A DNA stretch of 64,000 nt from a virus (taxonomy: Duplodnaviria; Caudoviricetes): IMG/VR virus record IMGVR_UViG_2974692648_000001, positions 173,510 to 237,509 of that record; one strand, given 5' to 3'. Under the pieces are notes generated by a model. That model was not told the origin of the DNA. It searched no databases and worked only from the letters and a program-made list of their open reading frames with translations. This document shows, one piece after another, positions 1 through 64,000 of this stretch; position 1 is the stretch's first letter; the number at the start of each line of letters is the position of its first letter. Made by a program: the position numbers and the translations under genes.

Positions 1-60
1 AATGCCATAAGACCGGAGCTTGGGTTTGAAGCGCATTTCTATCCAACTAAAAGAGAGAAA

Positions 61-504
61 GTGGAAGAGTTTGTTAAAAGCATTGACGGGGAGGAGTTGG
101 AAATCTTTGCTTTCCGTGAAGGTCGTCAACGTCCAGCCTACGCTAAACCTCACATGCAACAATACTTCGGAAAGCGTGTCTACACGTTCCGTGGTGTGAA
201 TACTGACTCTCATTACTTGGACATTAACTTGTTGGGTGAACAGATCATCGACATTTGTTTGCAACAACAATTAACTACGTCTGAAGACCGTGTCAAGTTT
301 GATATGGGTCTGTTACGTGATCTATTGTTTGGATTCGAATACGAAGAGATGCAATTAGCTTCACAAGTGTATTCACCGGAGATGTTTAACTCTATCGTAT
401 CAGCGAGCAAAGAGTTCTCCAAAGTGAACGCATTGAGTTACAAAATCCAATCGGATTCTGTTCAACCTAAAGTTTCATACAAGTGGTTGCAACAACCAGC
501 ATGA
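61..504 (+). CDS. hypothetical protein
   Basis: 147-aa ORF, GTG start after purine-rich AAGAGAG; stop overlaps next ATG (ATGA). Confidence 0.6.
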   Translation: MEEFVKSIDGEELEIFAFREGRQRPAYAKPHMQQYFGKRVYTFRGVNTDSHYLDINLLGEQIIDICLQQQLTTSEDRVKFDMGLLRDLLFGFEYEEMQLASQVYSPEMFNSIVSASKEFSKVNALSYKIQSDSVQPKVSYKWLQQPA

Positions 505-983
505 CTTTAATGTGGATGGGATTATTGGTCGTGGTTTTAGTGGGGGCGGGGATACACGCCCTCAATACTAAATACCATGGTGTTGGTGACTTTTATTACG
601 TTACCTTGAGGACAGAGGAAGCCGGAAGATTGGTGCTCAATTTCGAGTGCTCTGACTCCAACAAGTCTTTCTCTTTAGTGTTAATTTCTAATGGATTAGA
701 AAACGTCTTAGATGAAGAATTGAACACCAGCAGTGACTCGTCCACTACTTATTTGAGTTACTACACTGGTAAACATTTCTACACGGGTATCATGAACCAG
801 ATTCAAACGTGTCTCTATCTAAGTAGAGGAGACCGTCAACTGAAAGAAAGGTTATTGATAGTCCATGATCTAATCGCTCTAATCTATCGTCAGCAAGACA
901 CGATGCGAATCACTGATAAAGGTAACTTTGAAGTGGGGTATCGTGCAGCTAGGTGTATCAAGGCTTTAGGGAGAATACCATGA
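501..983 (+). CDS. hypothetical membrane-anchored protein
   Basis: Likely start ATG 501 (ATGA overlap); N-terminal hydrophobic helix WMGLLVVVLVGAGI. Confidence 0.65.
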   Translation: MTLMWMGLLVVVLVGAGIHALNTKYHGVGDFYYVTLRTEEAGRLVLNFECSDSNKSFSLVLISNGLENVLDEELNTSSDSSTTYLSYYTGKHFYTGIMNQIQTCLYLSRGDRQLKERLLIVHDLIALIYRQQDTMRITDKGNFEVGYRAARCIKALGRIP

Positions 984-1498
984 TCTTTGTATTAACGTTT
1001 ATCACATTACTGACCGTCGGGTCTTTATTTTCAGCAGATCAATACCAACCAATTTACATTTTTATGATCTTAGTAGTTTCAGCAGGATGGTGCATTATGA
1101 AACTACTCGACAATAAATCTCAAAAGCGTTTCCGCGTTAACGCCGTTCGTAAGGATGACGTAACTCGTTTTGAGATTTATGATCATAACGACAAGGTTAA
1201 GTTCGTACTAGTCGTTATGGAGAACACGGAGGGGTATAGTTTATTAGAACGAGATTATCATTCTTTAAACTCTTTAACTTGGTGCACTCCTAATCAAGAA
1301 CGCGACTCTTTGAATTTAGTCAAACTCCTTAGTTCATTGGACGAGTCGGAGCGCAATACCGTCACTGAACAATTCTTTAACTTACTGTTGGTGCTGACCC
1401 ACCAAAAACCCGTCATCAGTCATACTTGTTATGAAGACTACTCGATCTCTGAATCCGCAAAAGAACAGTTTGCGAGTTCGCTTCGTCTGGCTCTTTAA
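980..1498 (+). CDS. hypothetical membrane protein (2 N-terminal TM helices)
   Basis: ATG 980 after GGGAG RBS, ATGA overlap; two hydrophobic segments. Confidence 0.65.
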   Translation: MIFVLTFITLLTVGSLFSADQYQPIYIFMILVVSAGWCIMKLLDNKSQKRFRVNAVRKDDVTRFEIYDHNDKVKFVLVVMENTEGYSLLERDYHSLNSLTWCTPNQERDSLNLVKLLSSLDESERNTVTEQFFNLLLVLTHQKPVISHTCYEDYSISESAKEQFASSLRLAL

Positions 1499-1536
1499 TA
1501 AGCGCTGATGTTCAATATACTCAGAAGGAAACAATA

Positions 1537-2013
1537 ATGAAAAGTAAATTCTCTTGTTTATTACTCATGTGCATCAGCATGGCTGTGTCAGCAGACTACG
1601 TTGTACTGGATCAAACCTCCACACAAAAATGGGAGTATAATCCAGGTAAGGACGCTTTCACCTACCAATTCAATTATCAAGTTAATCGTTCATTGGAATT
1701 GAGTTTCTTTTGTGACCCTATCCAGGGTGAAGGGAAATTTAAATTAATACTGGATGGGCGTATATATGAAGAGAAAGATTTGGGTAAGTTGTATGGCTAT
1801 GATTCGTACTACGACTTGGCTCAGAACATGGGGTTCGCTCCAGGTGAATGGAACTACGGTGACTTCGCTCATTTCTTCGCACAATACGAAACCATATGGT
1901 TTACTGATAAGGATGGGAAGGAACTCACTTCTTTCCCCAACGACAACAGGATGGCGGCTAATGAACTTTTCTCATTCAGAAAAGAGTGTCGTGCAGTTGT
2001 GCTAGATAAATAA
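1537..2013 (+). CDS. hypothetical secreted/periplasmic protein
   Basis: AAGGA RBS; signal-peptide-like N-terminus MKSKFSCLLLMCISMAVSA-D. Confidence 0.7.
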   Translation: MKSKFSCLLLMCISMAVSADYVVLDQTSTQKWEYNPGKDAFTYQFNYQVNRSLELSFFCDPIQGEGKFKLILDGRIYEEKDLGKLYGYDSYYDLAQNMGFAPGEWNYGDFAHFFAQYETIWFTDKDGKELTSFPNDNRMAANELFSFRKECRAVVLDK

Positions 2014-2033
2014 TAATTAAAAAGGCTGATGTA

Positions 2034-2064
2034 GGGAGGTGGGTTATCCACCTCCCGTTCTTTT
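2034..2064 (+). terminator. intrinsic terminator
   Basis: GGGAGGTGG-gttat-CCACCTCCC followed by T-rich tail. Confidence 0.75.
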
Positions 2065-2095
2065 ACACTTTATTTTTTTACTAAATATTATTAAA

Positions 2096-2112
2096 TCTAT
2101 ATTATCAAAGTG
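2096..2112 (+). promoter_or_regulatory. putative phage early promoter motif
   Basis: TCTATATTATCAAAGTG; similar motif at 10225, 48208 and 56077; resembles the phiKZ early TATTAC element. Confidence 0.5.
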
Positions 2113-2144
2113 TTATGAGACTTAGTTTTCTTAAGGAAGCAACT

Positions 2145-2936
2145 ATGAAAGAACGCATCGACAAATATCAAGCCAGGTTTTTATGGTTAGCTGAGCAAGC
2201 TGGAATTACCGTTAATAAACCTATTGTAGGTTTTTGCACATCAAGTATTAACAAGAACGACTCCGCACACAATCTAGAACATGTGTTAGCGGTTGTAAAG
2301 CTCGGGGTGGAGCTAGGAATAAAGAAGGGATACTACGGCACCAAAGAAATGCTAATCGTCTACTACGGATGTTTGATGCACGATTTAGGTTGCCGTTGGG
2401 ATAGAGCTTCGCATCATGTGGAGTCCGCTATATTAGCAGAGGAATTACTAACTTCATTTGGTGGTAAGGAATTAACTGGGGAACAAATAGCACAAGTGGG
2501 ACTGTGTTGTTTGGAACACCGCAGTAGTTATAAAGGTGGTCCGACTACGGAACTTAGTACCTTGGTGGCTTTAGCGGACCGAGGTAAACCTAACTTTCCT
2601 TTATACGTAATGCGGAGTTTCTTGTTTCGTTGTAAGGAAGAGTTGACCCAACGTCAAATGACTAACGAGATCTACAACCACTTGTTAGAAAAGTTTGGTC
2701 GTTCGGAAGGTTATAACTGGGATAGCTATCCTAGTAGTGGATTGGATTTGTTTGCTGAAGATTGGCGGACTTTTGATCGACTACTCCTACGCAAAAACGT
2801 AAATTCATTAGTCAATACCTACACTGAACAGTACAACCGAACGGGATTAGTTCGTCCGGTTGAGCACATAGACACCCACTACATGGGGTTGTGGGGTAAA
2901 CGTAATAATGACCGTAAGATACGGTTTAAGGGATAA
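2145..2936 (+). CDS. HD-domain phosphohydrolase
   Basis: H..EH, MHDLG, HH, EHR, LADR metal-binding pattern of the HD superfamily; ATG 2145 has AAGGA RBS. Confidence 0.8.
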   Translation: MKERIDKYQARFLWLAEQAGITVNKPIVGFCTSSINKNDSAHNLEHVLAVVKLGVELGIKKGYYGTKEMLIVYYGCLMHDLGCRWDRASHHVESAILAEELLTSFGGKELTGEQIAQVGLCCLEHRSSYKGGPTTELSTLVALADRGKPNFPLYVMRSFLFRCKEELTQRQMTNEIYNHLLEKFGRSEGYNWDSYPSSGLDLFAEDWRTFDRLLLRKNVNSLVNTYTEQYNRTGLVRPVEHIDTHYMGLWGKRNNDRKIRFKG

Positions 2937-2939
2937 AGA

Positions 2940-3848
2940 GTGATTTATACAAACTTCAAAGAACTGGGCCAGCGTGTACTTAATGAAGGTGAGGTTATCC
3001 ATAACCAACGCACTGGTAAAAACTGCCTTACGGTAATTAATGCGGACCTAACGTATCATAATGACTTAGGCGCTGTACCAGCTAATACTCTTCGCCAATC
3101 ACCTTTCTATTTAGGTGTTGGTGAACTATTAGGTTACTGGAAGGGGTTAATGAATGCCGCGGATTTTCGTGCTTTGATGACTAAGTCTTGGGATGCGAAT
3201 GCCAACGAAAATAAAGCGTGGTTAAATAACCCCAACCGTCTTGGTGAAGATGACATGGGTGTGGTTTACGGTGCAGTTGCCAACCATTGGCCGATCATGG
3301 AGTTTGTGAATCGGTCAGCGCGCATTAAGGATGACGGTACTTTAGATTTACGTCATTCTGGCGAAATTGATATACTGCACAAGATCTATACGGATTTAAG
3401 TAATGGTCTGGATGATCGTGGTGAGATCCTTAACTTCTGGAATCCGGGGATGTTTGATTTAGGATGTTTACGTCCTTGTATGTATTCCCACCACTGGTCA
3501 CTGGTAAACGATAACATGTACCTGAACTCAACGCAACGCTCAGCGGATTTAGGATTGGGCGTAAGCTCCAACATGATTCAAGTTTTCTTGAGCAATGCGC
3601 TGATGGCACAGATTACAGGTCATCATGCTAAAGAGTCTTATCATAAGCTGGTTAACGTACATTTGTATGAAGACCAAATTGACCTGTTCCGTGGTGAGAT
3701 GGAGCGAGAACCTTTGGAAGCACCTACGTTGTGGATTAACCCAGACATTAAAACGCTGGAGGACGTTCGCACTTGGGTAACTCCTAAAGACTTCAAGCTT
3801 ATCGACTACAAGCATCACGACAAAATCGTGTATCCGTTTACCGTTTAG
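2940..3848 (+). CDS. thyA: thymidylate synthase
   Basis: RTG, LRPCMYSH (catalytic Cys), QRSADLGLG..N, HLYEDQ motifs. Confidence 0.95.
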   Translation: MIYTNFKELGQRVLNEGEVIHNQRTGKNCLTVINADLTYHNDLGAVPANTLRQSPFYLGVGELLGYWKGLMNAADFRALMTKSWDANANENKAWLNNPNRLGEDDMGVVYGAVANHWPIMEFVNRSARIKDDGTLDLRHSGEIDILHKIYTDLSNGLDDRGEILNFWNPGMFDLGCLRPCMYSHHWSLVNDNMYLNSTQRSADLGLGVSSNMIQVFLSNALMAQITGHHAKESYHKLVNVHLYEDQIDLFRGEMEREPLEAPTLWINPDIKTLEDVRTWVTPKDFKLIDYKHHDKIVYPFTV

Positions 3849-3861
3849 TTGATTAAATCAG

Positions 3862-3890
3862 GTGGGTCCTTCGGGACCCACTCCTTTTTT
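3862..3890 (+). terminator. intrinsic terminator
   Basis: GTGGGTCC-TTCG-GGACCCAC followed by a T6 tract. Confidence 0.9.
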
Positions 3891-3920
3891 GCACTTTAAA
3901 AATTTATTAAGGATGTTTCC

Positions 3921-4370
3921 ATGCAAACTGAACCAAATAAGTTTGAATCAGAAAAGATTCGTTATCAAAGAAACAAAAAGTCAATTCTGGAACGCTGCGA
4001 TGTTTCATGTCGGGAGGTCATCCAGTCATTAAACCAATGTTGTTATCTGGGGACAAGATACTGCTGTGAGGGACATGAGACTAACGACAATGTAGTTTAT
4101 TCCATCCAAATGGTTTACCGTAATGAAGCATTTGAAAAACTTATTATGTTGTATCACCTGCTCACTGATGCTTTTGACGAACCCAATGTCGTTGAAATGA
4201 AGTTTGCAAGAAAAAGAACAACAGTCAGCAACAATAATGCCCTGCACGTAGTTACCTTCTTTGTACGTCGTGATACTTACAAGAAACCTAGCGCTGATGA
4301 AGTCTCTCAAATTTTCATGAATTGGATTGAGACTTACCGTGTTAGCGAACCGACTCATTTCTATTCATGA
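3921..4370 (+). CDS. hypothetical protein (LN..T.YCCEGH motif)
   Basis: AAGGA RBS, 149 aa; Cys/His motif. Confidence 0.65.
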   Translation: MQTEPNKFESEKIRYQRNKKSILERCDVSCREVIQSLNQCCYLGTRYCCEGHETNDNVVYSIQMVYRNEAFEKLIMLYHLLTDAFDEPNVVEMKFARKRTTVSNNNALHVVTFFVRRDTYKKPSADEVSQIFMNWIETYRVSEPTHFYS

Positions 4371-4376
4371 GGTTAA

Positions 4377-5015
4377 ATGATGAAAAATTTCTACATGCAA
4401 ATAAACGACGACAACTTCCGTGTTCAGTTTACTTCCGACCGAGACAGTTATTGGACTTGCGAAACCAGAGGTGGGAAACCCGTCTGGAGAGATAAGCTGA
4501 AATATCATCCGGAAGAAGGTGAACCCGAACGGGTGATGTTCGGTAGTCGACTGCTGTACGATAACGTTATGGATTTGTCATGTAACGACATGCTAGATGC
4601 TGCCAAAGTTTTTGGTCTCGATGAATTGAAACCGGGCACTTACAAGATCCGACCTCCTGGTTGTTATTTCTACGAGGTAGGTTTAACTTATTGGTATGGC
4701 ATTACTGAATCGGGCCGAGTCATAGCAGTGACGCTATCTAAATCTAACTTGACCATTGAAGAATATGATAAAGAAGGGAACTACTTTATCGACCCGGATA
4801 ATGAAGGCACGCGTGTGGCTGAAGCGGTTGGGATTTTCTCTGCCGAGGAAACGCTACTTTGGGTGATGATGGTCGTCATGCGACCTGAGGTACCTAAGAT
4901 GTTAAAAAGTTATTATCGTCCTGACGACACTATATCTATCCATACGGTAAATTACAGTGAAGGTCTGATCGAGGAATGGGTCGGTAAATTTGAAAAAGCA
5001 TTGGAGGAATTGTAA
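4377..5015 (+). CDS. hypothetical protein, paralog of 5726..6370
   Basis: GAGG RBS; shares W.C/M.T...PVW, EEG.PE.V..G, W.G.T..G motifs with 5726..6370. Confidence 0.75.
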   Translation: MMKNFYMQINDDNFRVQFTSDRDSYWTCETRGGKPVWRDKLKYHPEEGEPERVMFGSRLLYDNVMDLSCNDMLDAAKVFGLDELKPGTYKIRPPGCYFYEVGLTYWYGITESGRVIAVTLSKSNLTIEEYDKEGNYFIDPDNEGTRVAEAVGIFSAEETLLWVMMVVMRPEVPKMLKSYYRPDDTISIHTVNYSEGLIEEWVGKFEKALEEL

Positions 5016-5722
5016 TGACCATCGTCGTTTTCCATAAAGGTACTTTCATGGCCGATTCATTAAGTCGTCACGGTGCCGAATTAGAAGCAGAACATCGAGG
5101 TCGAGAGGCTTCCAAATCACATCTTAAGATTTATCCGGTTCCTGAAGACGTGCCTAAGTTTGATGACGGAAGCGGTACGTTAAAGACTCCGGACTTCATG
5201 GGTTCAGCTGGATCGACTTTCGCTATTCGGGTGACTACACTTTTTTTAAGTGACTTGTTGACTCCGTTCGGACTAACTAATTTCGTTCCCGGAACTTATA
5301 ACTTACAAACCTGCAATTTACAAGTAAACACTAATCGTGTTGCATGGTTTTTATTCCGGGTAGGTGAACAATGTTTCCGGGTTGAATACGAAGGGAACAA
5401 ACTCATCATCGGTGAATTAAAAGACGCCGACATCATTGGGAGTGCCAAGGGTTCATATAACTTTTTATTGAAAGTGTTGTATGACACCTTTAATCCTCCG
5501 CTTAATAAGAAGTTTGTTGCGTTGAACTTTTTGTTGTTGTCGGGCATCGACGAAACCATTGGTGGTGATCTTTGGGTGGTAAACAAAGGTGAAAGAGAAA
5601 TTACCGCGTCATCTCCCAAACTTAGTGATAAAGTTAAAAAGAAACTGGTCAAGGATTATCGTGAGAATTTGTACAAAAAAGCTAATCTCACTTTACCTGT
5701 TGAAGAAAAGAAAGAGGATTAA
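5015..5722 (+). CDS. putative proteasome-beta/HslV-like Ntn-hydrolase
   Basis: N-terminal M-T, ADS, HLKI, GSAG, IGS, D.TIGG in proteasome-beta order. Confidence 0.6.
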   Translation: MTIVVFHKGTFMADSLSRHGAELEAEHRGREASKSHLKIYPVPEDVPKFDDGSGTLKTPDFMGSAGSTFAIRVTTLFLSDLLTPFGLTNFVPGTYNLQTCNLQVNTNRVAWFLFRVGEQCFRVEYEGNKLIIGELKDADIIGSAKGSYNFLLKVLYDTFNPPLNKKFVALNFLLLSGIDETIGGDLWVVNKGEREITASSPKLSDKVKKKLVKDYRENLYKKANLTLPVEEKKED

Positions 5723-5725
5723 ACA

Positions 5726-6370
5726 ATGTCCATAATCAGTGTAGACAGAAGCGGGTTCATGGTTACCGCCGTTACTGAGCGCGGTCCCTTTTGGTGCATG
5801 ACGACTTCCGCTAGTCGCCCTGTCTGGAGCAAAGACTTCCCTATTGAACGTGAGGAAGGCGTACCAGAACATGTGATTTATGGTGCGGCTTACGACGATG
5901 GTGAAGGGAAAGATTTTTCTTCTAATGAATTTTACGACATCATGTGGTTGTATCAAGTTGAAAAGTTAGAGGAAGGGACGTATCCACTCCGTCACCCACT
6001 TATGGTGCACAGTAAGATGGGAGAGCATCGCTGGGCTGGTTTAACTAACAAAGGTACTTTAGTTACCTTAAAACTTAACGACAGAAATTTGGAGATTAAG
6101 TTTTACGATGTTAGCGACGGTGGCAGTTATCTCATTGACAATGACCAAGAGAAAGGTCTTCCGATCGCAAGCGAAGTTGTTGGGGTTATAGACGGTCCCG
6201 AAAGTTTGCAATGGGGGATGTTAGCTAGCCTCAGAAAGGACACCCCTAAGTTAGCCAAGGTGTTTTCTACTGATCGAGACATAAGTGTTGTAATGTCCAT
6301 GAATCCAAAACCTGAAACATTAGATAGTTGGGTGACTGCTCTGGATGAAAAGCTAGGAGAATTAGTATGA
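5726..6370 (+). CDS. hypothetical protein, paralog of 4377..5015
   Basis: GAGGA RBS; colinear similarity to 4377..5015. Confidence 0.75.
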   Translation: MSIISVDRSGFMVTAVTERGPFWCMTTSASRPVWSKDFPIEREEGVPEHVIYGAAYDDGEGKDFSSNEFYDIMWLYQVEKLEEGTYPLRHPLMVHSKMGEHRWAGLTNKGTLVTLKLNDRNLEIKFYDVSDGGSYLIDNDQEKGLPIASEVVGVIDGPESLQWGMLASLRKDTPKLAKVFSTDRDISVVMSMNPKPETLDSWVTALDEKLGELV

Positions 6371-7083
6371 CTTTAGTTGTTGGATTTTTAGGTGACATGA
6401 TGGCTGATTCTAAGGCGATGAGCTGCGCCGAAGAGTTAGAACGTCGTCCTCGGGTTGCCACGCATGATCATCTTAAGATCATGCCCGCACCTAACTTGAC
6501 CCCTCCTTATGTTGATGAAGAAGGAACAGAGCATGTTCCAGACTTTATGGGAGTGGCAGGGAACACTAATGCAGTAGAGATGCTTAAGTTAGACCCCACG
6601 GATATGTTAGGTTTGTTTGGTTTGGAGAAATTCATTCCTGGTGAATACAACATGTCTTTGATCAATTTTAACATGGATACTGACATCTCTTTAAAAGTCA
6701 TGTTCCGTGTTGGTGAGAAATTCTTTACCGTGGGATTTGACGGTTCTTCTTTGGAGATCTCTAAATTAACCAACTATGTTTCTATGGGTAGTGGTGCTGG
6801 ACCTTTCCGCGTCCTAACTAAGATGCTCTTTGATGACAAGGGGGTGACAGGTCAAGATCTCGCGACTACCTTTAAACTACTCATGTTATCAGGTGCGGAT
6901 GTAACCGTAGGAGGAAAATTCCAATTCCTGTTATCCGGAAAGGATAACGTTTTTAGCGAGACACCTAAGATCACTCAAGAAGACCGAGAGAAATTAGTAA
7001 AGCGTTACAAAGAGACGCTTTACAAACTAAGCGGTCACGAACTCCCTAAAGAAGCGGAAGAGGAAAAGATTGAGAAGGAGTAG
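6367..7083 (+). CDS. putative proteasome-beta/HslV-like Ntn-hydrolase (paralog of 5015..5722)
   Basis: M-T start, ADS, HLKI, GVAG, MGSG, D.TVGG. Confidence 0.6.
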   Translation: MTLVVGFLGDMMADSKAMSCAEELERRPRVATHDHLKIMPAPNLTPPYVDEEGTEHVPDFMGVAGNTNAVEMLKLDPTDMLGLFGLEKFIPGEYNMSLINFNMDTDISLKVMFRVGEKFFTVGFDGSSLEISKLTNYVSMGSGAGPFRVLTKMLFDDKGVTGQDLATTFKLLMLSGADVTVGGKFQFLLSGKDNVFSETPKITQEDREKLVKRYKETLYKLSGHELPKEAEEEKIEKE

Positions 7084-7086
7084 GGT

Positions 7087-7656
7087 ATGAAGGAAAACAC
7101 CATCAAGTTGGTGTTACTGGACGTGATCAAAGCTTACCACTCATACCTTGGAAACGAGGTATGGGAGGAAACCCTATTGAAAGCCAACAATGGGGATTGC
7201 ATCTGGATAGCTCAACTTACGGCGTATGTGCTCAGACATGCGTTTGATTTTTCGATAGACATACAGAGTTCCCCTCACCATACATTCTTAGTGTATGACG
7301 GAAAGGTTTACGATTCTCTTAACTTTAACGGCGGAGATGTATTCAGTCTCCCCTTTTACGGAGTATCAAGTAAATGTCGAAAGGAAGTTTCTCCTCTGGA
7401 TTACTTTCATTTGGAACCTTGGGATGAAGATATCTATTCGGTAATTCACCATGTATGTAATCATTATGGAATAATCCCCATGGGGAACGTGGGGTATGAT
7501 TTTGGGAATCCTAAACCCATCGCTATTATTAGTAGTGCGGAAGAACAAAATCGTTTAGAGATTATGGACATTGATGTTGAGTATCGAATTTCAGCTGGAT
7601 ACGAGACGGAACATGTGCATGTTGTTGAAGTTAAAGATAATAACCTAGGTAATTAA
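7087..7656 (+). CDS. putative transglutaminase/papain-fold protein (Cys-His-Asp)
   Basis: NNGDC...PHHTFLVYDGKVYD; paralogous to the N-terminus of 8044..9306. Confidence 0.5.
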   Translation: MKENTIKLVLLDVIKAYHSYLGNEVWEETLLKANNGDCIWIAQLTAYVLRHAFDFSIDIQSSPHHTFLVYDGKVYDSLNFNGGDVFSLPFYGVSSKCRKEVSPLDYFHLEPWDEDIYSVIHHVCNHYGIIPMGNVGYDFGNPKPIAIISSAEEQNRLEIMDIDVEYRISAGYETEHVHVVEVKDNNLGN

Positions 7657-7658
7657 GA

Positions 7659-8051
7659 ATGTTGTTCACAGTCGGTGCGTTAATTAAAAATGCGGAAGGT
7701 AAACTATTGATCCAAAATCATAAAAAGATTGGTGGGTTAACCATCCCTAGTGGTAAATTGGATGATAACGAACGTGACGTGGTTGGACTGACCCGAGAAT
7801 TGAAAGAGGAATTGGGCGTAACAACCCTTTGGGTTGGTAAGCGTTTAGGTAAGTGGCGACAGACCTACGAGGGTTTAGGTGTTGTCGATCAAGCTCTATA
7901 CGAAGTGGTGTTAAACGAAGAACCTCGAAACATGGAACCAAACAAACACACTTCCCAAACTTGGATGTCCATTGAGGAGATCAAATCAAGTGGGGAGAAA
8001 CTCAGCGGATATTTAACTAAAGTTTTAGAACTGGAGAAAACAAATGAGTAA
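7659..8051 (+). CDS. Nudix hydrolase
   Basis: Nudix box GKLDDNERDVVGLTRELKEELG (GX5EX7REUXEEXG). Confidence 0.9.
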   Translation: MLFTVGALIKNAEGKLLIQNHKKIGGLTIPSGKLDDNERDVVGLTRELKEELGVTTLWVGKRLGKWRQTYEGLGVVDQALYEVVLNEEPRNMEPNKHTSQTWMSIEEIKSSGEKLSGYLTKVLELEKTNE

Positions 8052-9306
8052 ACAAATTAAAGAATTAATGTACCAACTGGTCGATTCATTCTCGATTATT
8101 GCTAACCTTAAACACCATAAAGCGGTTCAGTATTTGAACAGCGGGCATTGTTACGCGGTGGCGACGTTAGCACAACACATCTTAAAAGAGAAATATGACA
8201 TCACAGTGAACTTGAAGTCTCACCCACATCATAGTTTCTTTGAATATGACGGTGTCTACTACGATACTTTGTTTCCGGTAGGTTATCCACTACACCCTTC
8301 TGAGGTGTGGCGTATGGAAGAGGCTCGGTGTCGTAAGACTTTAGATGACTGGGCGTTTGGAGAGTGCATGATGGTTAACCCAGACCCAACTATCATCGCT
8401 TGGGTGGAGTACGTTACGGAAAGACTCGGAATCAGTCAACCTAAGTTTTACTGGGAGATGATAGAAACTTTCGAAGATCGTTCTACTTATGATAAGAAAG
8501 CAACTCGTAAAGTCTACCATCACAAACTAGGCAAGTACCGTCGTAAGGTTAAACGTTACCGTCTCCGAGCATGGAAGTTCCGTAACGTAGAATGGAAAAC
8601 GTTCATGATTGGTTGGATGGCGGAGTTTACCCCTTATCCGGAAGATCTTTGGGTGGATTTAGAAGTCATTGAATACGATAAGTGGGTGAAGAAAGTAATC
8701 TCTACCGTTTACCCTCCTTACGAAGAAGTGATGGAGAAGTGTTTTGGTGACGATGTCTTTGACTCCCCTAATGTTCAAGCGATGGGTCGATTAAGTGACA
8801 TCTGTACAGGTGGTGAAGTGGGGTTTAAGCGGGACAACCTTTGGGGTGTATGTGCCAGCACTGGTCTCGAGTTAAGTGCTTCTATGGAAGTGAAGTCTCC
8901 TGTGGGACCCCTAGAGGTTTCGGAGGAAGTGGATAAAATACTGGAAGACGCAGCACAGCACTTGAATGAGAAACACCAACAGTCTAGTTTCCCTCGTGGT
9001 TGTTCTGCTAACGTCAAAATGTACGATGATGCTTGTTATCAACATTACATGAATGCACGGTCTGAAGCCCCAGGTCTTTTGAACTTGACATGTCATCACT
9101 GGAAGGTAATCGACGAGGCTTGCAAAAGAATAAAGGACGGGGAAGTCTTTGATCCTAAAAGAGTGCTTACATTAGGTTCACCTGATAAACTAGAAGATGA
9201 TCCTAAACGTGTACTCTTTGCCGTCGAAGATAACGAGGGTAAAGTGAGCTACACGAGTGATCGAGAAGCGTGGTTAAATAGGGACTCCGGTGACTGCGAG
9301 GAATAA
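8044..9306 (+). CDS. hypothetical protein with N-terminal transglutaminase-like (Cys-His-Asp) domain
   Basis: LNSGHC...PHHSFFEYDGVYYD; GGAG RBS. Confidence 0.55.
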   Translation: MSKQIKELMYQLVDSFSIIANLKHHKAVQYLNSGHCYAVATLAQHILKEKYDITVNLKSHPHHSFFEYDGVYYDTLFPVGYPLHPSEVWRMEEARCRKTLDDWAFGECMMVNPDPTIIAWVEYVTERLGISQPKFYWEMIETFEDRSTYDKKATRKVYHHKLGKYRRKVKRYRLRAWKFRNVEWKTFMIGWMAEFTPYPEDLWVDLEVIEYDKWVKKVISTVYPPYEEVMEKCFGDDVFDSPNVQAMGRLSDICTGGEVGFKRDNLWGVCASTGLELSASMEVKSPVGPLEVSEEVDKILEDAAQHLNEKHQQSSFPRGCSANVKMYDDACYQHYMNARSEAPGLLNLTCHHWKVIDEACKRIKDGEVFDPKRVLTLGSPDKLEDDPKRVLFAVEDNEGKVSYTSDREAWLNRDSGDCEE

Positions 9307-9327
9307 CATCGTATGTAAGGAGAATCT

Positions 9328-9534
9328 ATGAGTAAACTAGCAATAGCGGCTGTGGTGGCCGCTACTTTATCAGCACCACATCCACTAACAATAACGCGTG
9401 ATTGGGAAGAAAGTTTTGACTACGACTTTCTTGCAACTGAGTTAAGAAGACCGCCTCTCAAAATCAACGCGGTTGGCACGAGTAGTCAGAACAACATACG
9501 TCATTTTTATTATTACATTAGAAGGAACAACTGA
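9328..9534 (+). CDS. small hypothetical protein
   Basis: AAGGAG RBS; hydrophobic N-terminus. Confidence 0.55.
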   Translation: MSKLAIAAVVAATLSAPHPLTITRDWEESFDYDFLATELRRPPLKINAVGTSSQNNIRHFYYYIRRNN

Positions 9535-9535
9535 G

Positions 9536-9907
9536 ATGTTTAAAAAGGAAAACTTGAAGATTCTTGTTATAGGGGTAGTGTTAGCGATCAGTTATCAGGT
9601 TGCCCTGAGCCTGGTGCCCAATACTTATGAATCAGAAGGCGAAATTGTCAATATCCGCGAGGAGGTTCATCAGATCGATGTCATTAACTTTCCAACCGTC
9701 GGTGAGAGTAAACGTGTCGAACCAGAAAGTCACTCCTTCGTACGCTATGAGATAGAAGTCTTAATAAACAGAAAGATAGTCTCTTGCATATTAAAGGAAG
9801 AACAATACGGTTTGTTAAACGGGACTAATTTCGTTAACATGTCTTATGAGATGATGGACAACGGTGAGTACCGTTGCATGAATTTGAAACCTGCTGAGGA
9901 CGTGTAA
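9536..9907 (+). CDS. membrane-anchored hypothetical protein
   Basis: ATG 9536 after AAGGA; one TM helix; resembles 9907..10206. Confidence 0.65.
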   Translation: MFKKENLKILVIGVVLAISYQVALSLVPNTYESEGEIVNIREEVHQIDVINFPTVGESKRVEPESHSFVRYEIEVLINRKIVSCILKEEQYGLLNGTNFVNMSYEMMDNGEYRCMNLKPAEDV

Positions 9908-10206
9908 TGAAAACCAGTACTAGTTGGGTGTGTCGAGCTGTTTCTGCTTCCCTGATCACTGCACTGTCGTTGTTCATAATTTGGTGTGCGGTCAATTACC
10001 AGATATTCATTGTGGAAGGTTATGTTACCGATGTGTTTAAAGTTGATGGTTCTGAGTACGATTACTTCATTCGAACGGAAGTGGATTTATTCCAATGTCG
10101 GATTGGGGAAGAAGAACATCTCATCATTGGGGAGGAGCGTCACTTGAGTGTTATGTATGGTGAGTACCCAACCGGAGAACGGACTTGTCTCTATATCGGT
10201 ATTTAA
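9907..10206 (+). CDS. membrane-anchored hypothetical protein
   Basis: TAATG overlap, GAGGA RBS; one TM helix, two distal Cys. Confidence 0.65.
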   Translation: MKTSTSWVCRAVSASLITALSLFIIWCAVNYQIFIVEGYVTDVFKVDGSEYDYFIRTEVDLFQCRIGEEEHLIIGEERHLSVMYGEYPTGERTCLYIGI

Positions 10207-10224
10207 CATACAGTTACTTTCAAA

Positions 10225-10241
10225 TCTATATAACCTAGGTG
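10225..10241 (+). promoter_or_regulatory. putative phage early promoter motif
   Basis: TCTATATAACCTAGGTG, variant of the recurring intergenic motif. Confidence 0.5.
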
Positions 10242-10284
10242 TTAAGTAACTATCTTTCATTAACCTTTAATAAGGAATATCACC

Positions 10285-10548
10285 ATGGACTTTCTAAAAG
10301 AAAAAGCTACTGTCAATGAACTTCGTGTAATCAAAGCTGTCACTGGTCTAGCTATCGGTGGTGTTTCAATCGCGATGAATGAAGAACTTCCAGTAGGCAA
10401 GCTTGCTTGTACCGCAGCAGGTACTACGATGGCAGTCATGAATACTTCAGAAAGAGACACTCGTCGTCTAGGTGCTCGTGAAAATGCTATCTGGGAAACT
10501 GTAGGTAGTGTTGCGCTTGTTAGTATCGTCGGAAGCCTATTCTCATAA
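10285..10548 (+). CDS. small hydrophobic hypothetical protein
   Basis: AAGGA RBS; Gly/Ala-rich hydrophobic segments. Confidence 0.7.
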   Translation: MDFLKEKATVNELRVIKAVTGLAIGGVSIAMNEELPVGKLACTAAGTTMAVMNTSERDTRRLGARENAIWETVGSVALVSIVGSLFS

Positions 10549-10568
10549 ATCTTTAAAAGGAACCTGTC

Positions 10569-10970
10569 ATGGAAAACTTCATCTACAATGGGATCAACTA
10601 CATGGACCTTGTGAAAGCAAGCGTTGGTGAACACACTATCTATATCAGTAAATGGGATGTAGAAAAGAAGATCAAAAACGATGTTATTCAACTTACAGAA
10701 GAACGTCCAACTGAGTTCAACACAGAACTCCATATTGAAATTAACTTGACTATTTATTCAAGTGTGATTGTTCATGTGGTTGATTCCTTGCAAGCTCTGG
10801 AGATTGCTAAAGAGCTTTCTTCTAAGCTTAGTAAAGAAGTTACCATTTATTCACATGCTCGTCATTTAGCTCGATTCCTAAAAGGTGAGCAGGTCGGTCA
10901 GGTGAAAACATTGGACGATTTCTATACGAACATCACTGAAGAACAACGAGCACTGACTCGCTTAAAATAA
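10569..10970 (+). CDS. hypothetical protein
   Basis: AAGGA RBS, 133 aa. Confidence 0.7.
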   Translation: MENFIYNGINYMDLVKASVGEHTIYISKWDVEKKIKNDVIQLTEERPTEFNTELHIEINLTIYSSVIVHVVDSLQALEIAKELSSKLSKEVTIYSHARHLARFLKGEQVGQVKTLDDFYTNITEEQRALTRLK

Positions 10971-10985
10971 ACAGAATGCAGAAAA

Positions 10986-11038
10986 CCTCCTACTACCCAA
11001 TGGGTAGTAGGAGGAACCTTTCAGTTTATTTTTTTTTT
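10986..11038. terminator. bidirectional terminator between convergent genes
   Basis: CCTCCTACTACCCA-A-TGGGTAGTAGGAGG inverted repeat; long T tract downstream, A tract upstream. Confidence 0.85.
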
Positions 11039-11049
11039 CGTTCAGGTTA

Positions 11050-11949
11050 TTAAACCATCACGTTTTTGTTCTTCACTTTAGAAGCACGGTCTTTCATCTG
11101 CTCCATGATACCAGTATCACGAAGAGACTCAAGTACTGCCGTACGATCTTTAAAGCCAGACGGAATGCTGGAACCGATGTTGTTATACAACGGTAGTTTC
11201 TTCAAGAAAGTACGAGCAACTTCACGTACCGCCAGAGTATCGAACTCCGTCAAACCTGTGTATTCCATGTTGATCTCACGGATTTGACCAGCTTCGTCTT
11301 TGTTACGACGAATACCCACTTCTACAGTCGAACGAGGCATGACCGCTAGAGTCATGGCGGCGTGAGCGATGTCACGCATGTTTTCTGTAGTGTTGAACAT
11401 CAGTAGTGTGGCTGAACGTTCATCGATAAGTAGGTCACCCGGCTCACTCAGAACAACAGCACGCGGAGCACCGATGTCGGTATCGTGACCACACCATTTC
11501 ACCCAGATAGAGTGTAGGTTAGTGAAGACTTCACCTACGACGTCATTGCCTTGGAATGAAATAGGGCCTAGGGTGCGAGTACCACCAGTAGGCACGCTTA
11601 ACGTACGACCAGACCAACGAACATCACCGAACTCTAGTTCAGTACGGTCCGTTGGACCTTGCCATGTACGGGCACGTGTTTCAAACCACGCTTTAGCCAA
11701 CGCATGCAGATAGTTACCCGCAGGTAGACGACTGAATAGCGCAGGAGTGGACATCACGAAACACCAACCTTGTTGGTCAATGTGTGGATGTTCACTAACG
11801 TAAGCGTAGGAATCCGGCGCAAAGCCGTATTGACCACCTTGAGTGCCGTCCAACGTAGCGCGATCGCCTTTGTCGGTGTTGGCAAAGAAGGCAGACGAGT
11901 TAGACAGGATTGTCTTATTGCCGCGATGCGGCTGGTTAGAAGCTGCCAT
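11050..11949 (-). CDS. tail tube protein (phiKZ gp30-like)
   Basis: About 300 aa directly downstream of the sheath gene; size, position and GGQ.G motif fit phiKZ-like tube proteins. Confidence 0.7.
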   Translation of the reverse strand: MAASNQPHRGNKTILSNSSAFFANTDKGDRATLDGTQGGQYGFAPDSYAYVSEHPHIDQQGWCFVMSTPALFSRLPAGNYLHALAKAWFETRARTWQGPTDRTELEFGDVRWSGRTLSVPTGGTRTLGPISFQGNDVVGEVFTNLHSIWVKWCGHDTDIGAPRAVVLSEPGDLLIDERSATLLMFNTTENMRDIAHAAMTLAVMPRSTVEVGIRRNKDEAGQIREINMEYTGLTEFDTLAVREVARTFLKKLPLYNNIGSSIPSGFKDRTAVLESLRDTGIMEQMKDRASKVKNKNVMV

Positions 11950-11954
11950 CTAAA

Positions 11955-14093
11955 TTACCCCTCAGCTGCCAAGTCTTGCTCGTTGCGGGCAACGAGAGAC
12001 ATATCCATCATGTACTTACCTTTACGGAAAGCAACATAACCTGTTACGTAAAGAACGGAACGAGAATCCGCAGCACCTTCGTTGTACGTAGGTTCAACCA
12101 CTATATCTTCGAACATTGTCCCTAGGTTTTCACGACATTTCGTTTCAGCACGATCTTTAACGATCGCCGCGTATTCTTCTGCCGTGATGGTGGTGTCGCC
12201 AGAAACCAACGTCCACGTATCTGCGATGATCTTCTCAACGTTTACCGCAGTGAACACCGTAGTCCAGTCCTTAAGAACTGAATCTTGGTGAGGGTAAATA
12301 GTTGGAAGCGCAGGACGGTAAAGTTGTTCTTGGTTGTACGGACGTAAAGTACAAGCACCACTGTCGAAGTTGTTTGCTGCGTTAGGATCCGCTTCCAAAT
12401 CTACTGTTGGGTCGTACATAGTACGAAGTAGACGGTTGTTAGCGTGATCTGGAGAATTCGCTTTTAGCAACTGACCTTGAGAGTTACCACCGAACAATGC
12501 CATGGCGTAAGCAAGGTCCAGTACATGAGAGAAACGCTCGCCAGACTCTTCATTGATCTTAGCCATTTCCCACATTGCAATCATCGCACGACATGCAGGT
12601 GTACCATATTTCTCTGATTCAGGGAACAGACGAAGACGGTTAGTGATGTACGTTTGACGAGAGTAGTGTTCTTCGATGGTTGCTTCTTTTAGCCATTCTG
12701 CCGAAGCAAAGATCGCCGCATGGTCTTTACGAGACGCAAGAAGTTGGATCAGTTCGTCAACGATCTCTGAGTTGAAACCAACATCAAAGATGATAGATTG
12801 ACGGTTACGAGTCCAGTCCAAGATCTCTAGAGACTTGCGGTACTTCATGATATCTTCAAGGTATAACGCTTGAGTTACCTGCCACGCATCCTTACGGTTC
12901 AACTCTTCCACCGGACCTTTCTCAGGATCGAAGTTGTAAGAACGAGAAAGTGTCACACCTTCTGGTACCGAACGATCTTTAGTAAGGAAAGGAGAAATAC
13001 CGCCCGTAGCGTCTAGCTGAGCACCCATGTTGAACAATCGAGTAGGCGCATCTACTTCGATTGCGTAGTAAGGGATGCCTTCGTGGTTTACAGCAGTCAG
13101 TGGGTTGATTTGTTTGTAAGGCTTAACACCTTCCAAGTAAACCAAGTTTTCTGGCTTAGCTGCTTCTTCGACACTGAATAGGTCTTTACACAGAGCTTCA
13201 ATAGACTCGTGGTAAACGTGAGCTTCGTAGAACGGAGCAGCACGTGGAGTCATTGGACGGTTAGCTGTTGCACCTGTGTAAGCACCGATCGCTTCTTTAA
13301 CACCGTAACGAACGTTGTTAGCACGAGTGTCAAACAAAGTGAACTGCACTTCTTCAGTATTGATCAGTGTTTTAGCAATCACGGGAGTGCCGTAGATTGA
13401 TTTCTCGTACAACTTCATGTTGAACGGGAAGACACCGAACTGAGATACAAACTCAGCAATACGAGAGAAGTCCGCTGAACCAGAGATACCTGCATAGTGA
13501 CCCATGCGGTTGTAGATATCACCGATGCCCGCCGGTAGCTCGTAAAGTGGATAGATGGTGAAACCAGGTTCACCTTCTGCACCTTCACCAGTAATCGGTT
13601 TCAAACCTTTGTACTCAGTATCAGTGATATCAAGTAACATCGGAGTAATTTTACGACCTGGTAAAGTTACGTCACCTGAGTCTACCGGAATACGAGCACC
13701 GTTGTCATCAAGTACGAATTGTTGAGCTGCGTCACGCTGGTATTGCTGAATGTCTCCAGCAGTAACTTTAACGCCCACTGCCACACGAGCAATCTCGTTG
13801 TTTGCTGTTAGACGACGCATGCCTAGTGAAGCCTGACCACCACTAGCTAGAGTTTGGATCAGTGCCGCGATCGGGTTGTAGTACGGACCATCAGTATCTT
13901 GGATATCCCCATAGAGATCAGCCAAGTCACTCACGTTGATGTACTTTTGTCCGAGAGGTCCTTTAGGAGTAACCGCACTAATAACTGGGAAGTTACAAGG
14001 GTAGGAAGCGAGCTGAGGAGACACGATAGGACGTGAATCATCGCCGATACCTTGGTTACGGACTTGTCCCGGAACTATAGATGTAAAGGACAT
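11955..14093 (-). CDS. contractile tail sheath protein (phiKZ gp29-like)
   Basis: 712 aa; N-terminal NQGI.D.S, PKGP, FDVGF, PES..YGTP.CRA motifs typical of phiKZ-like sheaths; divergent from the gp28-25-like block. Confidence 0.8.
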   Translation of the reverse strand: MSFTSIVPGQVRNQGIGDDSRPIVSPQLASYPCNFPVISAVTPKGPLGQKYINVSDLADLYGDIQDTDGPYYNPIAALIQTLASGGQASLGMRRLTANNEIARVAVGVKVTAGDIQQYQRDAAQQFVLDDNGARIPVDSGDVTLPGRKITPMLLDITDTEYKGLKPITGEGAEGEPGFTIYPLYELPAGIGDIYNRMGHYAGISGSADFSRIAEFVSQFGVFPFNMKLYEKSIYGTPVIAKTLINTEEVQFTLFDTRANNVRYGVKEAIGAYTGATANRPMTPRAAPFYEAHVYHESIEALCKDLFSVEEAAKPENLVYLEGVKPYKQINPLTAVNHEGIPYYAIEVDAPTRLFNMGAQLDATGGISPFLTKDRSVPEGVTLSRSYNFDPEKGPVEELNRKDAWQVTQALYLEDIMKYRKSLEILDWTRNRQSIIFDVGFNSEIVDELIQLLASRKDHAAIFASAEWLKEATIEEHYSRQTYITNRLRLFPESEKYGTPACRAMIAMWEMAKINEESGERFSHVLDLAYAMALFGGNSQGQLLKANSPDHANNRLLRTMYDPTVDLEADPNAANNFDSGACTLRPYNQEQLYRPALPTIYPHQDSVLKDWTTVFTAVNVEKIIADTWTLVSGDTTITAEEYAAIVKDRAETKCRENLGTMFEDIVVEPTYNEGAADSRSVLYVTGYVAFRKGKYMMDMSLVARNEQDLAAEG

Positions 14094-14238
14094 AAATAAC
14101 TCCGTTGGTTATTGTTTGTTAACTACAAGTTTTTTGATCAAAAAACTCACTTCCCATCAATCGTATGACAGGAAACACTGTCTTATAACTGAAACGTAGA
14201 AAGTAAGTTTCTACATAGGATTCAATACGGAGTTTATC

Positions 14239-15117
14239 ATGTTTTCTAATGCTTACGACACATACGTGGGTAAACCATTAGCACACCTAGACCACGTCCC
14301 TTCTACGCTGAAACGTTTAGCGTTAATGAAAGACTTGGTAGACATGGGTGACGGTGTGCACACTATTAACCACAATAATGGTCAAGGTATCCCTTTCCTT
14401 AACTTCCCTCTCTCTATGGTGGGTCTAAACCGCAAACCAATTACGGTAATGGATGATCGCCCCTACACAAACAAAAACGGTCTGGTGACTAACAACTCTG
14501 AGCGCACCGCTCTGTTGGTTACTGCTTTCGTGCAACAAGACGTCATTGAAGGTAACTTGAGTACCATTCGTTCTACTTCATCTGTAGTGGGTCGAGCTGT
14601 TTCCCGAGCTTGGGGTAGTCAGATCGTTCGTACCGCAGGTTTAGAAGAAGAGAAAGCACTTAGCATTTACGTTATCCTAATGCACTACTACAACTGTCTT
14701 ATTAATAAAGATGAAGGTGACTTGATCTTTGTTACACAAAACATGTGCCAACAAGCCATGGGTATCCCTCGTAACCGCAGCCTTGAAGTTCTGGAACAAA
14801 TTGGTTACATCAATACACTTCCTCAGCTGCATGAGACTTTGGTTAACTACCCAGGCATGTACAAGCTGAAGAACCTTAAGTTGAAAGACTTGGTTGCACT
14901 AGGTCAACGTATCTGGTATTCGGCGACAGGTAAACAGATTGTTGGTGCAGGTCTGGAACATCCACCATTGTTAATCGGGATGTGTGCGGCAACCGTGGCT
15001 AACAAAAACGCTTACGGTAAAACACCACTAGGAATGCAGCTGGATCCTAAGTACAATGAGAAAGGTAACCGTTCATTAATGATGACTATCACTAACTCTT
15101 ACCCTATCATTCTTTAA
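14239..15117 (+). CDS. virion structural protein (phiKZ gp28-like)
   Basis: MF.NAYDT start, D.RPY, ALEHPP-like motif; synteny. Confidence 0.65.
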   Translation: MFSNAYDTYVGKPLAHLDHVPSTLKRLALMKDLVDMGDGVHTINHNNGQGIPFLNFPLSMVGLNRKPITVMDDRPYTNKNGLVTNNSERTALLVTAFVQQDVIEGNLSTIRSTSSVVGRAVSRAWGSQIVRTAGLEEEKALSIYVILMHYYNCLINKDEGDLIFVTQNMCQQAMGIPRNRSLEVLEQIGYINTLPQLHETLVNYPGMYKLKNLKLKDLVALGQRIWYSATGKQIVGAGLEHPPLLIGMCAATVANKNAYGKTPLGMQLDPKYNEKGNRSLMMTITNSYPIIL

Positions 15118-15141
15118 CTATCACACGTCCAAGGGGTCTTT

Positions 15142-17724
15142 ATGACAGCCAATAACTACAGCAGCCCCTTAGCGCGTTACGCCATTAAAGAGATGTACTC
15201 TAACCCTGGGGTGGCTCGTCAGTTTCAATTGCAGCTGACGCAGGTCTCCCCGGACGTTGGGTATATCAACGTCTTCCAATTCATGGGGCGTTATATTAAA
15301 ACACCGATCGAACGAGAATACTTTTTGATGTTTAACATGGCGGGCTTTGACGGCTCGACATGGAACTTCAAAGACTTACTCACCAGAGTAGACCCGGTGA
15401 ACAAATGGATTAACGTAGCTAAGATCTGTAAAGATCGCGGGATGATTATCGACATCTATGGAGATGACGGTCGTCTATACCCTAGGGATAAATGTTGGGT
15501 GATGTCTACTTATGACGGACAACACATCCTTGCTATCCAAAAACTAAGGGCTTTCAAATACGGTTGGGAACAAGCACGTTACTTACACTGCTATACAGTC
15601 CAGACCGATTTGTACAACCCAGTAACTAATCCTGATAATAAAGACTGGCCTCGCTTTACTTCTAACAATGGCAACAGTGTTGAAGAAAAAGATCGAATGA
15701 AGATCATTTACAGCGAGTACAAAAACCTTCCAGGATTGACCTCTGTTTATTTGAACGGGTATTTGTGGAATGGCTTCCCTAGTGATAGTCAGCTACTAGG
15801 TTCAGAGACCATCGAGATCACCAACGACCCGAGTGTTTGGAAAACTGAGACCTACGCCATTGATTCCCTACAGAACTTTTATTCTATCCGGGATGAAACT
15901 CGTAAGCTTATCATCCACCCTAAGAAAGAAGAAGGGGACTTCCTTTACCGTTACGTTTCAGACGTTTCGTTCTACTTAGTGGAAGGAAAGGGACGTGGCA
16001 TTTACTTGCATCGAAACCGAGCTAGTAACTTCCGTCAGTTAACACACCGAGACTTTGCTGTGGATTCTACCTTAGTGGATGACATGAGTAACTTGGAAGA
16101 CATGTTAAAGGACGAAACACGCTACTTGCGATTGGTGTATCGTAAAAACGATTATGCTCAAGAAATGCAGCACGAGTCTAGCGGAGTTCGTTATTTGTAC
16201 CGCATGAATGACCAAAACATCGTCGGTGCGTTAGTAGGAATTAACTCCACGGTGGAAGAGTGGAAAGCAGCCAACCTAGAGAACGCTGAAACTAACCTTT
16301 ACTTAGACCGCCCTTACGGTGAGTTAACTCACGAGCAAGCGGTGGAAGCGATTGGGTATAACCGAGCAACTCAGGTGTTGTGTGGCACACCCGTTTCTTA
16401 TGACCCTACTAGTGGAATGGAACTGGATGTACCTCCAGCGTGTCGAGAACACTTGACGTTATTTGAATATGACGCAGACGGCTTGTTCTTAAGAATGCGG
16501 GACTTCGCCAAGATACGACACGTGTTACCTTCACCGGACGCTCACCTGGTTGAATTCTATCCTGGGAAACCTGGCTTACGAATCCACATGGATATCGGTC
16601 GGGACACGATGGTGGTGGATAAAAACACAACCCCGCGTTTTTATTACCAGAAAGTCACTACCGAAGGTAATTTGGTTGGGGAACGTTTCTACGCGGTGGA
16701 AGGGGAACACTACACCTTTGACCGTGAAACTGGTACGGTCAACTGGGGATTACCTAGTTCCATGTTTATTGGCATGATTTTGTACAATGACCAAACGTTG
16801 TACAAAGAGTTTACTCTAGATCATATCGATAACTCATTGTCTTTCAGTGTTACCGAGGAATGGGTGCAAGGCGGGATGCTTACTGATGTTGCCCCGGCTA
16901 ACATCATGGTGATTATGAATCGTCGCTCGTTAATTGAAAATGTCGATTACGTGGTTCGTTTCCCTCACATCTATATTGTGAATCACCAGTACCTGAAAGC
17001 TGACGGTAATGACTTCGTACTTTATTGTAGCGAGTGGAGTCCTATTAGTGATACAGAGCCTGTAGAGCAAACTGAGCTTGGTTACGTTACAGGTGGGGTG
17101 ATTGGTCACAATACTCGCTACAACATCCGAGAGGACCGTGTGACGCGCACTACCATAGGTGGTAAAGTTTGGGATCCACTGAAAGTACCGGTTGCGGAGT
17201 TACATCCCCCTAGTGAGTTATTAAACCCGTACAATGGTCTTCCTTATGGTGTGAAACACTGGTACTTACCAATTCGTGATTGGGTTCCTTATGACCTGAC
17301 AGCAGGATGGAAAGAAGCTCGGGACCAAGACAAACGTATGAGTGATTACTTGACGTTGTTTGCCCGTAAACCAGAACCAGAAGTAATTCCAAGTTTGATG
17401 GACAAGTATCGAGTATTCAGTCCCTTTATGAATGCGGTTGTTAACCAGATACTTTTAGGTTTAATCGAACTGGATGACCTACCTCCGGGGGAATCTTACT
17501 CGGAAGACTATGTATTGCGTAAAACAGCGGAGTTCCAATGGTTGTTAGAACACGACCCCGTTACTCGCAACTACGATAGACGGTACTTTGCCGTATTCCC
17601 TTATGTTCAACAAACGATGGTTTCGGTTACTCCTAAGGAACTCATCTTCATCCGACGTATTAACGAGGTGTTCTTACAAAGCCGCGTTAATATAAATGGA
17701 CACTTTGAGGTTAAACATGTTTGA
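15142..17724 (+). CDS. virion structural/baseplate protein (phiKZ gp27-like)
   Basis: 860 aa; QLTHRD, GYN, FEYD..G, Y..FSPF motifs; synteny. Confidence 0.65.
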   Translation: MTANNYSSPLARYAIKEMYSNPGVARQFQLQLTQVSPDVGYINVFQFMGRYIKTPIEREYFLMFNMAGFDGSTWNFKDLLTRVDPVNKWINVAKICKDRGMIIDIYGDDGRLYPRDKCWVMSTYDGQHILAIQKLRAFKYGWEQARYLHCYTVQTDLYNPVTNPDNKDWPRFTSNNGNSVEEKDRMKIIYSEYKNLPGLTSVYLNGYLWNGFPSDSQLLGSETIEITNDPSVWKTETYAIDSLQNFYSIRDETRKLIIHPKKEEGDFLYRYVSDVSFYLVEGKGRGIYLHRNRASNFRQLTHRDFAVDSTLVDDMSNLEDMLKDETRYLRLVYRKNDYAQEMQHESSGVRYLYRMNDQNIVGALVGINSTVEEWKAANLENAETNLYLDRPYGELTHEQAVEAIGYNRATQVLCGTPVSYDPTSGMELDVPPACREHLTLFEYDADGLFLRMRDFAKIRHVLPSPDAHLVEFYPGKPGLRIHMDIGRDTMVVDKNTTPRFYYQKVTTEGNLVGERFYAVEGEHYTFDRETGTVNWGLPSSMFIGMILYNDQTLYKEFTLDHIDNSLSFSVTEEWVQGGMLTDVAPANIMVIMNRRSLIENVDYVVRFPHIYIVNHQYLKADGNDFVLYCSEWSPISDTEPVEQTELGYVTGGVIGHNTRYNIREDRVTRTTIGGKVWDPLKVPVAELHPPSELLNPYNGLPYGVKHWYLPIRDWVPYDLTAGWKEARDQDKRMSDYLTLFARKPEPEVIPSLMDKYRVFSPFMNAVVNQILLGLIELDDLPPGESYSEDYVLRKTAEFQWLLEHDPVTRNYDRRYFAVFPYVQQTMVSVTPKELIFIRRINEVFLQSRVNINGHFEVKHV

Positions 17725-20700
17725 GAAAGATTTAAAAAGTCCCTCTCAGTCATCCGTCATTCCGGGAGCTGGTCCACAGCTCCCTAATGAAAATGACCGT
17801 GGGCGTATGCACTATATCTGGGAGATTTATGATCCAGATACAGTGAAACCGGGTGAAGCGCATCGTTATGTAGTTCCCCGAGAAAAAGAAATCGTAATTG
17901 ATCCTATCGCAGAAAAGAACTACGTGGTCACCCGCGTTAACTGGGAATCGGATTTAAAATCTACACTGGAACCTATCTTTGATAATGGTGAAGGCGATGG
18001 TGGTGCGGATGGCATCTTTGGCCTCCCTTCTGGTTTCCAAGGTGAGGCTGTCGTTGCAATTGACTACTCAGTCCGTCCTAACCGTGCTGTGATCGATGGT
18101 CAGGTTATGGCTCCGGGCGCGGCGTACGCGTTGTTGTACGAAGGCAACACCGTAGGAGATGACGGCAAAGTTATCTCTGTTGTATACTCTAACAACAACC
18201 AGTTAGTATCGAACCGCGTCCCAGTTACACTGGCAGCTTACCATGAGCTCAGCAACAAAGAGATCATGATTACTCAACCGTTCTCTGTGAACCGTAATCC
18301 TGATGAGTTGCCGGATGGGGCACGCTGTACTTTGGTTTGGTACGATATCAACGGTAACGTGATTCCTAAAGCCCGTACGTTGTCAGTCCAACACACTGCA
18401 ATGATGCGTGACCACCAAGTTGGTAAACGTTACATCACCCGTGTCGAGCTCGTGGCTCCTTGGTTCCTGAACACCAGTGATCCTAAAACGCTGAACGTTC
18501 CAGTCAACACTATGTTGCAGAACTTAGCGTTCCGTGCAGTAGTGCACTACAGTGATGGTTCTAAGTCAGACGAGCTTAGTATTGACGGTCAAAAGATTCA
18601 GCTACTTGGGTTAAACGAACACAAACCATCTACACCTAGTCAGCGCGGTACGTTGACCTTGGTTTATAACTTAGATTCGGATGAGTACATCTACGAAGCA
18701 CAACCTGGCAACCCTAACCAGTTCCGTGATTCTTACTGGATGTTGGCGGTACCGTTTGACGGCGCTTACTCTCCTAAACTCTACTCTTATCCGACTTGGG
18801 TAAACGGCCAATACATCCTGAAGCACTTCCTAACGGATTTAGACCGTAACTTCATGATCGACGCAACTGATCACGTACGTATTAATGAACTGTCCCCAGC
18901 TTTCCGTCCTACCACTTACGGTGTGGAACAAACGCTGGAACTGAACTGTCGTTTAAGTGACGTAGTTCCTACGTTCAAACCGATGATCATGCGTCAGTCT
19001 ACAACATTCGTGTTGAAGACACCGGGTACTGAACCAGGCAGTAAGTTTGACGTTCGTTATTCTTACGATCAGGGTTCTTACTCGGACCCCACGTTTAAGG
19101 CAGTTAACCAAGCAGACGGTCGTCAAGAAATCATCTTTGGTGGTGAATACGATGACATGGAAGATTGGTTAGAGCAGACGTACAATGCCGTTGAACCAGG
19201 GTTTAACCCGCAGCGTGAGAAAGGTCCTATTCGTCCTACTCACTTCGAAGTATTGGCGAGTTCGGGTAAAACATACGAATACGAAATCAGCCGTTATGCT
19301 GAAAAGATGTATTTGGATGTTCAAGAACCTCAAGGTCGGACTATCTACGTTCGCTGGATTCATGAATCCATTCAGGGTGATCGCTTGATTCTGGCTACCA
19401 CTGGTATCTCTATTGATGTTACCGAAGGTCCAGATACAGAAACGCCAGTTCCAACTACTATCGAGTTTGACAGTTCGGTACCTAACAGTATCGGTGAAAT
19501 GCAAATCATCGAGTTCTCTGGACGTGTTTACGATCAGAAAGGTGCGTTGGTAACAGACGGTCTAACTAAGATGTTGGTTAAAGGTGGTGTGATCTATGAT
19601 TCGACACCTCGTAAGGTCGACATTGGTTTAGACGGGACATTCCGTTTCTTTACATGGTCTGAACGTGTTAGTGGTTCTACTGAAACCTTTGAATTTGATT
19701 TTGAAGTTGCAGGTGAGGAACCAGAATACTTCCTAAGCAAAGACATTCGTATCACGACCAACCCTGAACAACAAATTGGTGAGTTCTTCCCTTACACACC
19801 AACTAAGGCGAGCATTAACAAAGCGGGTCGAGCGTACGGTCAATTACTGGACGAAGAAGGTACTCCATTGCGAGACACTGAATTCTTCTCTTTTGTTGAC
19901 AACGACTTGGACTCTATTCGCCGTGAGACTACGGATGAACAAGGTAAGTTCCTACTCACCCGTATCCACAAAGAAGGTCAAGATCGTACCACGTTCCACA
20001 TCGCAACTATGGGTGGTCGTAAGGAACATCTTTTACGCTGGGTGGAAACGGAACCATATGGTGACCGCATCATGCTTGATGTGGAAGACATGGATTTCGT
20101 TGGCGAAGAACCTCTATCGGTTACAGGTCGTGTTTACGACCAATATGGTGACCTAGTAGTAGGCGTGCCGGTTAAAATCGGTTACGGTCCTTTGTGGGCT
20201 ACTTACACTGATACTTTATCGGTTGAGAATGGTAAATACGAGCTAACGGGTTCTCCTAAAGAGCCGGGCATGAGTTACCAAGTGGTGGTCTGGACTGAGA
20301 ACGATTTCTCCTTTGGTACAGTGGAATGGTCTGAAGCACCTAAGGTAGCCTTCGACATTGTCATGAGTCCGGATAATGCACCGGAAGCGCCGGCAGGCAC
20401 CAGTGTTCGCATTTCGGGTCAGTTGGTGGATGAAGAAGGTAACAACTTCACAAGCGATAGCCGTACACCGGTTTACATGAAGGAACTGAAAGACGCGGAC
20501 GAGACGATCATCTACGCTGGTTTCGATGGACGCTTTGAAGCCGAAGTAGGTCCTTACGGGGACTGGGAAGAAACCACGTTTGTGTTCCGTCTAGAAAACG
20601 GTAACCAAGGTAGTCACATGATTCGTTGGATGGGGGAACCTCCACGTCTTGCAAAGATTACATTTGACGATGGATTACCAGTAACGAGTAAAGTTGGTGA

Positions 20701-22480
20701 GTCAGTAACCCTAAGTGGCAAGACTTTCGACCAACATGATGAGGCTTACTTACCGGGCGTTCCATTTGAATTTGAAGTGGAGTTCGCAGGCACTATCGAG
20801 AAAGCCCAATCAGACGGCAATGGCAACTGGACTTATGAAGCGGTAGGGGTTAAGTCGGGTAGTACGACTTACGGATTCTCTGCTAACAACCGTGCAGTGG
20901 GTTCTTACACCATCAACTTCACTGGTGACATAACAGTTACACCACTACCAAACGACGATCGTTTATTCCGTGTTCCTAACGGCGTTAACCGTACTATTGG
21001 CTGGTATGTGTTGGACGAGTCTGGTGCAGCTAAGGCGAACGTAACGCTGTCTTTGCGTCAAAAGGCAACGATCTATTCACCTGAACGCGATCTCGGCACC
21101 ATTACTACGGATGAACACGGCATTGCTACATTCGAAGCCCCTTATTTAGAAGGTGAAGAAAGTGGTGCTTACATCGCATCTCTGGGTGTGAAAGAAGCCA
21201 CCGTCGTTGTTGGATGGAGTGATGAGTCGGGTATTAGTGTTACCATGACGCAAATGTCTGTACCTACGATTACCTACGGAAGAGAGTTGTTATTCACTGG
21301 TGTAATGCTGGATGAAAACGGTGACCCGTTAATTCCAGATGACGTTAACACGGGCATTAGACTGGGTGGTTACGATCGCAACACGTTCGAACACATCCCT
21401 GTTTCTATCCGCGGACTAGACCCTATTACGGGCGAGTTCACAGCGTACATGACCAGCGAGACTTTCGTTACTAAAGACATCGTGCTTTACAACGAAGTGA
21501 ACAACGAACTTCATACGGTCGAATGGGCTGCCCCAGATATTACCGGTGCGTACATTGAGTGGGATCTTTCAAGTTCACCTAGTGTGTTAGTTGCTGGTGA
21601 AACTTTCCCGTTCCGAGGTAAGATCTACCAAGCTAATGGTGAGCTATATACACCGCGTGCTCCAGAGACACTTTCTGTGACGACGGATGAAGGTCCTCAT
21701 GCGGATGCAAACATCTACCAAGATGGTACAGTGATGTTAGAGATCACTAATGCATCAAGAGGTGTGCTGACTTACTCATTGTACCGTGACCCTGCGGCAA
21801 CCATCGATGACTCTCTTGAGATCGAATGGGTAGAACAAGCGTCTGTGGGATTCACCCCATACTCATACAGTGAAGTCCCTCAAGGTGAATCTGGTGAAGT
21901 TTGGCTGATCTATAAGCAAGATGGTGACCAACCAATCCAATACCGTGATGTATTAGTGGGAGTTGGTAATCCGGGTCCGGATAACGTTCCTAGAACACTT
22001 ACTACCGATGAATTCGGTATTGTGAAAGTCACGTTACCTTACAACGACACCGAATCAAGTAAGTCTATTGCCGGCATCTTAGGGGAAACGGTTCCACTAG
22101 CCATCCATAACCTCACATGGGTTGAGGATACTGTTAAAGTGGGTACTTCTTTCCGTGACCTATCAGTCCCTAGTAAAGTAGAGATTGGTGCGGAAGTGGA
22201 AGTCGTCGGTGAGGTGTTGGATAAATCCGGCGCTCTTACTGATTACAACGGAGTAGGTATTTACGATAAGACCACTCATACTTTCCACGAAAATGCCGTG
22301 AACTCGGATGGTAGCTTTAGTGTCAAACTAGGACCTTTGAACGAAGGTGACCATCATTTAGTAGTTTACACGGGTGCTGAAATTTCAGAGCACGTTGTGC
22401 GTTGGGATTCAAGCTTTGTTAATTTTGACTCTGTTGGGATTGATGAAAGCTCTAACCGTGTGGCGTTAATCACTAAATAG
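17717..22480 (+). CDS. virion structural protein (phiKZ gp26-like N-terminus) extended by Ig-like repeats
   Basis: ATG 17717 after GAGG; first ~570 aa with V.YSDG, YS.KL..YP.W, P.PTHF motifs, then ~1000 aa of beta-rich repeats (G...D..G, TDE.G). Confidence 0.7.
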   Translation: MFEKDLKSPSQSSVIPGAGPQLPNENDRGRMHYIWEIYDPDTVKPGEAHRYVVPREKEIVIDPIAEKNYVVTRVNWESDLKSTLEPIFDNGEGDGGADGIFGLPSGFQGEAVVAIDYSVRPNRAVIDGQVMAPGAAYALLYEGNTVGDDGKVISVVYSNNNQLVSNRVPVTLAAYHELSNKEIMITQPFSVNRNPDELPDGARCTLVWYDINGNVIPKARTLSVQHTAMMRDHQVGKRYITRVELVAPWFLNTSDPKTLNVPVNTMLQNLAFRAVVHYSDGSKSDELSIDGQKIQLLGLNEHKPSTPSQRGTLTLVYNLDSDEYIYEAQPGNPNQFRDSYWMLAVPFDGAYSPKLYSYPTWVNGQYILKHFLTDLDRNFMIDATDHVRINELSPAFRPTTYGVEQTLELNCRLSDVVPTFKPMIMRQSTTFVLKTPGTEPGSKFDVRYSYDQGSYSDPTFKAVNQADGRQEIIFGGEYDDMEDWLEQTYNAVEPGFNPQREKGPIRPTHFEVLASSGKTYEYEISRYAEKMYLDVQEPQGRTIYVRWIHESIQGDRLILATTGISIDVTEGPDTETPVPTTIEFDSSVPNSIGEMQIIEFSGRVYDQKGALVTDGLTKMLVKGGVIYDSTPRKVDIGLDGTFRFFTWSERVSGSTETFEFDFEVAGEEPEYFLSKDIRITTNPEQQIGEFFPYTPTKASINKAGRAYGQLLDEEGTPLRDTEFFSFVDNDLDSIRRETTDEQGKFLLTRIHKEGQDRTTFHIATMGGRKEHLLRWVETEPYGDRIMLDVEDMDFVGEEPLSVTGRVYDQYGDLVVGVPVKIGYGPLWATYTDTLSVENGKYELTGSPKEPGMSYQVVVWTENDFSFGTVEWSEAPKVAFDIVMSPDNAPEAPAGTSVRISGQLVDEEGNNFTSDSRTPVYMKELKDADETIIYAGFDGRFEAEVGPYGDWEETTFVFRLENGNQGSHMIRWMGEPPRLAKITFDDGLPVTSKVGESVTLSGKTFDQHDEAYLPGVPFEFEVEFAGTIEKAQSDGNGNWTYEAVGVKSGSTTYGFSANNRAVGSYTINFTGDITVTPLPNDDRLFRVPNGVNRTIGWYVLDESGAAKANVTLSLRQKATIYSPERDLGTITTDEHGIATFEAPYLEGEESGAYIASLGVKEATVVVGWSDESGISVTMTQMSVPTITYGRELLFTGVMLDENGDPLIPDDVNTGIRLGGYDRNTFEHIPVSIRGLDPITGEFTAYMTSETFVTKDIVLYNEVNNELHTVEWAAPDITGAYIEWDLSSSPSVLVAGETFPFRGKIYQANGELYTPRAPETLSVTTDEGPHADANIYQDGTVMLEITNASRGVLTYSLYRDPAATIDDSLEIEWVEQASVGFTPYSYSEVPQGESGEVWLIYKQDGDQPIQYRDVLVGVGNPGPDNVPRTLTTDEFGIVKVTLPYNDTESSKSIAGILGETVPLAIHNLTWVEDTVKVGTSFRDLSVPSKVEIGAEVEVVGEVLDKSGALTDYNGVGIYDKTTHTFHENAVNSDGSFSVKLGPLNEGDHHLVVYTGAEISEHVVRWDSSFVNFDSVGIDESSNRVALITK

Positions 22481-22490
22481 GAAATAATAA

Positions 22491-25400
22491 ATGGCAGGTA
22501 TTATCAGAGGGAACTTACTCGATGCTGAAGGCAACGAAGTAAACCCGGGTAAACCCGTCACATTAAAGGCCGTCCGATCGGACGGCCTACCTGATGTGAC
22601 TATCACGACCAATGATTCTGGTCATTGGTCCTTAGAAGTGAACGCTGAAGTCGACTCTCAGGTCGACTTCACTTTTATTTACAATGGGGTGGATGTAGGA
22701 GCACACGCAGTGCGTTTCATTGAAACAGCTGAAGTAGTAACCTTGCCGTATTCTAATTTCCGCGTTAAAGTGGGTAACACTGGTGTTATTGCATTTGCGG
22801 TAAAAGACGATCAAGGTAATGGGGTTCCGTATGCGGATGTAACTATCCACCGTGACGACGAAAACTCCGAACCAGTGACAACTCTAAGGACTGACCAATT
22901 TGGTATCGTCACTTATACGGTTCCGCCTCACAACGTTTATGAACGTGTGGGGTTCTGGGCTAAGTCTGGAGGCACTACTGCGTTTTGGGGTGTTCAGTAC
23001 GAAGATGGGGAAGAAGAGTTTGCTATTTCAATGGCTAACTTCCATTACACTGAGCAATTAGGTTTGGGTAATGAACTATTAGTCATGGGCGGTGGTAATG
23101 ACCCTTGGGGATCGTTAATTTACAACCCACCTAAAGTTCTTTTTAATAAAGACACTCTGACTGAGGTCACTTACACCGAGATCTCTGATGACTTAACCAA
23201 CAACGTATTCCTAACAGTCGCGGGGTTATCTGAAGGTAATCACAACTTTGTGTTTGCAATGGAATCCGAATACCGTGAGTTTGTTGTTGAATGTGGGGAC
23301 TTCCAAGAAGAAACCATTAACACAGTAAAGCGCCATTACCCGACAGCGACCAAGTTTTTTGTAAACATGTGGTCAACGCTGGAAGCGACAGTTCAAGTGG
23401 ATGGTGTGGACTATAAGCCTCACGGCGTAGTTTACATGACCGTTGAGAGAAACGAAGATTCGATACAATCTTTGGTTTGGCCTAATGGTAAATTCGGTTA
23501 TCCTGTTTCTGGTAAAAACGGTGACGTCTACCAATACACCATTAAGAACGGTGACGCGGAAGTTCTGGCAGAGCATCCGGCTTACGTCGTTGATGGTAGT
23601 GTAAAACTTTGTGAATACTCAGTGGATACCCTCCCTACCTTGGGCAAGGGCACAGTTGCGTTCGCTATTGTTGATGATGAAGAGAAGCCAGTGACTGGCG
23701 GGTTTACTCTCGTTAACCCTGGAACCAATGCATCTGAACAAGTTGAGGTTACTGACGAATTTGGTATCGTTGAAGTAGAAGTAAGTCGTGCTTCAGGTGA
23801 GAATGAAACATTCGTGTTGTGTAGTATCGGTGGGTTTGCTAGTGTGAATCACAAAGTTACCTTCACTGGCGCTCCTGTGGCTTCTGAGTTCCGTAACTTG
23901 GATATCCCAACACAAGGTGATACTGAGACTCCTATCACTGTAACAGGGCAAGTCTACGACCAAGGTGGAAGTGCATTTAAACCACCTCGATTGGGTGTGT
24001 TTGATAAACAGAGCTTAACACATCAAGCATTCGACGCTTCTCTTATCGGAAGTGACGGTACGTTCTCTTTTGAGTATGGTCCTTTGTCACAAGGTCAACA
24101 CGACCTCGTCTTAGGTTCTTCAGGTATCATCTCTGAGAAACGCACACATTGGTCCATTGGTTTCCCTGATGGTCTTCGCACCGAACGCATGAACTACTCC
24201 ACATACCCTAACGCTTATGTTGGTGACGACGCTATTGTGGCAGTCCGTGCAAGTATCGTAGAAGACGGGTTACTGGTTCCTGTTGTCGGTGTTCCTGCGA
24301 CAGCTTACATCAATGGCCCTGGTGTGACCGACGTTGAACTGGAAACTAAGTTAACTGACGCTAACGGTATTGCGGAATTCAACATCCCGGCTTCAGTCAA
24401 TGAAACTACCTTAAACGGCAACTACGCCATCACGATGGTGGTCGGCCCTAACGTAGTTAGAACTGACATTACTTGGTTGGAAGGTTCTGATGTAATATCA
24501 GGGTTTAGTGACTTGGATTACAACCCGACCATTAATACTGGTGGTGAACTGGTTTACACCTACCGTCCTTTAAACCAAGACGGCCAACCAATGGCGGACC
24601 GTGGCGTTTACGTGACTCCGATAGATCATTTCCAGATTGGTGCTTACAATGCTACCATTTATGAAAATGCTGACGGGTCCTACACTGCGGAATTCCCAAC
24701 AATGGAAGACGGGACTTACGACGTTGTATTCCATTCAGGAAACGCTCAGGAACGCATGTCATTGACTTGGGGTGCGTATCCGGTAATCAACCCTACCTCA
24801 GTACTACTTGACTTCCTATCACCTACCTCTGGTGTAGTAGGAAGTGACGCTATTGTGTCGGGTAAGATTGTGGATGAGAACGGTAGTGTGATCCGACCTA
24901 CCGCTGGAATGCGTTTAACTGTTCGTGATGAAACTGGCTCAGAAATCCACGTTAGGGTTAAACCTGATGGGTCTTGGTCATTCGCTGCGAACTCCACCAT
25001 CGCTAAGACTAAGTCTTACAACATCCTGCATAGCGGAACAAACCTCTATGTTCATCAGATCGATTTCCATGAAACTCCTACGGTTACTTTCACCGACTAC
25101 ACTGGTGACAAAGTCGCTAAGACTCACGAGGCGATGTTAGCTACTGTGGTTAAGGATGTGGATGGTAACGGCATTCCAGGGATGTTGGTGGAGTACAAGA
25201 ACGATGACACTCACTACGGTTCAGTAATCACTGATGAGTTTGGTATCGCGGAATTCACTATTCCGTTTAACCTAGAGACCATCGTTTCCCCTACAGTAGA
25301 ACAGGATTATGTTGTTGCTCATATTAGCGACACTATCTCTGATGACGTTACTGTTCGTTGGGCAGGTGATGATGAAAACTCCGCAATTGAAATCATTGAC

Positions 25401-28400
25401 TTGGTGGTGGACTCGGATGTGTACGAAGGTACCACCGCTACCATCACTGGTAGGTTGATCGGTTCATTGGGTACGAACGATAACGCTTGGATGTGGTTAA
25501 CAGTCTTTAACAAGACAACGCTGGAAAGTAAGATGTTCAATAACAACATCATGCTGGACGGCACGTTTGAGATCGAAGTGGGTCCTTACCCTATGGGTCT
25601 TAACCAATTGGTTATTGCAACCAACAGTTACACCACTCCTATTTCGTTAGAAGTTACAGAAGCGCCTATCGTGCTTAAAGAACTACGCACACTTCCTTAT
25701 TCAACCAGTAAGGTTAAGTCTGCTGGAAGCGCTACGCTTGCCTATGCTGCTATTAACTCTCTAGATAAGGCAATGGTGGGTGAAACTGTAGAACTACGCT
25801 TAGCGAGCGATACAGGCATCCTGTTGGACACTGTAGTGACCGACAAATACGGTATTGCGGAATTCACTGTTCCAGACAACGAAAGTACACCGAACACTGG
25901 TGACGTTACGTACGTTGCTGTGAGTGGTGAGTTCTCAGCTCAGTCGACCGCATCTTGGGGTGAAACTGGTGTTGTAATTGAATCCCTAGATGGGTTCGAG
26001 GCAACTGGGTTGGTTAGTAGTGGGGCTAAGGGTGTAATCAAACTGAGTCCTTTGAGTAAGCTTGTTTACGACTCAGGTTCTTTTGCACAAGACCCTAATG
26101 GTAAACTAACTCCTTGGGAGACCATGACGCATGTCCGTGGTGCCACAATTAACGTCTTTGATAAAGTTACGTTGACTGCGATCCCACACAGTCGTGTGAA
26201 TGTTGACGTTGACGTAGGCGGTGAGAAGTTTGACATTTACACAGTCGACGCTCTTCCAGATGGTTTCTACGATCTAGTTGTTTACTCAGACAACGCAATC
26301 GAAACAGCAACCATGACTTGGGACACTGAAACTGAACTAGCGAAGCCAGATCGTTTCGTATTAACAAACAGCATTACTACAGCGTTTGTACAAAACGACA
26401 CAAACCAATGGTTGGATGGTGATGTTCAGTCTACGTCGGGTCCTGCTTTTGAACTGACGGGTTACGTAGAACCAGTAATGGTTGGTTCACAAGAACACCC
26501 AGTTTGGATCACACCTAAAGGACGATTCGTGACTAAACTGAGCGAACCTCGTTCTGAAGGTGTTCATTCGTACGACTTTAAGGTTGACGGGACAGTGGTG
26601 GATACGAAGACTATCACGTTCTACGATAGCCTTAACGTAGAGCTACTTCCTTACACCACCCCTAACCCAGTTAAGGGCAAAGTTGCGACTATCGCAGCTG
26701 TAGTTAAAGACGGTAGTGGTGAGGTGGTTCCGGGTGCTTGTGTGACACTTACCCCGGGTGCACGTATTACTTACGAACACTCAGTTAACCTCAATAGTGA
26801 CTTTAATGGTTCTGTTGAAATGACGTGGGAGTACGACGAAGCTTATCCAGAGTTTACGTTAATCACTGGTTGTAACGGTAAGCGTAATGGGGAACGACAA
26901 CTATTACGTTGGGTTGAATCTCCTGAACTCACTGGGGATAGTTTTGAAACACTGGTTGTGCCTGAGAAAGTGGTTGGGGATGACAAAGCAACGATTACTG
27001 GTAAGATCTTAGATCAAGAAGGTAATCCTTACGCTAATGGTGAATTGTTGGTTTACAACAAAATCACTATGACGTCAACAGACCTTACTACAGCCATCCA
27101 GCCAGATGGGACGTTCTCTACGGAATTGGGACCTTACCCATTCAACGCTTATGAGTTAATCTTCGCGACTCGTGGTAACGTAGATCGTCGTACGGCAGTA
27201 TGGGGTGGTAGTGGTATCTTAGCAAGTATCGAAATTGATCCTGATAGCGGCACACGTGGTCTATTAGGTGATACGGTTGAGATCTTTGGTAGTTCCACGG
27301 ATACCATCGGGACACCCTTCACACCAGATGAAGGCATTTACACTCTGGATGTTGTGAATGACAAAAACGATGATGTTCTTCCAACGGTAATCGATGCACA
27401 AGGTAACTGGTCCTTTAATGCGACTCATGACGTAAGTGAAACGGTCACGTATACCTTTAAAGATGGCGAAACAGTCCTAGCGACTCATGCTGTTGAGTTC
27501 TTTGAAGGCGCAGGCACTTTACGTAACTTCGACGCCCCTAGCACGGTTAAGGTGGGTCTGAATGAAGACTTCACATTAACGGGTAAAGTGTACAACACCA
27601 TGAACAAACTTTACCGACCAATCGTTGAAGAATTGTTCACACTGGTGCTGGATGAGACTACTGAGTTCCAAGGCACGATTCATACTGACGGTACATTCAG
27701 CGTGAAGCCGACGAACGATAAAGTGGAAACTCAAAGCTTCACCTTTAAGGTCGGAGAAGACACTTACGACACGGTAGACATCAAGTGGTGTCAGACTGTA
27801 AGCTTAGCGTTTAACGCAGACTCTCAACCTAAAGCTGTTGTCGGTGATGATGCTTATGTGTCAATCCGAGTGGTGGATGAGAACGGTGAAAGCGTTACCG
27901 GACGCACAGTGGAGTTCTATGAAGGTGAAGTCACAGGTGAACCTCTAGATACTGAGGACGTCTACAGTGAGACCTACATTGGTTACTGGCCTAAAGAAGC
28001 CACTGAAGTGGGTGACGTAGTAATCACTGCTAAGTTGGGTGGTATCCAAGATACCTTGACGCTGTCTTGGGTAGGTAACGATCCTAAGATCGCGGCTGGA
28101 TTTGGTCGTAAGACCTCAAGAACTGGTTACGTGGTTGACACTAAACCGGCTTCTGGTACGACAGCAACACTACGAGGTACAGTTGTAGACCAAGACGGTA
28201 CGCCGTTAGCAGGCCCGCAATTCCTTAAAGTGTTTGATCAAGGGTCGTTTGACTTAACGGATTACTCTGCACAAGTTCAGGCTGATGGTACGTTCGATAT
28301 CGAACTCCCAGTCAAACCAGATGGTACTTACAACTACAGTCTTGTTACTGAAGGCAATGTGGGTTCTATCAGAGGTATTTCTTGGGACGCGGAAAACGAA

Positions 28401-31400
28401 GACCTGAAAGCGGTTAAGTTGGATGCGAGTGTTCCTACTCAGGTTAACGTTGCTAGTACACATACTCTCCAAGGTACTATCTTGGATAGCGCCGGTGACA
28501 CCATTGCTCCAGCTAAGAGTATTACGGTTTACGTAAACAGTAGTGAAGGTAACACCTACGAGTTCACAGTTACACCGGACGGTACATGGTCGTTTGCTTA
28601 CACCTTTAGCAATGAAGGGGATGTGTTGTTCGACTTCCACACTTACCAAGGTAAGTACTTGGGGTCTGTCACCATCACGGTTGAAGAAGCAGCGCCGGTA
28701 TTCACTTCTATTGAGTGGGTTGGTGAACAACCTACAGAAGGGATGGTCGGTGAGTCTGTGAAACTGACTGCGGTTACTTTAGATCAATACGGAAATCCGA
28801 TCGATGGCGTTTCGGTACGACCATTCATTAATGGTGAGCCACAAAACGCTTTCCGTTCTCCTCCGGGTGGTTCTTGGAGTCTGGATTACACTTCAACTGA
28901 AGCAGGCCCAGTACTTTACGAATTTGGTTGGGAACCAGACGTTGCTCGTATTGGGCATACTGTTGAGTGGAAGCTTCCAGTGGATTCAATCGAGGTCATG
29001 CGTTATTCTGACTCTAACGCAGTACCGGGACAAACCGCGTTTGTACCTTTCGCTGCACTAGATAGTTCAGGTAAGGGCATTGCGGGTGTTCCTATTGCTC
29101 TTCACTTGGATTCAGCATCAGGAACGTTATTGACCACGGTAACTACCAACGAGTTTGGTATTGCTGAGTTCAGCGTTCCTCAGAAAGGAAGTAACGCTAA
29201 CCGTTTGATCTACGCTAAATACGGCGATATTGTAAAAGAGCGTCGTCAATGGTGGGCTAACGATCCACTTACACCTCCAACTGGATTCGCTAACTTAACG
29301 GTTACTAACCCAGTACCTGAAGGTGAGCGCGCACTAGTTAGTGTTCAAGCAGTAGCAAGTGACGGTAGTCCTCGTCCGTTGTCCACGGTAGGCATCTTTG
29401 ATCCGGAAATATTGGATCAGGTATTATTTAACCGTGTAACCACTGGTGAGTCTAAATCTCACTTACTGGACTTTGCGCATAGCGGAACAGGAACTAAGAC
29501 TTACATCTTAACTACTGACGCTGGTCGTCAAGAGTTCTCGGTGACATGGGAAAGTAAACCGGCAGTCACGCCAAACGACTTAGTGTTCGACGCGGATTCT
29601 CCGGAATCATTAGTAGTGGGTGAATGGAACACGTTAAGCGGTAAATTAGCGGTAGACGGGGTTCCAGTAACTGAACTGGATCACTACGTTAAGGCGACAA
29701 TGACTGTGGGTGGTAAGGAGAGCTACCTAGACTTGGATGTTAGCAAAGGGACGTTCCGTGTACTGGTTAAACCAACAGCGGCAGGAACAGAAAACTACGA
29801 CTTCAAACTTAATGGTACGAGCGTTGTGGTAAAGTCCTTCCGTCACAGTGACAACGTGACGTTAAACGACGTGAGTGTGTTATCGGTCACCACACCTCAG
29901 ATAGGTGACCCTGTGGTACTGAGTACTGTAGTGAAAGATAGCGAAGGGAACCCTATCCCTAAACTTCCGGTGACGTTTAAACTAGCCGGCGGGAACACAC
30001 TCGCAACATTAAACACGGACGTCAAAGGAATGGTAACACATTCAGTGCCTTACCAATCCGGGACAATGTCTTCTGACTTTGAAATTAAAGTGGGAAGCGT
30101 CGTAGAAACAGTAACGGCAACTTGGAAGCCAACTAATGAACTTATCGACGTGGCGTTTGAAGGGCTAACTACCCCGGCAACGGTTTACGATGGTGAATTA
30201 GCGAAAGTAACAGGTAAGTTAATCAACCAACAAAACAATGGGACATCAACAACTAAGTTTGAGATTTACCATCGTGGGTTATTAACGCACACCAGTCATG
30301 CCACCGATGTACAGCCGGATGGTACGTTCGACTTTAATATTGGTCCGTTTGCAGTAGGGGTGAATGAGTTCTACTTCATCATCAACGGTAAACGCATTGA
30401 ACGTAGCATCGAGTACATTGAACGCACTGACCCAGAACTGAATCGTGTTGAGTTAGATGAGGGTAATCCTACGTCAGGGTTCTCTGGCGAAAACTTAACC
30501 ATCAGTGGTAAAGGTTACGATCAATACGGTGATCCAATTGCAAACGCTCAGGTTCAATGGGCGATCTCTGGTGATGCACAACCTGCATTAACCACAGGTC
30601 CAGATGGTTCATTCAGCACAACAGTTACGCACAACACCAACGCTAGCATCACCTACCGATTCGGTGGCAATGATGGTATACCGGTGGCTAACTTGAGCAT
30701 TGCGTGGACCGTAGCGACATCAAACACGATGGCGTTTGTTGGTACATCGCAATGTAAGCAAACTCAAAACAACGAGGCTAACATTGAGTTGTACGTGAAA
30801 GACCAAGACGGTGTTGGAGTTCAAGATGCTCAGATCGTAATTAGAGATCAGGGTTCAGAAACTCCTATTGCGACACTGACAACTAACGTACGTGGTTTAG
30901 CGTCTTACGCTATCCCTTATGAAGCAGGTAACGATAACCGTACTATCGAAGCGACTCTGGATCAACTGACCGAGACGTTAGACATTACGTGGTATCCTGC
31001 GGTGACTAAGTATGCGACCGGGTTTACTCGTCTCTACATGGATAACCGCCCTGCTTCAGGAAAATCAACGACAGTACGTGGTCAGTTAGTTGATCAAGAT
31101 GGCAATCCAATCACAACGGCTTCAACGTTGGGTATCTTTAACACGATTACCTTGGAGAACTATGATTACATCGATCGACTACAACCAGACGGTACGTTTG
31201 AGTTTGAGTATGGTCCTGAGGCTGACAGTAACTACCCTATCTCGCTCTTCACCGATGCTGGTCATTTCGATGAAACGATCATTTGGGATTTGAATAACGC
31301 TGACATGAAACGTGTGGTGTTTGACAACAACATTCCTAGAATGACGAAGAGTAACGGTAGAGTTAGTCTGCACGGTACGTTTGTGGACAGTGATGGTAAC

Positions 31401-33074
31401 CCATTCACTCCGTTGTCTAATACCGCGTGTACAGCCACTGGGGATAATGGTGACGCCTTTACGGGTACCATTAAAACGGATGGTACGTTCGAAGTTGAAG
31501 TATGGTTCCCTGAGTACCGTACTCACAAAGTCGACATATCAGCACCAGATAAGACTTACCTAGGAACTTACTCTCTGGTAGTGACCGCAGACAACATCAT
31601 TGATGAAATGCCTTACTCAGCTAACGTTGCAACCACGGGTCAACCGGCAACAATGGCAGTGAAAGTCGTGAACCAAAGTGATGTTGCGGTAGAGGACACT
31701 GTAGTTACTGCTCACTTGGGTGACCCAAGTAATCCGGCAGTGGTGACAGCGAACACCGACGCCAGAGGTATTGCGACCATGAATGTTCCGGCTCCAGCGG
31801 AAACAGGTAAAACGACGGTCTACTTTAAGAACGGTACTTCGGTACTTGACGCAGAGGTGGATTGGAAACCTGTGGAAGAATTGGTCGGTAAGACATTCGA
31901 AGATGTTGTGACGTCATCTCCAGCTGAATACGGCCAACCAGCTACAATCAGTGGTAAGCTGTTAGATCAGAACGGGGACGTGTTACCGGGTCGTAACCTT
32001 GGTGTGTATCACTTGAACGGAGGTACGTTGTTGAATACCACTGTAGTGAAGAACGATGGAACAGGGTTTACTCTGGAAGTTGGTCCTTTAACTACAGGAA
32101 CACATCAGTTAGTGTTGTTCACGGGTAATGCTGAACGTTATGAAGAGATTACATGGAACGTGGAAATTCCTCCTATTGGAAAACTAGAAACGGTCTCGTT
32201 CTCTTCAACGAAGGCCCCAAGTGGTCAACCTGCCAAAGTTCACTTCTACGTCCTTGCACCTAACTACGGTCGCGTCAAAGACGTTCCGGTAACTGCACGT
32301 TGGGGTAATGCTCAGGGTGAAGTTATTGCAACAGAAATGACGAACTCTGAAGGCTTGGTAAGTTACACCTTACCGGGAACGAATGAGTCTGGTGATCGAC
32401 TAGGCACACATACGGTTTACGTTGAAGTTGGTGGTAAGTCCATCACGGATACCGTGGAGTGGGTGGACGATGAATTGATCGGTGAATCCATCATTGAAAT
32501 CGACAACATGCAGAACATCGAATACGGGGAGAAATTCCTAGTTCGCATGACGGTCAGAGATCAAAACAACGAACCTATCCGTAATCCGGGATACAGTCTG
32601 TTCCAACCTAAATCTCGTCAAGAGGTTATCAATCTGGTTCGAATCGACTACCCGGGTGATGATGTGGTGTTCCAAGCAACCGCACAATCAAGTTCAGTAA
32701 CGGAGTTGTATGTGGGTACTGATAATGACTATCGTGTTATCCCTGTTAACTGGGATTACGCTAACGACATCATTAAACCAGTGACCGCAGCGATCGATGT
32801 TGATGTTCCTGAGTATCATCCTGTGGGTGTTGACTCAATAGTGAAAGGTAAAGTGCTCGACACCAATGGTTTAGAGTTCCGACCAACCACTATACTGAAG
32901 CTGAAAGCACGTCGTGTTAGCGATAATTCAGAAACTGAGTTGACGGTCATGCCAGATGGCGAATGGGCGTTTGTTGTGAACGAACCTACTGAGTCTGAAG
33001 TAGTGTACAAGTTAATGTACGGCAACGTAGAATTAATGGAATACACGGCTAAGTTCGGTACTCCTGCAAGCTAA
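22491..33074 (+). CDS. giant Ig-like (invasin/Big-type) repeat protein, putative tail fibre/adhesin
   Basis: 3527 aa of ~95-aa acidic beta-sandwich-like repeats (DQ.G.P, TDEFGI, PDGTF). Confidence 0.75.
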   Translation: MAGIIRGNLLDAEGNEVNPGKPVTLKAVRSDGLPDVTITTNDSGHWSLEVNAEVDSQVDFTFIYNGVDVGAHAVRFIETAEVVTLPYSNFRVKVGNTGVIAFAVKDDQGNGVPYADVTIHRDDENSEPVTTLRTDQFGIVTYTVPPHNVYERVGFWAKSGGTTAFWGVQYEDGEEEFAISMANFHYTEQLGLGNELLVMGGGNDPWGSLIYNPPKVLFNKDTLTEVTYTEISDDLTNNVFLTVAGLSEGNHNFVFAMESEYREFVVECGDFQEETINTVKRHYPTATKFFVNMWSTLEATVQVDGVDYKPHGVVYMTVERNEDSIQSLVWPNGKFGYPVSGKNGDVYQYTIKNGDAEVLAEHPAYVVDGSVKLCEYSVDTLPTLGKGTVAFAIVDDEEKPVTGGFTLVNPGTNASEQVEVTDEFGIVEVEVSRASGENETFVLCSIGGFASVNHKVTFTGAPVASEFRNLDIPTQGDTETPITVTGQVYDQGGSAFKPPRLGVFDKQSLTHQAFDASLIGSDGTFSFEYGPLSQGQHDLVLGSSGIISEKRTHWSIGFPDGLRTERMNYSTYPNAYVGDDAIVAVRASIVEDGLLVPVVGVPATAYINGPGVTDVELETKLTDANGIAEFNIPASVNETTLNGNYAITMVVGPNVVRTDITWLEGSDVISGFSDLDYNPTINTGGELVYTYRPLNQDGQPMADRGVYVTPIDHFQIGAYNATIYENADGSYTAEFPTMEDGTYDVVFHSGNAQERMSLTWGAYPVINPTSVLLDFLSPTSGVVGSDAIVSGKIVDENGSVIRPTAGMRLTVRDETGSEIHVRVKPDGSWSFAANSTIAKTKSYNILHSGTNLYVHQIDFHETPTVTFTDYTGDKVAKTHEAMLATVVKDVDGNGIPGMLVEYKNDDTHYGSVITDEFGIAEFTIPFNLETIVSPTVEQDYVVAHISDTISDDVTVRWAGDDENSAIEIIDLVVDSDVYEGTTATITGRLIGSLGTNDNAWMWLTVFNKTTLESKMFNNNIMLDGTFEIEVGPYPMGLNQLVIATNSYTTPISLEVTEAPIVLKELRTLPYSTSKVKSAGSATLAYAAINSLDKAMVGETVELRLASDTGILLDTVVTDKYGIAEFTVPDNESTPNTGDVTYVAVSGEFSAQSTASWGETGVVIESLDGFEATGLVSSGAKGVIKLSPLSKLVYDSGSFAQDPNGKLTPWETMTHVRGATINVFDKVTLTAIPHSRVNVDVDVGGEKFDIYTVDALPDGFYDLVVYSDNAIETATMTWDTETELAKPDRFVLTNSITTAFVQNDTNQWLDGDVQSTSGPAFELTGYVEPVMVGSQEHPVWITPKGRFVTKLSEPRSEGVHSYDFKVDGTVVDTKTITFYDSLNVELLPYTTPNPVKGKVATIAAVVKDGSGEVVPGACVTLTPGARITYEHSVNLNSDFNGSVEMTWEYDEAYPEFTLITGCNGKRNGERQLLRWVESPELTGDSFETLVVPEKVVGDDKATITGKILDQEGNPYANGELLVYNKITMTSTDLTTAIQPDGTFSTELGPYPFNAYELIFATRGNVDRRTAVWGGSGILASIEIDPDSGTRGLLGDTVEIFGSSTDTIGTPFTPDEGIYTLDVVNDKNDDVLPTVIDAQGNWSFNATHDVSETVTYTFKDGETVLATHAVEFFEGAGTLRNFDAPSTVKVGLNEDFTLTGKVYNTMNKLYRPIVEELFTLVLDETTEFQGTIHTDGTFSVKPTNDKVETQSFTFKVGEDTYDTVDIKWCQTVSLAFNADSQPKAVVGDDAYVSIRVVDENGESVTGRTVEFYEGEVTGEPLDTEDVYSETYIGYWPKEATEVGDVVITAKLGGIQDTLTLSWVGNDPKIAAGFGRKTSRTGYVVDTKPASGTTATLRGTVVDQDGTPLAGPQFLKVFDQGSFDLTDYSAQVQADGTFDIELPVKPDGTYNYSLVTEGNVGSIRGISWDAENEDLKAVKLDASVPTQVNVASTHTLQGTILDSAGDTIAPAKSITVYVNSSEGNTYEFTVTPDGTWSFAYTFSNEGDVLFDFHTYQGKYLGSVTITVEEAAPVFTSIEWVGEQPTEGMVGESVKLTAVTLDQYGNPIDGVSVRPFINGEPQNAFRSPPGGSWSLDYTSTEAGPVLYEFGWEPDVARIGHTVEWKLPVDSIEVMRYSDSNAVPGQTAFVPFAALDSSGKGIAGVPIALHLDSASGTLLTTVTTNEFGIAEFSVPQKGSNANRLIYAKYGDIVKERRQWWANDPLTPPTGFANLTVTNPVPEGERALVSVQAVASDGSPRPLSTVGIFDPEILDQVLFNRVTTGESKSHLLDFAHSGTGTKTYILTTDAGRQEFSVTWESKPAVTPNDLVFDADSPESLVVGEWNTLSGKLAVDGVPVTELDHYVKATMTVGGKESYLDLDVSKGTFRVLVKPTAAGTENYDFKLNGTSVVVKSFRHSDNVTLNDVSVLSVTTPQIGDPVVLSTVVKDSEGNPIPKLPVTFKLAGGNTLATLNTDVKGMVTHSVPYQSGTMSSDFEIKVGSVVETVTATWKPTNELIDVAFEGLTTPATVYDGELAKVTGKLINQQNNGTSTTKFEIYHRGLLTHTSHATDVQPDGTFDFNIGPFAVGVNEFYFIINGKRIERSIEYIERTDPELNRVELDEGNPTSGFSGENLTISGKGYDQYGDPIANAQVQWAISGDAQPALTTGPDGSFSTTVTHNTNASITYRFGGNDGIPVANLSIAWTVATSNTMAFVGTSQCKQTQNNEANIELYVKDQDGVGVQDAQIVIRDQGSETPIATLTTNVRGLASYAIPYEAGNDNRTIEATLDQLTETLDITWYPAVTKYATGFTRLYMDNRPASGKSTTVRGQLVDQDGNPITTASTLGIFNTITLENYDYIDRLQPDGTFEFEYGPEADSNYPISLFTDAGHFDETIIWDLNNADMKRVVFDNNIPRMTKSNGRVSLHGTFVDSDGNPFTPLSNTACTATGDNGDAFTGTIKTDGTFEVEVWFPEYRTHKVDISAPDKTYLGTYSLVVTADNIIDEMPYSANVATTGQPATMAVKVVNQSDVAVEDTVVTAHLGDPSNPAVVTANTDARGIATMNVPAPAETGKTTVYFKNGTSVLDAEVDWKPVEELVGKTFEDVVTSSPAEYGQPATISGKLLDQNGDVLPGRNLGVYHLNGGTLLNTTVVKNDGTGFTLEVGPLTTGTHQLVLFTGNAERYEEITWNVEIPPIGKLETVSFSSTKAPSGQPAKVHFYVLAPNYGRVKDVPVTARWGNAQGEVIATEMTNSEGLVSYTLPGTNESGDRLGTHTVYVEVGGKSITDTVEWVDDELIGESIIEIDNMQNIEYGEKFLVRMTVRDQNNEPIRNPGYSLFQPKSRQEVINLVRIDYPGDDVVFQATAQSSSVTELYVGTDNDYRVIPVNWDYANDIIKPVTAAIDVDVPEYHPVGVDSIVKGKVLDTNGLEFRPTTILKLKARRVSDNSETELTVMPDGEWAFVVNEPTESEVVYKLMYGNVELMEYTAKFGTPAS

Positions 33075-33083
33075 TGTAAAGTA

Positions 33084-33125
33084 ATAACTCAGGTGGGTTA
33101 GACCCACCTGAGTTATCTTTATTTT
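33084..33125 (+). terminator. intrinsic terminator
   Basis: ATAACTCAGGTGGGT-TAG-ACCCACCTGAGTTAT followed by T-rich tail. Confidence 0.8.
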
Positions 33126-33221
33126 CCACTTATTTAAACCCCACTGAGAATTTATTGAACGAAACGCGTAACTGGGTTCTCCCTTGGCCCGGTGTGTATA
33201 ACAAGCAAAAGGAAGATACTA

Positions 33222-36200
33222 ATGACGGGTGTTATTAGAGGAAACTTGTTGAAAGGTGACACGACGGTAAAACCTGATGGACCCGTCAGTCTTACCTTGA
33301 AACGAGACGATGGACTTCCAGATACGGAAGTCGTAACTGATGCTGATGGTAACTGGCAAGTCGAGGTTGAGTCGGCAACGAAAAAGAAAGTCAAATTTAG
33401 TTTCTTTGACAAAAGCAAACCGCTTGGTGAACACGAAGTGGAGTTTGTCAAGGAATTGGAAATCATTCCTGCATCCGGTCGATTCACTAAAGAAAACCTG
33501 AATGGTTTCCACGGTCGATTAATTGATCAAGATCTGAATCCGATCTCTGATGCGGAGATCACTTACAAACGTAAGTACGACGACGCTGAAAACTGGATCG
33601 AAAGCAGCGTCACAACAAACGAACACGGTTACTTCAACGTAATGTGGGGGATTAACGAACTGGAGCCTAAGAAGCTTTACATTCAAATCTCGTACGGGGA
33701 TTTGAGTGATGAGTTTACTTACGACTTTTCTGATGGTTCTTTAACCACTTATTTTGTTGACCCTGTGGGACAAGAAGAGTTAGCCCCGGGTGAGACCTTG
33801 AAAGTAGTCGGACGTGCATTCCCGAATTACGGTTCAGGTGACGTTAACCTCACCGAGGATGCGTTCCTTGGTCACTTTGTGGACAACCCACTTTATTTCG
33901 TGGATAACAGTGAATCATTAGAGAGTGGCGGTAAGTTCTCCATCGATGTGGATGGGACACACGCCACTTTAATGAGTAACAACGGTAACCTAGAAGTAAA
34001 ACCACCTGTGGTTCAGGGGTTAAAGCCGCCCGCGATTATGCGATTTGGTGTACGCAGCGTGCTTATCAACAACCCGGATCTGCATTACAGTGGAAGTTTC
34101 CCACTTACTTGCTCGGTGTATACAGCGGATTACAAAAAGCCGAATGTGGATTCTAGTGAGTTGGAATTCTACGATTTCAATAACTCCCCGCATTCTTACG
34201 GCAGTTACCTGACAGAAGGTAATGACCGTTGGTATGCTGGTGAAGACTTTGTTAGTATTCGGGAAGGTGGGTATAAACACACAGTACTTTGTCGTGGCCG
34301 ACCACTAGCCGATAATTACGTCCGCTGTTTTACTGACGGTGATATGCTTAACTTGGTAGGCGGCACTAGAAACTGGGTCCATGTGGGCAACGAAGTCGTA
34401 AACCGTCTTGCGTTGACTGACAACCAAGGAAATCCAAGATCGGGAGTAACGGTTTCTTTCTTCAAAGGAGATTCGGAAACAGCGTTCCGTCAAGCAACCA
34501 CAGACGACCTAGGTTTAGTGGAAATCACGCTCCCTACGGAGAGTGAAGTAACTCGCACCTTTATGCGTGCAGAAGCAGATGGTGTTGAAGCAACATGGTA
34601 CAATGACTGGGTCCCAGTCACACTAGAAGTTGTAGAGAGTGTTTCTACACCTTTCCTTCCGGTTTATTTTGACCGAGATTTCTTCATGTTTTTAACTACT
34701 CCTTTGGGTAAAGATGGTCAACCATTTAACCCTCAGGACAGTGGTGTATACGAAGGTCTCACGATTCAGTTATTAGACCGTTGGTACGTTCGTCCTTACC
34801 TCAGTAAGCGCGATGGGGCTTGTGAATACCTCCTTCCACTACAAGACGATACCAACCCAATTAAAGGCGGTCGGTTATCTATGACCTGTGACCACTTCCA
34901 CACAGAAAAAGATGTCGTGGTTGGTAAGCGTGTGGGATTAAACCCACTGCCTTACGCTCAGGGAACAAGTGTTGCTAATCAAGACCTAACCACTGGGTGG
35001 TTGTTGTTGGACGACGCTCTGGAACCAGTAGAAGGTGGTGTGATTGATGTCTGGATCGATGATCGAAGTGGTGCAGTAGATCATAAACTAACCACCGACA
35101 AATACGGGATTGTGGAAATCACAGTTCCTTTTAAAGAAGGTGAGTTGGTACGCAAAGCTTACGCTAAACACGGGACGGATCAATTTGAACTAGAATTGAT
35201 GTGGACTGAGAAAAACGCAGCTTGTCAAATTACGATCACTCCTCCTCAAGGTGACATCGGTGTCGATGAACTCGTCACGTTTGACGTACGTTCGTTAGAT
35301 CAACACGGTAACGAAGTTAATGAAGAATCCCCAGTTCTCTTTAACATGTATGGCTTCTCTAACCTCGGTGTTTACGACAAAGTCACACACAAAGTCGAAT
35401 ACCTTGGGTCAGACCGCACTACCGATGTAAACGTACAGACTAACGATAAAGTTGGTGAGCAAGAGTTGGTGTTCTTTACCGAAGCTGGATTTAAAACGGT
35501 TAAGTTCAATGCCATCCAACGTCCGGTTCGTAATACAGATCGCTTAGAGTACAGCTCGAGTACCGCATTCCCTGATTCTGAAGCCTTGGTCGGCTTCCGT
35601 GTTTCTGATGATAATGGGCAAGGTGTTCCGGGTGAAACTGTCGAGATTCGATACTTAGGTGAAGAAGTCGATAAGTTAGTAGGCAATACTTGGATTAAGG
35701 TTCACGAAGGTGGGTCTGACGAAGTCATCACAACTTTGACTACGGATGAGTTCGGTATTGTCGAATTCCCTACCACCATGCCAACGGATACCGGAACTCA
35801 TAGCTGGAGTGGTACAACGGTAAGTGCGGGTCCTAAAGACAGAAAGGGTAAAACAGACGTTTACGTCCATTGGCGTGACGGGATTATCACTGACCTGAAG
35901 AATGTGAAGTCGATCCCGGTTACCGAGTCGGGTGAGAAAACGGTGTTCTCCGCAGAGTTGTGGGAAAACGTCAGTGCTGACAACCAAGTCATCACTGAAG
36001 ACAACATGCACATTCACGTTTACATAAAAGAACTAGATCGTACTCTAGAGAACACGGGCACTTTCTATAAGGGTCATAAAGTTTGTTCAATAGATGAGGT
36101 CTTACCGGACGGCACATACCACGCGGTACTCTATGTTCAGAACGCACAACACGAGGTTACTTTATCGTGGGGTTCTGTGGCAGGTGTTAATCCGACTTCA

Positions 36201-39200
36201 TTGGTTTACAACAACTTTGTTCCTAAGAAGTTCCCTATTGGTGCGCGTTACATATCTTCGGTCAGCCTTAACGATGATGACGGTAAGATTACTGCAATGA
36301 CTAGAGCGGTTAATGTAGAGGTTTACAACTCTGACAACCAAGTCATGGGCGAAGGTGTAATCGATGTTGATGGTAACGGTCGCATCCAATGGTCTACCAA
36401 CTACGGTACTCCGAACCCAATCGAAACGTATGAGTTCCGAGATGGTTCAAAGGTGTTGTTCTCTATGACGGCTGGTCTTGTTACGTGGCCTAAGATTAAG
36501 ATGACTCCTTACAACCTAACCAACCCGGTTATCGGTCAAACCATTACCGTTGGCGCGTTTGTTGAGAACGAGGAAGAGACGGAAGCAGTAGATGGCATCT
36601 ATGTGACGATGGAAGACAACTACGGTAACTTGCTTGCTGAAGGGGAAACGGATGAATTCGGTTTCTTTGACATCAGCTATGACCGTATTGGAGAAGAGTC
36701 ACATATGTTCGTTCGAGCTAAATGTGGTCAAAGTTCTAACTATGAGACCGCTCCTTGGACTGACACCAACTCACCTCGTTGGGTAGACTTGCAGCTCACC
36801 AACCCACCAACTAGCGTGGATAACGACGGAAGTGTCTTCATGAACGGTATGATGCGGGATCAGGATGGTAATCCTGCTGACCGTGTTGCTTACAGCGTTT
36901 ATGATGTTCGTAACCGTAGCAGTATCGGTGGTCGTAGTAAATCAGACGGTCGCATCGAACCTTCCTTGGACAACATTGCATTGGGTAAAAACCCTGTCGT
37001 TGTAACTAGTGCCAACGGGATGGTTAGACATGTGGTCAATTACAAAAAGATGCCGGCGTCTGCTGATATCGTAAGTGGTCATAGTGAAGCCATGGCCTTT
37101 GATGGCAATCCTGAGGTCACTTATCAGCTGAAGGATAGTGAAGGGAACAACTACGTGCCTAACGAGGGCGAGGTGGTAAACTTACTTACTCAAAGCGGGC
37201 GCTACCAGAAACACGGCACCCCAGTAGGTCCGACGGGTTTAGTTACGATGCCTTGGTTCAGTAAAGGTATAGGGCATGAAGTCTACATCCTTGCTAACGA
37301 AGACATGTCTAAGGCTCTCAACACCACGCCTACTGAGCACATTGCGATTAAGGAAGTTAAAGTATTCCACGCTAGTGACTACCCTCAGTCTGGTGACCCG
37401 GGCATCATGTTGGCAAACGTTCAAGACTTTAACGATAACCCTATCCCTAATATCGAGTTCCGTGTGAAAAGCACTACCGATGGTTTCGAGTTAGATGCGG
37501 TTTACAAAACTGATGCCAACGGTGTTGGTAAGGTGTTGTTAGCCGGCCAGTCTGACGGAACAAACATCTCGGTCGAATTGACCTGTGGTAATGCAGTTAC
37601 AAGCTACTCTATTGGTTGGGAAGATGGAGGTGAGTCTAGTCCCGGAACGGTGATTTTAGATGCATTACCTTCGGAAGCTTCGGAAGACGACAATCTTCCA
37701 ATTACAGGTAAAGTTGTTGATAGTGAAGGGAATGGGATTAGTGACGCGTTCGTTTACTTGTACATAGGGACGCCGAATAGTACCTATTACCAAGAGGACT
37801 CTGTTAACGCGGATGCCGATGGACGTTTCTCTATCACCCCTTGGCTGGAATCAGGAAACCTCAAGTTCCTTGTAGTTAACGGGAACGACTTTGATAGTGC
37901 CGAAGTATTGTGTTACTCAACACCTATGGTTACTATGACTAACCTCACTATTCGTGATATTCACGAAAATCAGCGTGGTCGTGTCTCTGCCCTCTATAAG
38001 GACAGATACGGTAATCCGGTCCAAGGTGAAACTGTTGAGTTCCGATTTGACAGCGCAAGTGGTGAGTTAATAGATACCAAAACCACTAACGAGAAGGGTC
38101 ATGCGTGGACTGAAGTTACTTGGACGCAAGCACAAGGACACAGTGAGATTTACGCTGTTTGTAATGAGGCATCGGACTCTACCTACATTAATGTTGCAGA
38201 AGCGGGTGATGTCGCTCCAGTGGTTTCTACTATCGCTTGGCACAACAATGTTGGTTTCGTTCATCCAGAAATGCCAGCACTGATAATGGGTAAGGTATTA
38301 GACCAACACGGCAACCCGTACTCTAAAGCGGAGGTGAACTATTATCGTCCTGACATCGGATCAAGGAATATGACTTATACTGACTCAGATGGTAACTTTA
38401 CCTTAGAGGTCAGTCCGGGTCGTTTCGATCCTACCCGTAAGGATTTGTTTGGTGTACGTGGTAAGTTTACTGAGATCGCTCCTAAGTGGAACATGGGAAC
38501 CAAGTTCAAGTCTGGAGCTATTAAGTTTAACAAACCTGATTTTCCTGAAGGCATTCCATACGACTCAACCATCACCTTATCCGGTACCGTAAAAGATACC
38601 GATGGAAGCATGGCTGAAGTGGGTGACGCTGTAATTAAACTGAAGGCGCGCGTTCGATCTGAAGGTTCGGAGCTAGGGTTGAAAGAGTTCACGGTTTCAC
38701 CTGACGGTACTTGGTCTGTTGACATCCCAACGCCGGATAAAGAAATTAAGTTCGATGTCTGGTTGGAAGATGAATACGGGAATGGTTGTGATCGTGTCGC
38801 ACTTTGGGCAGGTCCACCTAAGACCAAGACACTAGCGTTTGCTCCACCTACACATGACTACATCCCTGAAGGTCAGAATCATACACGAGTGGTTTACTAC
38901 TTGCTGGATGAAGAAGGCAAACCTATGCCTAACGTATCCATCGACTTTAAATATAAAGGCGATGCTGATTCTCGTTGGAATTATGGTTCAATGGATCGTA
39001 CGGATGAAGATGGTCACGTTAACACCCGTATTCAGTTACGCAACAGCACGACTATTGAGTTACGTATTAAAGCTGAAGGGTTAACGACCAAACACACTAT
39101 CGTCAGAACAAGTGATCCGGTCGGCACGAACTTAGTTGGGGTTTATTACCCAGACTCAACCAGTGTCTCTCGTGGATTAACTGGTTGGGCTAAGTTAACT

Positions 39201-40874
39201 GACATTAGCGGTAAAGCGATCCCTGACCTTAGTGATGTGAAGGTTGGTATCTACGACCTTGTGACTAGGGAAACATACGACCTGAAACCTTGGATGTTGG
39301 ATAACATCAACATTGCCTATAACTTTAATCCGCCAGCTGGCAGACATCGCTTCATGCAGTACTCCGACGCTTACATGGACTACTACCAAGTTCCTAAGGT
39401 GGTAGAGGTGACCGAAAGTGATCCTTCTGAGGTGGTAGTGCCTACGCAGGTAGTGTTATCTCCGACCATAGAAAACGGTGGTCTTGTGACACGGTCGAAC
39501 ATGAACATTAAAACGGGATTCCGTTTAGTTGACGACCAGTACCGTGATTGGAATGCAACTGGCGAGGTAAATGTTTACGATGATTACGTTGGGCTACTGC
39601 GTGAGACCAAATCAGAGGGTGAAGTTCATCAGGTTCAGATATATGATCCACTCGATCCTGGTTTACGCACTTGGCGTGTGTTCGCTGACTACAAAGAAGT
39701 TGGCACAATCCCAATCTTCATTGTGGAGGGTGACGACGTTATGAACTTGGTACCGGGATCTACTGTAGTTAACCGAGTGGATCAAACGGCGGTTGCGATG
39801 TTCGGTTGTTATTCAGCGACTAACATGACCCCTACTGTCGGTAAAACAGTAAACGTTTGGGAAGTTGGAAAGGAAGGAGCTAAACTGAGTCTAACCACTG
39901 ACGATAGAGGATTAGTTGCGTTTGACTTACCGGCACAAACCACACCGGGTGTTTACCACTACATAGTGGAGTACGACGGTAATCAAGTGCCGTTCGACTT
40001 CCATTGGGTAGCTGCGGATATGGTATTGGGTGAAAGCTTTGGTGAGACATTCTTCCCGACTGTATGGGCTGAAGAAGAGTACCAAGGGTTCAAGGCCGAG
40101 GTAGTCGACCAGAACGGTGACGTCGTAAGTAACGGTGTGAAAGGTATTTCGGTTAAGGACCTTGATGATCCTGAAATGAATTACTGGTACAACATCGATG
40201 GGGAATATGTGAGACCAGCTTACTTTACTAAGGGCAAACACTTAATTGGCATGTCGGCTGGTGCGGTAGCTGAGACGTTTAACATCTTCAGCGGTAATGC
40301 TACTGGACTCCGTACTTTGGCTTACGCTCAAGGTAAGGGTCTGGATGGTCAGAACCTGAAGGTGGCGTTTGGTCTAACTAACGAATCATTCGTACCGATT
40401 AACGGTGCAGTGGTTAAAGTGTGGATAGGAGAGAAATCAGGTGATTCTCATTACGAGGTGACTACTGGTACTTACGGTATCGCCGAGTTTGACATTCCTC
40501 AGCCTGAGGGTGTGACACGCACTTGGTTGTACGCGGAATCAAATGGTCATGAGTTGAAGATACCGGTTGTTTGGGCTAAGAAACCAACACCAAGTAAATT
40601 CAGCACACTGACAGTTCCGACTTCAATCCCGGCAGGATCTACGCTGGACTTCTCTGCAACGATTGTTAACCAAGATGATACGCCAGATAGCATCGATAGC
40701 TGGAAAGCTATTCATGGTGGTGTGTACGTTAAGGCTAACCAGAAGTTTGAGTACTTGTTCTCAGCGTCTGGCGATCATTCGTTAAACATCATTGGTGATC
40801 TATCACCGGGTACTCACGAAATTGTGTTCTTCACATTGGCTGGGTACGAGGTGAAACAAATCACTATCACTTAA
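33222..40874 (+). CDS. second giant Ig-like repeat protein, putative tail fibre/adhesin
   Basis: ATG 33222 after AAGGA; N-terminus homologous to the 22491 protein (IRGNLL..., DGLPD); same repeat motifs. Confidence 0.75.
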   Translation: MTGVIRGNLLKGDTTVKPDGPVSLTLKRDDGLPDTEVVTDADGNWQVEVESATKKKVKFSFFDKSKPLGEHEVEFVKELEIIPASGRFTKENLNGFHGRLIDQDLNPISDAEITYKRKYDDAENWIESSVTTNEHGYFNVMWGINELEPKKLYIQISYGDLSDEFTYDFSDGSLTTYFVDPVGQEELAPGETLKVVGRAFPNYGSGDVNLTEDAFLGHFVDNPLYFVDNSESLESGGKFSIDVDGTHATLMSNNGNLEVKPPVVQGLKPPAIMRFGVRSVLINNPDLHYSGSFPLTCSVYTADYKKPNVDSSELEFYDFNNSPHSYGSYLTEGNDRWYAGEDFVSIREGGYKHTVLCRGRPLADNYVRCFTDGDMLNLVGGTRNWVHVGNEVVNRLALTDNQGNPRSGVTVSFFKGDSETAFRQATTDDLGLVEITLPTESEVTRTFMRAEADGVEATWYNDWVPVTLEVVESVSTPFLPVYFDRDFFMFLTTPLGKDGQPFNPQDSGVYEGLTIQLLDRWYVRPYLSKRDGACEYLLPLQDDTNPIKGGRLSMTCDHFHTEKDVVVGKRVGLNPLPYAQGTSVANQDLTTGWLLLDDALEPVEGGVIDVWIDDRSGAVDHKLTTDKYGIVEITVPFKEGELVRKAYAKHGTDQFELELMWTEKNAACQITITPPQGDIGVDELVTFDVRSLDQHGNEVNEESPVLFNMYGFSNLGVYDKVTHKVEYLGSDRTTDVNVQTNDKVGEQELVFFTEAGFKTVKFNAIQRPVRNTDRLEYSSSTAFPDSEALVGFRVSDDNGQGVPGETVEIRYLGEEVDKLVGNTWIKVHEGGSDEVITTLTTDEFGIVEFPTTMPTDTGTHSWSGTTVSAGPKDRKGKTDVYVHWRDGIITDLKNVKSIPVTESGEKTVFSAELWENVSADNQVITEDNMHIHVYIKELDRTLENTGTFYKGHKVCSIDEVLPDGTYHAVLYVQNAQHEVTLSWGSVAGVNPTSLVYNNFVPKKFPIGARYISSVSLNDDDGKITAMTRAVNVEVYNSDNQVMGEGVIDVDGNGRIQWSTNYGTPNPIETYEFRDGSKVLFSMTAGLVTWPKIKMTPYNLTNPVIGQTITVGAFVENEEETEAVDGIYVTMEDNYGNLLAEGETDEFGFFDISYDRIGEESHMFVRAKCGQSSNYETAPWTDTNSPRWVDLQLTNPPTSVDNDGSVFMNGMMRDQDGNPADRVAYSVYDVRNRSSIGGRSKSDGRIEPSLDNIALGKNPVVVTSANGMVRHVVNYKKMPASADIVSGHSEAMAFDGNPEVTYQLKDSEGNNYVPNEGEVVNLLTQSGRYQKHGTPVGPTGLVTMPWFSKGIGHEVYILANEDMSKALNTTPTEHIAIKEVKVFHASDYPQSGDPGIMLANVQDFNDNPIPNIEFRVKSTTDGFELDAVYKTDANGVGKVLLAGQSDGTNISVELTCGNAVTSYSIGWEDGGESSPGTVILDALPSEASEDDNLPITGKVVDSEGNGISDAFVYLYIGTPNSTYYQEDSVNADADGRFSITPWLESGNLKFLVVNGNDFDSAEVLCYSTPMVTMTNLTIRDIHENQRGRVSALYKDRYGNPVQGETVEFRFDSASGELIDTKTTNEKGHAWTEVTWTQAQGHSEIYAVCNEASDSTYINVAEAGDVAPVVSTIAWHNNVGFVHPEMPALIMGKVLDQHGNPYSKAEVNYYRPDIGSRNMTYTDSDGNFTLEVSPGRFDPTRKDLFGVRGKFTEIAPKWNMGTKFKSGAIKFNKPDFPEGIPYDSTITLSGTVKDTDGSMAEVGDAVIKLKARVRSEGSELGLKEFTVSPDGTWSVDIPTPDKEIKFDVWLEDEYGNGCDRVALWAGPPKTKTLAFAPPTHDYIPEGQNHTRVVYYLLDEEGKPMPNVSIDFKYKGDADSRWNYGSMDRTDEDGHVNTRIQLRNSTTIELRIKAEGLTTKHTIVRTSDPVGTNLVGVYYPDSTSVSRGLTGWAKLTDISGKAIPDLSDVKVGIYDLVTRETYDLKPWMLDNINIAYNFNPPAGRHRFMQYSDAYMDYYQVPKVVEVTESDPSEVVVPTQVVLSPTIENGGLVTRSNMNIKTGFRLVDDQYRDWNATGEVNVYDDYVGLLRETKSEGEVHQVQIYDPLDPGLRTWRVFADYKEVGTIPIFIVEGDDVMNLVPGSTVVNRVDQTAVAMFGCYSATNMTPTVGKTVNVWEVGKEGAKLSLTTDDRGLVAFDLPAQTTPGVYHYIVEYDGNQVPFDFHWVAADMVLGESFGETFFPTVWAEEEYQGFKAEVVDQNGDVVSNGVKGISVKDLDDPEMNYWYNIDGEYVRPAYFTKGKHLIGMSAGAVAETFNIFSGNATGLRTLAYAQGKGLDGQNLKVAFGLTNESFVPINGAVVKVWIGEKSGDSHYEVTTGTYGIAEFDIPQPEGVTRTWLYAESNGHELKIPVVWAKKPTPSKFSTLTVPTSIPAGSTLDFSATIVNQDDTPDSIDSWKAIHGGVYVKANQKFEYLFSASGDHSLNIIGDLSPGTHEIVFFTLAGYEVKQITIT

Positions 40875-40886
40875 TCATAACTAACT

Positions 40887-40924
40887 ATAACCGAGTAGGA
40901 CTTTCGTCCTACTCGGTTATTTAT
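40887..40924 (+). terminator. hairpin/terminator
   Basis: ATAACCGAGTAGGAC-TTTC-GTCCTACTCGGTTAT. Confidence 0.75.
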
Positions 40925-40962
40925 GCATCGTATAGACCCTAGCCATTAAGCAAGGAGTTATC

Positions 40963-43900
40963 ATGGGTGCCAAATTAGAATTTAAATTTAACGAACAAGA
41001 ACAAGTTTTAAAATACCTAAGCATAGAGAAAGAAACACTCCCTACGAAGCTAGTGGATGAACCTTCAGACGACGTACCGGAGCGTAACTGGGAGGAGTTA
41101 TTAAAAGCACACTGGGAAGAAGACTCTCTGAGTTCTTTAAAGACCGTCCGATTCATGAAGGACTTTGAAAGATATCGAGCTAGACCTGATTTAAAGACCA
41201 CCAATAAATCTTTCATCCGTACTATGGACGTATTCCGCCGCATGGGCATCAAGAACTGTGCTTTCCACTTACAACTTAACAACCCTATGTTGGTTGGAGT
41301 GGACCCTCGTTCCCCAGACTTAACAGATGATCAACGACTAATGATCATGAAAGAGATGCAAGAGAACTTCTGGTATTTCTTAAGGGAAGTGTGTCACTTA
41401 AACGGTGGTATCCGTTTCCGTGCTAACCGTGCTAACATTTCCTTTGCGTGGTGTTGGTTAAACCACCTGACTACAATGTTAATCCTCCCACGTCAGCAAG
41501 GTAAAGAATTATCTGTTGATGCTAAAATCAAAACTATGAATGGATGGGTTCGAAACGGAGACCTTAAACCAGGTGATGTGATACTGACGTCTAAGGGTGA
41601 TCCATGTAAAGTTAAGGGGGTTTATCCTCAAGGGGTTAAGTCTTTATATTGGGTTACTATGGAAGACGGTCGTCGGGTGAAGGCAGGTCTTGATCACTTG
41701 TGGAAAGTATTTGACTGGGGTAAGAATCGTTGGAAGATATGCAGTACTCGGGAATTGATCTCTGATTTATGTAAAGGACGTAAATGCAGTATTCCTATCG
41801 CACTCCCAGAACACAAGACTGATGTTAAGCTTCCTGTCCACCCTTGGCTACTGGGGATGATCTTAGGAGGAAATGGGATTACTGGTGCGCTAACCAAGAT
41901 TGGAAACAAAGATCCAATTGTGCGTCAAAAACTAGATCACATTCTAAGCCTCCACGAGAAACCTATAGTGACCGGAAAGGGGATCCCAGACGAATACCTT
42001 ACCTCATCTTATTTGCAGCGTGTGGAGCTTGTACAGGGCTTAATGGACGCTCATGGGGAAGTGACACCTACAGGTAATTTGTTATGGGTAAATGACGACG
42101 TGGAATTCAACGTGCGTTTGACTGAGCTCGTTCGATCGGTAGGTGGCGTAGTTTATACAAGCGAAGATGGAACCTGTTTAGAAATCAACGACCCTGCGTT
42201 AGACTTATTGGTTTCAGTAGATTATAAACGTAATCTGTTGAGACATAACTCTAAGGGTGTAGCGAGACCCACTCAGTTAGAGATTACTTCTATTGAGTAT
42301 GCTTGTGACGAAGAAGCGTTATGTATCGAGATAGATGACCCAGAACACCTGTACGTTACAGACGATTACATCGTAACCCACAACACGGTTACTGCACAAT
42401 GTATCTTTTTCTGGTTAACTTACATATCTGGTCGTGCTTACGAGTCTCACCTCATTACTCTGAAAGACGATAACCGACAACAATTCGTTGATGCGATTAA
42501 GGGTATCCGTAACAATATCCCGTCGTGGATGACGAACGTCACCTACCGAGATAAAGACGCAGGTAACTCGTTAACGTACTCTGCCTTTGGTGATGAGGTT
42601 AAGAACAAACTCACTATATCGGTACCACAGATCGGTCAGGAAGCAGCACGAAACGTTGGTCGTGGTTTAACCATCAAGTCTCGTTTCATAGATGAGCCTG
42701 CGTACATTAAGTGGATGGAAGAAATCCTCAACGGTGCTGGCCCATCTACGTTGACGGCTCGTGAAAACGCCCGCAGACTAAATGAACCTTACGCTACTGG
42801 GTTCATTACAACACCTGCGAGTATACTGACAGAATCTGGTCAGTATATGTACAACATCCTCATGGAGTCTACGGAATGGCGTGAAAACTATTTCGATACT
42901 TACGGGGAATCTCATCTGTACGATGTGCTGTTGAAGAACGCACCCAAAGCCACTACTAGTCCGTCAGTTGGCATGGTCTTCAACTACCTGCAACTTGGTA
43001 AGAACCGAGACTGGGTTAAGAAAACCATCGACGAACTTAAGTTGTCACTCAGTGAAGCTAAGATCGACTTGTTGTTGATGTGGGATGATAATGGTAAAGG
43101 TAAGTTATTCGATGACGAAACTCGTGATGCGTTGAATGATGCTAAACGTGGTCGTAGTTGGAGTCAACAGATCTCCGGTACATCTTTGTTCTTTGACTGG
43201 TTCATCACAGAAGAAGAACATGCCGAGATTATGAGTGGTGGAAAGAACTCCACTTTCTACTTAATTGGTTTGGATACTTCTGGTGCGGTAGGTCGAGACG
43301 CTTGCACTATCGTAGTGCGAGATATCAGAGACGGCTCTGTAGCGGGTGTAGGGCGTTATCAGCGTGCTTTCTTAACCGAGGTAGGGATGGTGGTCCAAAC
43401 ATTGCTCATGGAGCTTCCTAACTCGCTATTGATACCAGAACGTAACTACGCTCACCACATGATCGATCAATTGTTACAATCACTCCCTGCTATGGGACTG
43501 GATCCATTTAAGAAGATCTATAACCGCATCTTCCAAGATCCGATGAAATACCAAAACCATTACCGTGATATTAAAGCCCGCGCCTTTGGTAATCGCAACG
43601 ACGTGTTCTATTTGAAATACAAAGAGTTCTTTGGTTTCAACACTGGAGCGAAATCACGTGAGACCATGTACGGGTTCTTAGAAGAAGCGGTGAGCTTAAC
43701 CGGGTCTGGGACCAACTACACTAAATTGATTGACGAGTTAACTAACTTGAAGATTAAGAACGGACGCATTGACCACGAAACTGGTAACCACGATGATATC
43801 GTAATCAGTTGGTTATTAACATACTGGTTTATTAAGTTAGGGGAAAACAAAAATGAATACGGTATTCCTGCTGGCATTGCCTTAACTAACGTTAATATGT

Positions 43901-44175
43901 TACGCCTTGGTGAAACCAAGAAAGAACTCTCCGATCCAGTAAAACAAAAACGCATTGCTTTCTACCGACAAAAAATCGATGAAGTAAGTGCGAAGTTGAT
44001 GGACTGTGATGACCCTATCATAGTCGCACGCCTTGAAGTGGCTCTGGAGCGTTTGCGTGATATGGTTCCGGATGATGTCCGTAAGTCGATTACAATTGAT
44101 GATATTAAACGTCAAGCTGAAACCGAGCGTAATAAACGTATGTTGGAAAACAAGCGTAAAGGGTATCGTCGTTAG
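40963..44175 (+). CDS. terL: terminase large subunit (phiKZ gp25-like) with intein
   Basis: N.WYFLREV, ANRAN, Walker A PRQQGK/T, Walker B FIDEPAY, nuclease GLDTS..GRD, PERN, RIDH...HDD. Confidence 0.92.
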   Translation: MGAKLEFKFNEQEQVLKYLSIEKETLPTKLVDEPSDDVPERNWEELLKAHWEEDSLSSLKTVRFMKDFERYRARPDLKTTNKSFIRTMDVFRRMGIKNCAFHLQLNNPMLVGVDPRSPDLTDDQRLMIMKEMQENFWYFLREVCHLNGGIRFRANRANISFAWCWLNHLTTMLILPRQQGKELSVDAKIKTMNGWVRNGDLKPGDVILTSKGDPCKVKGVYPQGVKSLYWVTMEDGRRVKAGLDHLWKVFDWGKNRWKICSTRELISDLCKGRKCSIPIALPEHKTDVKLPVHPWLLGMILGGNGITGALTKIGNKDPIVRQKLDHILSLHEKPIVTGKGIPDEYLTSSYLQRVELVQGLMDAHGEVTPTGNLLWVNDDVEFNVRLTELVRSVGGVVYTSEDGTCLEINDPALDLLVSVDYKRNLLRHNSKGVARPTQLEITSIEYACDEEALCIEIDDPEHLYVTDDYIVTHNTVTAQCIFFWLTYISGRAYESHLITLKDDNRQQFVDAIKGIRNNIPSWMTNVTYRDKDAGNSLTYSAFGDEVKNKLTISVPQIGQEAARNVGRGLTIKSRFIDEPAYIKWMEEILNGAGPSTLTARENARRLNEPYATGFITTPASILTESGQYMYNILMESTEWRENYFDTYGESHLYDVLLKNAPKATTSPSVGMVFNYLQLGKNRDWVKKTIDELKLSLSEAKIDLLLMWDDNGKGKLFDDETRDALNDAKRGRSWSQQISGTSLFFDWFITEEEHAEIMSGGKNSTFYLIGLDTSGAVGRDACTIVVRDIRDGSVAGVGRYQRAFLTEVGMVVQTLLMELPNSLLIPERNYAHHMIDQLLQSLPAMGLDPFKKIYNRIFQDPMKYQNHYRDIKARAFGNRNDVFYLKYKEFFGFNTGAKSRETMYGFLEEAVSLTGSGTNYTKLIDELTNLKIKNGRIDHETGNHDDIVISWLLTYWFIKLGENKNEYGIPAGIALTNVNMLRLGETKKELSDPVKQKRIAFYRQKIDEVSAKLMDCDDPIIVARLEVALERLRDMVPDDVRKSITIDDIKRQAETERNKRMLENKRKGYRR
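41506..42384 (+). mobile_element. class-3 intein (293 aa) with degenerate LAGLIDADG region
   Basis: Inserted at GK|T of Walker A; block B DHLW, block F ALCIEID, block G VTHN|T. Confidence 0.88.
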
Positions 44176-44187
44176 GTAAAATGCAAA

Positions 44188-44229
44188 TATAACTCCTACC
44201 TCCCTAGGGAGGTAGGAGTTATAACTTTT
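44188..44229. terminator. bidirectional terminator / perfect 36-bp palindrome
   Basis: TATAACTCCTACCTCCCT|AGGGAGGTAGGAGTTATA between convergent terL and tmk. Confidence 0.8.
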
Positions 44230-44359
44230 ATCGTCTTGCCGGAGCTTAAGTTACCGCCAAATAACTTAACGCAAGACTACCTTACCAAAAAGAGGAGTTA
44301 TCATGTGTCCCACTTTCCAAACCTAGACCACACATAAAATGTAACACTTGGGTAAAAGT

Positions 44360-44983
44360 TTACATCCCGAGTCGTTTTAACTCTTCATAAACTTCATCTG
44401 GATCATTAGAACGAATCACTTTAACGTTCGAACTTAATTGCAATAAACGCAATGAGTTCTGGTACTCTTTTTGGAAGTGACAGAAAACAGTTGGGTCACT
44501 GATGTGTGTCTCAATCGCTTCGGTTTCTTCTCGGTCTTTACCAAGTCGTTCGATGTAAGTTGGATGATCTATTTCCAAATAAACAACTACATCCGGCGTC
44601 ACGTTTTTAGATAGATAGCGACCTGCTTGTACGTTAGCCAGTAAAATGGCGTTGGCGTCGTGGTTTTTGTCTTGTTGGTAAACCATGGAGGTTAAGAGAC
44701 AACGGTCCGTGATAACACACTGTCCTGCCTTTAGAGCCGGGTTTACTTTTTCTTCATAGAGTGCGACACGTTGGGCGACACTCATATGGATCTGGGCAAC
44801 CTTAGGGATCGTAGGGGAAATAACCATCTTACGGATAGTCTTCCATTCCTCAGAGTCTTTACGAGGTTCAGCGAGCAGTACGGGGCGTTCTAGGTTGTCC
44901 GCCTGCATCTTCTCTAAGATCTTTTCGATCATGGTGGATTTGCCGGCGTAATCTAAGCCTTCAAACGCAATTACTTTATTCAC
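44360..44983 (-). CDS. tmk: thymidylate kinase
   Basis: P-loop FEGLDYAGKST, AEP, DR..LTSMVYQ, PD...YL. Confidence 0.92.
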   Translation of the reverse strand: MNKVIAFEGLDYAGKSTMIEKILEKMQADNLERPVLLAEPRKDSEEWKTIRKMVISPTIPKVAQIHMSVAQRVALYEEKVNPALKAGQCVITDRCLLTSMVYQQDKNHDANAILLANVQAGRYLSKNVTPDVVVYLEIDHPTYIERLGKDREETEAIETHISDPTVFCHFQKEYQNSLRLLQLSSNVKVIRSNDPDEVYEELKRLGM

Positions 44984-45006
44984 AACTTAAAAAATCCTTA
45001 ATAAAA

Positions 45007-45032
45007 CGTAGGGAGTCTATAGACTCCCTACG
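45007..45032. repeat. perfect 26-bp palindrome (hairpin)
   Basis: CGTAGGGAGTCTA|TAGACTCCCTACG in the intergenic gap. Confidence 0.8.
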
Positions 45033-45041
45033 ATAGTAAAA

Positions 45042-46412
45042 TTAAACACGGTCTTTAGTTAATACACGTAGCACGATATACAACATTAGGGCAGTGCGTA
45101 ATGCAGAGTACGTAACACGAGTACGGATACCGGTCAGGTCTTGTACGATGTCATCTCCCATGGCACGCATTTTCAGAATAGATTCATTCTGGTTACGAGG
45201 GGATGCGTAAGTTCCCGCCATACGTGTGATTACCTCACGAAGATTAGTCTGACGAATTCGGTTAGAGTTTAAGTACTCAAACAAATGAGTCAGCACCTCA
45301 TCTACGAATTCCTGGTAATATTCGCCACGTTTATTCCGTGCCTGATAGTTACCAGGGAACTCTTTAAGAACACGTTCTAGTTTATCCTTAGGGGCGTTAT
45401 CGATCTTTTTAGTGATCACGTCCGCTAGTTCCTCTTTATAGAAACCAGTAGGGGCGGTAAGGATGATTTTAGCGTAGTTCTTATAAACGTTAACTTGCTT
45501 GGTAATCTCCTTGACAGTCATACCTTCTTCCATGTTAACTTGAGCTTTATCAAGCTGCATGATGTTAGTACGGTTTTTTACGTCATGGAACACTTTGTTG
45601 ATATCGTTAACTAGACCACGAAGACGGTCCTGAATATCACCTACCATGTAAATGATTTTCTTATCGTCGTTCATTTGTGTAAACGTTTTATAGTGTATCC
45701 CGGTAGTTGGGCTGATGATGTACTCAGCACGCGCCAAGAACAGCGCTCGCCAACTTTCATACTTTTTAATGTCGTACTTCAGGCTAAGGCGGTTATACGT
45801 CTCATAAACGATCTCAGGCTTCGCTAGGTACTTGTAGTCATTGTGAATCATTGAAGTGATACATTTACAATGATACATGAAAAGTACCATGATCTGGGCT
45901 TCACGTTTCATACCCGCCGGGAGTTGCTTGGAATGTTGGATCTTCCAAAGCAGATAAGGAATGGTCAAGTTAAAAACGTCACCGGTTACCGCCCAGTCTT
46001 TGTTAACCCACTTACACTCGTGGAGACTTTCCTTCAACTCTTCCTCATCGACATCCCAAATGTCGGTAAACCATTCGTTACGGTCAGCCGTAGTGAATGT
46101 GATTTTTTGCAAACCGAGATAAGGAGAACCAAAGAAGTCACCGTAGTCAGTGATACCGACTTTACGGGTCGTGAAGTTAAACATGTAACGCTTTAGACGA
46201 GTTGCCCACTTAACGTCGATGACTAGATCACGACCAAAGTGTTCACAAACATCCAAGATGGCATTATCACGTTTGTAGTTAAAGTTAGGAATCAACGACT
46301 CCATACCGTCGATCAGGAATTCATCCTGGGACTGGTACGGTTGATCGTTGAATAAAGATACGGTGGGTTCGTAGAAACTCTCCCCACCAAACACGTCGTG
46401 TTCTAAAAACAT
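45042..46412 (-). CDS. conserved jumbo-phage hypothetical protein
   Basis: 456-aa ORF coupled to the upstream gene; resembles phiKZ-like core hypotheticals (recollection, unverified). Confidence 0.7.
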   Translation of the reverse strand: MFLEHDVFGGESFYEPTVSLFNDQPYQSQDEFLIDGMESLIPNFNYKRDNAILDVCEHFGRDLVIDVKWATRLKRYMFNFTTRKVGITDYGDFFGSPYLGLQKITFTTADRNEWFTDIWDVDEEELKESLHECKWVNKDWAVTGDVFNLTIPYLLWKIQHSKQLPAGMKREAQIMVLFMYHCKCITSMIHNDYKYLAKPEIVYETYNRLSLKYDIKKYESWRALFLARAEYIISPTTGIHYKTFTQMNDDKKIIYMVGDIQDRLRGLVNDINKVFHDVKNRTNIMQLDKAQVNMEEGMTVKEITKQVNVYKNYAKIILTAPTGFYKEELADVITKKIDNAPKDKLERVLKEFPGNYQARNKRGEYYQEFVDEVLTHLFEYLNSNRIRQTNLREVITRMAGTYASPRNQNESILKMRAMGDDIVQDLTGIRTRVTYSALRTALMLYIVLRVLTKDRV

Positions 46413-47257
46413 TACATTCTCCCAGGAACAGTCTTACGAATCATTTCTGCTTTACGCTGAGTATCGGAGTAAGACATAAACTTGAGCCATTCATTTTCGA
46501 AGTACTCTTTGTAATCTTTCCAAGCATCTTGATATCCGTAAACTTCGTCTCGGATAGAGTCCACGTTTACTCCACCACGAACCACACCTTCGTTAATTTT
46601 GTTACGAACGTTTTTGTAAATGTGCGCTTTGGTTGCGTGTTCTACTAAAGTCGCAAAGTAAGGATAAGCTCGTGGGTTGATGTGGGATAAGGCATCGTCA
46701 GATTCCAATACCATACGAGCAGTCATAGAAAAGATGCCTGACGGACAATTGCTGATAATGAACGTGTTATTACCGATCACTTGGATGTTGGTAAACGTTT
46801 GCGGGATCGCTCGGTTAGATCGAAGTCCGTTCAACATACCTGCGGTCATGTCATTCAATGCACCTTCACCACAACCCACGTTTTGAGCGGCCATGGAAAG
46901 TGCACCACTAGAAGCTCCAATAGAACCTTGGTATACTTCCGCTACTGAGATGATCTTACGACCACCAGTTACGAAGTCTGGGACTTGTACTTGGATTTTA
47001 CCGTGACCTAACTGGATGATACTGGACCCAGTCAAATCAATTAATTCTGTTACGCCACCTTGGACGTTACACTGTTTGAGGACCACCCCATGGATAACAC
47101 GTTCTCGTAGACCCTGCTCAACGCTATAGTTGATCGGTTCTGATAACCAGTTATCCACTACGTTTTGGTTAGGGTTAGCAAACGCTAGCTCCAATACGTA
47201 ACTTGAGATGTCCCCGCCTTCTACTACTTCGTTGATTGCATAATCTACGCAGTTCAT
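46412..47257 (-). CDS. conserved jumbo-phage hypothetical (possibly virion) protein
   Basis: 281-aa ORF with AAGG RBS; resembles phiKZ-like core hypotheticals (unverified). Confidence 0.7.
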   Translation of the reverse strand: MNCVDYAINEVVEGGDISSYVLELAFANPNQNVVDNWLSEPINYSVEQGLRERVIHGVVLKQCNVQGGVTELIDLTGSSIIQLGHGKIQVQVPDFVTGGRKIISVAEVYQGSIGASSGALSMAAQNVGCGEGALNDMTAGMLNGLRSNRAIPQTFTNIQVIGNNTFIISNCPSGIFSMTARMVLESDDALSHINPRAYPYFATLVEHATKAHIYKNVRNKINEGVVRGGVNVDSIRDEVYGYQDAWKDYKEYFENEWLKFMSYSDTQRKAEMIRKTVPGRM

Positions 47258-47315
47258 AATACGCTACCTTATGAGTTGTATGGTCGGTGAGTGGTTCAAT
47301 AAAATTCCAAAATGC

Positions 47316-47347
47316 AAAAATAAGGGGTAGGGGATGGGACCCCTACC
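47316..47347 (-). terminator. minus-strand intrinsic terminator
   Basis: GGTAGGGG/CCCCTACC stem followed on the minus strand by TTATTTTT. Confidence 0.65.
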
Positions 47348-47551
47348 GAACCTTAAAATCAACCTAAATATTGAAACCCAATCGCAAGACATTCCGGGCC
47401 AAATGACCATCGAAAGACAACCAACCACAGCGTCTATCGTTTAAGAGTTACCTTGCTATATAATAGGTTTTAGGATTTAATGTATAGTTTCTTTAACTGG
47501 GATTCTATATTTAATGTCAGATTTCAATAACTTATAACAGGAGTAACGACA

Positions 47552-48145
47552 ATGTCTTTTCCTTATAAAGACGTCGTAGCCGCGCTGCAATTTGTATTGC
47601 TCCGCATGATTTACGACAACTTCAGTACCATCGTTCACGCCGGCCATCGAGAACTCGTCCGCAATGGTGGAGTAGAAACTCACATCGTTTATTTTGGTTC
47701 CGCTCAAGGTGGTTTCCAAGTTATCATGCGTCGGGATACTAAAGCCCGATATCACTTGGATTTTTTAAATGTACCATTCCCTTTAGGGGAACGTGATTTT
47801 ACCGTCACCTTAGGTCGAGGAAAGAATTTGGTTAACCATAGGGTCATGAACGATGTGGGTGCTCGGCTTAACGCTTTCTTGGGTGATTCAACTTACGCTA
47901 AAAAGAAATCCTTATTAACTCGTCATGTGTTGGAATACGCCAGCAAGGATGTGGAGGTGGAAATCCCCGGATGGTTTACCCGTATGCTAGGAACTCATCA
48001 ATACAACTTTAACGGTCAGATTGATAAAACCGGACTCCCGGGATTAACTCTAGTCCACGAAACAAAATGGAAGTGGTTTGAAGGCAGCAGTGAAGTCGGT
48101 ATCCACGTCCATCTGTTTGGTGGAGTTAAGGAAGTCTTGAAATAA
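47552..48145 (+). CDS. hypothetical protein
   Basis: AGGAG RBS, 197 aa. Confidence 0.75.
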   Translation: MSFPYKDVVAALQFVLLRMIYDNFSTIVHAGHRELVRNGGVETHIVYFGSAQGGFQVIMRRDTKARYHLDFLNVPFPLGERDFTVTLGRGKNLVNHRVMNDVGARLNAFLGDSTYAKKKSLLTRHVLEYASKDVEVEIPGWFTRMLGTHQYNFNGQIDKTGLPGLTLVHETKWKWFEGSSEVGIHVHLFGGVKEVLK

Positions 48146-48155
48146 ATTAGGATAT

Positions 48156-48185
48156 GTGGTGGGGTTACACCCACCACTTTTTTTT
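48156..48185 (+). terminator. intrinsic terminator
   Basis: GTGGTGGG...CCCACCAC followed by T8. Confidence 0.85.
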
Positions 48186-48207
48186 CGGCTTTTTATTATA
48201 AATCAGT

Positions 48208-48224
48208 TCTATATTACTAAAGGG
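48208..48224 (+). promoter_or_regulatory. putative phage early promoter
   Basis: TCTATATTACTAAAGGG containing TATTAC. Confidence 0.55.
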
Positions 48225-48257
48225 AAGGACATTAGTGTATCGCGTCAGGAGCTTATT

Positions 48258-48836
48258 ATGAACCACTTTATTGAAACGCTTTTATTCCAACAGTTTTACG
48301 ATAACCTGGATCAATGGTTGGCTTTACGTTTTAAGGCTATTGAAGAAGGGTTGTTAGAACAACCATGTGGACAAGTAGTAAGGTTTAATGAATTAGACGT
48401 TACTTATCAAATCACCCGCCACGGTGTGGTGAGGGTTCATGTGGATTGGCTACAACACCGGGCTTACGGGATGGTGTTTGATTTTCATAAAGACGAACAT
48501 TTAGCGGTAGATTTCTTTAAAGATACTTTTAAAAAATACGTCGGTAAGAAACGAGTTGAGGATGCTAAGTTTAAACTCACCGCTATTGTGAAACACAGTA
48601 TACCGGAAGCGATCATGCGGTCTATGGAATCCGGTACTTTAAAACACTACGAACCAGTGCAAGGTAACTTAGGTACTCCGTTCTCAGCATACGTACAACC
48701 ACGTGTACTGGAACTTGGTGGGGTGGTTTACGAACTTGTGTTTAGTTTCCAAAATTCATTAGGAGGATATGAAGAATGTGTGATGGGCGATCTAGAGGTC
48801 CGAACATGGACCTCGCTTACCGACACCACGTGTTAA
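48258..48836 (+). CDS. hypothetical protein
   Basis: ATG 48258 after AGGAG. Confidence 0.7.
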   Translation: MNHFIETLLFQQFYDNLDQWLALRFKAIEEGLLEQPCGQVVRFNELDVTYQITRHGVVRVHVDWLQHRAYGMVFDFHKDEHLAVDFFKDTFKKYVGKKRVEDAKFKLTAIVKHSIPEAIMRSMESGTLKHYEPVQGNLGTPFSAYVQPRVLELGGVVYELVFSFQNSLGGYEECVMGDLEVRTWTSLTDTTC

Positions 48837-49399
48837 CGTTGTTGAAAGAATTGACTTTCAATTTAGGTCCTGTCTTAACAAGGCGGGTGAACGGTGGGTT
48901 TGCTGAAGAGTCTTACCCCTTGTTTGATTTGAACATCAACGGGGGTCAATGTCAGTGCACTATCTACGGTTTTGGTGACGAGGTAACACTAACCTTGTAT
49001 GGATTGCGATCTCTGCTAGGAGATAATGTCCAAGAAGGTGTTATCTACCGATTCAACGTTAATAACGAAGAAGAAGTAATCGAGGTACAAGATCTGTTAC
49101 GTGATCTATTGGGACCTTACTTTATTAAACACTTGACTCGTGAAACTGAAGAGGAAGCTAATGCTTTGTTCTTCACTCGTGTGAGTGCTATTAAGGATGC
49201 TGGTGCATTTCGTAATCGCAATTGGTTCCGTAAAGAACAGGTCATCGGATTCTTTTACTTAGACGCTTATTTACGTGTAGAACAAGTAGTGATTCGACGA
49301 GGTAAGGGTAGAGGTAGGTGTTATTATCATGTGACACGAACTTCGTTATTAGGTAAAGAGACTAAAGAAGTATTACCTTGTCCTAGAGTCTTAGATTAA
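48806..49399 (+). CDS. hypothetical protein
   Basis: ATG 48806 after GAGG. Confidence 0.65.
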   Translation: MDLAYRHHVLTLLKELTFNLGPVLTRRVNGGFAEESYPLFDLNINGGQCQCTIYGFGDEVTLTLYGLRSLLGDNVQEGVIYRFNVNNEEEVIEVQDLLRDLLGPYFIKHLTRETEEEANALFFTRVSAIKDAGAFRNRNWFRKEQVIGFFYLDAYLRVEQVVIRRGKGRGRCYYHVTRTSLLGKETKEVLPCPRVLD

Positions 49400-49406
49400 G
49401 TAAAGG

Positions 49407-50198
49407 GTGAGTTATATGGACTTAGATGAATTTATTGATCAACATAATTTGGTGGGAGATCTTCTCAACAAAGATATGTTCGATCTTTATCAGAGCCTTC
49501 CTCACTATAGTCGGCCCACGTTTCTATATCCAATTCTTCTATCTAAGATAAAGGAAGATCCGGATTTTGAACTGTGGGAGCGTCACTATCAGTGGGATTT
49601 TATCAAAAAGGGTAAAAGAGGTCAAGGTTTCTTTGAATCCCCTCATCTGTTTATAAGTAGTCACGGTAGAGTGTATAACTCAAAGAGTGGTAACTTTCTC
49701 AAAGGGTCGACGAAAGGAGGTAAAGGTGATTACTTGAGACATAACGATACTATTTCAGGTAGGAACATTCGCATCCATCGTGCCGTCGCATGCATGTTTG
49801 TAGGTAACTATACAAACAAACCTTTAACTAAGTTGCTGGTCAATCATAAAGACCTAGATAAACAACATAATTTCTTTGCTAACCTCGAGTGGTGTACTCA
49901 AAAAGGTAACACTCACCACGCTATAGATGAACTAGGTAGCTTCTCTGTTCCTCGGGTTTATTACCTTTGTGAAGTTGTTAAAGGGGGTCAATTCCTCAAC
50001 CACAAATTCATCATTTCAGGTGAAGTTGATTGTAAGAAGTACCGGATGACTCATGCTTATTTAGCGGCTAAAGATGAAAATAAAACTTGCAATAACTGTA
50101 AAGTGGAGGTAATCGATAAGAGTGAAGTCGATGATAGGTTATTAATTAAAAACCAATCTAATCGATTCAAAGGTTGGTTAAAGAAACCTAAAAGATAA
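49407..50198 (+). CDS. free-standing HNH homing endonuclease (NUMOD4/I-HmuI-like)
   Basis: ISSHGRV, IHRAVA..F, VNHKD..K..N...NLEWCT.K.N..HA. Confidence 0.88.
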   Translation: MSYMDLDEFIDQHNLVGDLLNKDMFDLYQSLPHYSRPTFLYPILLSKIKEDPDFELWERHYQWDFIKKGKRGQGFFESPHLFISSHGRVYNSKSGNFLKGSTKGGKGDYLRHNDTISGRNIRIHRAVACMFVGNYTNKPLTKLLVNHKDLDKQHNFFANLEWCTQKGNTHHAIDELGSFSVPRVYYLCEVVKGGQFLNHKFIISGEVDCKKYRMTHAYLAAKDENKTCNNCKVEVIDKSEVDDRLLIKNQSNRFKGWLKKPKR

Positions 50199-50347
50199 TT
50201 AAAAACTAAGTGACATGTATTATATGTTACAAAACCTTTTTACCCCATTTTTATTGAACGGTTACTTTGTACTCTAAAATCTTGTTATTTTACCTGTTTT
50301 TTCATCGTTATTTTCACCCCTAAAAGTGAAAGGCGATGGGGAGAAAG

Positions 50348-50425
50348 AGGGGCAAGGTGATAGGGGCAAGGTGATAGGGGTGTCAAGGTTGAGTGGGTGT
50401 CAAGGTTAGTTGGTTCAAGTTAGTT
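50348..50425 (+). repeat. iteron-like tandem direct repeats
   Basis: AGGGGCAAGGTGAT x2, GGGTGTCAAGGTT x2, degenerate TCAAGTTAGTT; followed by a 27-nt pure A/T tract at 50449-50475. Confidence 0.75.
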
Positions 50426-50651
50426 AAAAGATTCGGGCAAAGCCCAAGATAATTAATATTAATATATTAATATATCTAACTATAGAGTATGACTTCCTTA
50501 CAACGTAACGAGTATCACGAGTGAAGTGGTTAAGGTAAAGAGTCATACGTTAAAGGTATAGATACATAGTAGGATGTCCGTTAAGGAGTCCTACTAGGGT
50601 TTATACTGCTTTTTAAATATTTAAGTTAAGATTAATTAAGGTTATTAGACC

Positions 50652-51044
50652 ATGCAAGAAAAAGAAGTATTAGCGGGATTAGTAAGTAGAGCGTTGCATT
50701 TAGGAGTAGGGTTAGTACTAGAAGACGGAGATCATAAAGTACTGCTTAAGACTTACGAGATCCGTAATAAGTTAAAGCCACCGTATTATCGCTTAGAGGT
50801 TCACCTAGAGCGAATAGGAGAGCGTTATAGGTTACGTACCGTAGGGTTAGTTAAACTAGGGTATAGTGATATGACGTTAGACTATGGGTTAGGAGAACGA
50901 GTAGAGTTAAATACGTTCGGGGATTTAGATAAGGGCAGTTTAATTAGCTTTATAGGTAGCAGAGCACTAGACTTTATCGATTTACCCATTATCCACAATA
51001 ATGAATTAATCTTACATTACAACGTACCACCTATTAAGTTATAA
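50652..51044 (+). CDS. hypothetical protein
   Basis: AAGG RBS, 130 aa. Confidence 0.6.
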   Translation: MQEKEVLAGLVSRALHLGVGLVLEDGDHKVLLKTYEIRNKLKPPYYRLEVHLERIGERYRLRTVGLVKLGYSDMTLDYGLGERVELNTFGDLDKGSLISFIGSRALDFIDLPIIHNNELILHYNVPPIKL

Positions 51045-51061
51045 GACTAGGAGTAACTAAC

Positions 51062-51532
51062 ATGAATGCAGTAAATCGAGTTAAAGTGAGTAAAGCGCTA
51101 ATCCCGGTGATCTTAGGTTGGGTAGAACTTGCTACCTTTACAGACGCTAAGCGATTAAAGACCAAACACCAAGGACATAAGGTTATAGCGAGCATTACGT
51201 TGCCTTGGGATAAAGATAAACAAATAGTCGTAAAAGTATTGTCAGTAGACTCCGTAAGTTTTACAGTCGTCGTAGAAGGTATGGTTTACGTAGATCGCAC
51301 TGGGATCTGTTTAAACGTGATGAATGAAGACGTACTATTTAACGAAGCGTATGAAGCTCTAAGAAGACGAGCTGAAGGTTACTTAGACGTTTTACACCAC
51401 TTAGCCAAAGAAACGCCGGAGTTATTACCAGAGCTTAGCTTCGAAGTAACGGATAGACACTTTACCGTTACGCATAAAACTATCCAAGATATCGGACTAG
51501 CTTTTCCTATTAACAAAAAACGAGAGTTTTAA
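51062..51532 (+). CDS. hypothetical protein (paralog family)
   Basis: AGGAG RBS; LPW and V..EG motifs shared with 51536..52579. Confidence 0.7.
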   Translation: MNAVNRVKVSKALIPVILGWVELATFTDAKRLKTKHQGHKVIASITLPWDKDKQIVVKVLSVDSVSFTVVVEGMVYVDRTGICLNVMNEDVLFNEAYEALRRRAEGYLDVLHHLAKETPELLPELSFEVTDRHFTVTHKTIQDIGLAFPINKKREF

Positions 51533-51535
51533 ATC

Positions 51536-52579
51536 ATGAACTTAGTGACAAAATCTAAATTACAATTAGCTTTGGGATCGTTAGTAAAAGAGTGGTTACA
51601 ACACGCTCCTCGGGTCAGTGCTGCGAAACCGTTAGGGGAAGACTTGCTTATCGCTAAGTTTAAACTTCCTTGGGGGAACGACACGGTACTCATTAAAGCG
51701 ATAGCACGAACACGGAATGGTTGTACGATCGTTACCGAAGGTTTACGTCATCTGAATCTCGTTAACGTTTCCGGTAGAGTGGTTTACGCTCCTATATCCA
51801 GTGACCTTAATGATGGTTGGAAAAAGCAAACAGCATTTACTGTTTGTGATGACTCTTATCAAGAAAACATGGAGTTGGTTGGAGATCTGCACCGACACAC
51901 ACTCATGGAGCTAATCAGTGAAAATAAACTGGAGATAGCTGACATCACTTTAGAACATTGTGATAATGAAATAAAGATCGGAACCAAAGGAGGGGAGTGT
52001 ACATTTAGAACTTCTTTGGATTCACACATGACACGAGGTAGAGAAGACTATAGTGTACATGGTCAAGTCTTAATACAACGAGAGTGTTTGGCTAAGACTC
52101 TCCTTAATAAAGCGTTATACGAACTCCCAGACATCTTAGAACGGTTAATATTGAAACCGTTACCGGGTCCTCGGTTAACACCTAAACGAGAGCGTATCAT
52201 CAAACTCCCGATAAGTAACGTTACCCAATACACACTTCACTTAGAATACCGTCGTGAATTAATTTACTTGGTCCTAGATACCAGTGAAGGGTTAATGGAA
52301 TTCCTAGTTCCCCGAGAATACCTAGTTCGACAACGTTGGGTAAGAGATCTAGTGACCCATCTGAAGCACACTTTCTTACTCAGTAGACACATCGACTTAA
52401 AGGAGGCGTATCGTCTCTGTAAGGAGCTAGAAACCCTTAATAATGATTATGGTAGTATATCAGTCGATGAAGACAACGAAACGGCTCTGGTGAACGTACA
52501 CGAGCATTTATTACCATACCACCAAAAACGTGTTTTCGAGTTCACGACTAAAATCGAAAGCAAACCACTTAAATTTTAA
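51536..52579 (+). CDS. hypothetical protein (paralog family)
   Basis: 347 aa; SKL.L....LVK.W N-terminus shared with neighbours. Confidence 0.7.
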   Translation: MNLVTKSKLQLALGSLVKEWLQHAPRVSAAKPLGEDLLIAKFKLPWGNDTVLIKAIARTRNGCTIVTEGLRHLNLVNVSGRVVYAPISSDLNDGWKKQTAFTVCDDSYQENMELVGDLHRHTLMELISENKLEIADITLEHCDNEIKIGTKGGECTFRTSLDSHMTRGREDYSVHGQVLIQRECLAKTLLNKALYELPDILERLILKPLPGPRLTPKRERIIKLPISNVTQYTLHLEYRRELIYLVLDTSEGLMEFLVPREYLVRQRWVRDLVTHLKHTFLLSRHIDLKEAYRLCKELETLNNDYGSISVDEDNETALVNVHEHLLPYHQKRVFEFTTKIESKPLKF

Positions 52580-52610
52580 TTCAACCGCACCTAAAGAAGG
52601 AAACTCAATC

Positions 52611-53630
52611 ATGTTCTGTCAACAACCAGAAAAACTATCTCAAGCTAAACTTAACTTCATCACTCGTCCATTGGTAAAACACTGGATCCTAGAAGCACAC
52701 CGTATTGTCAAAGAACCCGGGTTTGTCGGTAAAATAGTGGTGGGTGCGTGTGGATACAGACACCAAGATATCATCATTAAGGTCGAAGCTATCGACGATA
52801 AACCAGATCATTACTTGATGACCGCTATGAACATTCCTTTCATGAACGGTGATTGGGAAGTGGAAGTCCATAAACACGTTAGCCTCCCAACCCAGCGTAT
52901 CCCAGAGATTAACGAGATCCTGGACTCTGTGACAACCTTCGGGGAGTGTGAGTTATTGAACCTAGCCATAACCAACCCATCTGGTCTAGCCGAAATAGGG
53001 ATTAACATCTATGACAACAATAGTGCGATACACCGCTTAGACCCTAAAGTTTTCAATGTTCATTATCAGGGCATCGGATACCCGCTAAGTATTAATGAAC
53101 CTGAGACTTACCCAGAGTCCGAGATGACTTACGATGAAACCATTTTGGAAACACGGGTCGCGATAGCTGAAATCATCTCTGCTGAGGTAGCTCGTTACCT
53201 ACCTTATGAAGTTGAGCAAGCTTTGATGAAGAATCAGATCTTGTTTGGTGATGATCGATACCACCCAGTAGTTTTAGTTAACGTTCCCGTACACCAGAAC
53301 GCTGGGTTCTCGGTCGTGCTGGATTACAACGGTGAGCACTTTAGCTTGTTTATTAACTTAGTTAACGGTCATCGTGAAAAGTTTGACTTAGCACTTAATC
53401 ACGTTGAACGCAATGAGCAACTTCATGAGATCAGTGGTTGGATTCGTGGAATGTGTCGTACAACCGAACGTCAGTTCGAACTCATTACTGAGTGTTATGA
53501 CCGAGTTCGTAGTCAACCGACTCATTACGGTCGACTAGATAAAAATTCAGAAACAGGTGAAATCAATTTGTTCTTGGATAAAGATCTCTTTACAAGGGAC
53601 ATTCGTGTGCTACTCGTACCGGGCAAATAA
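52611..53630 (+). CDS. hypothetical protein (paralog family)
   Basis: ATG 52611 after AAGGA; AKLNF..RPLVKHW. Confidence 0.7.
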   Translation: MFCQQPEKLSQAKLNFITRPLVKHWILEAHRIVKEPGFVGKIVVGACGYRHQDIIIKVEAIDDKPDHYLMTAMNIPFMNGDWEVEVHKHVSLPTQRIPEINEILDSVTTFGECELLNLAITNPSGLAEIGINIYDNNSAIHRLDPKVFNVHYQGIGYPLSINEPETYPESEMTYDETILETRVAIAEIISAEVARYLPYEVEQALMKNQILFGDDRYHPVVLVNVPVHQNAGFSVVLDYNGEHFSLFINLVNGHREKFDLALNHVERNEQLHEISGWIRGMCRTTERQFELITECYDRVRSQPTHYGRLDKNSETGEINLFLDKDLFTRDIRVLLVPGK

Positions 53631-53666
53631 CATAAATTAAATTAAACGTCAGTTGGACCAAGGAAA

Positions 53667-54011
53667 ATGGAAAAACATAATTACCAAGAAATGGCTTTGT
53701 CGTTAGTAGAACAAACTATTAGCGAAGGTAAAGGTGAGGTGTTAACACAAGAAGGTAAAGTTACCCTGATACTAGAAGGTAACGACCTGCACCTCATCGT
53801 CAATGAAATCGTACACCGTTATAACGGGCTACGCCTGCTGGACCGAAAGGGTCTGGCAGGTTCCATAGAACGAGTGCTTAGCTTAACTTTAAAGGTACCT
53901 GACTTAGAACAAGAAGCTCAGGTATTATTCGATTTAGATCGTGGGACGTTTTGGTTAGATCCCCTTAAGCGCGTCATCACCAACTACTTGCTAAACAGGA
54001 AAGTAGCATGA
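53667..54011 (+). CDS. hypothetical protein
   Basis: AAGGA RBS, 114 aa. Confidence 0.65.
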   Translation: MEKHNYQEMALSLVEQTISEGKGEVLTQEGKVTLILEGNDLHLIVNEIVHRYNGLRLLDRKGLAGSIERVLSLTLKVPDLEQEAQVLFDLDRGTFWLDPLKRVITNYLLNRKVA

Positions 54012-54961
54012 ATACCAAATTGGTTAATCTGGGTTTAAAGAGTTTATTTCAACACGCTTTACACTCAATCCCTACCATTATCAAAAGTGACTACTCGAAA
54101 GCCATGGAGCATGAACTTTACTCGGTAAAGATGCCTGACGGCATTTGGGTGTCGCTGTCGTTTTATTGGAAAGAAGGTGATACGATCACGATCACCACTA
54201 AAGGAATGACTCGCATCAAGCAAAGGGATTTTACATTTGACTATAATCCGAAATACGGTCATGACTTTGAAAAGCTCATCCCGTATCCATGGAATAAACG
54301 AGTTTCCGGTGGGATTATACGCAATTTCCTAAAAGCGGCGGAAACTTACAATTTCGATACACGACTAACTAAGGACGCGGAAGGAAAATACATTCGTTAT
54401 TCGATGTCGTGTCCTTTGGTTCCTAGTTTGTCATTTGAACCTAATCCAAGCTTGGTGTATGAACCCCACAAACTGTTAGTGTCTGTAAAAGAAAAACTTT
54501 ACTTGTTGTTGGTGAAGGTAGCACTTGGAGATCTAGAGAAATACGTGGAACATGAGATTGCTACTCAAGCGCATCTAAATGAACTAGGTAAACCTCTGCT
54601 GGATTTCCCTCACATCCAAGGTGACCGCTTGCAAATGGGATTAAGACAATACGGTAACCCCACCCTACGATTTGTAATCCCTTTGCCTTCTGGTGATGAT
54701 CTGACCTACCTGGTTCCTGCATCTCAAGAAGATCGCGTAGAGTGGTACAAGCACATCACGGAGATTGTTTACGAAGAATTAGAATCTTTCGATCATGCTC
54801 CAATTTGTCGTGTGTTAAAGGAGCACTACTATAACACGAACAATGATCTGTTAACTTTCAAACCAACACCCCATGATAACGTTTGGGCGATGACCATTAA
54901 TCAGTCATTAATGCCGTGGGGAAGTGAAAGTACTCGTCAGTTCCCTTACATGATCAAATAA
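54008..54961 (+). CDS. hypothetical protein
   Basis: AGGA RBS, ATGA overlap, 317 aa. Confidence 0.7.
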   Translation: MNTKLVNLGLKSLFQHALHSIPTIIKSDYSKAMEHELYSVKMPDGIWVSLSFYWKEGDTITITTKGMTRIKQRDFTFDYNPKYGHDFEKLIPYPWNKRVSGGIIRNFLKAAETYNFDTRLTKDAEGKYIRYSMSCPLVPSLSFEPNPSLVYEPHKLLVSVKEKLYLLLVKVALGDLEKYVEHEIATQAHLNELGKPLLDFPHIQGDRLQMGLRQYGNPTLRFVIPLPSGDDLTYLVPASQEDRVEWYKHITEIVYEELESFDHAPICRVLKEHYYNTNNDLLTFKPTPHDNVWAMTINQSLMPWGSESTRQFPYMIK

Positions 54962-54965
54962 GTCC

Positions 54966-54992
54966 CTAGGAGCTCCTTAGAGGAGCTCCTAG
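54966..54992. repeat. intergenic inverted repeat (possible terminator)
   Basis: CTAGGAGCTCCT-TAG-AGGAGCTCCTAG; no clear T tail. Confidence 0.6.
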
Positions 54993-55056
54993 TTCATCAT
55001 CCAACACATAACACCGATTTACTTTAATTAAGCTCTTAGAGCCTTAAGGAACCATT

Positions 55057-55815
55057 ATGAACGAACAATGTCCTTTCACTTTACACATGGGTTATAACCG
55101 ACATGGATTACCTATCCCCCACCCACCTTCAAGTATCCACACGTTTGAATCTCGTTTAGAGATGATGTCTAAGTTGGCTTTCGCTTATCGAAGCTTTGAT
55201 AATGCGTTCCAATGGATTATTGATGTTTCTAATCAACTCCATCAAGACCGTGCTCAATCGTGGGACTTTGCTCATAAAAACCACCTCCTAATTTCTCCCA
55301 ACAATTACGATAACCGCCAGTTTTCAATCGAACACCATAACCGTAAACGCAGTAGCATCACCATAACGGAATCTTACAATAAACTGAATCCTGACTTTTC
55401 ATTTAAGCTGGAATTCAGAGAAGGTAGTGGATACGAACTCACTTGGGATTTACCTTGGGGTTTGTTTAAAAACCGGAACAACGAAGAGTGGTTTCATAAA
55501 CGTCACTTTAATTTCAAGTTCAACACGTTAACTGAACCTGGTATCAAAGCCATGGTGAAAACTATCACTCAACACATGTGGTTAGATCGTTTTAACGTAG
55601 ATAAAGAATTCGAAGCTTTCATGCACGTGGTGAGTCCCCGTCCTAAGTTTAACTGGTTTAAATCAGAGCACACTATCACCAGACCTTCTATCATCAATGA
55701 TGATTGCATGGAGTCGGAGTTGATCATCACTCGTGTTCCTTTAAGACGAGATGTGGTTACTTTACGTGGTACTTATAACGAACTCAGTGGTCTTAAGACA
55801 CACTTCATATTCTAA
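55057..55815 (+). CDS. hypothetical protein
   Basis: AAGGA RBS, 252 aa. Confidence 0.7.
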   Translation: MNEQCPFTLHMGYNRHGLPIPHPPSSIHTFESRLEMMSKLAFAYRSFDNAFQWIIDVSNQLHQDRAQSWDFAHKNHLLISPNNYDNRQFSIEHHNRKRSSITITESYNKLNPDFSFKLEFREGSGYELTWDLPWGLFKNRNNEEWFHKRHFNFKFNTLTEPGIKAMVKTITQHMWLDRFNVDKEFEAFMHVVSPRPKFNWFKSEHTITRPSIINDDCMESELIITRVPLRRDVVTLRGTYNELSGLKTHFIF

Positions 55816-55905
55816 AGTTATTTTTCTAACGGACAATATATTATATGTACTAAACTAAATCCGTCGAAGACCCCCTAGAAAGGATGGGAAAGGGTTATTT
55901 TTGCA

Positions 55906-56020
55906 TACGAGTTATAGTAGTACTCCTTAGAGTGATCTATGAGGTACGAATAGTCACGGTGAGTGTTGTAGTACGAAGTACGTAAACACGATAAAAGGAG
56001 TGTACTACGTATAACGAGTA
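55906..56020 (+). other. branched structured non-coding element
   Basis: GTTATA/TATAAC, GTAGTAC/GTACTAC, ACTCCTT/AAGGAGT outer stem with two inner hairpins. Confidence 0.6.
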
Positions 56021-56076
56021 ATGTGATGTACGAGTCCATGTAATAGGGAAATGATCTAGTAGAAAAGAATTTTGGT

Positions 56077-56093
56077 TCTATATTACTTTAGGG
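56077..56093 (+). promoter_or_regulatory. putative phage early promoter
   Basis: TCTATATTACTTTAGGG containing TATTAC. Confidence 0.55.
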
Positions 56094-56152
56094 TAAATAA
56101 AACTGGATCATGTAAGTTATTAGTAAATAACGTTAGTAGGAGTAATTAGGAC

Positions 56153-56932
56153 ATGAGTAAAAGAATTCAACAGATAAAGAATACCAGCTTACACCATTTA
56201 CACGGAATGATCGTTACCGCTAAAGGTAAGCCTTATCGTCAAAACAACATTACGTTTACCGTAAAGGGGAACAAACAAGTACGTTTAACTCGAGCTCAAT
56301 TTTGGTTAGAACATTTAACTAAGCTACGAGAAGGGTTTCCCATCCATTTAGTGGACCAAGCGGAAGAGTTTCATTTCAAAGAAGTCTTATTACCGACTTA
56401 CGAAGACTACGTGGTGTTCGCTCCTTACGTTACTAAGGTGATCAGTTGGGAGGGATTGAACTTATACATCTTACCAGGGTTCTTAGGGAACGCTGTGGCG
56501 GAAGATGGTAAGATCTACGAGCTATACGTGGATGAAAGAGCGAAGCAGTGGTATTGGGGTGAGATCTATCCTAATCAAAACCAATGTTACGATTTGATCA
56601 ACAGTATCGATGGAGATATGTTAGAAGTTAGCACGGATGACATCATCTATTTGTTGAAGTCGTCAGTCGTTACTGGGGATGATTTGAGTGACTACTACGC
56701 TAAGCGTGTAGTGAATCGTCGAGCTGAAGTAGCGTTAGAAGACGGTTGGGTGGATATCGATCCAAAAGACATTCAATCACCAGATCACGTAGCTGCGTTG
56801 AAACACGCTGAAAAAGACAACATGTTAGTCAGAATAGAAGTGAAACCTAAAACCGTCGGAGAGGCTTTCTTGCAAGCTTATCGCCGAGGTGGTTTCGAAG
56901 CACTTCCTTGGGAAGGTCGAATGGCCTCCTAA
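56153..56932 (+). CDS. hypothetical protein (weak NUMOD4-like segment)
   Basis: AGGA RBS; LPGFLGNAVAEDGKIY segment; no intact HNH motif. Confidence 0.65.
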   Translation: MSKRIQQIKNTSLHHLHGMIVTAKGKPYRQNNITFTVKGNKQVRLTRAQFWLEHLTKLREGFPIHLVDQAEEFHFKEVLLPTYEDYVVFAPYVTKVISWEGLNLYILPGFLGNAVAEDGKIYELYVDERAKQWYWGEIYPNQNQCYDLINSIDGDMLEVSTDDIIYLLKSSVVTGDDLSDYYAKRVVNRRAEVALEDGWVDIDPKDIQSPDHVAALKHAEKDNMLVRIEVKPKTVGEAFLQAYRRGGFEALPWEGRMAS

Positions 56933-56938
56933 CCTTAC

Positions 56939-56972
56939 GCCCTACTTGCTTAACGGCAAGTAGGGTTATTTC
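56939..56972 (+). terminator. intrinsic terminator
   Basis: GCCCTACTTGC-ttaacg-GCAAGTAGGGT followed by TATTT. Confidence 0.7.
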
Positions 56973-57005
56973 TACAAACTCAATATAAATCATTAAGGAT
57001 TAATT

Positions 57006-58184
57006 ATGTCCATCGAGTTACCTATCGCTGAAGATCCAATCACAGCATTGACTTTTAAGAACATAGAAAAGTACTATAAGGAAAAGCGGAAGTTTACTGA
57101 TATCGCTAAAATTCAAAAGATTTGTCCCAACGCGATTACCAAACGTTTTGAAATCCAAGGGTTCGAAACCCCGGTGTACTACTTGAAAGAGTTACGTAAA
57201 GAGTTAGCTAAAACTTTAGTCACCGAAGGTGAGCTCTCATTGAGTGAGATAGCAAAAACCCTCGGTTACGATAAGACAATGAATTTCTACGTTTGGTACC
57301 AGTCTGTTTTTGGAGAACGTCCTACTAAAGTGCGAGCAAGAATGGGTCTTAAGTCTAAGACTCCGTGTCTAGGTGTGATCGACGCTATCGCTGAATCTAT
57401 TGCCTCAAAGATCGATCTCAACCCTAACCTTTACAAAAACGCCACTGAGCTCATGGAAGGTCACGAATATAGTGTCGTTTACATTAAGCGCACATTTATC
57501 AAAATGTACGGTAAGACACCTCGAGCTTATTTATTGGACCGACAACTAGAGTACGTTGCAGGCCAAATAAAGAATCACGGTTATAAGGAAAGTCGTTTAA
57601 TGGAAATGACCATGCATAACGCACCTACCGGACTCAATAAGGCTTTCAAAGCTAAGTACGGTATGACGACCAGTGATTACGGTGAATCTTTGTCGATCGG
57701 CACGTGGGCTAAAGTTCATGGTGAAAACGTGTGGGTGATGCCCTCACTTATGGATGAGATCTTGGACAACGTTACTGAGAACTTACTTGACGACCGCTTT
57801 AACCTTTACCAACTAAGAGACTTCTACGGCCTCAACTCACATTCTTGGGAACGAATGTTTAAGCTCTACACAGGCATGCTTCCAAGTAAGGCGCGTCAGT
57901 GTATTCGTTTAGAGTTAATCGTTTACTTCCTGCAAAACACCCGCTGGAAGTTCGCAAAGATCTTGAGAAAGGTTGGTTCTGATTATGAGTATGACGTCAG
58001 ACGACAAATGAAAGAATGTTACGGGTTGACTCCGGTTGAGATCCGTAAACTAAAAGGTCCACTTACCCGCTTTCATAATACGGAACAATTCGTTCGTTTT
58101 GTTAAATCCAACGCCGACCAATGTATCGAAGACGATAAGATTCGCTTAGAGAAAATCAAGGAAATTGAATTATGTACCCCGTAG
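57006..58184 (+). CDS. protein with three tandem AraC/MarA-like HTH domains
   Basis: TP..YL..LR...AK.L.....LSLSEIA..LGY....F...Y...FG..P pattern, repeated at GKTPRAYL...FKAKYGMT and F..YTG..P...YGLTP. Confidence 0.8.
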   Translation: MSIELPIAEDPITALTFKNIEKYYKEKRKFTDIAKIQKICPNAITKRFEIQGFETPVYYLKELRKELAKTLVTEGELSLSEIAKTLGYDKTMNFYVWYQSVFGERPTKVRARMGLKSKTPCLGVIDAIAESIASKIDLNPNLYKNATELMEGHEYSVVYIKRTFIKMYGKTPRAYLLDRQLEYVAGQIKNHGYKESRLMEMTMHNAPTGLNKAFKAKYGMTTSDYGESLSIGTWAKVHGENVWVMPSLMDEILDNVTENLLDDRFNLYQLRDFYGLNSHSWERMFKLYTGMLPSKARQCIRLELIVYFLQNTRWKFAKILRKVGSDYEYDVRRQMKECYGLTPVEIRKLKGPLTRFHNTEQFVRFVKSNADQCIEDDKIRLEKIKEIELCTP

Positions 58185-58897
58185 ATAAAGAATCCAGAAC
58201 TCGTTTAATGGATGATTTGGACAAATGGATAAGTGAACACTACCTAGAAAAAGTCACCGTCAAAGACTTAAGTCATCAACTAGGCGTGTACATTCCAGAT
58301 GTCTACCGTTTGTTTGCCGAGCAACGTAATACTACTCCTGGTGAATACCTTCGACGCAAACGCTTAGTCAAAGCCAAGTCTTTATTGGAGTCAGGAGTCA
58401 GACCAACGTTAGCCGGAGCCCACGTTGGTTATTCTCACTTTCAATCTTTCATCAAAGAGTACAAAGCTTTCTTTAAACGCCATCCTCGTGAGGATTATGT
58501 GGATTCCCTCGAGGTCCCGACTATGGATTCTTATTCTAAAGAAACTATGGACCGATATTATCCTAGTGAGTTGCGTGAGAAGATATTGGATCATTTGATT
58601 AAAAACATCAAAGTTAATTTTAATTACGCTGATGTAGAAAAGAAGTTTGGTTTACCAGATCGTAGCTTAAGCGAAATGTTTGAACACTATTACGGTAAAC
58701 CCTATCGTGAATGGAGAAAGGATACTAGGATGAAATTAGCTAAGGACTTGCTCCACAAAAATCCAAGTATTAAGATTGCTGACTTGGCGACTACTGTAGG
58801 TTCTTGTAGTGCGACCTATTTACGGAAGCAATACCAAGAAGTCTACGGAGTTAATATCGTTGAACTCCGGGAAACTTTGAGAGGCGCGTGTGTCTGA
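58172..58897 (+). CDS. protein with two tandem AraC/MarA-like HTH domains
   Basis: WISEHY...TPGEYLRRKRLVKAKSLL...VGYS...F; second copy GKPY..WR...RMKLAKDLL...KIADLA..VG. Confidence 0.85.
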   Translation: MYPVDKESRTRLMDDLDKWISEHYLEKVTVKDLSHQLGVYIPDVYRLFAEQRNTTPGEYLRRKRLVKAKSLLESGVRPTLAGAHVGYSHFQSFIKEYKAFFKRHPREDYVDSLEVPTMDSYSKETMDRYYPSELREKILDHLIKNIKVNFNYADVEKKFGLPDRSLSEMFEHYYGKPYREWRKDTRMKLAKDLLHKNPSIKIADLATTVGSCSATYLRKQYQEVYGVNIVELRETLRGACV

Positions 58898-59591
58898 TAA
58901 GAAATCCAGAGAGCTCAAGAAACTCAAAAATGCGGCTAAGAAATATTGTCTGGAGCCTAATGCCTCGGAATTAGTTTTAAAGAAAACGAGGATGACTCCC
59001 TCTAAAGTCATTAAAATATTCCGTGATACAGGGGAGGGGAGTTTGTATGATTACATTACCCATTTAAAAATGTTAGAGGCGAAGAAACTCTTAGATGACA
59101 CAGATCTTAACCTAACCTCTATTTCTAGAGCAATTGGGTATGCTAATCATAAATCGTTGAGAGAAAACTTCATCAAACAATTTGGTATGTATCCCTTGAA
59201 TTACCGCAACCGACCGAAGACCAACGACCTGGCTTGGGATTTGTTTAAAACTCATCCCAAGTTAACGGTACACCGTCAGACGTTTTTGCTAGATCATATC
59301 AAGAAACATTACAAAAGTTCTGATTTAAGCATCCAGACTCTATCGGACCGATTCCGTTTAACCCACCAAGAAATAGAACTGATTATCAAACACCATTATA
59401 GATTGGGATTGAAACAACTCTTATTAGACTTGCGTTTAAATCAAGCACATACCAAACTGCCTAATTACTATAAGCCATTGCGTCAACTCGCTGAGGAGTT
59501 AGGCTTCCTTGACTTTAGTTATTTCGTAGCGAAGTTCGAAGGGAAATATGGAATGGGACCTAAACGTTATCAACAACACGCACGTCTTTAA
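58890..59591 (+). CDS. protein with two tandem AraC/MarA-like HTH domains
   Basis: SLYDYI..LKM.EAKKLL.DTDL....IS.AIGY...FGMYP; second LRL.QA...LAEELGF.D.SYF..KF...YGMGP..Y. Confidence 0.85.
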   Translation: MSDKKSRELKKLKNAAKKYCLEPNASELVLKKTRMTPSKVIKIFRDTGEGSLYDYITHLKMLEAKKLLDDTDLNLTSISRAIGYANHKSLRENFIKQFGMYPLNYRNRPKTNDLAWDLFKTHPKLTVHRQTFLLDHIKKHYKSSDLSIQTLSDRFRLTHQEIELIIKHHYRLGLKQLLLDLRLNQAHTKLPNYYKPLRQLAEELGFLDFSYFVAKFEGKYGMGPKRYQQHARL

Positions 59592-59620
59592 ATTAATCTT
59601 TAACTCAGTGTACATTGTAT

Positions 59621-60189
59621 GTGAGCGGTACAAGATTAGGTTTAGCTAGACTAGCGTGTCCGAAAAGAAAAGGTGTATACCGCGAGTCCGACCTAGGAAG
59701 TTATTCCTTCATTACAACCGCTCACAGCTTACTCATATCGTGTTACGAGTATAAAGCGCAGATCGCCACCCCCATGGCGATCACTATTTTCAGTCCAGAA
59801 TGACGACCTGTATCCCTTGTCATCGATGTTAGTTACTTGTTCTGGACTGAACCCTATTTGATCTAATGCCTCCAAATGGTTTTCTCCCTGTGTTACACAG
59901 CCATCACCATTAGGTCAAATAACTAAACGGAAGCCGAGCCTTCTGTTTGTTGGACCGAGTTGCCTTTAACTCCTCGGTCCCCAGCGGTAAACCCCTTGAC
60001 CGCTATAAAAAAAGGAGAGCGTTTTCTGCCAGCTCCAACGCTCCAATAAAGGGATGCTACGCCGAGGCTAGCCGGCTGGGTTTTCGACCGCAAAAGACAA
60101 ATGTCTTTGAGAATCCAGTTCGGGTACTTTCAGCGAGGTACTGTGAAACACTGCTTTGACCATCCCGAAGCCCGGGATGGTACTTTTTT
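59621..60189 (+). ncRNA. candidate large structured non-coding RNA (~570 nt)
   Basis: At least 10 consecutive helices with plus-strand G-U pairs, no RBS-supported ORF, ends in an intrinsic terminator. Confidence 0.7.
60159..60189 (+). terminator. intrinsic terminator
   Basis: ACCATCCCG-aagcc-CGGGATGGT followed by T6. Confidence 0.85.
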
Positions 60190-60229
60190 GCATTTTAAAT
60201 ATTTTAGCTAAACTTTAAAGGAGTTTATT

Positions 60230-61195
60230 ATGTCTACATTACGTGCATGGTGTGTTGGTGGTGCGGGTATCAACATTGGTTCGGCATGGAACAAATCACT
60301 AAGAAATCTACCTTTAGCAAAAGTGGATTTCATTGGTCTAGATACGTCCATGAATAACCGTCCGGATGATGACGCCTTCACTGTCGAATCACCAGCAAAC
60401 ACCCGAGGTGGTGGTAAGAAGCGTACACTTAATCGTGACCTTATCCCAGACTTCGTAAAACAGATGCTTATCAAACACCGTCCAGGTGACTTCAACGTAG
60501 TCATCTACAGTGGTGCAGGTGCGTCAGGTTCTACGATTGGTCCTTACTTGGTTCGTGCGCTTATGGAAGCCGGTGTTCCAGTGGTTTCTTTCTTAGTTTT
60601 GGATCAAACTACAGACATCGAGTTTGAAAACACACTCGCAACCCTTCGCTCTCTGGATGGTCAACGTAAGTATTTCAACCAACCAGTCGTTCTAGATGTA
60701 TTAGAGAACAATGAGCGAATGAATCGTGGTCAGATGAACGAACTCGCGGTAGAGCGATTAAACCTACTCAGCTTGTTCTTAACCGATGTTCATGAGGAAT
60801 CCGACTACGAAGATGTTCGTCACTTACTGAACTACTCTAGTGCGATCGATATTCCACCTGCACTAACTCGTATTGAGTACTATGATGGTCAAACCATCGA
60901 CCAACGTCAAGGTGTTGCAGTAGCGAGTTTCTCTCTTTACTCTCACCGTAACGATATCCGTTCTGTACAGATTGGTAAGAGTTACCGTGTGACAGGTGTT
61001 ATGCACCCAGACACAATCACCCCTAACAAAACAGGTGAGTTACACATGATGTTAGAGTACGATAGTGTGACCGACCAACTTATCGAAGACCTACAGCGTT
61101 CTGAGCAACAAGCAGCAGAGCGTCAAGCACAGTTTCACAAGACCCGTGCTAAAGACCTCACAGAAGACGCTGATGGCGATTCAATGTGCTGGTAA
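60230..61195 (+). CDS. phuZ: phage tubulin PhuZ
   Basis: GGAGINIG, DTS, GGGK.R, tubulin signature variant SGAGASGSTIGP, acidic C-terminal tail; 321 aa. Confidence 0.92.
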   Translation: MSTLRAWCVGGAGINIGSAWNKSLRNLPLAKVDFIGLDTSMNNRPDDDAFTVESPANTRGGGKKRTLNRDLIPDFVKQMLIKHRPGDFNVVIYSGAGASGSTIGPYLVRALMEAGVPVVSFLVLDQTTDIEFENTLATLRSLDGQRKYFNQPVVLDVLENNERMNRGQMNELAVERLNLLSLFLTDVHEESDYEDVRHLLNYSSAIDIPPALTRIEYYDGQTIDQRQGVAVASFSLYSHRNDIRSVQIGKSYRVTGVMHPDTITPNKTGELHMMLEYDSVTDQLIEDLQRSEQQAAERQAQFHKTRAKDLTEDADGDSMCW

Positions 61196-61216
61196 TACCT
61201 AAGTAAGTCTTAACTG

Positions 61217-61263
61217 CGTATGGCATCTTCTAGGTGCCATACGTTTAATATTTATTATTTTTT
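61217..61263 (+). terminator. intrinsic terminator
   Basis: CGTATGGCATCT-tct-AGGTGCCATACG followed by AT/T-rich tail. Confidence 0.75.
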
Positions 61264-61288
61264 AGTTTTATTAAAAACGGGAAGATAA

Positions 61289-61582
61289 ATGAGTAAAACT
61301 TGTATTCGAGTCATTTCCGTGACTCTTAACGAATTTACAGAGTTCATGAAAGACGAACAATCCGTTTTTAATGGAATTGCACTCGTCCAAGAAACTTTAA
61401 CTGATTTGGGATACCATGTCACAAATCGTCACTTAATAACTGGGGATGAAGCCTCGCTTTACCCAGTCAAACTTTTCATTAAAACCGCACTAGAGGGACA
61501 GACCAATGGAATACCTACTAACGTCAACGTTATGGTAAGACCGGCAAGTCCTGGGTGCTACGCTGTTATGTTTTTCAAATAA
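61289..61582 (+). CDS. hypothetical protein
   Basis: GGGA RBS, 97 aa. Confidence 0.65.
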   Translation: MSKTCIRVISVTLNEFTEFMKDEQSVFNGIALVQETLTDLGYHVTNRHLITGDEASLYPVKLFIKTALEGQTNGIPTNVNVMVRPASPGCYAVMFFK

Positions 61583-61591
61583 GGGGTTATT

Positions 61592-62080
61592 ATGTACGTT
61601 ATCAACACGGGTCAGATTATGCGAGATCTACTCACGTTCGATAAGTTAGATTTTGATGAATTCTTAATCCATGGTTATGTTCATGCCCTGGTGGAAGACG
61701 TGATTCGAGTTTTTAACTCTAAAGACTTCGACCAAGCTTACGATCGCATCGGACACCTAACTACATTGTTAGGTAATAACCCGGCGGTGGAAACCATTTA
61801 TATGGACCAGCTTGAAAATCTACGCAAGTATGTTCGTCAGGCTGGATGGGACCCACGTGTCCATATTAAGATTTGTGAAGATAAAAGCATAAAAGATCGA
61901 AGTGGGATTATTCAACAGATCTTACTTATCATGGACCTGGATGCCACATTCGAATCAATGTTAGTCGAAACAGATTCAACTACTTCTTTAGGAGAACTTG
62001 TCAGTGATAACCCTAGCCAGGACGATCTCGCAAAAGTTATCGAAGATGAAATTGCTAGCTCTGAGTCTGGAGCAAGTTAA
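61592..62080 (+). CDS. hypothetical protein
   Basis: AAGGGG RBS, 162 aa. Confidence 0.7.
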   Translation: MYVINTGQIMRDLLTFDKLDFDEFLIHGYVHALVEDVIRVFNSKDFDQAYDRIGHLTTLLGNNPAVETIYMDQLENLRKYVRQAGWDPRVHIKICEDKSIKDRSGIIQQILLIMDLDATFESMLVETDSTTSLGELVSDNPSQDDLAKVIEDEIASSESGAS

Positions 62081-62582
62081 AGCTTTAACCTGGGAGTTGA
62101 TGTACGAGAATGACCTCAGACCCATACCTTTAGAGAAAACTGCTGATGTTCACGCAGGTTTGTTGTACATGGGGATTAAGCTGGTGTGTGACCACCCAAA
62201 GTTCAAACTGGGCCCCGCTCCCTCCGAACCAATTAAATACGAACCCTTGTATTTTTACGACAAAGCGGCTGAACGAGAAGACTTTGAAATAGTAACACTG
62301 TATCCGGAATACGACATCTCTTTTTTGAATCGTTATTATTCCGCCAGAGTGTTAGATGAAATTACATCGGAAATACAATTCGGTGTCTTACAACTGTTGT
62401 ACAGCGTGACCCCGAATACTTATTTTGACCATATCGTTACAGTAACTGTACCGAATACTGAATTTATGGTCATCACTGTACACGAAGACGACTTAGAGGA
62501 AAGCGATGCTGACGATATATCAGATGCAACCGATGGCGGACTTCATTCAGAGACGATGTTTGACGGATTTCACCACAGTTAG
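62046..62582 (+). CDS. hypothetical protein
   Basis: Likely ATG 62046; acidic C-terminus. Confidence 0.6.
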   Translation: MKLLALSLEQVKALTWELMYENDLRPIPLEKTADVHAGLLYMGIKLVCDHPKFKLGPAPSEPIKYEPLYFYDKAAEREDFEIVTLYPEYDISFLNRYYSARVLDEITSEIQFGVLQLLYSVTPNTYFDHIVTVTVPNTEFMVITVHEDDLEESDADDISDATDGGLHSETMFDGFHHS

Positions 62583-62889
62583 TCAAGCGGACCTATTGCA
62601 TATCTTTTTCTATACAGCTTATGAAAATGTCGTGAGTTGGGGAAGAGAACAAGCGGTCCAACAAGCACAGTCCGGCATGTTAAGTAACGTACTCCGTGAA
62701 CTTATCCATGGGGATTGTGTGAACGATTTCCCATGGATCCTAGCGGACATGGAATTAAGTGCTATCGGTACAAATATGGTAGAGGATATTGATGACATGT
62801 TGCAATTACATGAACTCACCGCCTACAATCCTCTACCTAACGTAGAAAAACCAAATTCAATGATGTTGGAGCTCACTCATGAATGCTAA
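62506..62889 (+). CDS. hypothetical protein
   Basis: GAGGA RBS, 127 aa. Confidence 0.65.
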   Translation: MLTIYQMQPMADFIQRRCLTDFTTVSQADLLHIFFYTAYENVVSWGREQAVQQAQSGMLSNVLRELIHGDCVNDFPWILADMELSAIGTNMVEDIDDMLQLHELTAYNPLPNVEKPNSMMLELTHEC

Positions 62890-63205
62890 CACTATTAACC
62901 ACTCTTTCACCATCCCACCTGCGACGGACATCGAAGCCTTGATGACTTTCGTTGGGGGACTGCTAAATGCTCACCAAGTCCCAAACGGTATTCAAACTTT
63001 ACAGACTGTTGAGTTAGATCACCCTATCGAAGAGTCTAAGAAACAATTGATGCAAGAAGCGTATCGTCTTAACGAACTGATTAGTGGTTTGAAGTCACAA
63101 TACAGTTCCGTAGAAGTGACTGACGCGAAAATGGCGGGGTTAAACGTCATGATCGTGTTTAAAGTCTCAGGGGACCGATCTAATGAATTTATTTCTATTA
63201 GCTGA
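62879..63205 (+). CDS. hypothetical protein
   Basis: GGAG RBS, 108 aa. Confidence 0.65.
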   Translation: MNANTINHSFTIPPATDIEALMTFVGGLLNAHQVPNGIQTLQTVELDHPIEESKKQLMQEAYRLNELISGLKSQYSSVEVTDAKMAGLNVMIVFKVSGDRSNEFISIS

Positions 63206-63509
63206 TATCGACTACCCATTAATGGCTCGTTACGTTAATTCGTTATACGACCCAGATGCATGGGTGTTAAGTTCCGACATGCTAGGAACACACCTGAATG
63301 ATCACTTCTATCACCTGAATGGGACCGAAGACCCAGACCCTACTCTCACCCAATTCATTTTCCCTGACGAAACTTTGTACAATTCTTTCGTCCCGGTTAT
63401 GAAAGATCACACCGCGGCAGTATTGGATATCGATGAAGGTATTTCTTGTTCTTGTCCCATGATCATGTTAGTGAGTCGTGCGTATTATGATCATTTCTAT
63501 AGGCAATAA
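63183..63509 (+). CDS. hypothetical protein
   Basis: GGGGA RBS, 108 aa. Confidence 0.6.
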   Translation: MNLFLLADIDYPLMARYVNSLYDPDAWVLSSDMLGTHLNDHFYHLNGTEDPDPTLTQFIFPDETLYNSFVPVMKDHTAAVLDIDEGISCSCPMIMLVSRAYYDHFYRQ

Positions 63510-63538
63510 CTGCCTAACCAGACTATAGGAGTTCAAAC

Positions 63539-63946
63539 GTGATCTACAACATAGGTGATGAAGATCGCATTAGTTTCCGTATCGTTGAATCTGGTTTGAT
63601 GAACAGTTCTTTCGAAGGTGTAACCTACCAAGGCACAGTGTCTTATGCCGTGGCTTTGCAGTTAACCAAAGACATCAACATCAAACACCAGAATCTACGT
63701 GCGTACTTTAAAGGCGACTACCCTAATGCCATCAACCCTTCTGACTATAAGTACCTTCTGGTCAAACACCTTAATGGTAAAGTCGAAGCCATTGGCGAAC
63801 CTTGGATAGTTAAGAACTCACTCAAAGTAGTGAACGTTCAATCCAAGGTCATTACTATCTCTAACTGGTCTGCATGGTTTAATGACCCTATCGAAGATCT
63901 ATTAACTTCTTTAGGTGCAACTTACACCATCAGTGATAAAGAGTAA
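63539..63946 (+). CDS. conserved phiKZ-like hypothetical protein (possible SH3-like fold)
   Basis: AGGAG RBS, GTG start; H.N...Y, P..Y.Y, IG.PWI motifs recalled from jumbo-phage proteins near PhuZ. Confidence 0.65.
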   Translation: MIYNIGDEDRISFRIVESGLMNSSFEGVTYQGTVSYAVALQLTKDINIKHQNLRAYFKGDYPNAINPSDYKYLLVKHLNGKVEAIGEPWIVKNSLKVVNVQSKVITISNWSAWFNDPIEDLLTSLGATYTISDKE

Positions 63947-63951
63947 TCTCC

Positions 63952-64000
63952 CTACCCTACCCTCTATGGGTAGGGTAGTTTCTACCTTCTTATTTTTTTT
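63952..64000 (+). terminator. intrinsic terminator
   Basis: CTACCCTACCC-tctat-GGGTAGGGTAG followed by T-rich tail. Confidence 0.75.

Follow-up and report, generated by a model that had tools for sequence, protein, structure and literature searches.

Organization of the Locus

The window analysed here, a stretch of 64,000 nucleotides, is the end of a phage genome of 237.5 kb. The phage, a nucleus-forming jumbo virus of Vibrio, belongs to Aphroditevirus (Gorgonvirinae). All the parts that the initial annotation had described are found where it had placed them, on the + strand like every feature reported below. Three consecutive genes encoding AraC-like proteins are followed by a large block of non-coding DNA predicted to be rich in hairpins. 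As had been proposed, the unit is bounded by terminators. On its left, an intrinsic-terminator-like hairpin (56939..56966; 12 pairs, loop of 4) closes a gene of 259 aa and is kept in the alignment of relatives though the letters of its stem differ. On its right, the terminator located at 60159..60190 has a 9-bp G+C-rich stem (60159-60181) followed by the T-run TTTTTT. The unit sits, again as annotated, just before phuZ, the phage tubulin gene (60230..61195), which is a neighbour lying outside the unit.

The terminator and phuZ are separated by a spacer (60191..60229) that is nearly invariant, with near-identity across five Aphroditevirus-type sequences. It carries the ribosome-binding site of phuZ and a TAAATATTT motif (genome position 233705), and appears to be a separate promoter-like element for phuZ; nine of the 11 genome copies of AAATATTT fall within ORF-free DNA. 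The whole gap between the last AraC gene and phuZ (59592-60229) measures 638 nt; in a crude ORF call, no other gap devoid of ORFs in the genome is as long. Two TTG-initiated ORFs of 62 and 70 aa in this gap were rejected as genes, as indels break both of them in relatives. The search for iterons or other repeats in the gap found none of note, just two families of two copies each (10-12 nt).

Tandem AraC-Domain Proteins

The three ORFs announced from position 57006 onward are confirmed, and the Pfam domain HTH_18 is found in them in three, two and two stretches, respectively, always above its gathering cut-off of 33.6 bits. AraC1 (57006..58184; 392 aa) has three AraC-type DNA-binding domains without any sensor domain (HTH_18 at E 2.5e-25, 89 bits; phrog_7620 at E 4.7e-112; pI 9.1). 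AraC2 (58172..58897; 241 aa), whose gene overlaps that of AraC1 by 13 nt, has two such domains (E 3.7e-26, 91.7 bits), as does AraC3 (58890..59591; 233 aa; E 1.7e-25, 89.5 bits), whose gene overlaps that of AraC2 by 8 nt. All three proteins are basic (pI 9.1-9.9). The AlphaFold model of AraC3 (pLDDT 90.0, pTM 0.51) predicts two canonical 7-helix domains, whose mutual orientation is uncertain. Each half of this model superposes on experimentally solved domains of the AraC type, namely 3lsg_A (TMt 0.86, rmsd 1.8 A), AraC (2k9s, TMt 0.81) and MarA (1bl0_A, TMt 0.73). According to Pfam and to the AraC3 model, the DNA-binding domains fill the whole length of the three proteins, and an N-terminal ligand-binding or dimerisation domain is absent.

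Relatives of these proteins are scarce. Homologues of AraC2 at a coverage of at least 90% come from 13 records, which are Vibrio phages only, and full-length relatives at E <= 1e-10 number only seven among 1.84 billion representatives, all in Gorgonvirinae-like phages or large contigs. More distant relatives of AraC3 occur on contigs of 17.7-244 kb. The tandem AraC-domain proteins are a rare and quickly evolving architecture, and this combination of rarity and fast evolution points to a function at the interface between phage and host.

A Conserved Structured RNA in the Intergenic Gap

The initial annotation had described the gap as encoding a multi-hairpin non-coding RNA, and several lines of evidence bear this out. 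On the + strand, the block folds with a minimum free energy of -199.5 kcal/mol, versus -152.5 +/- 6.7 for 20 shuffled sequences (z -7.0), none of which folds as well; the - strand gives a z of -5.2, and a repeat fold of 59592-60229 against 30 shuffles a z of -6.4. Across five sequences, the 140 pairs of the structure are paired in 94.8% of cases. Changes on both sides of a pair affect 22 of these 140 pairs versus 9.7 +/- 2.2 in 500 shuffles, none of which equals 22, an excess to which shared ancestry may contribute because the covariation rests on 5-8 related sequences, from eight genomes of a single subfamily. Slid controls, which answer this concern in part, yield only two to six pairs with double changes in five sequences. 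The strand is indicated by G-U pairs: 88 G-U cells are found on the + strand, and when the structure is mirrored on the - strand, 115 cells are unpaired versus 35. This places the RNA on the + strand. The block thus encodes a structured RNA, in which pairing is conserved by compensatory changes, on one strand and above controls. It is conserved in all eight Gorgonvirinae genomes that were fetched, and better than most of the neighbouring genes.

The RNA, whose extent we infer to be 59621..60190, would measure about 570 nt; in relatives, the length ranges from 432 to 576 nt. Its 5' domain, D1 (59620..59726), is closed by helix P1 (59620-59629 with 59717-59726), of which 10 of 10 pairs are kept and seven show double changes in eight sequences; the branched interior of this domain includes a conserved GGTGTATACCGCG hairpin. 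It is followed by hairpins H3 (59761-59782) and H4 (59791-59849), which together span 59761..59849 and have two and five double changes, respectively. H3 and its neighbour are missing in USC-1 and Aphrodite1. The terminator scan also flags the segment 59761-59782 as a weak terminator-like hairpin within the RNA, and its T-run is not kept in phiKT1019.

The central domain (59852..60053) is closed by a CCCT/AGGG helix (59852-59855 with 60050-60053) and contains five hairpins (59855-59921, 59924-59949, 59952-59980, 59983-60004 and 60017-60043). In the third of these, four pairs with double changes flank the invariant loop GCCTTTAAC. An anti-Shine-Dalgarno or sponge function, suggested by C-rich loops such as GCCTTTAAC, was considered and dropped, these loops not being conserved in tidunaviruses when inspected by eye. 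Mimicry of CRISPR repeats was another idea that was not retained. The long 3' helix (60055..60140) is irregular, with 28 bp including the invariant strands AGCCGGCTG and CAGTTCGGGT; it covaries across both genera and has several invariant G-U pairs. The RNA ends with the terminator that forms the right boundary of the unit. The stem of the latter covaries, and TTTTTTGC and the T-run are kept in eight of eight sequences, as befits a Rho-independent terminator.

A Promoter-Like Motif Preceding the RNA

The absence of any terminator between the stop of AraC3 (59591) and the RNA, which had been pointed out initially, holds, yet an invariant promoter-like motif, ATTGTATGT, intervenes at 59614..59622. 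In phiKZ, late promoters consist of TATG, the last G being +1, according to the available portions of PMC4666361. The motif preceding the RNA is of this type, and by analogy G59621 would be the +1 position. AT..TATGT is invariant in one alignment of relatives and TATGT in another, and this conservation includes positions outside P1. Twelve of the 14 genome copies of ATTnTATGT fall in ORF-free DNA, which represents 6.5% of the genome. The same motif also lies upstream of other genes: of the eight ORFs scanned downstream of its copies, three encode the major head protein, a protein internal to the head and a structural protein of the virion. The five others are the nuclear shell protein gene and four ORFs without match or of unknown function. 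The nuclear shell protein gene, although preceded by this motif, is not a classical late gene, an observation that counts against late timing.

With an invariant late-type motif at its start and a conserved terminator at its end, the RNA looks like a late transcription unit of its own, of about 570 nt. Both the start site and the late timing would follow from analogy with phiKZ, which is a distant relative. No RNA run was found to contain the sequence, and the 0 reads obtained from three RNA runs labelled with a related species carry no weight either way. As no terminator separates the RNA from the AraC operon, read-through would also place it in the 3' UTR of this operon.

Distribution and Synteny

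In all eight distinct Gorgonvirinae genomes, which belong to two genera, the third AraC gene is immediately followed by the RNA, 14-28 nt away. The gene located downstream of the RNA varies according to the genus, being either phuZ or a gene of 97 aa. In three tidunaviruses (VP4B, pTD1 and phiKT1028), phuZ is missing at this site and the AraC-RNA adjacency is still kept; the loss of phuZ in tidunaviruses is mentioned in the accessible parts of PMC10587174 and PMC11724907.

A blastn search with the RNA among 50,697 phage records retrieved eight records, all of them Vibrio phages. A 21-base motif pattern of the RNA has three matches in IMG/VR, all in Gorgonvirinae. Five metagenome and four GTDB matches to the pattern were rejected as RNA homologues; they are read as chance matches because none fits the covariance model R1 at E <= 1. 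The model R1 has no match in five whole chimallivirus records. When R1 and R2 were run with filters off on five phuZ-flanking loci, the best match reached 12.5 bits (E 0.19) and lay within a coding region, versus 92.8 and 104.4 bits for the positive control. No case of the RNA or of the AraC part alone was found in the phage records, in IMG/VR, among the metagenome and GTDB pattern matches or in the chimallivirus searches.

The view of the initial annotation that no such system had been described is upheld as far as the RNA is concerned: it matches no Rfam family, and no description was found in the literature searched. Rfam 15, whose families include GOLLD, ROOL, 6S, tmRNA, RNase P, riboswitches and introns, has no match at E <= 1 in the region 56000-61500, and a search of five relatives at E <= 5 yields just three chance matches, every one outside the RNA. 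ARAGORN found no tRNA or tmRNA gene. Judged from these sequence comparisons, it is a new RNA family, and Gorgonvirinae are its only known carriers so far.

Relationship between the RNA and the AraC-Domain Proteins

We consider it rather probable that the locus comprises two units lying side by side, an AraC-domain operon and, distinct from it, the gene of a structured RNA (about 570 nt) with a late start and a scaffold or decoy role. Three other explanations have to be weighed against this one.

The initial annotation had interpreted the locus as a self-contained cassette, in which either the HTH arrays would bind the hairpins as a ribonucleoprotein, or the AraC proteins would be regulators that control the RNA. 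In such a cassette, they might also act on the gene of the RNA, or be titrated by the RNA or its gene. The position of the RNA 14-28 nt after AraC3 in eight of eight genomes and two genera, an adjacency that survives the loss of phuZ in tidunaviruses, is what a functional link would also predict. Moreover, read-through would join both parts in one transcript, both are found only in Gorgonvirinae, and the AraC proteins are basic. However, the flanking genes are equally syntenic. As the whole neighbourhood is syntenic in a single clade, co-occurrence of the two parts in one subfamily is not independent evidence. The two parts do not evolve in step either. In the comparison of the window with phiKT1019, AraC1, AraC2 and AraC3 share 31, 50 and 39% aa identity versus 75% nt identity for the RNA; over the genome comparisons, the AraC proteins range from 26 to 50% aa identity where the RNA keeps 59-75% nt identity. 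The RNA of Vibrio phage 2 TSL-2019 is 95% identical to that of the window whereas AraC3 is 67% identical at the aa level and 65-72% at the nt level. The proteins thus diverge far faster than the RNA, and the number of AraC domains is constant at seven in every genome while the RNA varies from 432 to 576 nt through gain or loss of whole hairpins, so that neither module numbers nor rates are matched. Furthermore, the promoter motif of the RNA is of a generic late type common to head genes, and the predicted structure of AraC3 consists of ordinary DNA-binding domains. We know of no AraC-type domain that binds RNA, and AraC activators work via the host sigma-70 polymerase. Functional coupling is therefore not supported by what is an adjacency within one syntenic clade; on sequence grounds, the partnership is unproven and appears quite improbable.

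It is hardly credible that the block acts at the DNA level, as a replication origin, packaging site or protein-binding array bound by the AraC arrays, its hairpins being DNA inverted repeats. Origins are frequently found next to the genes of their initiators, the block is full of inverted repeats and no other ORF-free gap in the genome is as long. However, G-U pairs keep the structure on the + strand where the other strand would have A-C mismatches, as the 88 G-U cells and the 115 versus 35 unpaired cells of the mirrored structure indicate. The promoter-like motif and the T-run terminator frame the block on this same strand, and neither iteron-like direct repeats nor a GC-skew switch were found here. 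Less remote, though unlikely, is a mainly cis-acting UTR, either a 3' UTR stabilising or localising the AraC mRNA, or a terminator-bearing leader or insulator preceding phuZ or the 97-aa gene. Such a role would account for the missing terminator after AraC3 and the strong one at the end of the block. In phage EL too, structured gaps (z -7.9) are found near phuZ, and UTR-derived RNAs running from a start site to a terminator are described for phiKZ and 201phi2-1 in the available text of PMC8545117 and PMC11512511. Against it, the TATG motif is invariant, also at positions beyond P1, and the size and multi-domain build of the RNA far exceed those of a hairpin that serves stabilisation. The gene that follows is not the same in the two genera and owns a conserved promoter-like spacer, and the RNA sequence is far better conserved than the AraC mRNA that it would serve.

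According to the favoured explanation, that of two adjacent units, three paralogous AraC proteins (3+2+2 domains) would be made from one translationally coupled operon. They would most likely be sequence-specific binders of double-stranded DNA, either transcription factors or nucleoid factors, with the DNA of the host or of the phage as their target. The non-virion RNA polymerase of the phage would start at G59621, the first base of P1, within the TATG motif, and would stop near 60190, where the conserved intrinsic terminator lies. In the folded transcript, a variable central domain of hairpins would stand between a 5' domain and a long 3' helix. Beyond its observed structure, strand, motifs and distribution, this stable RNA would act late in infection, most likely serving some protein partner as scaffold or decoy.

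Possible Significance

There has been little exploration of the RNA biology of nucleus-forming jumbo phages, in which transcription and translation are kept apart. Such phages are also used against Vibrio in aquaculture. The RNA of Gorgonvirinae is a concrete candidate for a large RNA with a function in this group of phages, and one that is easy to test; the analysis also provides promoter motifs that can be used as working motifs for the subfamily. So far, the non-coding RNAs reported for phiKZ and 201phi2-1 have been small ones originating from UTRs, according to the portions of PMC8545117 and PMC11512511 that are available, whereas this one is multi-domain, measures about 570 nt and, by analogy, apparently shares the promoter type of the capsid gene. 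A bolder proposal, which we regard as quite improbable, is that the RNA, made from a late promoter of the head-gene type, takes part in the machinery of late infection, for example as a scaffold or RNA-protein particle located inside the phage nucleus or at it, or as an RNA that is packaged or used in assembly; its partners might include the AraC arrays. If true, this would be the first RNA-binding use of the AraC fold, and the resulting phage ribonucleoprotein would be of a new kind.

Comparison with Known Systems

Like MarA and SoxS, the proteins encoded by this locus are basic and devoid of sensor or dimerisation domain, and each of their repeats is a complete AraC domain with two helix-turn-helix motifs. 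Unlike them, they fuse two or three domains in tandem and occur as three paralogues in a row, with seven domains in total. Furthermore, by analogy with phiKZ, the phage that carries them would transcribe its genome with its own sigma-less polymerases.

Among large RNAs, GOLLD and ROOL are often phage-borne, and we know of no function for either. As described in Rfam and, from cryo-EM, in the accessible part of PMC12286853, they resemble the RNA of Gorgonvirinae in being non-coding and several hundred nt long, with many helices, long-range closing helices and conserved internal loops. However, the latter matches no Rfam model, either in the window or in five relatives, belongs to another host group (Vibrio jumbo phages) and has no tRNA genes nearby.

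The likeness to the late promoters of phiKZ, as these appear in the available portions of PMC4666361, lies in the TATG core, here followed by T/G, and in its location in ORF-free DNA, including before the major head protein gene. The extended consensus differs, being A(T/A)T-N-TATGT here. The UTR-derived sRNAs of phiKZ and 201phi2-1 are, like this RNA, structured intergenic units of chimalliviruses, delimited by a start site and a nearby terminator, with positional conservation among related jumbo phages. Their length is about 100-250 nt and they have one or two stem-loops in the consulted sections of PMC8545117 and PMC11512511, whereas the RNA of Gorgonvirinae has 432-576 nt, three domains and at least 10 helices.

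Organization of the locus and of its source genome

By megablast and blastn, the phage belongs to the nucleus-forming chimalliviruses, within the Aphroditevirus group of Vibrio jumbo phages (Gorgonvirinae). Its closest relative by these searches is Vibrio phage 2 TSL-2019, with 85.3% identity across 56900-60300. The window corresponds to the final 64 kb of its source record (237,509 bp), which carries terminal repeats. An identical stretch of ~37 nt that includes CCCTACCCTACCCTCTATGGGTAGGG is found at both record ends (genome positions 35 and 237474, the latter being window 63965); it is the terminal repeat reported for this record and may reflect a circularly permuted genome whose assembled ends overlap.

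Three overlapping genes encode proteins with only AraC-type DNA-binding domains. AraC1 (57006-58184) and AraC2 (58172-58897) overlap by 13 nt, AraC2 and AraC3 (58890-59591) by 8 nt. Two terminator-like hairpins are located at 56939-56966 and 60159-60181, and the phage tubulin gene phuZ starts at 60230, downstream of the gap that holds the RNA. This AraC3-phuZ gap (638 nt) is the longest ORF-free gap of the genome according to a crude ORF call, and its G+C content (0.45-0.49) is higher than that of its flanks (~0.40). The AraC genes, the bounding terminators and the structured block before phuZ described by the initial annotation are thus confirmed by ORFs, HTH_18 matches, hairpins and fold z-scores. 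As it also stated, there is no terminator from AraC3 to the RNA; read-through transcripts would hence carry the RNA too.

A structured RNA of a new family

The fold z of the gap is -7.0 for the + strand and -5.2 for the - strand (-6.4 in a repeat test with 30 shuffles). It is homologous in every relative fetched, i.e., 2 TSL-2019, USC-1, Aphrodite1 and phiKT1019, and the more distant tidunaviruses VP4B, pTD1 and phiKT1028. The RNAalifold consensus of the five Aphroditevirus-type sequences comprises 140 pairs in 16 helices, with 94.8% of cells paired. Both sides have changed in 22 pairs, compared with 9.7 +/- 2.2 in 500 column shuffles (22 reached in 0/500) and 2-6 after shifting the partners by 1-3 columns, counts that are indicative rather than probabilities since the sequences are few and related. 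The closing helix of the 5' domain, P1 (59620-59629 with 59717-59726), keeps 10/10 pairs in all eight sequences, with double changes in 7; covariation across both genera is also seen in the long 3' helix and in the terminator stem. Close relatives differ by the gain or loss of entire hairpins, so that the length of the RNA (TATG to T-run) ranges from 432 to 576 nt. Two small TTG ORFs, which would have allowed a coding reading, are not conserved in the relatives. The gap does contain a structured RNA.

This RNA constitutes a new family. Rfam 15 gives no family match in the window at E <= 1 and, for the five relatives at E <= 5, just 3 chance matches, all outside the RNA; neither tRNA or tmRNA nor a direct-repeat array was found. 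With the gap as query, blastn retrieves 8 of 50,697 phage records, every one a Vibrio jumbo phage. A 21-base motif pattern of the RNA has 3 matches in IMG/VR, all Gorgonvirinae, 5 in JGI metagenomes and 4 in GTDB genomes, none of these last two sets fitting the covariance model R1 at E <= 1. R1 matches none of the whole genomes of the chimalliviruses Miami, ZPAH34, FishSpeaker, RisingSun and EL (0/5), and R1 together with a second model, R2, finds nothing significant at their phuZ loci with filters off (controls: 92.8 and 104.4 bits). Searches of the open literature, promoters included, found no paper describing the RNA or the AraC arrays.

Promoter-like motifs and predicted transcription unit

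Both genera keep the sequence AT..TATGT (59614-59622) unchanged, even at positions that are not part of P1. Genome-wide, ATTnTATGT has 14 copies, of which 12 are located in ORF-free DNA, which represents 6.5% of the genome. Eight ORFs downstream of sites of this type were scanned with PHROGs: three encode head or virion proteins (major head protein, internal head protein, virion structural protein), one the nuclear shell protein, and four have no match or no known function. The site of the RNA and that of the internal head protein gene share ATTGTATGTGAGC. The late promoter of phiKZ, used by its non-virion RNA polymerase, is TATG, with its G as +1 (PMC4666361). By analogy, the RNA would extend from G59621, with which P1 begins, to the terminator near 60190.

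Two other motif classes also concentrate in ORF-free DNA, TATATTAC (8/8 genome copies) and AAATATTT (9/11); with ATTnTATGT, they could be working promoter motifs of the subfamily. A TAAATATTT element occurs between the RNA terminator and phuZ, within a nearly invariant spacer, and a TAAATATT element upstream of AraC1 in USC-1 and Aphrodite1. From these motifs, the AraC genes and phuZ seem to use a promoter class different from that of the RNA.

Absence of phuZ in tidunaviruses

The loss of phuZ in tidunaviruses is already published (PMC10587174, PMC11724907). In these phages, the RNA terminator is directly followed by the homologue of the post-phuZ spacer of the window (61196-61288; L008 6903-7045, L009 6912-7056 and L010 6960-7102 in the three tidunavirus loci) and by a 97-aa gene. 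Therefore, phuZ and its promoter-like spacer are a clean presence/absence difference here.

Tandem AraC-domain proteins

Pfam HTH_18 fills each AraC ORF with 3, 2 and 2 stretches, respectively (E ~1e-25, above the curated cut-off), and all three proteins, which are basic (pI 9.1-9.9), fall in phrog_7620. The predicted model of AraC3 (pLDDT 90.0, pTM 0.51) has two seven-helix domains joined by a linker of lower confidence. Both domains superpose on solved AraC-type DNA-binding domains (TMt 0.73-0.86), and sequence matches to such structures are also found. AraC-like helix-turn-helix activators of jumbo phages receive a general mention in PMC7824862.

The AraC-array genes (57006-59591) are among the fastest-evolving of the region, their proteins diverging far faster than their neighbours. 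Between the window and phiKT1019, AraC1, AraC2 and AraC3 share 31, 50 and 39% aa identity, compared with 81% for the upstream 259-aa protein and 75% nt identity for the RNA. With 2 TSL-2019, AraC2 shares 95% aa identity whereas AraC3 reaches only 67%, indicating mosaic genes; the RNA shares 95% nt identity. Judging from these comparisons, mosaicism and fast change fit recombination and diversifying pressure as in host-interaction genes. Among the 22 records matched by AraC2 in tblastn, only 13, all from Vibrio phages, contain full-length relatives; the remaining 9 cover <=44% of the query. Against 1.84 billion representative proteins, AraC3 has 3254 matches at E <= 1e-3 and 7 at E <= 1e-10; relatives with both domains at full length belong to Gorgonvirinae or lie on other contigs of 17.7-244 kb.

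Relationship between the RNA and the AraC genes

The locus probably combines a late-expressed, independent structured RNA of a new family, which would act as a folded scaffold or decoy for a partner, with a distinct operon that encodes tandem AraC-domain DNA binders evolving at a fast rate. The late expression of the RNA would follow the phiKZ model. The initial annotation had proposed instead that the RNA and the AraC arrays form one coupled system. Its parts are real and the RNA adjoins AraC3 in 8/8 genomes, an adjacency that outlasts the loss of phuZ in tidunaviruses; both are confined to the same clade, and the missing terminator between them points the same way. However, the entire region is syntenic, so this adjacency is not independent evidence. 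Further points, against coupling or neutral, are that the promoter motif of the RNA is of the generic late type, that the evolutionary rates of the two parts are decoupled, that the hairpin count varies but the number of domains is always 7, and that the AraC domains resemble ordinary DNA binders. The partnership is unproven and somewhat disfavoured, and we regard a coupled system as quite improbable.

That the block is purely an untranslated region is unlikely, and that it is a DNA-level element is barely plausible. Against the latter, the consensus structure uses 88 G-U cells on the + strand and leaves 115 cells unpaired when mirrored to the - strand, versus 35. The structure belongs to the + strand.

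Other structured gaps and comparison with known phage RNAs

Other ORF-free gaps of the window are structured or conserved. The gap 55816-56152, upstream of the 259-aa gene, is strongly conserved (97% identity with 2 TSL-2019, 95% with Aphrodite1, 92% with phiKT1019), and VP4B still shares 74% identity with window 55800-55999. It contains a ATTATATGT motif at ~55841, a hairpin and T-run downstream of this motif, and a TATATTAC motif at ~56079, of a type that is early-promoter-like in phiKZ; this gap may hold a short terminated RNA and an early promoter. The gap 50199-50651 (453 nt; fold z -5.5) carries a ATTATATGT motif at ~50220, a series of GGGGCAAGGTGATA-like units that form imperfect direct repeats and, towards its end, a TAAATATTT motif; it may be a further non-coding unit. 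Fold z is also low for the ORF-free gaps 10734-11049 (-5.3) and 62583-62878 (-4.2).

Strongly structured ORF-free gaps are also present close to phuZ in other chimalliviruses. A 667-nt gap of Shewanella phage FishSpeaker (L029 1257-1923; z -10.4) has a ATTATATGT motif near its start and a terminator-like hairpin at its end. In Pseudomonas phage EL, phuZ is immediately preceded by a gap of 506 nt (L031 2893-3398; z -7.9) with two terminator-like hairpins. Neither gap matches R1 or R2. Large structured RNAs may be common among chimalliviruses.

The reported non-coding RNAs of phiKZ and 201phi2-1 are UTR-derived and ~100-250 nt long (PMC8545117, PMC11512511); a 2026 review goes no further than stating that non-coding RNAs are expressed by phiKZ (PMC13282480). 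In contrast, the Gorgonvirinae RNA reaches 432-576 nt and is thus a tangible candidate for studying large RNAs of nucleus-forming phages.

Follow-up and report, generated by a model that had tools for sequence, protein, structure and literature searches.

A predicted large structured non-coding RNA, bounded by a start motif and a terminator, in Aphroditevirus and Tidunavirus phages

The window, that is, the whole 64-kb stretch of DNA analysed here, is the right end of the 237.5-kb genome of a jumbo Vibrio phage of the genus Aphroditevirus, a group termed nucleus-forming in the literature. Within it, a gap of 638 nt (59592-60229) separates a trio of AraC-type regulator genes from phuZ, and the RNA candidate sits in this gap (Table 1). 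The regulators match Pfam HTH_18 (E 1.7e-25 to 3.7e-26) and PHROG 7620, "transcriptional regulator". The tubulin gene is assigned by PHROG 4733, "tubulin PhuZ" (E 9e-95); its match to Pfam Tubulin (E 6e-6) is below the family cut-off. The spacer ahead of phuZ carries TAAATATTT (60196-60204), which corresponds to the 5' half of the early-promoter-like consensus in this phage, together with the phuZ ribosome-binding site GGAG (60220-23). ARAGORN reports no tRNA or tmRNA gene in the 64-kb window, in agreement with the earlier note, which had seen no tRNA or tmRNA ends in the candidate.

Table 1. Features of the RNA locus, in window coordinates
Feature	Coordinates	Strand	Remarks
Three tandem AraC-type (HTH_18) regulator genes	57006..59591 (57006-58184, 58172-58897, 58890-59591)	+	directly 5' of the RNA
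Promoter-like motif ATTGTATG	59614..59621	+	predicted RNA start G59621, the G of TATG (59618-21)
Whole predicted RNA, ~569 nt	59621..60189	+	from G59621 through the U-run
5' domain, closed by P1 (59621-29 with 59717-25)	59621..59725	+	apical hairpin carries GGUGUAUACC
Hp2 (59727-57), conserved AUAAAGCGCA, Hp3 (59761-68 with 59775-82)	59727..59782	+	
Hp4, long hairpin, loop with CCCUUGUCAUCGAUG	59789..59851	+	
Hp5, 14-bp hairpin in the variable module	59855..59921	+	pairs as the earlier note had them
Hp6 (59925-48), Hp7 (59952-80, loop GCCUUUAAC), Hp8 (59983-60004, loop with ACCCC), A-rich linker, Hp9 (60017-43, loop with CAGCUCC)	59925..60043	+	
Hp10, long irregular hairpin with invariant AGCCGGCUG and AGUUCGG(G/A)U strands	60060..60135	+	core common to both genera
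CACUGC, unpaired stretch	60149..60154	+	invariant in 7/7 sequences
Intrinsic terminator	60159..60189	+	9-bp stem (6 G-C pairs), 5-nt loop, AC, six U
40-nt spacer	60190..60229	+	nearly invariant among aligned phages
phuZ (tubulin)	60230..61195	+	downstream neighbour, outside the RNA

Searches by blastn identified the region in five other Aphroditevirus phages (8 records including duplicates), four of which entered an alignment with the window. Trained on Aphroditevirus sequences only, a covariance model then finds two members of Tidunavirus, VP4B (39.7 bits, E 7e-9) and pTD1 (21.3 bits, E 1e-3). Both matches occur at the syntenic place, after the same trio of AraC-type genes, and the upstream neighbour is therefore kept in both genera. 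Neither Tidunavirus record (0/2) has a PhuZ match, and Tidunavirus is described as having lost phuZ in the available part of PMC11724907. The RNA, its terminator and the AT-rich element that follows are nevertheless kept there without phuZ, with pTD1 showing a similar TTTTTTGC...ATTTTTAGCTA after the terminator, so the RNA is not tied to phuZ. The homologs measure approximately 570, 428, 428, 572, 476 and 493 nt (alignment lengths minus flanking bases), and no open reading frame is common across the lineages.

Both ends of the element are marked by sequence motifs. The 5' end placed at 59621 in the earlier note proves to be the G of a conserved TATG; this motif and the T following it are invariant in the five aligned phages, and TATG is also present in VP4B and pTD1. 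Late promoters of phiKZ contain TATG, with the nvRNAP starting at the G as +1, according to the portion of PMC4666361 available. TATG at 59618-21 may be a promoter by the same rule, which is borrowed from a phage of a different genus and applied to a short motif. Nine ATTRTATG sites occur in the 237.5-kb genome, seven of them outside ORFs. The three in the window all fall 20-24 nt inside long non-coding gaps; only this placement is unusual, as the motif is not commoner in the window than in shuffles (3 observed vs 4.0 expected). At other sites in this phage, 125-433 nt of non-coding sequence separate the motif from a gene. At the 3' end, both genera share the terminator stem ACCAUC(C/U)C, in which one pair shows compensation.

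The plus strand from 59595 to 60195 folds with a minimum free energy of -199.5 kcal/mol, whereas shuffles average -156.3 (z -6.21), and none of 20 shuffles is as good; for the minus strand z is -2.76, and one of 20 shuffles is as good. A separate script applied to the whole gap (59592-60229, 15 shuffles) gave z -5.2 for the plus strand and -4.9 for the minus strand, a difference so small that the z-score alone is insufficient to fix the strand. The RNA strand is also the better folding one in VP4B (z -4.3 vs -2.9) and pTD1 (z -9.1 vs -6.2). What fixes the strand as plus is the combination of conserved G-U pairs with two plus-strand signals, the TATG motif at one end and the terminator at the other. 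The G-U pairs, which become A-C mismatches on the minus strand and had been the original argument for a plus-strand RNA, persist in every aligned sequence (pairs 151-217, 160-208, 169-199 and 172-196 of alignment A2, for instance). Ten of the eleven helical items first listed for this element were checked, namely nine coordinate-defined helices plus the terminator (60159-67/60173-81, coordinates from the terminator prediction), and all of them pair, with 88 Watson-Crick and 4 G-U pairs among 92 and no mismatch. The eleventh, a local hairpin at 60056-72, consists of 4 pairs by eye (GCUA/UAGC), and covarying long-range pairs compete for the same bases; this segment has two alternative pairings, both compensated between the genera (one event only).

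In the 5' domain, P1 begins at +1 (TATG G) in 7/7 sequences and comprises 6-9 contiguous pairs in four sequence versions. RNAalifold predicts 30 pairs for the domain, 4 of them changed on both sides. A covariance model of this domain, R2, found neither of the Tidunavirus copies (0/2; VP4B, pTD1), and the cross-genus homology of the 5' half consequently rests on the position of P1, on GGTGTATACCGC, which is also found in VP4B, and on AUAAAGCGCA. A global MAFFT alignment of the seven RNAs handles the Tidunavirus middle part poorly, and cross-genus statements about Hp2-Hp6 come from inspection of motifs and folds. ATAAAG[CT]GC followed by a hairpin is present in 5/7 sequences and missing in USC-1 and Aphrodite1, and the stem that follows it differs in sequence among window/TSL2, phiKT1019, VP4B and pTD1. 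Hp5 is present in TSL2, present with a different sequence in phiKT1019, and absent from USC-1 and Aphrodite1. For Hp4, 100% of cells are paired across 11 pairs, 4 of which changed on both sides, a count attained in 15 of 500 shuffles; slid controls are 6-52% paired, and the loop motif CCCTTGT is found in VP4B and pTD1 as well.

Across 65 pairs of the 3' domain in the five aligned phages, 95.4% of cells are paired, and changes on both sides are seen at 9 of these pairs. No shuffle of 500 reaches either value, and slid controls are 32-50% paired. Changes on both sides affect one pair of Hp6, four of Hp7 and one of Hp9, while Hp8 never varies; the loops of Hp6-Hp9 are invariant in 5/5 Aphroditevirus sequences, and this part has no recognisable counterpart in Tidunavirus (VP4B, pTD1). 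Hp10 contributes 24 pairs in the same five phages (95.8% paired, 3 changed on both sides), and its 16 core pairs are all kept in 7/7 sequences, except for one gap column in 3 sequences. When VP4B and pTD1 are added, in a seven-sequence alignment (A8) fitted to the model, 37 pairs are tested; 96.1% are paired and 8 changed on both sides, a result reached by 1 of 500 shuffles. These covariation counts rest on few events, because there are only about five independent lineages and the shuffle control ignores relatedness. Two strings, AGCCGGCT (invariant in 7/7 sequences) and CATCGATG, are palindromes.

Comparison of homologs, which had been put forward as a check on the candidate, thus finds helices with compensatory changes in the 5' domain, in Hp4 and in the 3' domain. 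With an end at a terminator and no conserved frame, these compensated helices support the claim of a plus-strand structured ncRNA of about 570 nt.

Within the window, no match attains an Rfam gathering score. In the interval 59500-60300, three weak matches appear at E<=10 (best E 1.8), none of them to ROOL, GOLLD or OLE, and four homologous loci return no match at E<=1. The absence of any recognisable intron or RNase P motif likewise stands: Rfam models for group I and II introns, RNase P RNA, 6S RNA and riboswitch aptamers are unmatched, the PreQ1 aptamer scoring 14.3 bits (E 5.2), where its gathering score is 39. The earlier note had also remarked that the size recalls ROOL or OLE with no match in sequence; similar size and lack of a sequence match both hold, and the likeness goes no further than size. 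Among the titles listed by a literature search under phage and genus names, none is about an RNA from these phages.

The distribution appears to be narrow. Covariance model R1 matched only terminators at the phuZ loci of seven chimalliviruses and gave nothing convincing on the whole genomes of Miami and RisingSun. A shorter model, R3, found nothing at E<0.1 in any of seven other chimallivirus genomes, the best score being that of AH04 (16.4 bits, E 0.38). Three short strings upstream of phuZ in the Erwinia phage RisingSun, arranged in the same order, were considered as a possible homolog and rejected as chance, since the local alignment scores 21 against a shuffle mean of 20.6 and chains of at least three collinear 7-mers arise in 415 of 500 shuffles. 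Motif-pattern scans of IMG/VR returned 17, >106, 5, 4 and 4 stretches and added no homologs; an nhmmer profile run over 136 loci from the first three scans recovered only copies of known phages (15 rows). The sole new IMG/VR stretch belongs to a G+C-rich contig, where it is part of a coding region, and R3 does not match it at E<=1. In JGI metagenomes the motif-pattern scan gave no stretches, and a scan with a PhuZ profile gave 119 stretches with one relative, which is Miami-like. The single stretch from GTDB genomes (13.7 bits, G+C 0.68) was taken as chance. Logan runs containing a fraction of 0.3-0.8 of the sampled words harbour near relatives. One RNA run had no reads on the window, a result that bears on expression in neither direction. 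Two runs, X19 and X20, whose RNA nature is a guess, yielded one contig each, of 169 and 179 nt, wholly inside the RNA and none on its flanks; the runs had been picked with words from this region, so nothing about expression follows from these contigs.

These results make it very probable that the gap encodes a real plus-strand structured RNA belonging to a new family. The explanation that we favour for the locus as a whole, with a probability of roughly 55%, is a new ncRNA family restricted to the Gorgonvirinae (Aphroditevirus plus Tidunavirus), delimited by a terminator and predicted to work as a free, protein-binding RNA. The phage's non-virion RNA polymerase would start at G59621 of the TATG promoter, and the nascent transcript would adopt three parts: the 5' domain closed by P1, a cassette in which long simple hairpins vary between phages, and the conserved 3' domain containing Hp10 and CACUGC. 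Release at the intrinsic terminator, 40 nt before phuZ, would leave a free RNA of about 570 nt, which would presumably accumulate. Its invariant loops and internal loops may bind one or more proteins, the RNA serving as a scaffold or decoy rather than by pairing with a target. This trans-acting, protein-binding mode is a tentative proposal that could well turn out otherwise. Base-pairing is disfavoured because, elsewhere in the phage genome, no complementarity exceeds 14 nt (E 0.42), and that longest one lies within a variable hairpin. Pairing of the Hp7 loop, or of the CAGCUCC/CCUCC loops, with ribosome-binding sites was considered and rejected: the complement of the phuZ site is not conserved in USC-1 or phiKT1019 (by eye), and matches of 4-5 nt are expected by chance.

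The same structure could instead be a cis-acting leader, a long 5' UTR of the downstream operon (phuZ and the genes that follow) in which the terminator is a conditional stop, the structure senses a signal or loads a factor, and the free RNA is a by-product. Attenuation and riboswitch-like leaders share the general layout, in which genes are immediately preceded by a structured RNA with an intrinsic terminator at its end, and are typically several times smaller. The RNA here is directly upstream of, and co-directional with, the same operon in both genera; other ATTRTATG sites of this phage also precede non-coding stretches ahead of a gene; and the two pairings available to 60056-72, with their single compensated event, fit a leader as well. 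In the available portions of PMC10914365 and PMC11512511, phiKZ and 201phi2-1 are described as having 5' UTRs where a start site followed by a terminator yields an abundant short RNA and a minority of read-through mRNA. The RNA is kept, however, in a genus that has lost the first downstream gene, with a 97-aa gene standing where phuZ would be. No conserved antiterminator was seen by eye: the candidate pairing GGGAUG 60051-56/CAUCCC 60162-67 is possible in 4/5 Aphroditevirus sequences, weakened in phiKT1019 and not seen in VP4B or pTD1. The terminator, moreover, is strong, and the nearly invariant AT-rich element after it, with half of an early-promoter-like consensus, could start the operon by itself. 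Finally, 570 nt is far above the length of known leaders of this kind, which are below 250 nt in the portions of PMC10914365 and PMC11512511 available. We consider the leader unlikely, although it is the chief competitor of the free-RNA reading.

Viewed from the upstream side, the element might be a structured 3' UTR of the AraC-type regulator operon: mRNAs of the three genes would continue into it and end at its terminator, and the structure would shield them against 3' decay or be cleaved away as a 3'-UTR-derived RNA. From the stop of the third regulator gene (59591) to the RNA there is no terminator-like site, and the regulator triplet with the RNA is the one neighbourhood that both genera keep. 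Yet the structure begins exactly at the conserved TATG G in 7/7 sequences, which fits a start site of its own, and a single hairpin suffices to form a 3' end, compared with about 570 nt carrying covarying domains. A 3' UTR is thus an improbable account of the element, and one that is not exclusive of a free RNA.

Two or more separate small RNAs, such as a 5' RNA of about 165 nt ending at Hp3, are suggested by the listing of Hp3 plus ACTATTTTCA as terminator-like; but the U-rich tail is lost in phiKT1019, Hp2 and Hp3 are both missing in USC-1 and Aphrodite1 while the domains on either side stay, and no second start motif is seen inside, all of which makes such a division very improbable. Least credible is an element acting as DNA (a replication origin, a packaging signal or a cluster of protein-binding palindromes), for which the many perfect inverted repeats, the palindromes AGCCGGCT and CATCGATG and the minus-strand z of -4.9 in one measurement might be cited, given that conserved G-U pairs and one-sided changes from G-C or A-U to G-U would be mismatches in cruciforms and on the other strand, that a plus-strand start motif and a plus-strand terminator frame the element, and that the hairpins each differ in sequence, leaving no repeated binding site.

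Returning to the free RNA of a Gorgonvirinae family, a further and more speculative step can be sketched, which we rate as rather improbable. The RNA might be a dedicated component of the nucleus-forming infection cycle, as an RNA-only or RNA-protein assembly that possibly self-associates via the invariant palindromes AGCCGGCU and CAUCGAUG, like the cages of ROOL and GOLLD; it would be made in the phage nucleus and act on transcript handling, export or host takeover. If so, it would be the first large functional ncRNA of a chimallivirus.

Nucleus-forming jumbo phages are studied because they keep transcription and translation apart, and with a view to aquaculture phage therapy; the ncRNAs known from them are few, short and from Pseudomonas phages only. 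No structured RNA known from these phages would be larger or better conserved than the one proposed here, whose folds are kept across two genera, and it survived the loss of the neighbouring tubulin gene. Its defined ends and conserved loops offer a concrete target for work on the role of the RNA in the infection cycle, and it would join the few families of large structured RNAs whose function is unknown.

ROOL and GOLLD are often carried by phages or prophages. Their usual neighbours are tRNA arrays, and those of OLE are ole-associated protein genes; the neighbours here, in contrast, are AraC-type regulator genes and phuZ, in a window free of tRNA genes. The present RNA resembles ROOL, GOLLD and OLE in belonging to the class of several hundred nucleotides, in having many conserved helices, in being non-coding, and in showing no biochemical function that can be read from sequence. 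It differs in architecture, being mostly a string of hairpins where those RNAs have large multi-way junctions, and in a distribution confined to one phage subfamily. ROOL, GOLLD and OLE are described as "ornate" large RNAs, bacterial and phage-associated, that form homo-oligomers by cryo-EM in the available text of PMC12286853.

A closer parallel in setting is provided by the ncRNAs of phiKZ and 201phi2-1, which are likewise structured, occur in nucleus-forming jumbo phages, and arise where a phage promoter and then an intrinsic terminator stand just ahead of a co-directional gene, an arrangement that is predicted from sequence here. Models R1 and R3 found no match in Pseudomonas phage EL and six other chimalliviruses. 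The excerpts of PMC10914365 and PMC11512511 available describe those ncRNAs as found by ONT-cappable-seq and shorter than 250 nt (71, 141 and 196 nt), with one of this type conserved by position across genera. The RNA of Aphroditevirus and Tidunavirus, known here from its sequence, is by comparison approximately 428-572 nt in length and is built around two compound domains that covary.

The source record is 237,509 bp long and carries terminal repeats; the window covers its bases 173510-237509. Its nearest relatives, all Vibrio phages, belong to Aphroditevirus, a genus of the subfamily Gorgonvirinae; this clade is treated as nucleus-forming chimalliviruses in the available portion of PMC11724907. 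The predicted RNA occurs once in its own genome.

Features of the RNA locus, and other gaps and sites observed (positions are in the window unless stated)
Feature	Position	Strand	Remarks
Second structured non-coding region	50199-50651	+	z -5.5
Third non-coding gap	55816-56152	+	z -3.0
Three tandem AraC-type HTH genes	57006-59591		upstream of RNA; Pfam HTH_18, E ~1e-25
Intergenic gap housing the RNA	59592-60229		638 nt
Predicted structured RNA	59621-60189	+	about 569 nt
Palindrome CATCGATG	59819-59826		perfect; invariant in 5/5 Aphroditevirus
Palindrome AGCCGGCT	60069-60076		perfect; invariant in 7/7 sequences
Intrinsic terminator			predicted RNA 3' end, textbook type; 9-bp stem (6 G-C), 5-nt loop, six T
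phuZ (tubulin)	60230-61195		downstream of RNA; PHROG 4733, E 9e-95
Strongly folding intergenic gap	10734-11049	both	z -6.4 (+), -6.2 (-)
Strongly folding intergenic gap	7644-8169 of own full genome (G000:C1)	both	z -3.9 (+), -2.4 (-)
Strongly folding intergenic gap	114938-115361 of G000:C1		z -5.0 (+), -0.5 (-)
Gap 5' of phuZ, Pseudomonas phage EL	L143 2393-2898	both	506 nt; folds beyond shuffles, z -6.5 and -5.4 (two strands)
Unannotated ORF, VP4B	L153 3738-4030		homolog of window 61289-61582 (97 aa)

The RNA locus carries a conserved plus-strand fold that has sequence-defined boundaries, is non-coding, and is independent of phuZ. Ten of the eleven items in the helix list of an earlier note were checked, namely nine coordinate-defined helices plus the terminator (its coordinates taken from terminator prediction rather than from that note), and all pair as proposed, with 92 pairs comprising 88 Watson-Crick and 4 G-U and no mismatches. 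For the local hairpin listed at 60056-72, four pairs can be drawn by eye, and long-range pairs are an alternative for the same segment, one U-to-C change (a single event) being compensated in both. For 59595-60195 (+), the minimum free energy is -199.5 kcal/mol versus -156.3 for dinucleotide shuffles (z -6.2, equaled by 0 of 20), while the minus strand gives z -2.8. A second measurement, over the whole gap with 15 shuffles, showed a smaller strand contrast (z -5.2 for plus, -4.9 for minus), and the strand call is therefore not based on z-scores. Several G-U pairs are conserved in every aligned Aphroditevirus sequence, and several pairs in the 3' domain alternate in this genus solely among G-C, G-U and A-U; both patterns fit the plus-strand RNA that had been proposed, and fit neither the minus strand nor DNA.

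A blastn search returned eight records representing five phages: 2 TSL-2019 (96% identity), USC-1, 5 TSL-2019, Aphrodite1 and phiKT1019. The alignment with the window took in all but 5 TSL-2019. About 140 nt (Hp2, Hp3 and Hp5, hairpins being numbered from the 5' end) are missing from USC-1 and Aphrodite1, and phiKT1019 retains every hairpin with strongly altered sequences. The covariation counts draw on about five independent lineages only: RNAalifold assigns 80 pairs to the 3' domain, of which 10 changed on both sides, and 30 to the 5' domain, of which 4 did; among 65 hand-fixed pairs of the 3' domain, 95.4% of cells are paired and 9 pairs show two-sided changes, neither value being reached in any of 500 shuffles; and Hp4 has 11 pairs, 100% of cells paired, with both sides changed in 4. 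Sliding the partner by 1-3 columns, as a control for the 3' domain, lowers pairing to 32-50%.

P1, the helix closing the 5' domain, has as its first base G59621, the last position of a TATG that never varies among the aligned relatives and also occurs in both Tidunavirus copies. The phiKZ non-virion RNA polymerase requires TATG and initiates at its G, according to the available passages of PMC4666361 and PMC7598289, and by analogy with this phiKZ rule the RNA would start at G59621. The longer motif ATTRTATG has nine sites in the phage's own genome, which is about 94% coding, and seven lie outside ORFs. Within the window it is not enriched by count (3 versus 4.0 expected); its placement alone is unusual, with 3/3 sites located 20-24 nt into long non-coding gaps. 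An early-promoter-like consensus, TAAATATTTT-N4-CCTATAT[TA]AC[TC]TAGGT, is found 5' of several genes in this genome (G000:C1 3905, 147262, 171536 and others). The sequence CTATATTAC has six sites there, all on the plus strand and five of them 49-75 nt 5' of a gene start. About 17 nt 5' of the RNA's TATG, Tidunavirus has CTATATAAC.

No ORF is common to the lineages compared, and one-base indels fall within conserved parts of the RNA. The claim that the RNA belongs to no known family agrees with Rfam 15, which gave no match in the window at gathering score, three weak chance-level matches only in the RNA region (best E 1.8), and none at E<=1 on four homologous loci. ARAGORN likewise found no tRNA or tmRNA, as anticipated.

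R1, a covariance model trained on the Aphroditevirus 3' core only, gives a single match apiece in the two Tidunavirus genomes: VP4B scores 39.7 bits (E 7e-9) and pTD1 21.3 bits (E 1e-3). Both sites lie directly 3' of the three AraC-type genes. The RNAs there open with TACTATG, followed by a P1 of new sequence, and close with a terminator almost identical in its stem to that in the window. P1 starts at TATG G in 7/7 sequences and comes in four versions: GUGAGCGGU/ACCGCUCAC, GUAAGCGAU/GUCGCUUAC, GUGGGU/ACCCAC and GUGGUGAGA/UCUCACCAC. The seven-sequence alignment, which is model-fitted and so biased to the model, has 37 pairs, 96.1% paired; in 8 of them both partners changed, as in 1 of 500 shuffles. 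Because R2, the model of the 5' domain, found neither Tidunavirus copy, homology of the 5' half across genera is suggested by position and short motifs. Neither Tidunavirus record has a PhuZ match, and the genus likewise lacks phuZ according to the available part of PMC11724907; since Tidunavirus keeps the RNA, the RNA occurs in phages that have no phuZ. In Tidunavirus the RNA is followed by the homolog of window 61289-61582, and the stretch immediately 5' of that gene matches the window's phuZ-downstream spacer. With this homolog unannotated in VP4B, the annotated gap there appears as 941 nt.

Common to both genera are the TATG start; P1 enclosing a 5' domain of about 100 nt with GGUGUAUACCGC near its tip; AUAAAGCGCA, then Hp3; Hp4 with CCCUUGU in its loop; the Hp10 core, AGCCGGCUG...AGUUCGG(G/A)U, with G opposite G; and, at the 3' end, unpaired CACUGC and the terminator. 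Variation affects the count of long simple hairpins (Hp2, Hp3 and Hp5 are gained or lost), the Hp7-Hp9 block, which is confined to Aphroditevirus, and the Hp10 tip. The two palindromes could, by their sequence, act in RNA-RNA self-association or as DNA sites. The AraC-type proteins are tandem paralogs with two or three HTH_18 matches apiece; the gene triplet adjoins the RNA in both genera, and the phage supplies RNA polymerases of its own.

R1 and a further covariance model, R3, gave no convincing match in the genomes of seven other chimalliviruses (Miami, RisingSun, ZPAH34, FishSpeaker, AH04, OBP, EL), and motif-pattern scans of IMG/VR, JGI metagenomes and GTDB genomes added no member. A likeness in RisingSun was tested and rejected as chance. 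Public DNA runs on samples of the aquaculture type contain near-identical copies, which means that close relatives are common there. The EL gap matches neither R1 nor R3 and may be a positional analogue of the RNA.

The second structured region of the window follows directly on an HNH endonuclease gene (49407-50198). It begins with ATTATATG at 50219 and ends with CTGCTTTTTAAATATTT, 38 nt 5' of the next start codon; over its bases 178-354, identity with VP4B and pTD1 is about 88%, making it wider in sequence conservation than the RNA. The third gap has ATTATATG at its start (55840), with the next gene 313 nt on.

A phage polymerase would transcribe the RNA from TATG, and release at the intrinsic terminator would yield a free, stable product. 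We tentatively favor, at a probability of roughly 0.4, action in trans through one or more bound proteins, because loops and internal loops are most conserved, rather than long single strands, because complementarity to other parts of the phage genome does not exceed 14 nt, and because the cassette of hairpins withstands gains and losses. The main rival, a cis-acting leader with conditional termination, we consider less likely. Shorter leaders of this kind are described for phiKZ and 201phi2-1 in the available text of PMC10914365 and PMC11512511, and the constant position of the RNA 5' of the same operon would suit such a role, but the RNA is retained after loss of the first downstream gene, the terminator is strong, by-eye inspection found no conserved antiterminator, and an almost invariant AT-rich element, which carries half of the early-promoter-like consensus, lies 3' of the terminator and is kept in pTD1. 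Lesser alternatives to a trans-acting RNA are that the element serves as the 3' UTR of the regulator operon, that it acts at the level of DNA, or that the locus makes several small RNAs instead of one.

In its predicted mode of production, the RNA most resembles the 5'-UTR RNAs of giant Pseudomonas phages, which are delimited by terminators, but it is two to eight times larger, with compound covarying domains; it has no sequence or model match to anything in the set searched, which was without phiKZ and 201phi2-1. It is without the usual neighbors of ROOL, GOLLD and OLE. These families resemble it in size and in the absence of an assigned function, going by the available part of PMC12286853, but their models do not match it. 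Because of this failed match, and because its size and covarying domains are unlike those of the 5'-UTR RNAs, we file it as a probable new family within the phage-encoded structured non-coding RNAs.
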